Source: Octopus vulgaris
Lineage: Eukaryota
Direction of reading: 5' to 3'
Assembly (NCBI GenBank): GCA_951406725.2
Contig: OX597823.1
Location: 42,780,001 to 42,844,000 of the forward strand
DNA: 64,000 nucleotides
Shown here: piece by piece, positions 1 through 64,000 of the stretch
Numbering within the stretch: the first letter of the stretch is position 1
How the letters are laid out: every line of letters begins with the position of its first letter
Position numbers and translations under genes: made by a program
Notes under the pieces: generated by a model
Databases searched by the model: none
Seen by the model: the letters and a program-made list of their open reading frames with translations, nothing else
What the model was told of the DNA's origin: nothing

Positions 1-42
<42 letters not shown>

Positions 43-636
43 ATTTTGAGTATGTAACGAACACTTTGTTGTAATAAAAGTGATGGGCAGATTCTTCATT
101 GAGTGGATTTTCATATATTATTGATATATTTGCCGTCTATTTAGCTGAGATGTAAGAGAAGCAGAGTCTGTTAAGCCTGTTCATTAAACACGAGAAAATA
201 TCTACTTTAGCCTCTTACTTCTTGCAACGTTTGCACAACGCTCGGTGAATAATTATGAAGTCTAACAATCTCAGATATATATATATATATATGAAGAAAG
301 GGAAATAAGATTACGTGATTACATTTATGTACTTCCGAAGGCGATTGTGTGATGCAAAAGAAGGAAGAAAGCTACGCGTAACATCAACAAATCAAAGAAG
401 AGTTGTGATATTGCAACCCGTTTCTAGTCAATAAAATTTTGCTCTTAATAACTAGTATTGACTTGTTGTTGTTGATGTTATTGTTATTGTTGCTATTGTT
501 GCTATTATCATTACGGAATTCCCATTGAGGTGCACTTGGTATTTCTTCCATTTGGTATCTTTAAGATAAAGTATCAATCAAGACGTAATCGATATAATCG
601 ACTAGCACATTCCCCTAAATCTCTGGCCTTGTGCTT

Positions 637-751
637 ATATTATTGTTATTATTATTATCATCGTCATCGTTATTATTAATGTTGTTGTTGTTGTTATTAT
701 CATTTTGTTGCTGTTGTTGTTGTTATTGTTATAATAATAATAATAATAATA

Positions 752-789
<38 letters not shown>

Positions 790-833
790 CATTATTATCA
801 TTATTATTATCATTATTATTATCATTATTATTA

Positions 834-873
<40 letters not shown>
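637..873. repeat. Compound trinucleotide microsatellite (TTA/TTG/TCA)n
   Basis: Direct reading; accounts for the poly-L/Y/N ORFs at 631-979. Confidence 0.95.
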
Positions 874-874
<1 letters not shown>

Positions 875-1430
875 GAGTGAGAGAGCAGTGCATGCCATCA
901 AATTGACACTGGGATAAAATATACGAAGCCCAGTATACCCATCATGACTATCCGTCTGATACGGGTACACTAGGCACATGCATCAAAACCATATGTGCGC
1001 GACATGGTGATCTCTTATCAAGATAAACAGCACAAGAACTTGCAGGAGGAGGCCAGTTAGAATTTTCTTCTGGTCGAGTAACCCATCCCGCTCAAAAGGT
1101 CCCTGAATAAGAGTTGTTTAAGGATATTGAAAAGAAACACCCATGTTTCCAGAGGTGAATTATTCAAACCCTAAAGAATCCCTCTCAACACATGGCAATG
1201 ATGCTACCCCACTACTTCTGCTCGTGATCAGAGATACCCATATCATCGGCCACTAAGGGACATGGTTAACTGGTTAAGATCAAACAACTGATAAGCAAAT
1301 CCGTGCTATTGAGCAGAATATTTGCTGTAGCCCATCTTTTATACCAAGACAAAACAATGTACATGATAACACTTCCAATCAGTTAAGATCAGAAGCCATG
1401 AGAACCACTGCCTGGTACTGCATCAGGGCA
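874..1430 (-). mobile_element. ~555-bp non-coding interspersed element embedded in a (TAA)n array (copy 1)
   Basis: Collinear with the reverse complement of 30381-30899 (shared blocks such as TTTTGTCTTGGTATAAAAGATGGGCTACAG, TTATTCAGGGACCTTTTGAG, CACCATGTCGCGCAC). TAA-type repeats on both sides. Confidence 0.8.
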
Positions 1431-2577
<1,147 letters not shown>

Positions 2578-3234
2578 CTTTACTATTATTGTTATTGAAC
2601 AAAAAAAGCAAGCCCTTTCCAATTTCAATGAAACAGAACTAAATATTGGGCGTGGTAATATATTTGGTGACACTGTGTAAGATGAACGCAAATGAACGTA
2701 AATGATTGAGTTTATATAAACGAAGTAGATTATGCTATAAATTGCGTGGCATGATGCATTATTATGATAATCGATTTTTCTCATAAAGACATCATATATT
2801 AAATCTAACAGAAAGTTTATGAGGCATGTGATTGAACAAGGAACTAAGGAATATTGAAACTGGGAAAAGTCTAAGGCTAAACAAAATCAATGATGATCAA
2901 GTGATGTTATTAACCAGGGTTCCAAGTTAAAACGATTTCCACGATAAGACTAACAAACTATTTAATAGAACTACTGTAAATTTATCACAATACCACAGTT
3001 TATACTAACTCACACCTTGTTTCACATAAGTCTTTAAGCGAGGCTTATATAAGCAGAATATCATTACCTCAGGAGGGTCATTATGCCAGAAAAACCTGAA
3101 TCTGACCTGGGGTAGAGAGGGAATGTCATTAGCAGTGAATGGTCTTTGACAAATATAACTATTTGATTGATCAACCGAATGATTAATCAAATATTCAATG
3201 AGTTAATTGGGTAAATCATCATTATTATAATTTT

Positions 3235-3712
3235 TTTTTTATCACAGGTTTTGTTGGAACTCCTGAAGTCTTGCATGTGTAGCGGTCTTGCTACCCGCAG
3301 CCTACGGTACCATGCTATCCGTTCTTCTCAACTATATAATACTTTACTGATTATTCTGGCCGTACCACGGAAGCAAAACTTTTGTAACAGTTGTACTGTG
3401 CACTCTATTCTAATTGCCTTGATATTCCACTTGATGCGTTCTGATACTGTTTCCAAGGACCCAACAATAATTGGCACTATCTTCACCTACTTCATTACTC
3501 ATAGCCGGGCTATTTCGTACTTAAGAGGGTTGTATTTATCTAATTTTTCGCCATTCCTTCTTGACTATTCGTGGGTCAAAGTGAGGATGCAACATCAACT
3601 TTTTAGCACATTTGGTGCATTTTGTCGATTTTAGGTCCGGTCTGTCATGCTCTAGCACCCGATCTGTTAGGATTAGAAAATCTCAGAGGATTTTGCTAGC
3701 ATCCTGGTCTAG
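3235..3712 (-). mobile_element. R4/Dong-like LINE, restriction-like endonuclease domain plus 3' UTR (pseudogenised)
   Basis: Minus strand: KIL*DFLILTDRVLEHDRPDL...VDVA...EKLDKYNPLKYEIARL*..KIVPIIVGSLETV...LLQKFCFRGTARIISKVLYS* (stop 3328-3330). This is the PD..D..K..KY RLE signature, with stops and frameshifts. Confidence 0.85.
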
Positions 3713-3816
3713 CAGCCATCTAGCCAATTTTATAATTTCTTTATGTCTATGTTTCACTGCCATATAGTAGCACTGATTCAACCAATCAAGTGTTTCTGAA
3801 CTATTTATTTGCTTTG

Positions 3817-3978
3817 AGTGGTTCCAAATTGAGTATTGTTGAAATCTTCAAGTACTGAGGTAGTTGGGTGAGCAGTTCAGATGCAGGTATCAAGATCAGG
3901 AAAGCACAAGCATTAACATCCTATCACAAACTAAAGAAGGCCTGGAACTCCAAATTTTCCAGACGAATGAAAATAAGG
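3817..3978 (+). mobile_element. RTE-clade LINE reverse transcriptase thumb fragment
   Basis: SGSKLSIVEIFKY*GSWVSSSDAGIKIRKAQALTSYHKLKKAWNSKFSRRMKIR resembles the FKYLGS...IRKAxAW...L.KIW.S motif of RTE ORFs. Confidence 0.7.
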
Positions 3979-5099
3979 GATTAACCAATTGAGAAATAAC
4001 AGAGAAGTAAAATAGAATCAGTGTGTGAGTTTATCATTGGCATAATGACCCTCCCGAAGTACAAGAAAATCTGTTGCAGCACACGAGTTCACTTCAGTTA
4101 TCTGAAAATCAAATATCCATTCTACTAAAAGCATAGGGTCAAAAATGGAAGTGATTTGCAAACCAAATATAAAAATACAGTTATTATAGATTATGTATAT
4201 TATTACAGAGTATTACTTTAACTTCATGAGAATGGAACCCTCAGAAAGAAATTGTGAGACTCCAATTAGAACTCAAGATGATATCTTAGTTATTGAAAGG
4301 CACTAAAGAATTATTCTTCACATAATGCAATTAAAGTTTGGGATTAGTGAATTCAGCACTGCAAGTTGTCCTAGTTGTCGACTCGCATGTTAAATTTTTA
4401 GTACTCTGGCTCATTAAAACAACTATAAGTTGTTCGAATTTTGTGCTACTTTTTTTACAGCTAGGTGGATTGCGCTTTTGAGTCTAACGTGTTGTGGCCC
4501 ACACTACCAGAAACAGTTTACGAACCGCCGATATCTCAGTTCATGGTTTGTTACTAAGTCCATTTGGTCATTCGTTCTCTAACAAAGAATATACAGCGGA
4601 TCATTGCTATTCGCCAACATCAGCTTCAACACATAAAAGAGGAAACAGTTATTTAGTATTTCTTATAATAAAGCCTTGCAGGTCGTCTTTGGAATCATTC
4701 CAGATCTTTCAAAGAGTTTCGTCCTTCTGAAGTCAATAAAATTATTTGCGGTAAAATTCCTAGGTTATATAATACTTCCCATTTTTAAAAGCTTCATCAA
4801 AAGATACATTTAACTAAAAGGCGTTCGTTAATCGCCACAGTGAGGTGTTGTAATGAATTTATAGAAATGTTGTAACCTATTTTATACATTATAACTACTG
4901 ACATTAACAGAAAAGCAGAGAAGCAAATACAAGCATAGAAAACTTGAAGATTTTGAGTTTTGTAAGATCATTAGTAACCAACGCAAAGTGCTTAAGTATG
5001 TGTTCAGAGAAACACACATGAAAGCATATATGCCAGTATACATATAAGCGTATACAGATGCATACACACGCACACAAACACACAAACACATACTCACTT

Positions 5100-5252
<153 letters not shown>

Positions 5253-5705
5253 AACGCAAATATTGTTCTACCTTCAGTTTTGAGTGGGGACCTAATTATT
5301 GAAGAAAATTTCTGATTTCCACATTAACAGACGTGCAGGGAGGTGAACAATCTCATTTGTATATGTATATGAGTGTGTATATTTGTGTGTGTGTGCGTGT
5401 ATTATGTATGTCGGTATGTGTTCGTTTTGTCAGTGTGTCTCTGCATGTGCCTCTATATGAATGTGTTTATAAGATAATGGTGACATACTGGTATTAAGAA
5501 ACAATAGCTTGCTGTGTTTGTGGACATTAGTTATATTTCATATCTTGTGTTTCCTTTTCCTGCCGCGGTAGACAGGAAACAACCAGGATAGACAAGCAGA
5601 GGAACAAATAGATAGACAGTCATAGACAAACAGAAAGGGAAAGACAGAAAATAAACAGGAGTTGGGGGATAAAATTAGTAAAGTTTGAAGAGGAAGAGAA
5701 AGAAG

Positions 5706-5746
<41 letters not shown>

Positions 5747-6072
5747 TGAGAAAGAGACAGAGACAGAGAGAGACGGACAGAGACGGATAGCTATACAGAT
5801 CAAGACACAAAACTTAGATATACAGCGTAAATGGAGCACGTGTATGTATATGCGCATGTGCGTGTGTGCTGTATGTGTGTGTTTGTGATAGACGTGTGTA
5901 CGGAACAAGGATTAGACATTGAAAGTTTACAGTGAATATGACAAAAGTTGTTTCTTTTCTTAGACGAAGGACGAGAGCTCGATGCATGAGATTTTTCATT
6001 CATTACAGCAACCAAGTTCATCGAAGTCTACGGATTTTCATTAATGAGGAAAATAATACTTTCAATTATATA

Positions 6073-6271
6073 CACAAGGCCTGAAATCTGCGGGAAGGGA
6101 GGAAGTCGATTACATCGACCCCAATGAGTAACTGGTACTTATTTAATCGCCCTCGAAAGGATGAAAGGCAAAGTCGACTTCGGCAGAATTTGAACTCAGA
6201 ACATAGTTGGCAGATGAAATACCCGCTAAGCATTTCTCCTGGCGTGCTACCGACTCTGCCAGCCCACCACC
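6073..6271 (-). mobile_element. tRNA-derived SINE, family A (GCCTTTCATCCTTTCGGGGTCGATAAA core), tail type 1
   Basis: Aligns with copies at 18871, 48157, 57722 and 62636. Has a pol III B-box-like GAGTTCAAATTC and ends ...GGCCTTGTG. Confidence 0.9.
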
Positions 6272-6294
6272 TCTCTCTATATATATATGTGTGT

Positions 6295-6859
6295 AAGTGC
6301 GCAGGTAACATCAAACCAAATTTTACAGTCTTCCCTTTCTACCAGTGCAAAGACACAATCTCTCAACTAGAACGCTTAAATAAAGAAACTTTTTTCATTG
6401 AAAAATACAAAACACGTCTGAATAAGCACGCATAACCAATTTTTTAATATTTTTACATATTACATCACTGTACAAAAATCCCCTACTAAAAAAGGCCCCC
6501 CATTTTTTAAAACCTGTCTCCTTTCTGTACACATACTTTTCCCCACCCAAAACCTAAACAGTTATCTCCCTTACAGACAACAATAACAATAATAACAACC
6601 AATTACCTCCCTTTACTTGTCAACTTGTAAAATCATTCAGACGTGAATCTCATTATAAACAACATGGACCCATTTTCTTCTTAAGAAAAAATATATTTTC
6701 ATATAAATTAAACATTGTATCATAAATAACGATTGCGAAACCGGTCGATACATAAAAAATTATGCTATAACCATGTAAGTGTGCGTATTTTCCGTTTTTA
6801 TTGTTCCTATATACATTACAATCCACCACATGAGGACAACCGAAATTTCTCTTTACTGT

Positions 6860-6865
<6 letters not shown>
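6295..6865 (+). mobile_element. Penelope-like element: GIY-YIG endonuclease C-terminus plus 3' region
   Basis: KCAGNIKPNFTVFPFYQCKDTISQLERLNKETFFIEKYKTRLNKHA* fits the R..E..FI....P.LN end of PLE GIY-YIG domains. A downstream GAAACCGGTC resembles the 3' half of a hammerhead. Ends at (TA)n. Confidence 0.65.
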
Positions 6866-6927
<62 letters not shown>

Positions 6928-8011
6928 GTATACATATATATTTTTTACGTATGTGTATGTTTGTATGTAATTTTTATGAAAAAAAATTGTAATGCGGCAC
7001 CTGAAATATTTGCTATTCGTCACACCTAGATCAATCTACAACGAGTAAGCATGTGATCGATAAGAACCACCTGCAGGGCTCTTCCAGCATGATTGGAGAC
7101 CCCTGAGTAAAATAACGGACTGCGCCTCCTACACTTATTTATTGAAACAAGTCACAGATTTCGTAGATCAGCACTGGGGTGCTAGACACTTGGGTCATAT
7201 GAGGACCATAGACAGCTGCCTAAAATGATACTCACCTCATGTCTATTTTTTCAATTGTGTTCTAAATAAGATTGAATGTATTTGATTCCATTTTCTACCT
7301 CAACATGTCAGTAGAGACTAAGGTATCAGGAATCATTTCTTTGATTAATTTAAGTCATTACTCCTACAGCATTATTGATAATTCAGCCTACTTCCTCATT
7401 AAAATATAAAACATCTTTGAATGTGGTACAACCATGAGTCTATTTTTTCTATTTAGTACTTTAGAAACTATGTGGCTAGTTGCTCTGCAAGAAATAACTT
7501 CCAAATCTCCCGAAAATCTCACTACGGTTTTAGAAAATAGGTGTGAACTCGAACCCATGCTTTAGCCTATATACACATATTGGAAATACAGTTTAGAAAA
7601 CTACGTCGATACAACTTTGAACAGAGGCAAATTAATTTAAAACAATATTGTATTTAGATAAAGAAATAGAGATAAATCAATTATAACACACAGTGACTTA
7701 GAAACACTTAAGGATTAATAAAATAGATAGAAAATACGCAAACAAAAGAAAAGGTGAGGAAGTAATTCTCCAGATGCAGCCGATTAATAAGTAAAACAGT
7801 TTTATACGCAAAATAAGATGCAGTAACAGATAGGTATCAATACTATCAGTGATAGTATTCGCGACTGGATTCTAAAGGAATAAGCGAGAATATACGGGAG
7901 AACAAGAAATATAAAAACGAAAACAAGCATCTAGAATACAACCTACAAAATTCTGAGGAAACTTTGTAGTTATCTTAGTAAATAAATATCATTTTTTTCT
8001 GTTTCATATAT

Positions 8012-8205
8012 AGGCACAAGGCCTTAAATCTGAGAGAGAGTTTGTCTGTTATACTGACCTCGGTATTTCATTGCTATTTCACTTAATCGACACGGAATTG
8101 AAAGGCAAAGTTGATCACAGAGATTTTGAACTTGAGCCGTAAAAAGCAGGCAGAAATACCGATAAGCATTCTGTCCGCCCTGCAAATGAATCTGCCAGGT
8201 CCCTA
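8012..8205 (-). mobile_element. Degenerate SINE family A
   Basis: GGCACAAGGCC...GAAAGGCAAAGTTGA...TTTGAACT...AAATACCG.TAAGCATT blocks shared with other copies. Confidence 0.7.
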
Positions 8206-9039
8206 TATTAATGATCATCATCAATAAATTGTTTTCCTGGCTAAATAATGTTGCAATGATCCATAGAGACGATAGTCAAATGGAGCAAGGCTGGGAAAGT
8301 AAATAGAATGAAAGAAAACTTGTATACAGTGTCATTATCTTTTCACTTATGAGACCCGGAAGAAATTTTAGATTTACCAGGAATACAGAGAGACGATGGT
8401 CACCACCTGAAGAAATATAAAACATGTAGTAAAGAATGATGGAAAGCTAATAAAAAGGAAAAAAAGAAAGAAAACAACATTCGTCTAAGTTGGTTTGGAT
8501 CGTCTAAAAATATTTATGAATAAAATTGCGATGAGGGGGAAATTGTTGTCCCATGTTGAAACGGCTGAGGGTCAAGTTAAAAGAGCACTCGTCTGCAGGA
8601 TACTCAGCCACTTTCGTGTTAATATAAACATTATGAAGCTCAGTTAATCGGAAATCGAAAGTTCATCTTCGAAATCGACGAAGGATTGATCATTATCGAA
8701 AGATTCGTCTTTTTCGGCATCACCATTATCGTTATCAACATTATCGTCATCGTCGTCATCATCATCATCGTCGTCGTCGTCGCTGTCGTCATCATCATAT
8801 ATGTGCTGTGTGTAGGTGCGTGTGTGTTTGTGTGTGTTTGTATGTGTTTGTATGTGTTTGTGTGGTTTCCCAGAATATCAGTAAAAGTATAAACGACGAA
8901 GAAGAAAGAATAAACCAATTACTTACTAAATAAATTAATGCGCTGCAATGGCAAGTAATAACACCTTTTAGACATCTAACAATGATATAGATTTCCATTA
9001 TAAAATGGATAATAGATGGTTGGGATCGACGAGATAATA

Positions 9040-9330
9040 AAACCAAATTGATTGTTAAGACTACGAGTTAATGGAAACTAGAATTAACCTCTACAATGAA
9101 CAAATAGAACGTATTAAAATAAATAGAGCGCTTCTATCAAGGTATTAGCTTCTCCCATTTGTTTTGGGGGATATGTATAATACATTCAACATTGACACTA
9201 ATAATGGTTAAGAATGTACGTTGTATTGGGTCTTAGAGTGTAGCAGGAAAATTACTTCTTTATGGATGATTTGAACTTTGTCTTTTTTAAAAAAAATGAA
9301 ATAATCGATGGGTTTAATGAGCTTATTGAT
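9040..9330 (+). mobile_element. Highly decayed R4/Dong-like RT fragment
   Basis: Frames give IKINRA..YQGISFSHLF and FFMDDLN, resembling the QGDSLSPLLF and (Y/F)MDDLKL RT motifs. Confidence 0.5.
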
Positions 9331-10958
9331 GAAGATAGGATTTAGGGTTAGGAGAGAGAGGGGTGGGTAAAAATATAGAGAGAGAGGGGGAGAGAGAGTA
9401 AAAGAAAAATACCCAGAAAGAGGGGGTAACAGAGAAATGCAGAGAGTGTTAGTATAACAGGTGCACGATGAGTGTGCATACTACGCTTGGTGTCAGACAA
9501 TGTGTAAATGAATGTTACATACAAACACTGAGAGAGAAATAACGATAAAGACAGAAGAGGAGGGGAGGAGGTGTAAACGACAGAATAGTTATAGAAAGAG
9601 CTGTATAAATGAGAAAATTGATTTATTTAATTATATTCTCAGGTAATTTATATTTTCTTTCATAATTAGTATTCATTGCATCATTTTCTATAAGCAACAA
9701 GGAATTCAATAAAAGTTAAGTTATATTTATTGTATCTATGCCATATTTTCTGATATTACCTAAGGCAGCAAAAGTGTGCCTCCAGTCATCGAAAGGTAAC
9801 CTTATATATTGATATGGTTGTATATGCAGCATATGTATTCGTAACTTATGGCCAATTTAAATAATTGCTTCTAAGTGTGACACAAATTCACAACTATTAG
9901 GAGTCGAAGGTGTTATTTTAATCGATTCCAATCCAAGACGGACGTGTATTTTATCGATTGCAGAAAAGTAAAAGATAACTTATAATTATTGTATGATTGC
10001 CATACTTCCTGATATTAAGCATGGCGGCAAAAGTATACTTTCAAAGACAGCCACTATACGATCGTCCATTTATATTACAGAACAGCTGTTGGAAAGATGA
10101 AATAATTTAAACTAAAATTGTGGTTCTCGGAGAGATATCCTAAAGCTAAGCCGCAGAAGCTTGGCAAACATAGTATGAATTGACTTTTTAGAATATTAAT
10201 CAAAACGTGGTTAGATGGCTGCTCAAAGATAAACATAGCAGATCTACAATAATAGAGTGAAGCACAATATTTTGCTTCGTAAAATATACCATGTAACCAA
10301 ACTGCATAAAATTTCATACAAATCTAAGGAATGTTCATTATGTGATGTTGGGCAAATACAAGCCTAGCGACATCAGAATTCTTTGGTATCTCAGCATTAA
10401 ATATCACCGAAAATTTCACAAAATTTCTACGTGGTCACACGGCTTGTTAGAAGAATCAGAAAATTCACCTTCATTTGACATTCTAGTGTGTTATTTATTG
10501 GGTTGTGAGAAAAATCCGTTCGTTTCCCCATTTATTATAATCCTTCCCAATGTCATTTGTCTTAAAGCTAAAAATAGTTATTTCTCGTAGTGTTTTATGT
10601 TTTTTTTAAAACTTTTTTCTTCTTCTACAACTTCTGCTTATCGTTTTTGAAATTTGAAAAGAATTTAGCTATTTTCAAATGTATGAGAATGGAGCGCCAA
10701 TAGCAAACAAAAACAAAACAAAACAAAACAAAACAACGAACTAGTTTGTCTGATAACCACAAAAATTATGTAAAGTCATGTTGGGCATAAAATACTTCAA
10801 AATACATATCATCAGACTAGATGTTCTCTGCGGGAATTATTTTAAATAACTTGTCTATTCTGTTAGGAATGAAGTGGAAATTAACAGCATCATCAACAGC
10901 AATAACAATACGCTGTGTCTGGTAGTTGGAGATCTGGTATTGTGGTTGGTACATTGAT

Positions 10959-12293
10959 AACTAGAAAAGCACTCGGAGAGTGCAGACCTCCGCCAAGCAG
11001 CTCATTTCCATCAATATTCACGCAGGCTGAAATTCGCCTAATTTTACAAACCAACACCGGCAAGAACAGAACCTCTTCCCATACTTATCTCGACCACCGT
11101 CAGCATCAACGCTGTCTCTGATCTTACCACAATCACCGCCAAAAATTCGATCACCACAATCACCGTCAAAACTACGATCACCACAATCACTTTCTTTACA
11201 CAGTTGAAAATCCGTTGTCCGATACTCATGGGACCGAGATTGTTGTAGATTTTTCATTTTTCTAATTTCGGAGTGCTTTATTGAAAAAAAATTGCATCTA
11301 TAAAACAGAACAGTTTGAGGAAAGAAACCAGGTCTAAATACAATAGCTTTAGACATACTTTGAATGTAGTTCTATTTAAATCGTTAATTTTTTTATATAT
11401 ATTTAAGAAATGTTAAGATATCAACCTCTACCCACGTTCTCATGCTTTGATTAAAAGGTTACAGTATAGGTTAGATTACTTAGATAAGTTTCGGCCGAAG
11501 CTAACGTAGGCCATGCCTAATTTAATAGCACCATCTGGAAGAGATACACAGTCAGCTCTGGGGAACCGTAGCCCATTCAAGCAAAGGGTTATTATTTTCA
11601 AAGACATATCTGGGTGTTGGGTGGTTTATCTGTTATTTGTTGGGGTTAATCATCTAGGGATCGTTTCAATGCTGTGAAGTCACTTTACTCCTTTATTTGT
11701 GTCTGGCACGATGTTGAAGAGAACAGGGCCAATTGAGATGAAATAGTTCTGTTATAGTATTGTGATACGACACGAACATTTCTGTAGTGGACGAATTTTA
11801 AAGATGGGCAATGTTGATGGAATATTTTCCACATCATACAGATGATATAGAGATCACAGCGGCGGTGGAGGGAGCAAAGCCTGAGATTTTTGAGTCGATC
11901 CCAATAGTCAAGGCTTGCCATGTCATCCACCGCAGCCTTCCGCCAAGCAGCTCATTTTAAGATAGATACGCGAGTAAAATTACTTATAGAGAAACGAAAA
12001 TAAACTTTGAAAACAGCAATGCCACCATAGGTTATGTAGAAACGATGAACGTATTTTTAAGGGAGATAATCGAAGAACGTAGCATTGTAATATTTCATGT
12101 AAAGTAAATATAACAAATGAAAAATCCTTCAAGAATCCTTAAAAATTCCAGGATCACTACTAAAATTTCATCATCTGTTTCTTGCGCCATTACCAACTTT
12201 TCCTGCAAGTTTTATTAAATACTGTTCACAACTTTTTGAGTTATTTCGCACACAGACGGACAGACGGACAAACCAACGCCGATGAAAACATAA
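10959..12293 (+). mobile_element. Helentron-associated (HINE/DINE-1-like) non-autonomous element(s), interrupted
   Basis: 5' AACTAGAAAAGCACTCGGAGAG..CTCCGCCAAG head, repeated at 11932-11957. Internal 27-bp tandem repeat at 11126-11190. 3' (GACG/GACA) microsatellite followed by GAAAACATAA. This architecture is typical of HINEs. Confidence 0.55.
11470..11930 (-). mobile_element. CR1-group LINE 3' fragment
   Basis: LDYWDRLKNLRLCSLHRRCDLYIICMMWKIF ... FISIGPVLFNIVP ... LKRSLDD..ITDKPP..NPLLEW matches the LSYWERL..L.SL.RRR / GP.LFN..P C-terminus. A short UTR and repeat tail follow. Confidence 0.75.
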
Positions 12294-12835
12294 TGCTGAG
12301 ATTTCCAGATTTGGGATCAAGGCCGACGATGTCAAAGAAGTGTGGATGATCTGAAGCTGGAGATTGCATGTATAACATATTTATTATGAGACCAATGTAC
12401 AGAACAAAATATTCGTAGCAGATCTAAATTCTGGGCACAGAATTCAACGAAGCAGGTTTTGCTTCACTTGATTTTGAGATCGATAAAATAAGTTTTCATT
12501 GAAGCACTGAGATCCATTAAATCAAGAAGAGTCTTTTCTAAAAATCGAAAAATAAAAAATGAAAGAGAAAAAGAAAAAAAAAAGGAAATGAAAAAACAGA
12601 AAAGAATCCTTTCTGCCAGACGGATGGCATTAGTATTCCTCTATCTCAAAGATATTAACTCCTCAAAAATAACTATTTTATATACTCTATTACGTAAAAT
12701 GCTTCTTGTACATGTAACAACCAAGACCAGAGATATATATATTACCAACGTATAACTATTCGTTTCTTTAATAAACTCTAGCACGAAGGAGAATACAACG
12801 ATAAAAGGGTACTGAACTCGATAGACGAAGTAAAC

Positions 12836-12916
<81 letters not shown>

Positions 12917-13289
12917 TACATATATACTACACGATGTTATTGCTACAAGGCTGTTTCAAATGACCGCCAGTTCATACAAGGGGTGATCGATATATCAATA
13001 ATGGAGCAACATTTACCTAGATTTCACACGAACGGAACTAATAATAGCTGATCAGAGAAAAAAAAAATATCACCCGAGAAATATAAAAAAAAAAATCTGG
13101 ATTAGCAGAATGTTTTCCCTTTAATACATTTGTAGCGCTTTATTACATTAGAGAGAAACGTAAGGAAACTAAATTCGATAACTGCAGCTCTAACAATCTT
13201 CTGAAATAAGGTAACCCATAATATATGATAAAACTGATATTTAACGAATTGAAATCACAAAAATAGATTATGGAAGTTTATTAAGCGTT

Positions 13290-13369
13290 TAGCTATTTTG
13301 TTCCAGTCATTAGATTGCGGCTATGCTGGGATGTTGTATTGAAGGGTTTAGTCGAACAAATCAACCCCA

Positions 13370-13458
<89 letters not shown>

Positions 13459-13627
13459 TGTGTAGACACACATGACAAGCATTCACAGTTTCTGTTTACC
13501 AAAATCAATCACATGGCATTGGTTTGTCTGGGGCCATAATAGAAGACGCCCAAGATGTAATAGAGTGGGACTAAACACGAGAATACATAGTTCCAAAGGA
13601 AATTTTTTAACCACACAAAGCCATGCT
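13290..13627 (-). mobile_element. SINE family B (CORE-like, internal microsatellite), decayed
   Basis: Matches head and tail blocks of 19132-19516 around an internal (TA)n(TG)n. Confidence 0.7.
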
Positions 13628-13699
13628 TACGCTATCGTTTAAGAAGAAGTTGCTTTGCAATAGTCATATGAAAGTCGTTGTTGCTTAGAAAATGACACT

Positions 13700-14240
13700 A
13701 TCAACATAATAGTTCTTGGGTTGCATGTAGAACAGCGGTAATCCAAACAATAATATATCTGTCTATTGTTAGTAGGATCTGGTTGATTCGAACGCCAATA
13801 TCTGCTCATTGTTGGCTTTCGTTATTGGAGAATAAATTGTCATTTTATATGATGTGTGTTTATACCACAGGCAGTTCTTCGGTGAAAGGGGGCTTTGAGA
13901 CACTTTGGGTTTACGACTTCGACATGTGTCGTCTCAGTCACAGCTGTCCCACCATACTGATGAATCTAACAAGAGCACTAACTCTTGTTTAAATGAATGA
14001 GTACACAACTTATTTACTGATGCGTGCAAATGTTTCCCAAATAGATAATTCATGGGATGCACGCAGAACAGCGAGAATGCATACAATGATGTGTCAATTT
14101 ATTCTTAATATGTTCTGAATTATTCGAACGTGAATCTCTTATAGCTGCTGCTTTTCGTCATAGGAGAACACCATGTTGCTTTTGATTATGTTTCTTCATA
14201 ACACTCGCGATTCGCCGATGTACAGGGACTTTGAGACAAT
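13700..14240 (-). mobile_element. Possible very old PLE GIY-YIG remnant
   Basis: Only scattered motif traces on the minus strand (YIGES; LYAFS..C; VRFHQ). No continuous frame. Confidence 0.3.
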
Positions 14241-14749
14241 CCGGTGTTTCAACCAATATTATTTCCCCGTGTCAAAAATTACAATTTATAATCGGTAGAG
14301 CAAAACCTAACGATTAATGTAATTTGCAGAAGCCATGTGGAAAGCTGAGGGATTGCAATAACTTACTTCTTGAAATAAAAGCCACAAGGCAATCAGGTAG
14401 AGTGTATCTCATTTTAAAGGTAACTAGTACAACTATATTTATAAATACATCTAGAGTTTATTTGCAGAGGGACTGACCTAAGTACTTTCCAAACAGCTAA
14501 CAATACATAGCCCTGTAAGTGATCTGAAGGAATTCTCACACAGCATTTTGTGAGCTTTGAACATGCATTTGTACGATTTCCCAGGTGTACTTAATCTCAT
14601 CTGATATGATGTATTTCACAACCAAAAGTGAATAATAACAACAACAACAACAATAATGACTTAAATAACAACAACAACAACAACAATAATAATAATAGTA
14701 ATAATAATCAGTTTTTATCATTATTATTATTATTGTTGTTGTTGTTGTT

Positions 14750-16624
14750 ATTTCATTTATTGGCCACTAAGGCCGACATATAGGGGACAATAGTGTAGAC
14801 GGGGACTGTGAGAGGACTTAGACAAAACAACGACTGAACAATTAGGAAAACAATAACAAGAAACATTAAACAAGAAAATACAACAATGTGATTTTCCCAA
14901 TAGGAAGGATGACCACTCAGGGTTGGCTCAGGTACCCCACAAACCCGGAACTACCTGACCCTTCGAGGGTAGTGGGAAAGGGTTCACATCTCCTCCTCAA
15001 GTTTACCAGTCTACAGGTGCATTATTAGAGTAGGTCCATTCACACAGTCCATTTTCGCTACATTCGCCCACCTTTCAGCAAATGTATTGGCGAGGTGAAT
15101 CAATTCTCTCTCCACCTTCATCTTCCTTTCCAAGTGAAATTTGAAAGAGTGAAAAAGTTGATGATGTCTTGGCCGAAGAGAAAAGTGTTTGTCTTCTGTC
15201 CTTTCAAACTGGTTCACCATACAACCTCTTTCGCTACTGCTACCACACAGTGGAAAATTGCTATACCTTCCTGGGCAAAGGAAGACGGCGGGTCTCTTTT
15301 TCACCCAGGGCAGCAGCTCAGTTAAGAAGATGTGCTGGGGAAAGGCCTGTTTTACAAACGGCAATCACACCTGTTCACCGTTTAGGCAGAATATCTGGAG
15401 ATGCCGCAGCCTCAGCGTATGTCTACGCATCATTAGCAATGGCATGCCCAACCCTCCACGTAGAGGGTGGTGGTGCAGATGGACCGTCTCACCAACGGAA
15501 CCTGCCCCCTCTTCACAAGAATTTCAAGATGAGGTGCTCCAACTTGGTGAGGCACGTACGGGGCCAAGGCACGGCGGTCAGGCGGTAGTACATGACGGAT
15601 GCGATGTACGCATTCACCACCTCCACCCGACCTTTCAGTGACAGATTCCTTGCAGCCCATTTCTGTGTGAGATTGATATTCTGTTCGTCACCTCGTCCCG
15701 ATTCTTATCCACTTGGAGGTCTGATCCGAACCAAAGCCCAAGCAACTTTACCGGTCCCTGCGTCCAGCGCTCAATGACGCTGTTGAACGCCATGGGCTTC
15801 CCTCTCCAGGTTCAGAGCTCCACGCCCACCAACTTTTCCGGGTTAAGTTTTGCTCCTGTCAACTTATCATATTCCTCCAATAATGTGCCGACCACCTGGA
15901 TTTCTGAGGTGTTCGACACTATCACGGTGATGTCGTCTGTATCAGCCAACACAGCCCTTCTACGTCCTGGTTCGAGGGGAATTCCCTGCAGCATCTCCAG
16001 CTTTCGCAGTAAAGGTTCAAGAGTCAATACATACAGAAGGGATGTTATCCTTCATGGACTGATCGGGAGATCTGAAACCCTTGCGAGAGGCGGCCATTAA
16101 CATTGACCACCGAGCATATGCCGCTGTGTATTCCGGTGATCCAACCTCTGAAGACGGGGCTGAAGTAACCACATATCAAGTCCTAGTGGAATCCTGGCAA
16201 TGCAGACACGTGCTGTTCTTTTTCCCATATGTGAGAGGTACATTATGACCTTATTGTTTTTGCAAAGGGTCATTGAGTGCTTCATATTGAGGGTTTCTGG
16301 CTTAAAATGCACCGAAATGGTGCCATATTGTCTGTCCCTCGCTATGTACTCGGTGTCATCCCTTATACATCTCAGTGCAGCTTCAATATTTGCTTGTGCT
16401 ATTAAAGCTGCTTTCTTCTTCTCCGCTGAAAAGCATCTGAAACATACGGTTCTTCTCTCCACTGCCGAGATGGTTAGATTCGCCCAGGTTTGCTCGTGTT
16501 TGATGCGATCCCAGGCTTCGGGCCAACTTTTCAGCTTTGTTTGCGAGGGAGGTCTAGGCTGAATCGTGATCTCATTTTGATGCTGCCACTGCGGAAGTAT
16601 TGTTGTTGTTGGTAATATTGGTAA

Positions 16625-16661
<37 letters not shown>

Positions 16662-17100
16662 AATATTGGTAATGTTGTTGTTGTCATTGTTTTGGTTGGT
16701 GTGTTTTGCTGGGGTAGTTGACACCTTTGGTATCGCTGTTGTTATTGCCATCGCTGCTGCTGCTGCCGTTGCTGTCTCTCGTATTGTTGATGTTGCTACC
16801 ACTACTACTGCTGCTGCTGCTGCTGGCACTGACGGTAGTGGCTGAGATGGTAGTGTTTTCGCTTGTGTTCTTGGTGTTTGTAATTTTCTTTTGTTTCTGA
16901 GGTAGTAAAGGGGAGGAAAAGGGAATTCATTTTCATAGTTCCATGTGCGCTGTTGTTGTTGTTACAACAGTCACTATCTCGTTCAACTTGGCTGTTCTGT
17001 CTTGTGAACAACCCGCTGTTTTTTGCAGCGGATGGGAGTTTCATTCGCCATCTTTCATTTTAGAGAAAAGTGAGGAGTGTTGTAACCCAAATACCAAAAT
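14750..17100 (-). mobile_element. Tx1/L1-clade LINE, internally deleted and pseudogenised (ORF1 ~17050-16165; ORF2 RT to C-terminus ~16165-15011; 3' UTR to ~14750)
   Basis: ORF2 pieces: FRGWI..SVVNVNGRLSQGFQISRSVHEG; LYVLTLEPLLRKL; ADTDDITV (decayed YADD); TGAKLNPEK; KLLGLWFG; FKFHLERKMKVERE..ERW. ORF1 has a low-complexity N-terminus and RTVCFRC..YGTISVHF. (AAC/AAT)n tail. Confidence 0.85.
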
Positions 17101-17329
17101 AACACCTAAGCGCTAAAAATGGGAAAGTAGATTCAGTTTTCAGGGGAATAAGATACTAACAATATAGGTGACATTAACTTATTGATCTATGCAGGAGAGA
17201 TAGCAGTTACTAGAAGATTAGATATTTCACAAGGAAAGATTAGAATAGAGCAAATGTGGAGAAGAAGAATACAAAAGGAAAACTAATAGCAACAACAATC
17301 ACAATAATAATAACCTTTGTGTTATAGTA

Positions 17330-17995
17330 GGCACTAGGTCTGAGACTTTGGGGGAGGAGATAAGTCCATTACATCAACCCCAGATGACAGGTAAAGTGGA
17401 TTCCACGCTGGTGTTTGAACTCAGAACCTACAAAATCAGAAGAAATCCTGCTAAGTATTTTGTCCAACGTATGAACGGTTCGGCTAGTTTACTGCCTTAC
17501 CGTTTTCATATAATTATTTCTAATTTTGGCACAAAGCGAGAAAGTTTTAAAGGGATGGGGGCCAGATGATGAAATCGATCCCTGTATTAGACAGGTACTT
17601 TATATCATGAACTCCGAGAGCATCAACGGCAAAGTTGACCAGCGCAGGATCCGAACTCAGAACGTAGAGCAAGAAAAAATGCTAGAAAGTATTTTTATCA
17701 TCCCAATGCCTTACTGTTTTCATATAAGAAAAGTAACAGCTCCTTTTGTGACAAACAATAACAACATCAACAAAAAAAAACGGCTACAAAATTGTTTGCG
17801 ATGTAATTCATTTTATGTATTTGCAGAAATCCGATATTTTGTGGGAAGGTCGATAGCCGCTTATATCGAACCGCAATAATTGATTGCTACTTTGTAATAT
17901 TGACCCTAAAAGGATAAAAAGTAAAGCTGACCTCGGTGTTGTATGAAATAAGAACGTAAAGATTCCGAGGAAATACTGCTCAGCAATTCTTCCGA
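17330..17995 (-). mobile_element. Three consecutive decayed SINE family A copies
   Basis: Each carries variants of GGCAAAGTCGAC..GAACTCAGAAC..CTAAGTATTT (about 17330-17500, 17525-17700, 17830-17995). Confidence 0.65.
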
Positions 17996-17997
17996 CG

Positions 17998-18250
17998 GAG
18001 GGGCGTGGCTCAGTTGTTAGGATGTTGGTCTCATGATCGTAAGCTTGTGCGTTCGACTCCTGGAGCAAACATTGCGTTATGTTCTTGACCAAAGCATTTT
18101 ATTTTACGTTGTTCCAGTTCACTCAACTGGCAAAAATAAGTATTTCTGCGATGGACTGGTGTCTTGGTGGGTGAGGAATATATATGCACCGCAGGAAATG
18201 AGCAACTATCCCAGGGTGTTTATATGACTTGAAAAGGATCGTTATCCTTT
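17998..18250 (+). mobile_element. tRNA-derived SINE family C
   Basis: tRNA-like head with A box TGGCTCAGTTG and B box GTTCGACTCC, then CORE-like GTTCTTGACCAAAGCATTTTA and GTTGTTCCAGTTCACTCA. Confidence 0.8.
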
Positions 18251-18319
18251 GTTTTCATTTCTTCCAACGCTCTTTCGATTCTGTCATATCAATCTCACAC
18301 TGTTTTCATATTAAAAGGT

Positions 18320-18648
18320 AAGCGGGTAATGACCATGGGATTACACCTAGAAAGAAAGTTACCCACCAAGGCACAAGTCCGGGACAGATTATTTATGGAA
18401 GACCAACAGTCGCTCATGCATACCTGCCTCCCCTTTCCAGGCCACTAATGTTGTCCAAGGGAAGGGCAAATGTCGGTAGAGCTTGGCACCAGTGACGTCG
18501 CAACTCATTTCTCGAACTGTGTGAACTGGAGCAACGTGGAATAAAGTGTCTTGCTCAGGAACACAACGCACAACCCGGTTTGCGAATCGAGCTCACTAAC
18601 TCATGATTATGAGATCGACGCTCTAACTGCTGAGTTATGTGCCTTCAC
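18320..18648 (-). mobile_element. SINE family C (inverted relative to the 17998 copy)
   Basis: GTGAACTGGAGCAACGTGGAATAAAGTGTCTTGCTCAGGAACACAACGC is the reverse complement of the family C core. Also seen at ~27570-27695 and ~41140-41205. Confidence 0.75.
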
Positions 18649-18870
18649 TTGTTTTCCTATAATACCAAGAATAGCAGTTTCTGCCGTGAACAACAATAAA
18701 AAAGCATGATCTACAACATTAACGTCAACATCATCAATAACAACAACGGTGAAGTCGTTTGCACTATAATCCAACATGCCTTTAAATAGAACAGTAAATA
18801 AGTTTTTATTTGAAAAAATACAATAAAAACAAAACAAAACTATTATTATACTTTTATAGCATTAATACAA

Positions 18871-19082
18871 AGCAGTAATCTGGTAGAATCATTAGCACGC
18901 CGGACAAAAAGTTTAGCGGTATTTCGTCCAAATTTGCATTCTGAGTTCAAATTCCGTGAGGTAGGCTTTTCCTTTCGTCATTTCGGGGTCGATAAAATAA
19001 GAACCATTTGAGCACTGGGGATCCATATAATCGACTCACCATCTCACCATAATTATAGGCCTTGTGTCAGTATTTGAAATCA
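18871..19082 (+). mobile_element. SINE family A, tail type 1
   Basis: TTAGCACGCCGG..TTCTGAGTTCAAATTCC..TTTCGGGGTCGATAAAATAAG..GGCCTTGTG. Confidence 0.9.
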
Positions 19083-19131
19083 CTATATATACATATATAA
19101 AATGAAATCCTTAGACATACATAAGCATGTA

Positions 19132-19294
19132 GGTGGAGAAGTGGCTGTGTGGTAAGAAGCTTGCAGCCTAACCACATGCTTCTGGGTTCAGTTCCACTGC
19201 GGGACACCTAGGGCAGGTGTCTTCTACTATAGCCTCGGGCCAGTCAGAGACTTGTGAGTAGATTTGGTAGGAGGAAACTGAAAGAAGTTCGTCG

Positions 19295-19349
<55 letters not shown>

Positions 19350-19516
19350 TGGTGTGGTTACGTCCCCATAACTTAGCGGTTCGGTAAAAACTAATATAAT
19401 AAGTACTAGACTTTAAAAAAATTCTCCTAACGTTGAGTGTCTCCTCGTTCGACAAAAAATAATAATATTGAAGGCTGAGCCCCAGCATGACCGCAGGAAA
19501 ATGACTGAAACAAGTT
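19132..19516 (+). mobile_element. SINE family B, near full length, with internal (TA)n
   Basis: tRNA-like head GTGGCTGTGTGGTAAGAAGC..GGGTTCAGTTCC, CORE-like CACCTAGGGCAGGTGTCTT, (TA)n, then 3' module ending CCAGCATGACCGCAG..TGACTGAAACAAG. Confidence 0.9.
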
Positions 19517-20058
19517 ATATATATCATATTATTATATATGTCCATGTAGTGTTTAAAACCAGTCAATTGAAGCAAAATGTGAAATCTGATCATAATGTTA
19601 TCAGGAACCAAATGTTAAATCTGGGGCTACTATTCATATGACTATTGAAATTAATGCCTTCGGACAGATGACCCCCTTAAAATATCGCAGCATTCATTGA
19701 AAGTCAATTATTTGAGAAGAGGACAAAGAGGGCGAGAAGAGGGAGAGAGAGAGTGAGAGAAAGAGAGAGAGAGAGAGACAGAGGGAGAGTAATAAACAGG
19801 TAGCCACATAAAGAGATACCCAAAGCAGACATAATAGAAATAAACAACACGAAAATATATATATTGATAAATATAGAAGACAAAAAATATGAAAATAAGT
19901 TATCTTCACGCACGAAATGTTTCCCGCTATTAAACTGGTAAAGTAGTTGTTACATCAATGAATGGAAACACACACATACACAGAAATCTACCACACACAC
20001 ACACACACATCAGACACGCACAAAGACATACACACACACACACATATATATATACATA

Positions 20059-20104
<46 letters not shown>

Positions 20105-20720
20105 TATATATTATAGAAATAATGCCTAAGTATATATACAAATACAAGGTATCATATTATATGTGTTTATATGTGCATATGAAATATATATTTATACACA
20201 GAAATACATATATAATATATATATATATATATTAAGGTATATAAATTTTCACACACATGCGCACACAGTCAGGGACACTTACAGAGACTTACACGCTGAA
20301 TGTCTATAGTTGTAGTTTTTTCATAGTTAGCTACAACAGAAAATTCAATTTTTACTTTTTGTATTCTTATACGTTCGTAATACACACCCTTATAAACATC
20401 GATGTGTACTCTCACATGCACAAACATATAAACAAAATCGTCACTTTTTATAGCCCTGTGAATAGGCAATGAAATATGTAAGAAAATCTCTATGTATACA
20501 GGTACAATATATATATATGCATTATATATATATATATATATATATATACAAACACATATATATGTACATATATATACACATATATATACATATATATGTA
20601 CATATATATACACATATATACATATATACATATATATATATATACATATACATACATATACATACATATACATACATATATGTATGTATATGTATATATA
20701 TATATAAATATATATATACG

Positions 20721-20760
<40 letters not shown>

Positions 20761-21139
20761 CATAGAGAGACAGACATACTGACAGACTGAGAGTGTTATT
20801 GTTTCGTGTGTATATGTGTGTGTGTGTGTGTGTGGTAGATATTGACACATATATCAAGTCAATAGTATTTTAGTTCATCTAAACGAGACCATTATTTACT
20901 CACTTACAATGCATTCCACAGGTAGTCGGTGCCATGTCTTTATGGCTGAGTGAATTAGTCCAGAAATCGTGAATGAACCGCAAATATACCCAACAAATCA
21001 TGTATTAAATATATATCATATGCTGTTATGCAGGGCATATATGTTTCGATCGTCTTCACCTTGTCAGTCGCTGTTGAACTTAAAACATTTATAGATTTAG
21101 TGACACAATATACGCAGTTTTTCAAATGACAGTCACAAG

Positions 21140-21347
21140 CATGTCCATGGGATTAAGAAGCTCGCTTTGCAGCCATGTGGTTTCGGATTCAGTTCCAACG
21201 CGCGGCACGAAAGTCAAGTGTATTCTATAACACCTTAGGACTAACAAATTGAAATTTGGTGTGTGGAGGTCCATCATATATATTTATATATTTGTATGTG
21301 TGTGTGTATACGGACAGACGAACAGACAGACAGACAGACAGACAGGC

Positions 21348-21418
<71 letters not shown>

Positions 21419-21705
21419 CAGATAGATAGATATAGATAGATAGGTAGATTGATAGATATAGATGTAGGTAAGCGAGTGTCTGCCTTTGTATGTGATTTGT
21501 CTCCTACACCGTATGACAACCCGTGTTGATTTGTTTACGTCCTCGTAACATCTCAGGTCGACAAAACATTTCTTAAAATTAATATATATATATATATATA
21601 TGTGTGTGTAAATACTGGTGTCGACTTGTTTCACAAAATCTCTTCAAGGCCGTGTTGCAGCATGGCCACAGTCCATTGTCTGAATCAAGTCAAATTTAAA
21701 AGATA
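21140..21705 (+). mobile_element. SINE family B with internal (GACA)n(GATA)n
   Basis: Same head and 3' module as the 19132 copy. Confidence 0.75.
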
Positions 21706-22929
21706 AGAAAACCACCAGCAACTGATATGTTATTAGGAATCAACGCTGGCACGAAATGTTCAAGTAAAAGAATCCCACTCAAATAGATAACACTAATACC
21801 TATTCGCACAATGTAAAGAACTTACCATTTTCCTGATCTGCTTTCGTGTATATTATTTTTCAGAATTTATTCTTGTTTCATTTTCTCTTATATTTATTTT
21901 TATTTCTCATTTTTAATTGTTTGATTTTCTTAGATATAAAGAGAAAGAATCTATCTGTGTCAATTATGAATTGTACTCTCTACAAATTTCGTATCCCCAC
22001 TACTCAAATAAACAGATGTAAGTGTATTTTTTTAATAATCCAGATCGATGCGCTTAAGGAAAGAAAATATACAATAGTAAAAGTAGCTGATGAAAAGTAC
22101 GAGAAACATAAGAAAGAGAAGAATGAGGTGTTAAAGAAGAGAAAAGCGAGATAATTATAAATGATGGAATATATAAATGATTGTTAGTGAGAAAGGAAGA
22201 ATCCAGAAAGAAAAATGAGAGACACGAATCTTGGAAAATTAGTGAAATCGGAAACAAATTATGAAGTGTTTATTATTAGAAGACAAACGTTATCATATAT
22301 ATATAATAAAAAGTGCAAAGAAAGTAAGATTGAAAATAATGACACCGATTTATAAGAATTAATGTCAAATAATATATATTAATCAATACCAAATAATATA
22401 TAATAATTGATATCAAATAATATATATTAACGATAAAGGTTTTAGATTTGTTTAAATTAATCATGGAACGGAAAGGTTGAATTAAAAGATAAGTGGAAAA
22501 ACTTGAAAATTAACCATTAGTAGCTCTTCAGTAGAAGGAAATTAAGAGTAATATTATGAAATATAAAATGATGAAAGATATATTGAAAAGAAAGGGAAGG
22601 AGAAAGATAAAAATAAGCAAATAAAACTGAAGGAAAGTGAATATTGATAATGTATTATTTTTAAAATTATTTTATTAGTTTATGTCAATAGACTGCAGCA
22701 TTCCTGGGGGGGTGGTGGACAGTGCCTTACAAGGTTTAGTCAATGAAATCGAACACAGCACTTACTTTCTCTGTCTAGTACTTCAGTTAGTTTGTTTTTG
22801 ATGAACGGCTAATGTTACAGGGACGTGAACAAAGCAACACACTTTGTCAACCAGAGAGAGATAAACAGAAAGACGAATAAACACACACTCACAATAAAAA
22901 AAACTATATATCCCAAAGAACCGCATTCC

Positions 22930-23140
22930 CACATGGTCCCTAAAGCTCATGTCGATTTCTTTTTACTTCACCCAATTTTGTTATTTACGCTTCTCCTTAT
23001 TTTCCTTCTATATTTTCTTTCTGATGAAGGACTAGTGTCCAGAACGTTCAAAGTTGTTTCCCTTCCTTTTACACGCTGCATACAAATACAGCATTTCTTA
23101 AAATTTGTCTTTTTTTTGTGTTCAGTGTTTTCATAGTATA
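22930..23140 (+). mobile_element. PLE-type terminal repeat fragment with degenerate hammerhead (23017-23053)
   Basis: CTTT-CTGATGA-A-GGAC tagt GTCC-AGAACGTTC-AAAG: stems I and II pair but GAAA is disrupted. Ends at (TA)n. Confidence 0.5.
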
Positions 23141-23214
23141 TATATATATATACACACACATACATACATACATACATACATACATACATACGCGCTGTGT
23201 ATATATATACATAT

Positions 23215-23318
23215 ATGTGTAGCTGTGTGGTAAGCAGTTTGCTTCCCAACCATATGTCTTCTGCTATAGCTCCGGGCCGACCACAGCCTTGTGAGTGGAT
23301 TTAGTAGGGGCAAACCCA
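23215..23318 (+). mobile_element. SINE family B 5' part (internally deleted), followed by a Helitron
   Basis: GCTGTGTGGTAAG..GCTTCCCAACCA..GGGCCGACC..GCCTTGTGAGTGGATTT. Confidence 0.8.
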
Positions 23319-24142
23319 TCCTATATCTATATATATAAAACTCAACTTGTGTGTATCTGTGTGTATCTGTGTGTGTGTCTGTGTGTTTAACTTCCCGGCA
23401 CATCTCCTCCTAGCCAACAAATCGCAGAACCACCAAAAATGGGTCACTTAAAGTTTAGGCGAATGAAAATTGAACTGCGCTATTTCTGTTCCGAAATTCA
23501 TCTCGCAAGTGCAAAAATCGATAATGTGTTTGTTTAGGCCTTATCCCATGCATTGAATAGTGAACTTTACTCAGTATGCTGTTTGACGTCAACTGTGTTC
23601 ACCACGCGTGCAAGCATGCGTAAATTGCATGAAAAATAAAAAAATCATGATATAAAAACGAATCGCCGTAAACATTGTAGAAATTCGGCAAAGAAATGAA
23701 TTTTCGGGATGTAGCCTGGAGGGTTTTTTCGTATTAATCGTTTGGACTTTGTGAACACATACCAATTGTTTTCATAACATTTTTAACGCTTTGAATTAAA
23801 TGTGACCATTTTGCGTTGAATCTGCAGTTTGAATCACTTTAACCAAATTTTAGCAGGCCGGATTTTTGATCATCATGATACATCGCCAGCGACTCCCTGA
23901 AACTCTCCCCTAAAATCCCCTGATCTAAAAGAATAAGTCAACAATGCAATTATTTGATCAACAAAAATTTATGAAACGCTTCTACGTACTTCCTATTGAG
24001 AAAATGGAACACATAAGCGCAAAAATAGAGGGCATTAAATGCTTGATTTTAAAACCAAAATAATTGAATTTTGATTAAACTTCATCCAAGTTTAGCTAAA
24101 TTCGCGCGTGCATAGAACGCAGGAGCCGGGCAATACTGCTAG
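23319..24142 (+). mobile_element. Non-autonomous Helitron
   Basis: 5' A|TC..TATATCTATATATATAAAA followed by a (TG)-rich tract. 3' GC-rich GCAGGAGCCGGGCAATACTG then CTAG|T. No target duplication, A/T insertion site: Helitron hallmarks. Confidence 0.7.
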
Positions 24143-24160
24143 TATATATATATATATATA

Positions 24161-24405
24161 TTATAATGATGGAAGGCCGGTTTATGGAGCTACCCTGGGG
24201 TTTTCGTCCATAAAGATTTTGGCCTTACGGCGTAACGTCAGACCTCAAACCAGTTGGCCTAAGACCTCATCAAAATATGGCTCTTATTTTGATTAGATCT
24301 TAGGCCAACAGGTTTAGGGTCTCAGGCCACGCTACACCGTAAGGCTAAATTCCTTATGGATGAGAAACCCAGGGTAACCCCATAAACCAACCTACCCCGT
24401 TATAA
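24161..24405. mobile_element. ~245-bp foldback (palindromic) MITE-like element
   Basis: Whole element is an imperfect inverted repeat: GGTTTATGG/CCATAAACC, TACCCTGGG/CCCAGGGTA, GCCTTACGG/CCGTAAGGC, GTTGGCCTAAGA/TCTTAGGCCAAC, ATCAAAATA/TATTTTGAT. TTATAA at both ends. Confidence 0.9.
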
Positions 24406-24474
24406 TTTTGAATGCTCTACATCTTAGACTTAGATACTCCAGATTTATGTTTTTCTACAAATGATATATATATA

Positions 24475-26400
24475 TGTAGAAGGTTGAAATATATGGAAAA
24501 ATAGTCAAGGTAGAAAATTCTAAAATAATGTTATAAAAAACATTTCAGTACCAGTTTCAGTCATTGAGACTTTTTCAACTGTAAGTATGGAAAACAATTA
24601 AATTTTGGAAAAATTAAAAGAAAAGTTTTTTAAAAGAATATTTGCATAGTATTCAAATACAAAGAGCATTTCCCTCTGGAATTCACACACATATTGGTTG
24701 GGCGTCCAACCAGGCCTTTCGCGATAACCTTAAAGCCAGGGACTTTACACCACCTTCTCTTATATGCATATATAAACCTACATACACAATGGGAATTCGA
24801 ACAATTTCTGTTTACCCAATTTACTTTCAGGTTTATAGTAGAAGACATTTTTTGCCCAAGTTACCATGGAGTGGAGCTGGACATGAATTTCAAAACAAAT
24901 TTCTCAACTGCACACTATTTATGTATATTATTTGCAAAATATACAGAAGGCAAATTTGATACGTTCTTAAAGCAATTGGTATTTAAATTTATTCTAAATT
25001 ATATGATAATTAAGTTTTGGTTGAAGAATTTTGAGTGTTATGAAATTGAAATATCAACGGAAAGAATTTAAGGGGAAACTAATTATTATAGCAGTTTTAA
25101 ATAACTAATATGACGGTAAAATATGGATAAAGAAGATGAGAAAATATGGAAAAGTAATTGTTTACTTATGCATATGCGTATGTAATGAAAGTAAGAATTG
25201 AAAAACTAATTAGAAGCTTATAATAAAAGTAAAGCAAAATATATGAAATAGTATTAAATATATTCACATGCCAATAAATCTATAAATGTTAACAAGTTTA
25301 AGATTAATGAAGTTGGAAAATAATTTCATATATAGGTATAGATGGAGAATAAATTAAAAAATTTAAAGTGGTTAAATAGATACAAGAGAAATTTAAGTGT
25401 GTTGATGTTATAAACAGTAGCGCAGTGGATATACTGGAGAGTTAAACGAGGAGCAAGAACATATAAGATTTCAATGAAGATTCGTAAAATGAAGAATTAG
25501 AGGTGAATCATTATTAGTATGAGAAAAATAGGACACGACAGTATCACAAAGGCTGATTGTTAATAATATCGTTGTAAGGGGCAATAAAACATATAAAAAT
25601 TAAGTAATGGTAAAAAGACCATTTTGGGACAAATAGAAGAGATCAAAGTTATGTTGTAGATACTTATAAAATGAATAATCTAAAATTCAAAGGTAGACCT
25701 AAAATAGAATTATGAAGACGAGAGTGTCAACTTATGATTTAGAGTGAAAAGATTCTGCTATAGGAAAAGGGAGTACTAAACAAATTAGAAACTAAAAAAA
25801 GATACAGCATGAACAGAGAAGAAATGTGGATATAAACATAAATTAATCCACTAAACATCTTAAATTATTTCAGATAATTTTAGATATTGAGTGTGATAAG
25901 AGGAGGTCGTAAATATGTTATCTGTTTGTTAAGATTCCAGATTCGTTATCAGAAATAGGATTTTGAAAGGCCTCTATTTATGCAAAGAAATATTTTCATT
26001 GTGTTCATTAAGACAGGAAAGCTTTTAGGAAATTTAACTTTTATACTTCCATTTTCACATAAATTTCAAGGTCTCTTGTTACAGAATATTGCCATTTTTA
26101 AAAACTTTTCACATATATTTGGGTAGTGAAGTTTCATACTTTATTTTAAGATTTCTAAATGGGGTGATAATTATAGCATAAATTGAAGGGTCTTAAAGCT
26201 AGCATTTATATGTATGTGAGGAAGTATTGGTGACTACATTGCAGCTATATACTGAAGTGCTGTCAAAGTGTTTGAAGCCTAAAAATCACGTTTAGATAAT
26301 TTAATTTGTAATTATGTTTAAAATATGGCTTTTGGGTCTTGGGATTAGTTTGCTTAATCTATTCTATACCAAAGAAACTAGTGTAGTATAGAGCGAAAAT
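24475..26400 (-). mobile_element. Decayed Penelope-like element: GIY-YIG remnant (~26400-26000), long AT-rich 3' region, terminal hammerhead variant
   Basis: Minus-strand traces SVYSCNVVTNTSSHTYI, FRNLK, KYETSLPKYM(W)K, (C)NLCE resemble PLE GIY-YIG. Hammerhead-like fold at 24543-24584 just before a (TA)n terminus. Confidence 0.5.
24543..24584 (-). ncRNA. Minimal type I hammerhead ribozyme variant (U3-A8 core)
   Basis: Minus strand TTACAG-TTGAAAA-AGTC tcaat GACT-GAAA-CTGG-TA-CTGAAA: stem I CAG/CTG, perfect 4-bp stem II, GAAA, GUA cleavage triplet. Confidence 0.55.
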
Positions 26401-27559
26401 TAAAATTTTACGAAAATACGAAAAGACAGAAGGTGATTAAATTCTCCTCACTACAAGTAGTACTAGAAGTACTGCATGACATATCGGGTGAAAAAGGTGT
26501 GACACTATTTGAATGCACTTTTAAAAATGAAAGCGTAATCAAAATACAGATGGAAACTGTTAGACACACTTTTGACGATTCATTTGTGCTCCCCTACATG
26601 AGTCAAAAGACAAAAGTAACACAAGAAAAGAAACTGAACACGATGATGATCCATAGCTAGTTGTGATTTATAGGTTGCAGTATGGGGGAATGACTAAAAC
26701 AGGCTTATGGTTACCTGTGATCCCTGGATATCAAAATGGACTTCCAAGTTTTAATCACCCGCGAAGATCACAATTTGATAATAGAATTATGTTCCGTAGA
26801 AAACGCCACGATTAAGAGCATAAGATTGAAGATACAGTGTAGAGTGCTTAGTTTATATATTTTCCTGAGTAAAACACAACTTTGATCTTAAATTTTTCGA
26901 TACCAAATTTCTCAAAAAAAAAAAAATTAATGTTTAATGATGTTTGATCGGATGGTAAACCAGATATGGAGCATTTTGATCTGGATAAACAGAAGCACAA
27001 CGTAATTGTAGAAACGGAAGTGTTTATAATTCTTTATATTGTAGGCACAAAACCTGAAACTTTAGGGAAAGGGAGCAAGTTTCCTGTATTCAACCGGTAC
27101 TTATTGTATAATGCTCACAGTTTTGATAAAGTCTTCAATATCTAATTTACATTCGTGTGGCTATAATTACAGCATTCACTGCATGAATACAGAAAACAGA
27201 AACACGAACCGACCAATCACTAGAATGGAAATAGTATTGCACAAAATAGACGGTTAGAGACTCCCAATTCTACAGACCAATAATCGAATAACCAGAATTA
27301 TAAAACATATTTTTTAGAAATTATTTAAGACGATATACAAGTGACAAATATCTTTGAGATTGTTAAAACCATTTTTAGGGTCGATACAGTCCTATAAAAC
27401 ATCGATACCCACACCTATCGTCGTCAGATTGTAATGACTTAGATATGCATGTATAATAGTCTTGAGTCTTCCGACTCATCAAGTCTATTACTCGGTTTTT
27501 ATGGCATATAAGTGACTGTGATCACAAAATTCTTCTGCCAGTTAAGCACAGCATTACTC

Positions 27560-27695
27560 ATTTTACAGTTGATTTAACTGGAGCTATGTGAATTGATGAG
27601 TTTTGCTCAAGATCACAAACCACTGCTCGATCCAGGAATCGAAACCGCGTTCTTACGATCGTGAATGTAACACTCTAACCACTAACTTACTGGGC
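27560..27695 (-). mobile_element. SINE family C fragment
   Basis: AACTGGAGC..TTTTGCTCAAGA..GGAATCGAAACC..CTCTAACCACTAA. Confidence 0.7.
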
Positions 27696-27899
27696 TTTAT
27701 CTCTTAAACTAAAAGAATGAACGAAAATTGGGCCAAGGCTAATGCAAAAAGCAACAAATTCAATAATATTGAAATTTATGAGACTGAGCGTTGAAATATT
27801 TTTTTAAAATATTAGACACATCATTACAAGAAGTTCAAAATTGATAACATTGATAAGCTACAACTGACAAGAAATGACGGAGAAAATTAGAAAATCCTA

Positions 27900-28560
27900 A
27901 CAGAGAGGAGTCAAAATAATATAGAGAAAACGAACTCAATGTTAGAGACAGACTGTAAGTGTAAATAGTGATCCCTATCTTAAACTAATAATTCATTAAA
28001 CTAGGTGAACTGATGGCAAAGTGAACTGAACAGCCTAGATAAGAAAATCAGAAAAATACATATTGCATACCGAATACCCCCAATTGTAAAGCTGATTTGA
28101 TAAAATATAGCAACCATTCTCACAGAGATGTAGCACATAGATAAGAGGAGACATCTGTTAGAATGGAATAAGTAATGAAGCAAAGATAAAGACTGATAAT
28201 ATAAAAGCATGAAAAAAGCTATTTTCTCTTTCGGTATGAGGAAATGATAATATATAAATTAATGAAAAGTTTCTATGAAGAACAAAATAGAAGTCTAGAT
28301 AAGGATAAAGTAAGAAATGAAGGTTACAAGAAGCAAATAAAGAAATCTAAGCAGAATTTGAAAAACTGCTCAAGACAAAATAATGAGATAAACTTTTCTT
28401 CATAGTCTGAACCCTGCAAGAATAGAGATTAGAAAGATTTGGAGAGGAAGAAGAGAGAGACAATATGTATTCAGCAGTGATTTAAATACTCTGGAATAAA
28501 GGTTGGGATTTAAAAGGCTGATGTGGTTTGTATGAGATTAATGTCAAACCAAAAATTCAA
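27900..28560 (+). mobile_element. Highly decayed R4/Dong-like LINE fragment
   Basis: W.SELNSLDKKIRKI..PNCKADL resembles the W...EL..LDRKTRK..HPKAD motif downstream of the RT. Confidence 0.4.
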
Positions 28561-28599
28561 AATATACTTACGCTTTCAAATTATCGCTCAAGACTATCA

Positions 28600-28760
28600 A
28601 TATTAGGGGTCGAAGTAAGTCGGTTGCATGGACCCCAGTGTTCAGCTTGTACTTATTTCATCGATCATGAAAAGATGAAACGCAAAATTTGAACTTAGAA
28701 CGTAGAGACGGACGAAATGTTGCAAAGTATTTTGTCCTGCATGCTGACCGTTCTCCCGAA
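28600..28760 (-). mobile_element. SINE family A, decayed
   Basis: GACCCCAGTG..GTACTTATTT..ATCGA..AAAGATGAAA..TTTGAACTTAGAACGT. Confidence 0.7.
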
Positions 28761-29949
28761 AATAAATCAAATGAAATTTTATGTTACCCGACGCTACCGT
28801 TTCTACTCTTACTAATATAGAAACTAACTCCGTAAGCTAACACAGTTTGTTCAATTCCCTTCGGCACAATCGAGGAATACTGTGGGTATTAGTCAAACAG
28901 TTGAAAATGCTTGAGCAAGTATGGAAGATTTTAAAACTTTTCACCTGTTGACTAATCTCATACGATTGCAGAACGATCCAAAGATACTTCTCCAGTCATC
29001 TATCGGTACTAATGAACCGGATATTTCCAAAATAACACTGACAATTCTCTTGATTCGGGCCATCCGAAAGATAAGCGAACCTCCTAATTGTTGAGAAGGT
29101 GCATGAGTAGGTGCTTTCCAGAAATCCTACTCTCACTGATAGCTAACACATTTAAATTTCATGCCTTGGCATGGACATTTATACAATAGATTGCAAGTAG
29201 GTACAATTTGGGTGAGTGATAAATGGAACAAGTAACTAACTTTAAATTCATACTGGTGTGATTATCCTAACTTCGAGCCTGCTCATACAGTTTTGTATAA
29301 ACCACTAATAATCTGAAATCCTTCACCTCATGGAGAATTTCAACAGGAAATATTTATAAGTTCCTTGTAGCTTTTTTCACAGCTAACCTTTACAAAATCG
29401 CGTAGTGTTGGCATTTCCAATTACATACGTTGCAAAACTGGTTATTGCTGACGCTTAGCTTATTACTGATCCTCCTTGTTTTGATCGCAATTGAGGATGA
29501 CTGATTTTTAGTTTATTTTTTGCGTGTCACTGATCTTTGGCCGTTTTCTTTCTTTTCCTTTCACAATCAAGATTTACGATGATTCTGTGTCACCTTCTCT
29601 TAATCAGAGGAATGAAACAAGTCGGAGGAGAACGAAAACAGAGAGGTTAACTTGTGTTTGTATCTGCATGCATGTAATTTGCGTTTGTGTTTATACTGGT
29701 GTTGTTTTAGGGAGCAAAACCATTTGCTGTACTACTCGACGACGAAAATCTTCGCTATGCATCTATTGAGGTTAATGTTACTGTTGGTGGTAGTGCAGCA
29801 GCTGCTGTTGGTAGGGATGGCATTTAGGTTGTTCGGTAACTGCAGTGACCATAGTAACGCAAGCCTCTCCTTTCTTGGTTCTTGTTGTTGGCGGAAGGCT
29901 CTTCAGGTTATTTGTTTCAAATTTTCTCAGAAGGCTGTCAAAATGAAGG

Positions 29950-30115
29950 TGTCGGGGATAGTCGATAAAACTGAGCCCAGTACTTGAGAGATAACTTATT
30001 TTATTGGTCGCGAAAGAATGAAAGGCAATGTTGATCTCCGTGGCATCTGAGCTCAGAACGAACAATTAATGCAAGACAATTCATCCGACGCTCTAACGAT
30101 TCAACCAATCTACTA
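29950..30115 (-). mobile_element. SINE family A, decayed
   Basis: CCCAGTAC..ACTTATTTTATT..GAAAGAATGAAAGGCAA..CTCAGAACG. Confidence 0.65.
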
Positions 30116-30123
30116 CCCTTATG

Positions 30124-30197
<74 letters not shown>

Positions 30198-30299
30198 TTA
30201 CTACTACTATTACTATTACTACTACTATTACTACTACTAATACTAATACTACTACTACTAACACAACCACCACCACCACTACTACTACAAATAATAAAG

Positions 30300-30366
<67 letters not shown>

Positions 30367-30380
30367 TAATAATAATAATT
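30124..30380. repeat. (TAC)n-(TAA)n microsatellite
   Basis: Direct reading. Confidence 0.95.
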
Positions 30381-30899
30381 GTCATGATGCAATACCAGGC
30401 ACTGGCTCTCACAGCTTTTGATCTAAATTCATTGGAAGGTTTATTATGTACATATTTTGTCTTGGTATAAAAGATGGGCTACAGTAAATATTCTGCTAAG
30501 TGCCACAAATTTGCTTCTCAGTTGTTTGACTTTAACGAGTTGAGCATATCCCCTACTGGCTGATGATAAGTGCTTCTCTGATCACAGGCAGGAGTAGAGT
30601 GGAAACATCATAGTCATGTGTTAAGAGGAATTCTTTGGGGCTTGAATAATTCACATCTGGAAATATAGGTGTTCCGTTCAACATCCTTAAACAAAACTTA
30701 TTCAGGGACCTTTTGAGTGGTATGGGCTACTCGACCTGAAGGAAATTCTGAACGGGCTCCACCTGCAAGGTCATGAGTTGTTCATCTTGATATGAAATCA
30801 CCATGTCGCGCACGTATGTTTGTGATGCATGTGCCTGGTGTGCCCTTATCAGACGGGTAGTCATGATGGATATATTGGGTTTCGTATATTTGTACCCCA
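30381..30899 (+). mobile_element. Copy 2 of the ~555-bp TAA-associated element (3' end truncated)
   Basis: Reverse-complement homologue of ~907-1430. Starts immediately after (TAA)n at the same boundary as copy 1. Confidence 0.8.
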
Positions 30900-31513
30900 T
30901 AATAGAATCAGCCAAAAGAGAAAGAACGATGGACTGATAACCATATGATTTACACACACTACTATGAAGTACACCTCCAAAAAACATACAGAAATAAACT
31001 CATACGGTAAATACCCAACAAAATTAACAATGCGCTATATGGTGATTTCATATCCGATAGAAGAACACAACCTGCGCTGCACAAACAATACACAATACAA
31101 AAACTAATACCACAGAAGGCTCAAATCAAACGCCATAACAAAACATACTGATATAATACAATATCCACCCCACCAAAATCAAATGCAGCACACACCACCC
31201 TACAAGCACAAAGGTGCAACAAATGATGTAATAGAAAGTTGCTTGAAACTATCAGATGTCGAAAGATGATGAGAAAAGGATGTCAGGAACATCTAGATAA
31301 TATCCTAGGAGAACTATGTCTCAGAAAAAACAAACCTTAGAAAAATCCTATCAATTTAAATGTATGTGCAGTATTATATGAAGATATTTCACTACTGCTA
31401 TCTGCCACTTCCCCTCCCCAAGCTTTCAGTCATACTGTAACATCTCTCATCCTTCACCCGCCGAGTGTGTCTTGGTGAGTGACTGTAACAAACATGCAGA
31501 TTAAAAGTAAATA

Positions 31514-31545
<32 letters not shown>
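30900..31545 (+). mobile_element. Decayed R4/Dong-like C-terminus, 3' UTR and (TAA)n tail
   Basis: Traces HN.., ..DI.. and terminal LRKILSI* (compare ILHKILSM* at 2290). (TAA)n at ~31508-31545. Confidence 0.45.
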
Positions 31546-32243
31546 CAATTATCAAAGATTATAACGTGCAGAAAAGGACACCGTGAGACCTCTATCAAAA
31601 GGCTGCTGTCCGACCTCACAGAATAAACCGGAGCAAACTCTGAGAAGTAAAACAATAATAATAATTAATAAAATTATGTGTAAGCCTAAAGCTTCAGAAA
31701 AATCAAGATCAAGTAATGTGAAGTTACGACGTCCATGGCTGATAGAAAGTAGTGAGAAGCCGTAAATGAAAAGGAATTTGTTTTCTTGAATTGTTTTTCA
31801 GGAAATTTAAGTAGCTTAAGATTCACAACCACACTATCACACTAAGCAAAAAGAAAAACTAATAAAAATGAAATTCAACAATGACAAGTATAATAATATA
31901 TTTTATGATGTGTATATTGCCTTAACTGCTATGGTCTTTCATGATCCGAGATAGAAAGGATAAAAAAAGGAACAGTCTATGACCCATAGCAAGCAATCAA
32001 CTTAATGAGTATGTTTTTGTTTGCTTTCCCTATTAAAGTCTTCACTGACACCACTACTTCGTAGACACCAGCACCTTCTCTTTGCACGTCTCTTTCCACT
32101 GGTAATGTAAATAACCTTTCTAACGCTTCGACATTAAATCTTAGAAACTTCCGACGTGTTATTGTCTTATTTTCCACTCGTCTCCTTGTTCCATATGGCG
32201 ATCAATGAGATACAATCTCTCTGAGTAAAGGTGCATTAGAAAC

Positions 32244-32440
<197 letters not shown>

Positions 32441-33060
32441 AAGAGTTATCAAATAAATTTACAGAAAGAAAAAGGATGAGTGTACGTGAGAAAGTGAATT
32501 TGACTTTGAAAAAGGTGTCTTTGAAATTAATGTCTAATTCGATTCGTCTCTGCTAATAATTCGATAGAAAATTATCTTCTTTATGGTTTGGAAATGGATC
32601 TTTTGACGCAAACACACCGGAACAAAGCAAATTAAGCAACAATAGATTCCAAGAAAATGGTAACAATATAACAGTAGCAAGGAGAAGATGAACAACAACA
32701 GCAATAAGAAGAACGACAAAACGACGACGACGATGTCTATGATTAAGATAACAATTATAAAAACCAACAGCAACAGCAACAGCAACATCAACATCAATAA
32801 TGATAATATTTTCCCTATTAGACACACAACCTCGTGAACTTAAAACATACGAACGTTTTATTAGGGGTTAGTAAGAACGAAAAGACAATGTGAAATCAGA
32901 AATGTGCCATCACGTTTACAAATATAAAGGGAGAAGCGAGAGACGTTATACAACGTAAGAAAGGATGTAATATGAATTTTAAAGGTACATACACACGCAT
33001 ATACACAAGGATACACACATACGTACATATATATATACATATATATATAGATATATACAA

Positions 33061-33109
<49 letters not shown>

Positions 33110-33126
33110 CATATAGATATATACAA

Positions 33127-33194
<68 letters not shown>

Positions 33195-33420
33195 AAAGGG
33201 CTTAGTAAAATAAATTACATATTAATATATAAATAAATAATATATATATATATATATATAATATATATATTTTGCCGCATACTGAACTCATTAGAAATAG
33301 CAGCCAAAAAAAACCTTTTTTAAAAACTATTTCCAATACTTAAAGAAAATCTCTCTCAAATAGTGCTTGTTCAATTCAACTCACGAAAGTATGAAGGTAG
33401 AAACATTAAAAAATCAAATG

Positions 33421-33494
33421 CAAAGGTTATTTGAGAACGTACGTTTCAAGATTAGTCAAACTCGACACTTCTATCATCAGCTCAGAACTCCCTG
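33421..33494 (-). ncRNA. Type I hammerhead ribozyme (left-arm copy)
   Basis: Reverse complement of the 34451-34524 motif. Confidence 0.85.
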
Positions 33495-34450
33495 GTTTGG
33501 ATTTGAAAACACTGAAAGCAGGAGCATACCTATTCGGTTTCCCATCGTCTCCGAAGATCTACTCGCAACTAACAGTGCCAACGAATTCAAATATGCAAGC
33601 GAAGAATTTCTGCTCTCCCCCTTCCACCAGCGTGGGTTAAAATCAACAAACAACATGCTTTTTTTCGGTAAAATCCGAGGCATTAAATAGAGAAAGATGA
33701 ATTATAATTTCAACAATTGAGGGTAAAATTAATTAATTAATCAATTTCACCAAGTGTTCAGTATGCAAAGGGACCACTTAAGGCGAATTCAAATTATTAC
33801 ATTATATAAAAGGGCTTAGTAAAATAAATTACTTTGCCGCATACTGAACTCATTAGAAATAGCAGCCAAAAAAAACTTTTTTTAAAAACTATTTCCAATA
33901 CTTAAAGAAAATCTCTCTCAAATAGTGCTTGTTCAATTCAACTCACGAAAGTATGAGGGTAGAAACATTAAAAAATCAAATGCAAAGGTTATTTGAGAAC
34001 GTACGTTTCAAGATTAGTCAAACTCGACACTTCTATCATCAATAGTTTTTAAAATAATTTTTAAAAAAGTTTTTTTTGGCTGCTATTTCTAATGAGTTCA
34101 GTATGCGGCAAAGTAATTTATTTTACTAAGCCCTTTTATATAATGTAATAATTTGAATTCGCCTTAAATGGTCCCTTTGCATACTGAACACTTGGTGAAA
34201 TTGATTAATTAATTAATTTTACCCTCAATTGTTGAAATTATAATTCATCTTTCTCTATTTAATGCCTCGGATTTTACCGAAAAAAAGCATGTTGTTTGTT
34301 GATTTTAACCCACGCTGGTGGAAGGGGGAGAGCAGAAATTCTTCGCTTGCATATTTGAATTCGTTGGCACTGTTAGTTGCGAGTAGATCTTCGGAGACGA
34401 TGGGAAACCGAATAGGTATGCTCCTGCTTTCAGTGTTTTCAAATCCAAAC

Positions 34451-34524
34451 CAGGGAGTTCTGAGCTGATGATAGAAGTGTCGAGTTTGACTAATCTTGAA
34501 ACGTACGTTCTCAAATAACCTTTG
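34451..34524 (+). ncRNA. Type I hammerhead ribozyme (right-arm copy)
   Basis: Stem I TGAG(34461-64)/CTCA(34510-13), extended by CAGGGAGTT/AACCTTTG. Core CTGATGA 34465-71. Stem II AGA..GTC/GAC..TCT. GAAA 34498-501. Palindromic stem III AC-GTAC-GT. GUU triplet, predicted cut after 34509. Confidence 0.85.
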
Positions 34525-34915
34525 CATTTGATTTTTTAATGTTTCTACCCTCATACTTTCGTGAGTTGAATTGAACAAGCACTATTTGAGAGAGATTTTC
34601 TTTAAGTATTGGAAATAGTTTTTAAAAAAGGTTTTTTTGGCTGCTATTTCTAATGAGTTCAGTATGCGGCAAAGTAATTTATTTTACTAAGCCCTTTTAT
34701 ATAATGTAATAATTTGAATTCGCCTTAAATGGTCCCTTTGCATACTGAACACTTGGTGAAATTGATTAATTAATTAATTTTACCCTCAATTGTTGAAATT
34801 ATATATATATATATATATATACGTATATAGTAAAAGAGAGAGGTCATGCTTCTTTGTTCATATTCTGTCATTGGACTGACAGCGGAAAATTGTGTGTTTG
34901 TATATATATATATAC

Positions 34916-34973
<58 letters not shown>

Positions 34974-35059
34974 TGTATGTATATATGAAGATAAAGAGAG
35001 GGGTGAACAGTTAAAAAAACTCTTTGGTACGAAGAGGATGTAAGGCGATCGAGATAAAT

Positions 35060-36150
35060 GGTCTACGCTTAGGTCAGAGAAAAGATGTGTATGTTAAAAT
35101 GGGGAGAATGGTCAAAAGAAATATGTGAGAAAAGAAGAAAGAAAGGGAAGAGAAAGTGAAAAAGCAGTGTTAGTTGGTGGTAAAGATATTAACCACGCTG
35201 ATCTTAAGATAGACTTCATGCCCTTGTTTTATTTAATAGCGACCATTCAACATGCATGGAGTTTGTTTTTGTAACTACTCTTCTCCCCCTCTCTATATCT
35301 TTATATATATATATATACATATGAGTGTAAATATATATGTATATAGTAGGTAAGGCTAGTTAAACTCTCGGTTCGATATTAATGCGAGTGTGGAGTTTAA
35401 TGCGGATCTTGTATGAGCATGTGTATGTTAAATAAAATGAGACAACAAAGCCAAGGCTCTGTGTAATGTTTAGGAGATTTATCGAGAGAAATTTAGTATT
35501 ACAGCTGTTTCTCGGATATTAGGGAAATACCTTCATTAGAGATGGTGTGAGATGGTTAAATAGAGGGAAATAGTAGAGTCCAATATAAGGAGTTATTTTG
35601 GAAAAGTTTGAAAATAAAAAGTATAACGGGAAATAGGTGAATAAAAGTAAAAATAAGAATATTTGCAGGAAAGTGGTGTGTAAGAAAGTGGTGTGTAGAA
35701 ATGATAGAAATGTTTCTTGTCCATGGTATGTAAATTTTGATAGGAGTTCATATTCTGTCATTACAAATAGAAAGTGTGGAGACGTAGATTCCATGTGCTG
35801 TTCAATCAAAGGGGGACTTGTGGTGTGACTGAAATTTTGAGAATATAGCGGTAGTATTAAGTAGATAGAGAGGAGAGAAAAGATGTGTATGTTAAAATGA
35901 GAAGAATCGTCAAAGGGAATAGGTGAGGAAAGAAGAAAGAAAGAAAGAAAGAGGAAGAGAAAGTGAGAAGGGAGTGTTAGTTGGTGGTCAAGATGTTATG
36001 ACAGGGATGGGAAAGGAGTAGGGGAGGGATAGGAAGAGATAAGAGTTAAAGAATGAATATGTATGAGGAAAGAGAGATGGAGTGATATGTTTTAAAGAAC
36101 TAAGGTGGAGGGATAAGTACAGAAAATGGTACAGGGGGTTACTAAATTGA
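35060..36150 (-). mobile_element. Decayed PLE-type terminal region with a ~115-bp direct repeat and inactive hammerhead
   Basis: ~35077-35191 is repeated at ~35875-35998. Minus strand 35496-35545 reads CTAATGA..GAAACAGCTGTA (G5 mutated). Confidence 0.45.
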
Positions 36151-36569
36151 GTAGCAAAACTCAAAAGAAAGGGAAAAATAATAAGATATTGCTATGTATG
36201 GAGACTTTTGAATCACCCTACGCACACAAATAGATACACACGCACATATTTACAAAGGAATAATTAATTAATTAAAGGTATATTAAAATACAATAAAAGT
36301 ATATTGGAAGAATTTACAAAATGAAGGAGTAGTGGTTAGATTGAGCTAGGGCACTTCTCAAACCTATTCGGTTGATAATTTTAAAACTTTTCTCGCGTGT
36401 GACCAAACGCACCACTAAACTTGTTTTGAGACACTAAATGACACAAAACTCTCAAGGGTAACTTCTTTTTACTTTCGGTGTAATGTTTTCAGTTCATATA
36501 TTTGAGATGAGATATGAAGATATTTAACGTGTCAATCCCAGGACTTTGGCTGCTGGTGCTATAAACTGA

Positions 36570-38660
36570 GTTTTTTTTTTTTTTTTTGGTATTGTTCTTC
36601 CTTATTTTCATTTTCTTTGTTTTTGCTTAATGTTTTTCAATTTCAAGGCATTCAGTTTCAAGGTCTGTTTTACTCCGACAAATATAACAAAGCTTTCCAG
36701 CCCGTATCATCAATCGTATGCTCTTTGTCTTGGTGTATTCTGTACGGGTCAATTCTAGTATGACTCTGGATTTTGGAATGCCATTAGGAGACGCTAACTC
36801 CATTTTGACGCCTCTTTACAAAATGTTGCCATTCGTTAAGCTTGCTGTGTTCTCTCTCCCATGCTTCAACCTAAAACCCATAACTAACCATGTTGTGTTC
36901 AATGTCCCCAAGTGTGACTCTTGCATTAATTTGATCCCTGTACTGAGGCACAAATCTATAGATCGATGTATATCTGACAATTTCAGCTTGTTTTCGTTTG
37001 GTTCTCTATTTTAAAGACACGAGCATAACATTTGTGTTTTTTTAGTTGAAAGTACTTCTCCCGATACTTTTTACAGAACCTATTGTACTATTTGGCGTAT
37101 GTGTGTGTGATGGTGGGGATGGGGGGAATTTAATCAGTTTTCGTATCTTTATAAGCAGAAATATATAACTTTTCTCTTTGCTTTCTCTTCGATAACATCC
37201 TGTGGCAAAGAAATACTGTTCGATTTTACGAAATTCTTTCACGTATATTCTTTTTTCTAAAAATGTGAGATGAAATGTTTTATATGTTTATTTCGTTTTA
37301 TTGGAATTTCGCTTTCCCAAAACCCCTGTATGAACGGAACGCAGATTTTGAAATTGTTTAAGTGTTGCTACATCTTTTATTGCTGTTACAACTGTGGCTG
37401 TCTTCCAAATGACAAATTTCAGTATTTAGGACATTTTTCATCTATGTATTCTTTGGTAAATTGTTTATGTACTTTTACTGCTTCAACATTTAGATACTCA
37501 CTTGTCTGCTACAGTTTTGTATTTTTTTTTTGTTGGCCACTGAGCAACCTTCCAAGAGCAATGCAGGTAAGGTAATTCTGATGACAAGTAGATAACAATG
37601 TTCATCTGCGGAAGCGTAATGATGGTGATATGTTTAGTCTTGTAGCATGCTCTGTGTGGTAACCATTTTGGATGTGAAAATGTAATACGAGTAAATCAAT
37701 TTTCCTTTTAAATTTGTAAAAATTCCTTGTTGTCTACCTCTAAATTTTGAGAGAACCCCAACCTTTGACATGAACTCCGAGATAAAATTCATTTGATAAA
37801 GTTTGAATAGACAAGCAAATACAATGTCTTACTACGGGAGACAATAAGTAGAAGAATGGCAGTAGTAATGATTTCTGATTTAGGCTCGTGGCTACCAGTA
37901 TTTAGGATATAATGTAAATCGATACTATCCGCACGAATACTTGACGGGTACGTTATTTTATCGATCCAAACCGGATGAATGGCAAATTCCTCTTCAGCTG
38001 GATTTGAACTCAGAACATGGAGTTCGAGCTAATCTAATACCGCAAAGTATTTTGAACGACGTTGTAATGATTCTACCAGCTTACTGTCTGTTACTAGTCT
38101 TCGATTTAGACCTAAGTTCAACTTATGAGCGGCCGGCTCGTATACTATCTGTGCTTAGGCTTTCACGCTGTTCTTTCTTTTAAAAACGATACATAGTGCC
38201 ATATACCTTACTTGTCTCAACGAAGAATATTTCATTTCAGCTATCAACCAGAGTTGTCTTCAAATCTTGGTCGATTAGAATATGATAGGCTGTTGTGTGT
38301 TTGAAAAGACTACTAGAACTTACCTTTTATTCTCATGGACTTCTCTGAATGATTGTAGAAAACTGACTCCAGTTTGTTGTGCAAAAATGTTAGCAACTTT
38401 CCATCATCCATCAAAATATTTCATACGGAGGTTTTTCTCTTCAGAAGGACGAAAGCAGCCAAAGGCAATTTTTCACTGTTTGTATTCACGCCCTAAGCGA
38501 TGCGTGCTAGGATAGAGTTGTTGTTGTTTTTCATTGTTGTTGTCCACAAGATTTTTATTTGGCATAGTTAAAGGGCTGTGTTTTCTTTTAGCTGGTGTTT
38601 CAAATTCGTAATTTGCCTTGCAGTTAGATAGAATTCTGCTTTATACTTGGTTCGTAATTG
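36570..38660 (-). mobile_element. Fragmented L1/Tx1-like ORF1 remnants, interrupted by a SINE A (~37880-38085)
   Basis: GKLCYICRSKTDLETEC (decayed CCHC knuckle) near 36660-36700 and YGTMY.VF near 38190, similar to YGTISVHF of the Tx1 ORF1 at 16.3 kb. Poly-A at ~36571. Confidence 0.35.
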
Positions 38661-38882
38661 AAATAGCATTAAACTAAAATAGCCATCTATGCATCATAAT
38701 TAATGTAAACACACCTTTGACAGATTTAATGGTGTGATTTTTGCGGAGAGAAACCCTCTTCATAGACATATTGCGTTAAAATATCGGATGAAATGTCACC
38801 CGTTGAGAGACTTAGAAATGATAATGTTCACACACACACAAACACACAGACACACACAGACACACACAGACATACACACACA

Positions 38883-38917
<35 letters not shown>

Positions 38918-41384
38918 TATTTATATATATATATATATATATATGTATATGTATATGTATATAGGTGTATGTATGTGCATATATTTATATATGTATGTAT
39001 GTGTATATATATATATATATTCATGAGTATGTATATGCATATATATGTATATATATGTATATGTATATATATATATATGTTTATAAATAAGAATGTATCT
39101 ATCTATATGTGTATATATATATATGTATGTATGTATGTATGATGCTTCCACAGTTTCGGTGTACCAAATTAACTGAAAAGTCATTAGCCGGCTCGACGCG
39201 TCGTGGGACTCAACACGAAACTATATGATTGCAAAACGAGATTCTTAATCCTATTACTACACCTTGTTTAGTATTATTTCTATTGGCATCAAGGGAGGGG
39301 TATCGGGGCCCCATGAAGTTACGATAACTTCATTCCAGAAGTCTGGTTGGAATGCTTGCCATAAAGTAAACACCGATAACGGTGTCTCTTGAACAAATAG
39401 CTGGTTCCCAAAAAAAAAAAAAAAAAAAGCAGGAAACAAGGCGAATGTATCACCGGCGACACCACCAACAAGAGGATGCCTTCAGTATTTGTTTATATAA
39501 CTGTAATCTACACTGAAAATACCATACGAAAACGGCTATCAATTGTGATAATGCAATGTTTGTACGTGCAAGGTCATTATATTCAATATTTGTGTATGTT
39601 ATTAGGAAAAGTAATCAATTTTCTTAATGTACAAACATTTTTAAAAATAGTATTTTATTTTTTGCAAAGAACTTCTCTTTGTTGCGGTAGGTCGGGTGGA
39701 ATCGATTCGTATGATTTATATCGAGATAAGTGCATTTAACAACATCAATGTCTTGAGTAGACTCGTGTAGATTTTTAGATATCTCTTTTACTTATTCCTA
39801 ATACTAGAAGAAAATTATATGCTTATTAAAAGCTTAGAACAGTTGATGTCTATTGGAAGTTATTTGCTACAGAAAATGCAACGTTGACTGAAAACAAATT
39901 GAAACAAGCTGACAATACGTATTCTCATGTATAAATATAAATAAAGAAAACAACCCGATCCCTTAAATGTCATACAAATTCTCCCGCCAAAACACATTGA
40001 TGTCATCGAAATATTAGCATTTACAATATTTCCTTGTTTGTTCGATTTCCAATACCTTCAGGACATTTTTTTTTATGCACTGACTAATAATTACAGAATT
40101 AATATTAAGATTAGAATTTAATTACTATCTCGGTGTCTAATTAATCAAGAGTAGGAAACACCTAGCGTTCCACGTATTATTCGGTTCGTTAGCCATTGTG
40201 TTTTGTTTTGTTGCACTCTTTGTTTCTTTTATCCTTTTCATCTAGACACGATCATAACACAAGAGGTGAAACTAAAGACATGTTTTCCTTGCCTCTTTTT
40301 CGATCGAAACAAAGTCGTGTTTCTCGCCATCGTCTTCTGGACATAATTATCGCAGTGTGTCACACTAATTAATATCTCATTAACATGTACTTGTTTCTTT
40401 TATTTCTTAAATTTGATTTCTATTATCCTGTTGTTGTTGTTTTTGTTGTTGTTGTTGTTGTAATTATTGTTATTGTTTCTATTGTAGTTAAAATGATAAA
40501 TCCTTTTGTAGTGAGCATTAACAATATTTCAATAAACACACACGCAAACACACAAATATGTACACACACACACACATACACACATACACACACACACACA
40601 CACACTTATAGGTATATATTCGAATCTATGAAAAACACACACACATATAAAATCACACTTAAAAGCGCTTACGTATATATGTATTTGCGTGGATACATTC
40701 AAGAGTACGTGCTGAGTATATGTATGTGTGAGAGTATTTGTGTGTGTATGAATATATTGTTAAAAACTAGCAAATTAATTAGAAACATTTAGAATGAAGT
40801 ATGTTATCTCTGTCTAAGTGCAGTAGTAATATTTATATCAAAAGTTTGTCTGTAGGAAAATACCCGAAAAAGTGTTTGAAATGGTAAATACTAAAACGGT
40901 AGAATAGAAATATGACGTAGAAAAGTTCGATCAGTTAGTATTATCATAGCAATTTGTAGACGAAAACTTCCTTTAGGTATGTTTGATGCCTAAGAACATC
41001 AAACGAAAATGATAGCTTCAGCAAAGTAGCTGATCGAAATCTGTACTCTTTTACTCTTTTACTTGTTTCAGTTCTTTGACTGTGGCCATGCTGGAGCACC
41101 GCCTTTGGGCGAGCAAATTGAATTACAGGTACAACGCACTTTTGCCAGCTGAATGGACTAGAACAACATGAAATAAAGTGTCTGGCTTAAGGACACAACA
41201 CGCTGACCATATAAAGTTGTTTTTTTTTTTTAAATTAATCAGAACGAAGGATTACATATGCTTTTTCATACCAGTATTTTCAAAAGTTGTAAAGTATAAG
41301 TTTTTACTCCATAGAATGTGGGATATATCTGCACTTTTACATACTGTTTTGTACGAATTGCTGAATGTTTGGAATAGAAGGAAG

Positions 41385-41908
41385 GCAAAACCTAGCAAGT
41401 GGTACTTTGGAATTTTTACTCGAATCATTGTAAATGACCACAGAAGATATTTGAGTTGATCTATAAAATGAAACATCAAATTATGCAAATATTTTCATCA
41501 GAGAGGATCAAAAGTAACATCTGCTTTTGGTGATAAATAAAACCTGTGAATGCTAGATATTATAGGTAAAGGTCAAAGTTCATGTCTTTTTGACTTCTGG
41601 TGACCTTTTTACTGAATAAATTTGCTAATCATTCGCATGAACTTGTAGATCTTCAGCAGGAAATCATTTTAAGTGGTCATTGGAAATATTTTGGCGATGA
41701 GTTGCAAAGTTAGAGCTGTTTGAATTATCCATACCCCCAATTTTCTACCTCCATCTGTAAAAGTGGGCGTGGTCAAAAAGTCCATGGTGGGCATCTTCCA
41801 TTCCAGTTTTTTGACTTGATAGACCCAGAGCTTCATGAAAATACCCATTAAAGTAAGTCATAAAGAGGGAGGAGGTGAAGCATGACCCCCACTTGCCCAT
41901 GTCCTATG
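41385..41908. mobile_element. Unclassified DNA-transposon-like fragment
   Basis: GCAAGTGG / CCACTTGC inverted motif at the ends, with internal AAGGTCAA/TGACCT and GGGCGTGG motifs common in non-autonomous DNA elements. Confidence 0.3.
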
Positions 41909-42438
41909 TATATATGAGAGGGAGGGAGAGAGAGAGCCTGACATGGATACCTTGTTAGAATACCGAATACTGCGTTATTAGCATTGAAAGGTCCTCATAT
42001 TTAGGCTATTGGTGCACAAAAGCACTGAATTCCTATATCATGGATTTCCCATATTACATGGTTTCATTCTACAAGAAATATCAGATGGAAGCGCCCGATC
42101 ACTGTATTCCAGTCAATTCTTGCTGCTACGATATATAGAATATCAGCATCTTTACGGCCATTGATGTCGCAAATAGTGAGCAGGCTTATTAAAAATTAAT
42201 TATTAGTGTCGGAAGAAATATCAATTATTACTGACGGAAGCAGAATTAATAACAAAATTTAATCTTTATATCCAACTTATCAAGGGTGTCTTGTTAGAAC
42301 ATCGTATACTGCATTATTAACCTTGAGAGATCTCATGTAAGCACTTGGTAGCTAAAGCTGTTTATATATAAAGAATACATTTTGCTATTAATACTGCTTC
42401 TGTAGCTAATAATTGAAATATATATATATAATATATAT

Positions 42439-42810
42439 TCATAGGACGTCGACAGGACACCCCAATACTGTTTTCACACATTTTTCCCATTCATCTCGAT
42501 ATTCCATAACGGTCCTCAGCTCCTGTAACCTTTCTATACCAGTATCCTCCAACAAGTTGTCGATATAGGTCGTCTTCTTCCTTCCTCTCCTAGTTCTTCC
42601 TTCCGTTGGTTGCCAGAGCACCAGCTTGTTAGCAATTTCATCGGTGTGTCTGATGCAGTGTCCAGCTAGCCTCACCCTTCTATGCTGTATCTTCAAGATT
42701 ACTTTTGGTAGTCCCTGGTATAAGTCGGCGTTTGTTGTATGACCCTTCCAGGAGACATTGAGTTCCAATGTAAGCACTCTCGTATAACAACCATCTAATT
42801 GCCGGTAGCA
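42439..42810 (-). mobile_element. RTE-clade LINE 3' end (5'-truncated)
   Basis: LDGCYTRVL..LNVSWKGHTTNADLY..IQHRRVRLAGHCIRH..LVLWQPTEGRTRRGRKKTTYIDNL..MEYRDEW is the characteristic RTE C-terminus. Ends at (TA)n. Confidence 0.9.
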
Positions 42811-43100
42811 CAACTTCCGCTGGACTAGATATCTCTCAAGGTTCACAGACAATAGATGTACGCGTGTAATTGCCTGTAGTTATTCAAGAAATAACCGCTC
42901 CGAAGCCCCATCTCACCGGCGATGAAGGACAATCTATTTAAGAAATAAGGGACAAGATGAAAATGAGTAGCATAATCAAGAAAGTTGGAACCGCATTGTG
43001 CCCACAATGTATAACATCTAATAATTTGATCATCGATACAATGATATATATATACGAATATTACATTGAATGCACAACCGTTTGTGTGTATATATATATA

Positions 43101-43588
<488 letters not shown>

Positions 43589-43687
43589 TGTATATGTATA
43601 TATATATAGGCACACACATACACACACGTGTACACGTATGAATGTATATACTCACATATATATAGATCAATTTTTTCAATCTCAATA

Positions 43688-43907
43688 CAGTAATCACTCG
43701 CCATAACGCGGTTCACCTATCGCGATTTATTGTTTAAGCATACGCCAATTCCTACGTGGTGTTGTTTTGCATTTATAAAATAAATACATACAAATTATAA
43801 AAATATTTTTTAAGATTATACAGTACAGTACTGTTTCTATTTCGCGGATTTTCACCTATTGCGGTGGGTTTTGGAACTTAACAGCCGCGATAGTCAAGGG
43901 ATTACTG
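43688..43907. mobile_element. pogo/Tigger-type MITE
   Basis: TIRs CAGTAATCACTCGCCATAACGCGG and CAGTAATCCCTTGACTATCGCGG (reverse complement), flanked by TA on both sides. Confidence 0.85.
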
Positions 43908-45057
43908 TAGAATATGCTTGGCAGAAGTCTAATATGACTAAAACATGCTTTTTCCTTTCATCGGTAGACTTAAAGACCAGGTCAGTTCTATTATACATTG
44001 TCTTTATTGCCTACAACTTCTCATGAGCTGATCATAACGGAGTTCTCTCCAATTGCTTATTGAATTTAAATATAAATATTGAGAGAGTTTTATCTACTAC
44101 AGTTATGGATTATCTCAGCTGATCAAACTTCTTCAACTCGTTAATATGCTTAATTTATTATGGAAATTTGTAATGACATTCTCTGATGTAATGCAAAGGC
44201 AAATACATAAAAATGGACGGGCAAAATACCTAAAAAAACAAACAATATCTGCCGAAACATTAAAACGAACATAGCCTAACAATTGGAGTTTCAAGAATGA
44301 GAGAACTGATATTAATGACGATTTTAATTAGCTAAATGACAAAGTGTAGTTGGGGAGGAATAATACAGTTGTTGAAAATGATCAAGCTGTTGCCATGGAA
44401 TGTTTCATTCAAATAATTTTAAAATGAGACACCAAAAAAATTCGAAAATTTTTATAAATTTGCCGGAGAAATTTCAGATGAATCTAAAAGATTCACAACG
44501 ACTATTGTCAACAGTAGTTCACCCAACACAGTTAGTAACTATGTGTTGTAGCTGTTGGTGTTTTTCTTGTTGTTATTGTTACTGTTGTTGTTGTTTATAT
44601 TATTACGGAACCATTACCAGAGGCATCAATGGCAGGATTTAAGGAATTAGCATTTGAAATACATATCTTATTCACTCTCTCTCTCTCTCTTTCTCAGTCT
44701 TTCTCACTCTCATTCTCTTTCTCTCTCAATTTCTTTCTCTCTCTCTGTCTCATCGTATTTTTACCATACCATTTCTATCTCTATCTCTTCTGTACAAAGA
44801 TCCTACTCAGAATATTAAGAGAATCGATTCAGATTTAATGCGATAATATATACAATAATATATAAATATAGCTAATAGGTAGACACACTGGAAAATATAA
44901 TCAAGCAATACACAAACGTTTATAGGTGCATGTATGTATGTATATATATATATATATAAATATACATATATACATAAATACATGTATACATATATACATA
45001 CATAAATGTATATACATACGCACACACACGCATTCACTCACATATATAGATATATAC

Positions 45058-45157
<100 letters not shown>

Positions 45158-45964
45158 ATAAGTGATACATGTTATTTCCCTCCTTTGTGTTGCTGGCAGT
45201 CAGATAATCATAAGTGTGTATGGTCTATGCTCACGGGCTGTCTGCTACAGCGTACTTGAAGAGAGAAGCGCGCACGAGTGCGTGTATGTGTGTGTGTGTG
45301 TGCGTGTGTGTGAGTGTGCGTGTTATTTAGTGTGCGTGTTTGTTTGCGTGCGTGTGTGAGTGTGTGTCATTATTTATATACACCGTAACACAGATTCCAA
45401 TGACATAGAGAAACAGCAAAAAGTGTCAAGAACCGAAAAAAGCGCACAATTTGGTATGCACCCGATTGCTATGCAAAAAAAATCTCACAATGCGAGAAAT
45501 CGATATTGGAAAGAGATTTTAAAATTGACTTACGGAAAACTGTAGTTGTTGGAATTATATTAACAAAGTGTTTTGTATTTATATCGAAAATGATTTTGGG
45601 GGAAAAGGTGATTATTGAGGGAAATTTATACAATCGGAAACAATGAAATTTTCAGTGATAATATACAGAATTATAATTACTTGCAAAAATATCACCCTTA
45701 GGACAGGTTTCTGCAAGTCACGAAATAATATTTACACATTTGAGTTCCACTTTCCTTAGTATTTCTGATATGTGTAATATATCTTTGTATTCTTTATTCG
45801 TCTAATGGCACTCACTCGCTCAATTTAGTAAATTATGAAAAACAGCAATTACTCAATGGCAATGTTTAAATTTATGACGAAATCAGGTATTATATGGATT
45901 TAACTTATCCACAGTTTATCATCAACTCTCTCTCCCTCCCTCTCTTCCTTCTCTCTATATACAC

Positions 45965-46026
<62 letters not shown>

Positions 46027-46044
46027 GTGTGTGTGTGTGTCCTG

Positions 46045-46330
46045 TTATGTGCATTTGTATTTGTGTACCATTTCTCCGTTTTTTTTCCCGTCCTTGTTTT
46101 CGTATACATTCGTTACTTTCTTCCAATGAATCTAGTACTCTTAGCTTAGGTTTTCCTTGGAGCTCGCCAGATTTGAGCAATCTTGAGTATAACCAGCCAA
46201 AATTGCAAAGATAATCTGGAACTCGACTGAGGAAAGAAAACTCCTTGTTTTTTCTTGTCCCTTTTCTGTATCATCTGCGTAGATCTTTTGCGTTCTTGTC
46301 CCATTTTTGTATTCCTTTTTATATACATAT
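46045..46330 (+). mobile_element. ~290-bp interspersed repeat (PLE-terminal-like) between (TA)n tracts
   Basis: Homologous to the reverse complement of 53595-53880 (GAGTATAACCAGCC.AAATTGCAAAGATAATCTGGAACTCGACTGAGGAAAG). Partial third copy at ~46635-46710. Confidence 0.75.
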
Positions 46331-46365
46331 GGCGGCGTACGTACATTTTCGTCTCTTATATGTAA

Positions 46366-46410
<45 letters not shown>

Positions 46411-46416
46411 TATATA

Positions 46417-46452
<36 letters not shown>

Positions 46453-46837
46453 TACATATATATATTAATCTTGTACGACTCTCCAATTCTTTCATTCTTT
46501 CTTTGTTTCTATCAGCCCCTTCCCACTTAATTTGTTCTTTTCACTCTTCTTTCTTTCGTTCCCCCTCTCTCACATTTCCTGGCTTTCTCTTCATTCTCAC
46601 CTTCCCTCCTGTTTCACTTCACGTTGTGCCTTTTCTTTTTTCTTGTCCCTTTTTTGTATCATCTGTCTGGACGTTTTGTGTTCTTGTCCCATTTTTTGTA
46701 TTCCTTTACACATACACATATATATGTATATATAACATTGGTTAGAGAACAATATATATACACACACACGCGCATATATATAAAATGCATATATATATAT
46801 ATATATATATATTTACAATTATACATATACATAATAC

Positions 46838-46884
<47 letters not shown>

Positions 46885-46918
46885 CAATCATACACGCATA
46901 CATACATATACATGATAC

Positions 46919-46953
<35 letters not shown>

Positions 46954-46991
46954 CATACATACATACATACATACATACATACATACATACA

Positions 46992-47930
46992 TACAGGAGG
47001 TGATATGAGAATGTTCCTGAACTAGTCACGTGTAATAACAGAAAATAACGTATTTATCTGAGTTCTAACATCTCCAAATAGGTCCTAGCGTTCTCGCTAC
47101 CTTTGTAATCCGGCCTGGAAGTCGCTTTCACCAAATGTCCTCCATCAACCGATTCAAAACATCATAGTAGAACTATCGATTGATGGTCTGGAACTGAGGA
47201 GCCAACTCTTGATGCAAAATAAGACGGATGTCGAAAAGACAAGATGCGTATCTTCTTGATTGAGCTGCGGCTCCGTCGTGCTTTCTTTATCCATGCAGAT
47301 GTAGGGTTCTTCCATTGTGTTGACTACCGCTTCGTCTCAGGGTCGTATTTGTCGACTCTACTCTCATCCCTGATGAGGATCCTCGACATGAAGGATGTGT
47401 CATCAGCGTTACGGTGACAGAGATCTTGACAGACTTCGACAAAATGTTCTTTCTGTTCAGTGATCAGCAGGCGAGGAACAAATACGCTGCATGTTCAATT
47501 CGCTGATTGTCCTACGATGATCCTCAAGAACAACCTGATGAATTTTCTTCACATTTCCGGGGGTGAGGTGCGTGGTAACTCTTCTAGATAGTTCATCATC
47601 TCCCAAGGACATTTTTCCGCTTCTGCAGCGCCCAGGCCACTTGAATCATTGCGTACGAACCATTGCCTCACTGCGGTAAGCTTACTGAAGCATGCTCAAT
47701 GTCCCTGTAATAGACTTCCCAAGTTTAACACAAAATTTCACCCTGTCTCTTTGTTCTTCTAGTCCATGAGAAAACCGCTGATTATAGCATACATCTGATC
47801 ACAAAAGCACAAATTTTACAACTTGCTAAGTAAACACAGCGATGTTACTCGGCACACTGCCTCATGAAGGTCACTGCTAGCTGTTACTGCTCACGCAACC
47901 GTGTGATGCTATCTGTTGGCGCGTAAACGG
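46992..47930 (-). mobile_element. Mariner transposon, internally deleted transposase pseudogene
   Basis: From ATG ~47767: EQR..VKFCVKLGKS..MLQ*AY..FKW..; FVPRLL; RILIRDESRVDKYDPETKR*STQW; FDIR..QTINR*FYYDVL. The YSPDL region is missing. TIR-like end after TA at ~46992. Confidence 0.85.
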
Positions 47931-48156
47931 CTCCTTTTCCCCTAAAAAGGAATGATTTGGCTGCTATTTGTTGCACCCCCTGCTACCACGTGACAGGTAG
48001 GTCAGATCCTATATTGCAAATAGCTGTTACGTAGTAGCAGGACATGTTAGAAATAGCAGCCAAACCTTTAGAGGTGTGATAACGTTTAATGCACTCGAAA
48101 AAAAACCTAGGGAAAAAAGCTATTCACACCGAGGTTACGAAGTTCATGATATATAT

Positions 48157-48386
48157 ATTTCTTTACTACCCACAAGGGGCTAAACACAGAGGGGACAAAC
48201 AAGGACAGACAAAGGGATTAAGTCGACTACATCGACCCCAGTGCGTAACTGGTACTTAATTTATCGACCCCGAAAGGATGAAAGGCAAAGTCGACCTCGG
48301 CGGAATTTGAACTCGGAACGTAACGACAGACGAAATACGGCTACGAATTTCGCCCGGCGTGCTAACGTTTCTACCAGTTCGCCGCC
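48157..48386 (-). mobile_element. SINE family A, young full-length copy, tail type 2
   Basis: Complete head GGCGGCGAACTGG.. to tail ..GCCCCTTGTGGGTAGTAAAGAAAT. Flanked by GTTCATGATATATAT (48142-48156 and 48404-48418). Confidence 0.95.
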
Positions 48387-48850
48387 TTTATTGATATATA
48401 TGTGTTCATGATATATATGTGCTTACTTATGTATATATGTGTGCATGTAAGCATGTACGTATGCAGATGTGTACATGCGTATGCATGTATATACGCAAGT
48501 ATGAAAAAGAAAAGCCGTTAGAAAACCGATTATAGCAGCGATTCCATCTAAGAATATTTGAAGAAGGAATATTATTCCAAAACATCATATCAGACTATGG
48601 ATGACTAAATTACAGCAGGTATGTAGCCCATTGTCTGTATTATAGTGCATTGTTGTACCATTCAAAACTTTTTATTCTTCACAAACAATACACAATGCTT
48701 CAAGCGAACTACAATACTCTCGTATGTATGTAGGTATGTGAGCATTTACATATGTAAGTGTGTAGGCGTGTCTGCATGTGTGTATATGTGTATGTATATG
48801 TAAACGTATGTTTATGTACTAATAAGTGTGTCTGCTCAAGTTGTACATAT

Positions 48851-49135
48851 CAGTGCTTTTCAAACTATCTGATGTGGCGTACTGGCAGCTTAGTTTCTCC
48901 AATGTGCCAGGGACCTGTAATATTCCTTAGTAATATTAATTTATACCGGAAACAGTATATATAATGAATATAATTAAAAGATGACAATTTTTTTAATCGT
49001 ATATTTATTATATAAACAAATAGTATATTACATAAACATTTTGTAAGCATTTTATGTTACTTCCTTTTCTGGAAACTCGTCGCGTACCAGCAGCTGCTGT
49101 TCCCGGAGCGGCATCCCCCACTTTGAGTAGCACTG
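48851..49135. mobile_element. hAT (Charlie-like) MITE
   Basis: TIRs CAGTGCTTTTCAAACT and CAGTGCTACTCAAAGT (reverse complement). 8-bp flanks GTACATAT and GCATATAT (6/8). Confidence 0.75.
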
Positions 49136-49494
49136 GCATATATGACTGTTACTCTGTCGAAGGTTGTATGTATATGTACTTACTGTAAAAAACAAATCGT
49201 AATTTTTCGTTGCCAAATCAGTCTAATCGAAAGGTTAGAGTTTCTTACCTTTCAGGCTAAAGTTAAATTCGGAACATTTTCACATCATGCACCATTTTGG
49301 ATATTTATACCCCCAAAAACCGAATATCTTAATAACTACCGCTCCAATTTACTCGAAACTTATTTCATTCCGTTCCTATTATCATTTCAGGGTAAACTTA
49401 ATTCATAGTATTTTCCCATTATGCTCCAGTTTGCCTGGATAACATTGCAAGCAAGCAAGAATGATATTGACTTTTAATGTATTATAGATATACA

Positions 49495-49650
49495 GGCTGC
49501 GTGGTAAGAAGCTTACTACCCAAACACATGGTTCATGGCTCAGTCCCACTTTGTCACATCTTGGGCAAGTGTCTTTTACTATAACTTCGTGCCGACCGAA
49601 GCCTCGAGAATGGATTTGATAGACGGAAACTGAAAGGCCGTCTTATATAT
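49495..49650 (+). mobile_element. SINE family B 5' half
   Basis: GGCTGCGTGGTAAGAAGCTT..TTGGGCAAGTGTCTT..GACGGAAACTGAAAG followed by (TA)n. Confidence 0.85.
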
Positions 49651-50274
49651 ATATATACAAGCACATGTGCACAAGTATGTTTCTTTTACCCTACTGCTTC
49701 TATACCCACCCCCAACCAACGCTTGTAAATTTCAGCGTTCCTCTATTTACTTTATTTTACGTTCACTCTGTATTTTCTCATTTTCTCTCTTTCTCTGTCT
49801 CTCTCTCACTCTCTTTCTCACTCTCTCTCTCACTCTTTATATCTATATAAAGAGAGAGAGAGAACGAAATATACATATATATGCATGTGTATGTGTGCGT
49901 GTGTGTATGTGTATGTGTGTGTGTGCGTGTGTGTATGTGTGTGTGTGTGTGATATTAAACGTAACTAGAGAATCCAACCAACAGCGAACCAACATCTATA
50001 TTTGCTTTTATTATGCAGAGATTGTTAAACACTTTATCCAATCTTTCCAAGTTATTTGAGCGTACTTTTATGGATTATTGAGAAGAAGAATGTCAATGCC
50101 CATCGCATTTTCATGGCCTCTTACACAGTTGGTGAGGAAAAGAAACTTGTAGATTGCTTTAATAAGAGTTCATTCATGCAGGTACTGAAATATCCTAAAA
50201 TCGGATACAATGTCTAAAAGCTAACATGAAAAAGAATTCCATTAACGATACCTTAAGCCAGCAGATGACGTTTA

Positions 50275-50661
50275 CCTTTCCAACGGTAATCATAGAGGTT
50301 CATATTCCGTTTGCATTCGTTTTCGTCTTTTGACGATGCATTTTCAATATACTTTGACATCAGCTTCTCCTAGGATATCACACGTTAAAAGTCATTCTCT
50401 AGACTATTACAGTTTTAAGAACTCGAATATAGCGTCCATCACGATGTTTGTCTATTGGTGACAAAAATGGCTGCTGCGAATCGAAATATTTTGGAAATAA
50501 ATTCTGAAGTACTACATTAAATTTCAAGATATTCTCTAAAAGAAGTTTCTGGAAGCTATATCCATTCAAAAGACAAATTGTTTCCTCAACAAGTAAAAAT
50601 TACCGGGCAGAACACGAACAGGTATGTGTTCGTAATAGCTATAGCCGTTAACTTGGAAAGG
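50275..50661. mobile_element. piggyBac-like MITE
   Basis: Ends CCTTTCCAA / TTGGAAAGG flanked by TTTA and TTAA. Confidence 0.5.
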
Positions 50662-50886
50662 TTAACGGAAAACTTTTAACAAATATAGTTGTATTTTCAA
50701 CACGATATGCTTCAAGGAGAAGTTACTTTGCATTTATGTGCAGACACATTCACATACATAAACATGTATACCTAAACACACACACACATTCACTCATACG
50801 CACGCGCACAGACACATATATTTATATTTAAATTTATAGGTGTATATATATATGTATATGTATTTATATATGCACATATATAAGTG

Positions 50887-51017
<131 letters not shown>

Positions 51018-51189
51018 GTACATACATACACATATGTATATTTATATATATATGTGTGTACGTATAAATGTATGTATGTATATATGCATTTATATGTACA
51101 TAATATAAATCATTTAACATGGCTGAAAAATGTGTACTCGATACAGACTTAGCATGCATTGCGTGTATCTTCTAGTCCAGATTAACGGA

Positions 51190-51510
51190 GAAAATTGTAA
51201 TACAGAATTCAGCAAGCAAAGCAATAACGTTGGTTTATATGTAGTTTCTCAGCTTCATTCCATATTGAAAGAATCGTCTTCTTGCTCCTTGAAACTCCAC
51301 ATGTAGCGGGAAATGGGGATGGAGTTTTCCTAGTCTCTGAACTTGAAGGTGTGCATGTATTGCATTCTAAATCTAACGCCATGTATGAAAGGATCCAGTC
51401 TTAAGAGAGTTAATATTAGGTACAATATTTCCTTTTTCTGAAGATGCATTTATATGAAGCTTGTTTCCACTTTTGTTAATATCATTGTGTTTTTAGATGG
51501 CAAACTCTTG
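51190..51510 (-). mobile_element. PLE GIY-YIG remnant
   Basis: MHTFKFRD*ENSIPISRYMWSFKEQE resembles H..SF...NST.LS.YIW.LK. Confidence 0.45.
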
Positions 51511-52250
51511 CTAAACTAAAATTAGTGCGGAGCTAAAGTAGTGAAAGTAAAGTGAGAAAGTAGTTGCAGAGACGATGTAATGTAAAAAGCGTCTTCAGAA
51601 AAAATAAGCTACAGCTATATAATATAATTAGTAAATATATGGAATGGCGTAATAACAGACACGTTAGTATACTCGTGCCTGTAGTTAGCTGATTAGCATG
51701 ACAGAGAGGAACTGACTTAAGATTATGTCTCGAAGTATGTGAAAATGGAGTTTAAAAAGGTGGGTACACTATGTAAATGCTTATATGGATGCAAAGAAAA
51801 ATTGTAAATGAGGGAAGCAAGAAACAGATATTAATATTGTCAAATGGTGATATGCATCATAGCTCAATTTAAATAGATTCGGTAACTAAAGTGGTGATGC
51901 AAACTTCCAGAATTTTAGTGTGTAGTTGTTGAAGTAGTATCATTTTGTGTAGGGTTGAGATCGAAAGTTTAGACACGTAATTGACTAAATGTTTATCAAA
52001 TGACTTTTTCGTCGGTGCAAAGGTTAAATCTCTTGTTTACTTAGTTCCAGTGATGTGCTGTTTTAAAGAACTTAAAGTCTCCAATGACTGTAAATTCCAG
52101 GAACGATAAACCACTGGACACATCTTAAACCAGCCATTTCCATCTGGTTTACATAGTTTGGTATACGTACTAGCTGTTGTAACGTTCATTATCTCCCCTC
52201 TGATTATATATATATATGCATATATGTATATATATATACATCAGATATAC

Positions 52251-52303
<53 letters not shown>

Positions 52304-52344
52304 TGTACCTGTGTATGCACATATACATATATGAGTGGGCATCT

Positions 52345-53155
52345 GTGTATAGACAACTTCCTAGATATTAGCATGAACTTTAGCTCTGGCAAATTTAAAC
52401 CCTACCTTAAACCAAATATTGAAGCCTCGTATAAAAGCATAGGATCCAGCCACCTACCAGCAGTCATTAACAACATTATCAAGCGCATCTCCAATCTATC
52501 CGCCGATAAAGACACTTTTGAAAAGGCCACCCCTTACGATAATACTTCATTAGAAAGGTCCAACTTCAAGAATAGTATAAATTACATTGAACCACACACA
52601 GATGGACCAAAAAGACGCAGACAGAGGGAAATTTTGTAGCATGAATGTAACCACTGACAAAGCTAGGAAATTCTTAAAGTAAATAGACAATCACTTCTCA
52701 CATTCACACAAATACCACAAGATCTTCAGCAAAAACACTGTTAAAGATAGCTATAGTGGCCTCCCCAATATAGGATCAATAATAGTCAACAACAATAAAA
52801 ACTGAACACATCAGAAACACCCGCAAAAGACAATGCATCATTAGATCTATAAACCACTGCCCTCTAAAAAACAACTGTCTCGAAAAAGAACTTGTATACA
52901 AAGCTAAAAAAAACGTAACATCTCTATCTAATATGATATGGACATTGTAATAAGGTAGAATAAGTAACCCCCAGGAAATACAAAAAACGAGGTACCAAAT
53001 GTAAACTCTGTATCACTGAAAAACTAAATATCATGCAACGGATTACATTCTAAATATTAGGGATGAAATCTTCTCTCCCTATATACACAAGCAATATTTC
53101 ACACTAAGACACTTCAAGGAGGAACCACCATCTGCGCCTAAACATGAAATTTGAA
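52345..53155 (+). mobile_element. Penelope-like element (Naiad-like) RT C-terminus, linker and GIY-YIG pseudogene
   Basis: NFLDISM..FKPYLKPN..SHLPAVI..RISNLS..; KFLK*IDNHF.HSHKYHKIFSKNTVKDSYS.LPN; HCPLKNNCL..LVYKA; CKLCITEKL; LNIRDEIFSP.IHK. Confidence 0.8.
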
Positions 53156-53594
53156 TATACGTAGCACACAAACTCCACACACGGAAGAAATATTCTCCCA
53201 TGACGAACTACCTCAGCACACAAGTATGCGAACATCACATATACCCAGAATATAATATAATGCAAACAAATGTACCATTTAACATGACTGTCTGCCCAAA
53301 GGTCAAATCAAAGGGAGATAACGACGCAAAAGGATGCCATTCAAGAGTTTCTTTAGAAGAATCGCAGCGAATTCAAGGAGCCTGCGTTTTTTTTTCCCAA
53401 ATAGAGACGAACACCATTCTTCCATGTGATTGGCATGAAAAATTCAGATATTAAGATATTTTTCTTGACAGGAAATCAATAGCAGCCTTAATACACAAAT
53501 AAAAAATTTCGATTCTCCAACGTAGTGTTCAGCACTCATTTTCATCGTTCGACATTTACGTATAGGTATATATACATACATAAAAACATATTTT

Positions 53595-53880
53595 GTATAT
53601 AAAAAATTCAAAATGGGTCAAGAACGCAAAATATCCAGACAGTTAGGTGATACAAAAAAGGACAACAAAACAAGGAGGGGTCATGTGGAGTTTTATCTTT
53701 CCTCAGTCGAGTTCCAGATTATCTTTGCAATTTCGGCTGGTTATACTCGAGACAGCTCCAATCTGGCCAACCCCAAGGAAAAACTAAGGTAAGAGCGTTA
53801 GATTCTTTGGAAGAAAGCAGCGAATGTATACGAAAACAAGGACGGTAAAAACGGAGTATGTTACACAAATACAAATAATA
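53595..53880 (-). mobile_element. Second copy of the ~290-bp repeat
   Basis: Reverse-complement homologue of 46045-46330. Confidence 0.75.
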
Positions 53881-53930
53881 TACACACACACACACACATA
53901 CATACACACACACACATATATATACATATA

Positions 53931-55055
53931 TATCATGTCATCCCATAATTTCTGTCAGATTTTACATTTTTTTAAAGTGAATGAAATTTAATAGTATTTT
54001 AGAATGTCTAATGGAATTAAAAAATATTTTTATGCATTTGTGTACATTTAAATTAATTAAATATTATTGTATAGATTAATAGAATTAAAATTTCCGTGTT
54101 TAAAACCCTTTCTAACATGGAAGTATCCAAAAGAGAATTTGAGGCACATTATGCTTTATAAGTACAAAAAAGGAAATTCTGCAGCCGAAGTGACTCGAAA
54201 GATACACTCATGTTAATGGGAAAGAATGCTTGAATGAAAGAACTTGCAGAAGATGGTTTGCAAAATTCAGAACTTGAGATTTCAGCCTTGAAGATGAAGA
54301 TCGAACAGGATGTCCAGTTGAGTTTGCTGATAAGCTCGTTGAGACATTACTTGAAGAAAATCGTGCATTATCAGTTGAAGAATTGGCAATAAAGCTTAGT
54401 TCAAACCATATAACTGTTCATTGCCATCTTCAACAACTTGAAAATTTTCCTAAATTTGGAATATGGGTGTTCATAAATTGTCCGAAAGCAACCGCAGATC
54501 CCGTGTTGACGTCTGCTCTTCTCTCCCTTCTGGCGAATATATTTCACCCTTTTTGGATAGACTTGTGACCGGTGACGAAAAATTGATCTTCTATCGAAAT
54601 GTTAAACGTCGTAAACAGTGGCTTGGTAAAAGGGGAAAAGCTCAACCACAACGAAGAAGGAAACCTCATGGAAAAAATGTTCTCTTTATCTGGTGGGATT
54701 GCAAAGGAGTAATTCACTTGCTACCTATTGCAACAATCAATGCTCAAATCTACTGTCAGCAATAAGAGCGTTTGAACCTAGCTTTGAAGAAAAAAGACCC
54801 GTTTTAGTGAATCGAAATGGAGTGATGTTTCATTAGTATAATGCGCTACCCCACATTGCAAAGATCACATCACAGAAGATCGAAGAGCTTGGTGGAGAAA
54901 AAATCCACATCCACCTTATTCTCCCGACCTTGCTCCTTCAGTCCATTTGTTTCGTACTTTACAGAATTATTTGGGGGACATAACTTTCGCAAGCCAGGAG
55001 GAGGTCGAAACTGACATTTCAGAGATCTTTGATATTGAAGAATTACGTGAGAAAG
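53931..55055 (+). mobile_element. Mariner (Mos1-like, DD34D family) transposon with decayed transposase, 3' end lost
   Basis: TIR-like TATCATGTCATCCCATAA.TTCTGTC. ATG 54117. LRHIMLY.YKKGNSAAE..RRWFAKFR..LEDEDRTG; FLDRLVTGDEK; IWWDCKGVIH; TINAQIYCQQ; HPPYSPDLAPS. Multiple stops and frameshifts. Confidence 0.92.
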
Positions 55056-55074
55056 TTGTTCGGTTACGATCTTT

Positions 55075-55254
55075 TGTCTTTTAAGTTTTGCCTTTTCTTT
55101 GTCGGAGTCACTGGAACCCAGCGATGCCAAGGCACCGCCTTGAAATGCTTAGACGAACTGCTAAATTACACGGACGTAAACACACTTGCATTGGTTCTCA
55201 AGCGGTGGTGGTTACAGACAGGGCAAGCACAGACATGAAGACACACACACACGT

Positions 55255-55327
<73 letters not shown>

Positions 55328-55485
55328 CTACTAGCTTCCACACATTTTCCGTTTATCAGCTTCATTTGAAGGCCATTGGTCGGCCTAATGAATACAACAT
55401 TTGACCAAGGTGCAGAAGTCATTGCCATGCAAGAAGACGGAACTTGAAACTACCTGTTTTCACAGTGAACTTCTTAATGCTTCAT
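55075..55485 (-). mobile_element. SINE family B, decayed, internal (CA)n
   Basis: GCACCGCCTTGAA..CTAAATTAC.CGGACGTAAAC..TTTCCGTTTATC..TTGGTCGGCC blocks. Confidence 0.7.
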
Positions 55486-55489
55486 TTGC

Positions 55490-55910
55490 TATACATTTAA
55501 GTATAAATGCGAGATATTTCAACGAGAAGTGGTAATACCTAAGTATTAACCACCGCACAATACAAGACCGTGTGTAACTGTAATTACCTTTTCTCACGGT
55601 AGATTTATATTTTATTAGAATCTTTCCTGGCGAAGGAAATATTTGAAATATTATGAAATTCTCCATGTCCTTCCACTAGAAATGGATTTCAAAGAATGTG
55701 AAACAGAATCCTTCCGGGTATCTTATTTTGAAATGCATTACGTAGAGAATTGATAATCTGAATATGAAATTTCTTCAGAGTTTCCGGTTATCGAATCCTC
55801 GAGAAATTCTTCATATTCTCAATTCTTCTTCTTCCTCTTAGTCAGTGAACTGCTATTAACCCTTGCAATCATATCCAGTTGACACTTTCGGCTTATTCTG
55901 TTCATGATAT
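55490..55910 (-). mobile_element. Possible piggyBac transposase N-terminal remnant
   Basis: Acidic/Ser stretch, SSGRTWR and ILKCIANEA resemble piggyBac N-terminal motifs. Weak. Confidence 0.3.
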
Positions 55911-56382
55911 AACTCCAAGGATCTCACTCGCCAAAACATTATGAAACCAGTAAGTTTAATAGAATTCTCAAATTTAATACGTTGTATTCTGCTGTATCAA
56001 ACAGCCTGGAATCCTATAAATCAACAATAAATATTTCAAGTTTAAAGTTGATTATGAATTTCATTATATATAAAGAAAATTATTATCTTTTACAATGCAA
56101 CCCGAGGTAAATACAGCTGTAAATGATAGCATTTAGAATGTAGATTTTATCTAAAATAAAATTTTAAAAACCTTAAATGGTAAAAATGTTGGAGGCTGTT
56201 CTATCGTGTTCACAGAAGATGTGGTTTTACATCCCAAGATCAAATTTGATTTTTTTTCCATCCAAAAAGGATTTAACCCAATATTCTGTCTAATTTGAAT
56301 TACACCGTAAAATTAAAAGTATTTTACTTCAGATCTCTCGAGGTTTTTATATCGTTTAACGTAAATTTCAATACAAAGTCGC

Positions 56383-56667
56383 AGCCATGTGTAGCTACGA
56401 AACACGGTTTACAAGTACAAGGTTTCTTTGTGTTCGCTCTCATTACACGGCACTTTGGGCAAGTGTCTTTTACTATAGACACGAACTGACCAACCTCTTG
56501 GGAGAGACTGGTAGAGGACAATTGTGTGAAAACTCGTCGCATTTCTATGTATTTATATATGTATGTATGTCTGCATGTATGTATGTATGTATGCATGCAT
56601 GCATGTATATGTGTATGCATGTATTTATGTATGTGTATGTATGTATGTGTGTATGTATGTATGTATG

Positions 56668-56701
<34 letters not shown>

Positions 56702-57045
56702 TGTATGTATGTATGTATGTATGTACGTATGTATGTATTACGTATGTGTGTATGTACGTATGTATGTATGTATGTATGCATGTACATATGTATGTTTATA
56801 TGTACGTATGTATTGATGTATGTATGCATGTATGTATGTGTGCGTGTCTTTATGATTGTATTTGCTTCGCTCATTTGACAACCGGTAATGATTTGTTTAC
56901 GTCCGAGTAACTAAACGGTTCCTCTAAAGAAACAGATAGAGTACCAGATTTAAAACGAAAGTACTGGAATCAATATGTTACACTAAAGCTTTGAAGGCTG
57001 TGTTCCAGCATGTTGGCATTCCATTGATTAAAACAAATAAAAGTT
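56383..57045 (+). mobile_element. SINE family B with internal (TATG)n expansion
   Basis: CACTTTGGGCAAGTGTCTT head, ~300-bp (TATG)n, and 3' module TTTGTTTACGTCC..CCAGCATG..AAACAAATAAAAG. Confidence 0.8.
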
Positions 57046-57619
57046 GACAGAAACTATATGTGCGTGTATATATGTGTATATGTATGTAATCATGTATATA
57101 TACATATATATACATATATACTACAGAATATTTCTAAGGTTTTAGTCATCACTACATATGACAGCTGTCTCCGTTGACACAAAAATAGGGATCAGCCGGG
57201 CAAGTTTCATTAATGTGTTGGGCTTTTATCTGCGACTGAACGCCTTCCTTAACTTCCCAATGAGACAATTCTTTGAAGAATGGTTTAAGCAAACCCGATT
57301 CACTGATATTATATTGCAACCTCGTTTATCACTGTTTTACTCATCTGGGATAACACAGTGTACTCAGTTCTGAAATATGTTACGTTTATCACGGTTTGAT
57401 CTGAGAAAACACGGTGTAGCGATAAGTTAAAAAGTTTACATGTACTACGAAAACGTATCCCAGCGACTATTCACAACGTTCAACTACACAAAACACACTG
57501 ACCACCACTTATGCTTACATGCCAGCGCAGTGAGCTTACATATCAACATGGGACCAGTTAACTAAAAAAAATATACAAACGACGTGTGGAATGTTGAGTT
57601 GATCAAGAAATTATGTGAC

Positions 57620-58035
57620 GGTAAAAATCTTCGCTTCTGTGAACCGTGAATTTGTGTGTCAATGGAATATACCATTCGTTTGATTTACAAAGTGCATGGA
57701 GATGATTCATTTATCACTGGTTTAGCACGCCGGGTGAAATGCTTAGCGGAATTTCGTCTGCCGCTACGTTCTGAGTTCAAATTCCGCCGAGGTCGACTTT
57801 GCCTTTCATCCTTTCGGGGTCGATAAATTAAGTACCAGTTACGCACTGGGGTCGATCTAATCGACTTAATCACTTTGTCTGTCCGTGTTTGTCCCCTCTG
57901 TGTTTAGCCCCTTGTGGGTAATAAAGAAATAGGTAAAATCTTCGCGTCTGTGAACCGTGAATGTGTGTGTCAATGGAATATACCATTCGTTTGATTTACA
58001 AAGTGCATGGAGATGATTCATTTATCACTGGTTTA
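57620..58035 (+). repeat. ~104-bp direct duplication (57620-57724 / 57932-58035) flanking a SINE
   Basis: Three differences by eye (one 1-bp indel, two substitutions). Confidence 0.95.
57722..57931 (+). mobile_element. SINE family A, young, slightly 5'-truncated, tail type 2
   Basis: Highly similar to the reverse complement of 48157-48365; lacks the first ~21 nt. Confidence 0.95.
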
Positions 58036-58639
58036 TTTATCATGATTTTTAACACCCATCCGCCGTGATAAACGACGATAGAAATATAGTTATTTTGCTT
58101 AATTAATTACTGCGTATTTTTCACTATTGTACTGTATTTACAAAATATTTACCAACTTCAAACATTGCTCGATTTTAATTTTGGTTTTAATATTGTCGTT
58201 CATTTCGTCTTTGTTATTCTTTGTTGCTTCACCCATTCTCTTATTGTCACTGAATCAATCAAATCATTTTGCTTTACCCTTCTGTCTCTCACTCTCCCTA
58301 TTTTTCTCTCTCGCTTTCTCACTCCACTCTACTCAGTTAATCTCTTACATATATCATTTTATTTATTTACTTTATCTCTTTCTCCAATATAATCTTTCTC
58401 TTCTGTCTTCCATGTCTCTCACCATAAACCTTGCCTTTTCCTTGCAATGTTACAGTGATAGGAGCCAACAAAAGTGAGTTTTCACCTTTGGCATAGTCAT
58501 ATGTGTATATAAATGTGTGTGTTTATGTGTCTATATACAATACACAAATATGTACATGTACGCAAGCATATATGTCTATTTATATGACTATATACATAAA
58601 TACATACATGCATACATGCATATATACATATATATATAT

Positions 58640-58752
58640 CGAAACCGATAGAATAAGTACCAGGTTTACATAAACAATGATCGATTTGATCGACTAAAAT
58701 GTGGTGCTCCAGAATGGCCACAGTCAAAATGACTGAAACAAATAAAATAAAA
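58640..58752 (+). mobile_element. SINE family B 3' module
   Basis: ACCGATAGAATAAGTACC..TGGTGCTCCAG.ATGGCCACAGTC..TGACTGAAACA. Confidence 0.8.
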
Positions 58753-59465
58753 GTATATATATATATATATAGTCTATTTATATAACTATATATATATATA
58801 TAGTTTATGTATATGATTATATATATATATATGTTTATTTATATATTATATATATATACATACATATATATATCAAAAGTTATTGTTCTTTCACTAGCAT
58901 CACATCAGCTATCCATTGCCTATCTTTTCTATCTACGATCCATTTGATTACATAGATGTATTCGTATACGAAACGTTGTAAGTCACAGTGCTCGCTCTGA
59001 ATTCTATAGAAAATCTATAACGATAAACATTAGAATGAGAACATCGTACAGCTGACACAAAATGTAAAGATACAATATTGACTTGGTTGTATATTATGAT
59101 TGCAAAACGAAACACAGTATTCTTGCTAATAATTAATATTTACACCGCAGTTCCCAAGAATTTGTTTACTCTACAAATTGGTCCATCCAAGAGTTGTTAC
59201 ATCGCGAAACTTAGTGGACATTTCAGCAATTCGTTCGTAGATAATTGTTTGGTTGGATGGGGTACTGATGAAAGAGGGATAATTCTTGAAGTACGAATAT
59301 ACATCCATTACTTATATTTGTATATTTTCTATTTTCAATCGCATTGTTTGCACTAACACAAAATATAAGACACAATATCGACTTATAAACCCTTAATATA
59401 GCTGGTAGTACATTATGGTTGCCAGACAAAATACAAGAAGTGTGACTTTGCTAGCAATATATGTA

Positions 59466-59573
<108 letters not shown>

Positions 59574-60301
59574 CGTGTGTGTATGTACGCACACACACAC
59601 GCACATATATAACGCTCTAACAAAGTCACGAATCTTGTTAAATACAGCTACCCAACAGAAGAAGACCGTTTGTCAGTTGTCTTTTGAGCGGACGACGTTT
59701 AAACAAGAACTGCTGGTATGAGAGACGACTAGGACACAAAGGAGATAATGCATTTACATTTATCTAGATATCTATTTAGCTATCTATCCATCCATTAAAG
59801 TATGTATATATGTATGTATATATTTCTGTACATATCTATCTACCTACTTGTCTATGTACGTAGGTAGTATGTGTGTATGTATATAAATATATATCTATAC
59901 ACACAGACATACAAACACATACATGGATATACACATACATACTTGATAGTTAGTATAGTATAGTTAACTCTTATATGTACGCTAATAGTGGTTTCACGTA
60001 GGCAGCAGGGTCTATATAGGGTGTGGGTGTTTTACACGATATTCATTACAATCATCAAGGAGGTCTGATTGTTGTAATAAATACCATATTGTGAATCGGC
60101 CATGTCTTAGGTAGACATTACGTCGCACATGAAACTATTGGTCGCCTACATACCTCCAGTTGTGATATGCTCGCTATAATGGATATATTTTACTATTCAG
60201 TTAAATTGAATTTTGCCATTGCTTCACATATTCAGCACCAGCCATTTATATGTACACGTGAGTGAGTGCGCGTGCGTGCGTATGTGTTTGTGTGTGTGTG
60301 A

Positions 60302-60343
<42 letters not shown>

Positions 60344-60942
60344 CGTACTATATATACTCAAACACACACATACATATTCATATACTACCAAATACATATA
60401 TGCATATTTCTGTAAGGAGATGGTTGTGTATGTATGCCGCATATATTCGTAATTTTATTCACATGGATATATATATGTATGCACGGCATATGAATGAGGG
60501 TGTTGAAATAGGAGTGCTACCATGTAAATGTGCATGTAAGTATGTATGAATTTCATGCAGCTATACCTATATAAACACACATGTATACGCTTATATACAT
60601 TACCACATTAATGTAATGTATGAAAGCAAATTCAAGCGATAATTAACTCGAAAAAGTTATAACAAAAATATGTGGTGAAGATATGCAATTTAGAAAAAAA
60701 ATAAATACTAAGAAAGAAAAAAAACTGAGATGAGAAAGAAAAAACTTTTTTTTTTCTGCAAGGTTTGTTGAAGTATAAGAAGGAATTAAGCGAATATTAA
60801 AACTAATTATTAGAAGAGTGGAGACGGGAATATACAGATATAAGGTGGCGAAGGTGTGTTCCGCTGCTTTGGTGATGTACATACACTTGATACACCTACA
60901 CACATGCGCATACAAATGCATATACATACATAGATACATACA

Positions 60943-60992
<50 letters not shown>

Positions 60993-61018
60993 CATATATA
61001 TGCATGCATGTGTGTATG

Positions 61019-61097
<79 letters not shown>

Positions 61098-61220
61098 GTG
61101 TACACATAAAAATATACACATCCACATATATGTACGATAGTGAAATATATAGAGAATGTGTGTATTTCTGTGAGCGTGTGAGATATGAGCAAGTGGCGAG
61201 TAATGTCTCTTCTGACTAGT

Positions 61221-61273
<53 letters not shown>

Positions 61274-61505
61274 ATACAATCGTACACTTACACACGCACA
61301 AAAGAGAAAGAGACAGAGAAAGAGCGACATAGGGTTTGCATGTATATAACTGTTTATGTGGCATGTGTGTGTGTGTTTGGGTGTGTGTGTGTGTGTGAGT
61401 GTGTGCGCGCGTGTGGGTTTTGTGCGTGCGCGCGTGCGTTTGCAGTTAATTCAGAGTATGTTTAGGTCTTTATCAAATACCTAATTGCTTGCGTTCCAAC
61501 GGTAT

Positions 61506-61508
61506 TAA

Positions 61509-61565
<57 letters not shown>

Positions 61566-62125
61566 CAGCAGTAGTAGTAGTAGCAGCAGCAGCTGTAGCT
61601 GTGGTTTTAGTAGTTGTAGTGGTGACGGTGTTGGTGATTGTGGTGTAAGAGATGATGTCACCGTCGTTGGTGGTTGCGATGGTAATGGTGATAGTTGTGA
61701 TGGTTGCTGTTGTTGTTATTGTTGCTGGTGGTGGTGGTGATGGTGGTGGTGGTGGTGGTGGTGGTGGTAGTGCTGCTGCTGCTATTGGTAGTCGTGGTTG
61801 TAAATGATATAGTGATGATATGTTGTCGGTGGTGATGGTCGCACTGAAGGTGGCGATGGCAGCGGTCGTAATAATAGTGGCGGTGCTGGTAGTCGTGGTG
61901 GTGGAGCTGATGATGGTGGTGGTGGTGGTGATGGGGATTAATGGTGGTAGTGTTACAGATGGTGGTGGTGGTGTTATGCTGTTGTGCTGTTCTTGGTGGC
62001 AGTGGTGCCGTCGTTGCCTCTGCTGCTGCTGCTGTTGTTGTTGTTGTTGCTGGTGGTGGTGGTGGTGGACGTCGTCGCCGTGATGGTAATGGTGGTAGTG
62101 ATGGTAGTGGTGTTAGTCGTGATAG
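61506..62125. repeat. Degenerate trinucleotide array (GTA/GCA/GTG/GTT/GCT)n
   Basis: Direct reading; produces the poly-S/V/G/H/T ORFs. Confidence 0.9.
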
Positions 62126-62635
62126 TATGCAGACTTTCACTAGAATCAATAGACACATACAGAAGAAACCAATTCATCTCGATTTTCTATGTATAATTCG
62201 TGCACATTTTGTTTTTTCAGACATTTTCATATTTGTTGTTAATCCTTTTGTTGCCGAATCTCAGCTGAGCCGTGATCGAGTAAGATACGTAATGGTATAC
62301 GTTACAAATACGACCACCCTGTTTGTTCTCAGGAACATCTAATAACGCAATATCCAATGTACCCTTCCTCAGTCATTTGACTGCCGGCCAAGCTGGAGCA
62401 CCGCCTCAAAGAGTTTTAGTCCCAAGAAATCGACCCCAGGATTTATTCCTTGTAAGCCCAATTCTATCGGTCTTTTGTCGAACACCAAAGTACATACATA
62501 CACACATAGGTATTTATATAAAATACGCTTTAATTGAAATAATGTCTTCCCAAAATTAAACTTATCTCATATGATAAATGTGAATGTCAGTGCGTCACAC
62601 TTTTTCAACTTTAACAAACCTTTTCCACTGGAAGA

Positions 62636-62822
62636 ACAAGGCCTCAAATTCAGAGGAAAGGGATTAAGTTGACTCCAATACATAACTGGTACTAATTTCA
62701 TCGACCCCAAAGGATGAAAAGTAAAGTTGATCTCGGGGGAATTCGAACTCAAATCCTAAAGGCGGATGAAATAACGCTAAGCATTTCGACCGGCGTGCTA
62801 ACGATTCTGCCAGATCGCCGCC
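62636..62822 (-). mobile_element. SINE family A, full length, tail type 1
   Basis: Head GGCGGCGATCTGGCAGAATCGTTAGCACGCCGG on the minus strand; core and GGCCTTGT tail. Confidence 0.9.
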
Positions 62823-62824
62823 TT

Positions 62825-62972
62825 AATATAATATAATATAATATAATATAATATAATATAATATAATATAATATAATATAATATAATATAATATAATATA
62901 ATATAATATAATATAATATAATATAATATAATATAATATAATATAATATAATATAATATAATATAATATAAT
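62825..62972. repeat. (AATAT)n pentanucleotide microsatellite
   Basis: Direct reading. Confidence 0.97.
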
Positions 62973-62984
62973 AGTAATAATAAT

Positions 62985-63132
62985 AACATCGAAAAATACC
63001 TTAGGAATGAGAACCCAGGTTCGAAATTTCCCTAAGATACCTGTAGAAGACTGGGGCCGAAACGTTGTGTTAACAACAAACAAGTTGAGGACAAATATCC
63101 GTCGAATGTAAATAATGTAAATATTGTAAATA
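62985..63132 (+). mobile_element. Short element with degenerate hammerhead-like motif (63037-63070)
   Basis: ATAC-CTGTAGA-agactggggcc-GAAA-CGTT-GTGT; tail of ATGTAAATA repeats. Confidence 0.45.
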
Positions 63133-64000
63133 ATGAGCCGAGTGATTGTTTTATTACTTTAAAACAATTGGTATGATTTGAGTGAGGCTGAACTAGGCTA
63201 CTTGCCTAGTACTGGATATATCCCCGTTCTTATCCAGTTCTATTAATCTTGTATTCTAGAATACAAGCTTAATCTATTAGCCTCGGATCATATATTAATA
63301 GAATTTACTTGTTAAGAGAATGGTATTTCAATTTTGCGCTTGGTTGGAAAGACAATCAAAGACAAACCGTCCTGAAGCTGACCTTGTGTAGAAAGGGCAT
63401 GTTATTGAAGAGATCGTGAATGGCGATGAAAGGACTTTGACAAATTGACTGATAGACTAACCAAATGATTAAGCAAACTATCGATTAGTTTATTGGTTAA
63501 ATAGTTGACCAATTGGCGAATAATAAACAAGTGAAATAAAACCAATGTGCGTGTTTATTATTAGCATCCGATTGGAACGTAATATTTTAACTGGTGAGCA
63601 GAAATGGAATATCCACATAGTCCCAACCAAATACAGAGATGACAAGTTAAAACCTAGGCTAGAGCTGACAATGACATATAATCTTATAAGTATAGATGAT
63701 ACAACGCTGCTGTTTGACTTCAGAATAGTGATTCTTCCTCTTCTCCTCCTCCTCCTATGATAGATCGCCACGGTCCACCCACCTATGTCCTCTATTGAAA
63801 TCTGGCGGAATTTGGGTTTAGCTCACCGTCTTTCTGGACTTCAAATAAAATGTCTATCACAACCCAACACTAATAGGAGTCGATTAAATCGACTGCACAT
63901 TTCCCTTCGAAAATTGAATCATTTGCTAATTTGAGAAACCCACTTCTCTCTCCTCACCTGTTCTTTCACTTCAACTTTATTTTTCATTATTATAAACTTC

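Follow-up and report, generated by a model that had tools for sequence, protein, structure and literature searches.

Copies of a single non-coding unit occupy positions 33187–34803 of the 64-kb window (the whole 64,000-nt stretch of Octopus vulgaris DNA that was analysed), between two (TA)n tracts. The locus is most probably one recent insertion of a multicopy, non-coding 561-nt retrozyme that was copied into (TA)n by a Penelope-like reverse transcriptase (RT)-endonuclease. On the features testable here, which are those of the sequence, the unit belongs to the metazoan non-LTR retrozymes and represents a new family. The window is microsatellite-rich, with ~34% G+C, and no tRNA was found in its 64 kb.

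The element is composed of two divergent arms (Table 1), and unit positions u1–561 are counted from 34243. The arms are ~99% identical, extend over only 1.3–1.4 units each and differ in phase, and the period of the unit is 561 nt in the right arm and 562 nt in the left. A preliminary description, made from the letters alone, had proposed tandem arrays of a 562-bp unit that lacks a protein domain, arranged identically in two inverted arms. The repeat and the lack of a Pfam match stand, but the period applies to the left arm only, arms this short do not amount to arrays, and the left arm does not mirror the layout of the right. For the right arm, the layout of a partial copy (34042–34242) followed by a full unit (34243–34804) was correct, but its exact parts now include a 10-nt imperfect duplication ahead of u371–561, and the unit ends at 34803. 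The near-identity of the copies was borne out, with 4 substitutions and 1 single-base indel among the four and 236 of 236 columns identical in the 5′ half of the unit, as was the location of both element ends in (TA)n. A 120-nt purine-rich repeat is also found near the element, in two copies that are ~90% alike and 800 bp apart (35076–35191 and 35874–35998).

Table 1. Features of the two-armed element and its (TA)n surroundings, with positions in the window.
Feature	Position	Strand
(TA)n-rich microsatellite, left side of target site	33027–33186	
32-nt unit piece u432–463, outer end of left arm; Penelope 'tail' size	33187–33218	−
52-nt TA-rich filler, splitting left arm exactly between u431 and u432	33219–33270	
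Left arm, second pass through unit, u1–431	33271–33702	−
Complete type I hammerhead motif, left arm; C3 at 33480, predicted cut after 33436	33415–33505	−
Left arm, 5′-truncated first pass (read from 34041), u224–561; cut site 33998	33703–34041	−
Inversion junction with short imperfect duplication (10 nt); TRF period 12 at 34041–34074	34042–34051	+
Right arm, 5′-truncated partial copy u371–561, pseudo-LTR equivalent; without hammerhead	34052–34242	+
Full 561-nt unit (u1–561), 35% G+C; no Pfam or Penelope coding match	34243–34803	+
Complete type I hammerhead motif, right arm; extended stem I, predicted cut after 34509	34440–34530	+
Predicted structured 3′ domain: hairpin 34608–34654, long-range stem 34657–34667/34740–34750, hairpin 34755–34784	34608–34784	+
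(TA)n, right side of target site; terminal TATA of unit merges into tract	34804–34820	

Complete type I hammerheads number two only, one per strand, at 34465 (+) and 33480 (−). In the right arm the core CUGAUGA (34465–34471), GAAA (34498–34501), the GUU triplet, the palindromic helix III (AC-GUAC-GU) and the predicted cut site are positioned as in the preliminary description. A third motif, at 34041 (−), starts one base inside the core and is without C3 and the 5′ strand of stem I, with the cut site kept. Stem II is weak and is closed by a U·U pair in place of the usual G10.1-C11.1, and helix III is made up of 2 bp and a tetraloop. The motif is therefore not 'minimal', as had been suggested, by the definition of Cervera & de la Pena 2014 (PMC4209133), where the minimal hammerhead of Penelope-like elements is given in the available text as one with helix III absent or reduced, an extra base after A9 and a G10.1-C11.1 pair.

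The hammerhead motif exceeds chance expectation. A type I descriptor, written after the motif had been seen and tolerating the U·U stem-II mismatch, found, with both strands of the 64-kb window scanned, no matches besides 34465 (+) and 33480 (−), and was matched by 16 of 20,000 dinucleotide shuffles of the unit, or by none of 20,000 when the palindromic loop III was included. The Rfam search that had been proposed as a check gave no hit at the gathering score and, at E<=10, seven irrelevant hits, none of them a hammerhead. Over 99 nt, the predicted active fold has an energy of −12.4 kcal/mol against −17.1 for the minimum-energy fold. In the left arm the predicted active fold lies 5.4–10.1 kcal/mol above the minimum, and a predicted double-hammerhead fold gains 4.7 kcal/mol over the monomeric one. 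Folding of the isolated motif was no better than that of shuffles (z 0.03–0.9). As the active fold is above the minimum and the double form is favoured, weak, dimer-assisted cleavage is predicted; on these models, cutting is probably weak in a single hammerhead and improved by dimerisation via the palindromic helix III. The axolotl hammerhead HHR_Amex2, described in the available part of PMC7229834, has the same U·U stem-II base and 2-bp helix III with a tetraloop; in an hour its monomer reaches 22% cleavage, and its dimer is more efficient. By our own count in the accessible File S2 of PMC8557442, the hammerheads of Hydra-clade Penelope elements have a U·U stem-II base in 14 of 25 cases and carry U at the cut in 10 of the 25.

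Cleavage was detected in only 1 of 9 retrozyme dimers according to the available text of Li, Clavereau & Pollet 2026 (bioRxiv 10.64898/2026.07.22.740005; hereafter Li et al. 2026). No arm of the present element contains a second complete hammerhead in the orientation of the first, and the locus is therefore not an 'active retrozyme' as defined in that text, which goes against the activity that had been supposed for it. Efficient release of monomers from this locus is unlikely.

Signs of constraint at the RNA level come from modelled strand-biased folding, candidate compensatory pairs and the scarcity of variants in the motif. The circular fold of the unit has a z of −4.8 on the hammerhead strand and −2.2 on the other strand (60 shuffles each), and 8 control stretches of the window range from −2.6 to +1.9 (15 shuffles each). 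The 3′ domain (the 3′ 204 nt) gives −5.5, with none of 200 shuffles as good. Among the 40 of 62 variants listed, none of 38 variable positions falls inside 34440–34530 (P 0.0009 if uniform); three small indels are listed in the motif region, at 34457, 34484 and 34485, and the stretch 34632–34800 is variant-poor to the same degree as the hammerhead. Also among the listed variants, Watson-Crick pairing is kept in both of the two predicted pairs that vary on both sides (P 0.02–0.05). The candidate compensatory pair 34667/34740 has shares of 0.50/0.45, 0.73/0.69, 0.56/0.58 and 0.54/0.41 in the four sequencing runs described below, and the second candidate, 34299/34575, has unequal shares. The overall relation of the listed variants to the fold does not reach significance (P 0.12 for pairs kept, P 0.17 for pairs broken). 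A 3-base insertion at 34766, within or next to the loop of the final hairpin, accounts for ~1/10 to 1/5 of depth in all four runs.

The insertion is young; the family itself is not. Words of the unit are present in 20 of the 24 runs listed (8 studies, three species labels), none of the 20 being listed as RNA and 8 being guessed to be. Contigs were analysed from four runs under two of these labels, namely X1, the possible source run, X2, which is guessed to be RNA and whose contigs are not in themselves evidence of transcription, X3, and X8, which carries a second species label. Contigs matching the unit number 3852 (X1), 175 (X2), 757 (X3) and 2521 (X8), and a single-copy unit, named in the preliminary description as an outcome that would count against it, is not what was found; contig depth values do not equal copy numbers. 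Identity to the unit spans 80–100%, from >99% to <90%, with 205 of the 3852 X1 contigs <90% alike. The high number of contigs and this spread in identity indicate a family that is multicopy and old enough for subfamilies, so that of the recent mobilisation proposed earlier, the recent insertion holds and the young family does not. At several sites >90% of depth differs from the base in the window copy, which has the minority base there. Another inversion in the family is seen in an X2 contig (depth 272) that joins 34633 and 34728 on opposite strands, and 34633 falls within the hairpin 34608–34654, which is also the site of the 5′ truncation of the right arm. Scans of viral contigs for the unit gave no matches. 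Three metagenome contigs that matched a 19-nt pattern were rejected as chance, with similarity over only 19–36 nt and no hammerhead core upstream.

The anatomy of the insertion resembles that left by Penelope-like elements. The hallmarks of Penelope-like insertion listed in the available portion of Craig et al. 2021 (PMC8557442), which covers the Hydra clade and non-autonomous Chlamys elements such as MRC1, are a partial tandem, an adjacent inverted 5′-truncated copy, a 30–40-bp tail and a (TA)n target; a Penelope tail of 30–40 bp is likewise reported in PMC11167929. The present locus has a partial tandem (pseudo-LTR, pLTR) with an adjacent inverted 5′-truncated copy, as in PMC8557442, and a tail-sized 32-nt piece that is separated by the TA filler. 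The ends of the arms are 98 nt apart in the unit, which is more than a 30–40-nt tail. TATA occurs at two sites only in the unit, and both outer ends of the element are within 2 nt of one of them. In each arm, the 3′ end of the flank runs on into the strand that is antisense to the hammerhead, which is the orientation expected of first-strand cDNA, and neither end of the insertion is at the predicted ribozyme cut. In vitro, purified Penelope protein extends both target strands, begins at two internal sites, one on either side of the tail, and takes as template mainly RNA left uncut by the hammerhead (PMC11167929). By analogy, the tandem, inverted copy, tail-like piece and TA target make mobilisation by a Penelope RT likely. 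The preliminary description of a unit that lacks an RT and carries Penelope-type insertion anatomy is upheld, there being no coding remnant in the unit and agreement with the accessible hallmarks in PMC8557442.

Under the preferred reading, a tandem locus elsewhere would be transcribed into RNA longer than one unit, which might optionally be cut and closed into 561-nt circles. Penelope protein would then nick both strands of the (TA)n target, and each 3′ end would prime cDNA at an internal site of the RNA, at u561 for the right arm and u463 for the left. A restart of the left-arm cDNA at u431 would leave the 32-nt tail-like piece. Both cDNAs would exceed the unit length (752 and 801 nt of template), cross intact ribozyme cut sites, and stop short before being joined back to back. 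With cDNAs longer than one unit that run through intact cut sites, a linear monomer produced by cleavage would not have sufficed as template, which points to an uncut multimer or a ligated circle, and the 4 substitutions and 1 indel between copies fit either a circle or a linear multimer. A more specific reading, which is considered unlikely, is that the unit is an active high-copy retrozyme with a 561-nt rod-like circular RNA, its structure kept by compensatory change, and that the insertion arose when Penelope protein primed twice on the circle; rolling-circle reverse transcription would then have proceeded from both target ends. If the locus were read through, the 620-bp inverted arms would give long dsRNA.

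The unit has no RT and GIY-YIG reading frame and is thus not an autonomous Penelope-like element. Its 3 longest frames have no Pfam match, and no Penelope coding remnant was detected in it, the best profile score (−2.0) being equalled by 83 of 300 shuffles, with a positive control, the relic at 52.3 kb, scoring 92.7. A tblastn match of the joint of the unit to Penelope RT motifs (E 0.041, 1 of 150 queries) failed the profile test. A 108-codon open frame lies antisense to the hammerhead strand (34255–34581 (−) and 33364–33690 (+)). The 108-aa product has no homologue among longer proteins and no Pfam family, and the frame is probably due to chance.

A candidate for the type of partner is offered by the relic itself. 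The segment 52295–52929 (+) is a frameshifted remnant of a Penelope-like RT thumb/linker, with 748 homologues at E<=0.001 (best tblastn E 5e-26), and its sequence resembles the Hydra clade when compared by eye with the accessible supplement of Craig et al. (PMC8557442). The form of the hammerhead, the (TA)n preference of the Hydra clade, listed in the available part of the same source, and this relic together suggest a (TA)n-targeting Hydra-clade element as the partner, a tentative best guess that falls just short of being favoured outright. The one octopus element compared, Hydra-1_Obim, has a hammerhead without the U·U form, and its ends are unlike the unit by eye; short unit motifs were absent from the available supplement in 6 of 7 cases, the seventh, an 8-mer, matching 3 unrelated places (PMC8557442). 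Other frames in the window, at 42439–42879 (−), which has no Pfam match, 2290–2886 (−) and 3215–3634, are presumably C-terminal fragments of non-LTR (LINE-type) retrotransposon proteins. The (TA)n target is also used by Naiad elements.

Of the alternatives, the one that survives best, and is nonetheless improbable, takes the unit to be the UTR or pLTR of a full-length autonomous Penelope-like element, with the tandems as occasional, internally deleted by-products. The hammerhead is of a form typical of Hydra-clade pLTRs in the accessible data of PMC8557442, and retrozymes are homologous to pLTRs in the available text of Li et al. 2026. In the three DNA runs, summed depth drops by a factor of about 9 to 27 at the first bin of the unit, as it might if many copies had other sequence upstream; however, an equally deep dip in mid-unit, at 34395–34413, results from divergence alone. 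Room for a long element is left by the short contigs and by 268 loose ends beyond those listed, but the share of contigs that run on into unlike sequence is 0 in the three DNA runs, and the coding search described above found no Penelope remnant in the unit. The end-to-start (head-to-tail) joint further argues against this explanation. Both arms contain it, as do 4 of 4 runs (3 of 3 without X1), and a 630-nt X8 contig and a 291-nt X3 contig, ~80–85% alike, retain the joint or a period near 560, indicating diverged relatives of the same period.

Still less probable is a satellite that spreads as DNA, by unequal exchange or by capture of extrachromosomal circles at a (TA)n break, in which the hammerhead, inherited from an ancestral pLTR, would be no more than a decayed passenger. 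The available text of Li et al. 2026 allows for unequal crossover as a means of local amplification, and the weak stem II, the active fold that is not the most stable one and the lack of an Rfam hit would all suit a decayed ribozyme. Some relatives are also without the hammerhead core: the stretch 34441–34518 is unaligned in the most diverged X8 contig (no. 25), and the core is missing from the loose-end consensus of 6 X1 contigs that end at 34485. However, the bias of folding towards one strand, the candidate compensatory pairs and the low number of variants within the motif point the other way, and divergent, 5′-truncated arms plus a piece of tail size are the expected remains of a Penelope insertion (PMC8557442, available portion; PMC11167929).

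Two further explanations carry hardly any weight. A rolling-circle DNA element, in the form of a non-autonomous repeat of Helitron/Helentron type, families that are characterised by a terminal hairpin and a CTRR-type end, would account for the hairpin 34755–34784 ~20 nt from the right end, the tandem copies and the TA target, but no CTRR-type end is present in the sequence, and neither the inverted 5′-truncated arm nor the hammerhead would be expected. An assembly fold-back artefact, though structures of this kind are known to trouble assemblies (PMC8557442, accessible part) and the inversion joint of the locus is absent among the joints listed in 4 runs, is opposed by arms that are asymmetric about the junction and differ by substitutions and an indel, by outer flanks that have no mirror-image match in BLAST, and by the tandem joint in independent runs.

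Among known systems, the unit is closest to the non-LTR retrozymes of Cervera & de la Pena 2020 (PMC7229834), as far as the available text describes them, and the most similar motif is the axolotl HHR_Amex2 in Rtz_353. Shared features are a non-coding head-to-tail unit, G+C <45%, one type I hammerhead per unit, many copies, a U·U stem-II base, a 2-bp helix III with a tetraloop and a predicted highly self-paired circle. The unit is longer, at 561 nt against 150–450 in that source, and is within the 51–972 given in Li et al. 2026. It also differs in having only 1.3–1.4 units per arm, an inverted arm and a tail-like piece. The cut site is paired away in the predicted circle, unlike in most animal retrozymes covered by the available part of PMC7229834. 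No report of a cephalopod retrozyme was found in the literature searched, most subscription papers and repeat databases being outside that search.

Retrozymes are regarded in the available text of Li et al. 2026 as non-autonomous Penelope derivatives of 51–972 bp, and a proposed dependence on Penelope-like elements is thus common to that study and to this one. The basis there is co-occurrence and pLTR homology, mainly in vertebrates, whereas here it is the anatomy of an insertion, and no homology to a named element is involved. Neither mollusc nor cephalopod occurs as a word in the available text, and inverted insertions are not discussed in it. The U·U-type hammerhead is common to the unit and to Hydra-clade elements in the accessible portion of PMC8557442, where non-autonomous Chlamydomonas members with head-to-tail copies are also known. 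In contrast to the autonomous Penelope-like elements in that portion, the unit has no RT or GIY-YIG frame, its hammerhead lies 240–340 nt from the ends compared with roughly 100–210 in the Hydra-clade tables, and it differs from most Chlamys elements, which are without hammerheads. Poseidon of Anolis carolinensis in vitro (Frangieh et al. 2024, PMC11167929) has in common with the events proposed for the unit the extension of both target strands, internal initiation, a tail between two start sites and an uncut RNA template. However, Poseidon is autonomous, and the AC-rich stem loop in which it initiates has no homology to the target; the ends here adjoin TATA in the unit.

Mobilisation of animal retrozymes by Penelope-like elements has been proposed already, from co-occurrence and pLTR homology. 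What is added here is a new family and a retrozyme-type unit that bears the marks of Penelope insertion, the ends of which suggest that the template was not a ribozyme-cut linear monomer. Young insertions of this type, collected genome-wide, could separate circular from multimeric templates and name the partner. If the reading with an active circular RNA were true, retrozymes would be tied mechanistically to a Hydra-clade partner, and the unit would provide a natural substrate with which to probe the role of the hammerhead in Penelope transposition.
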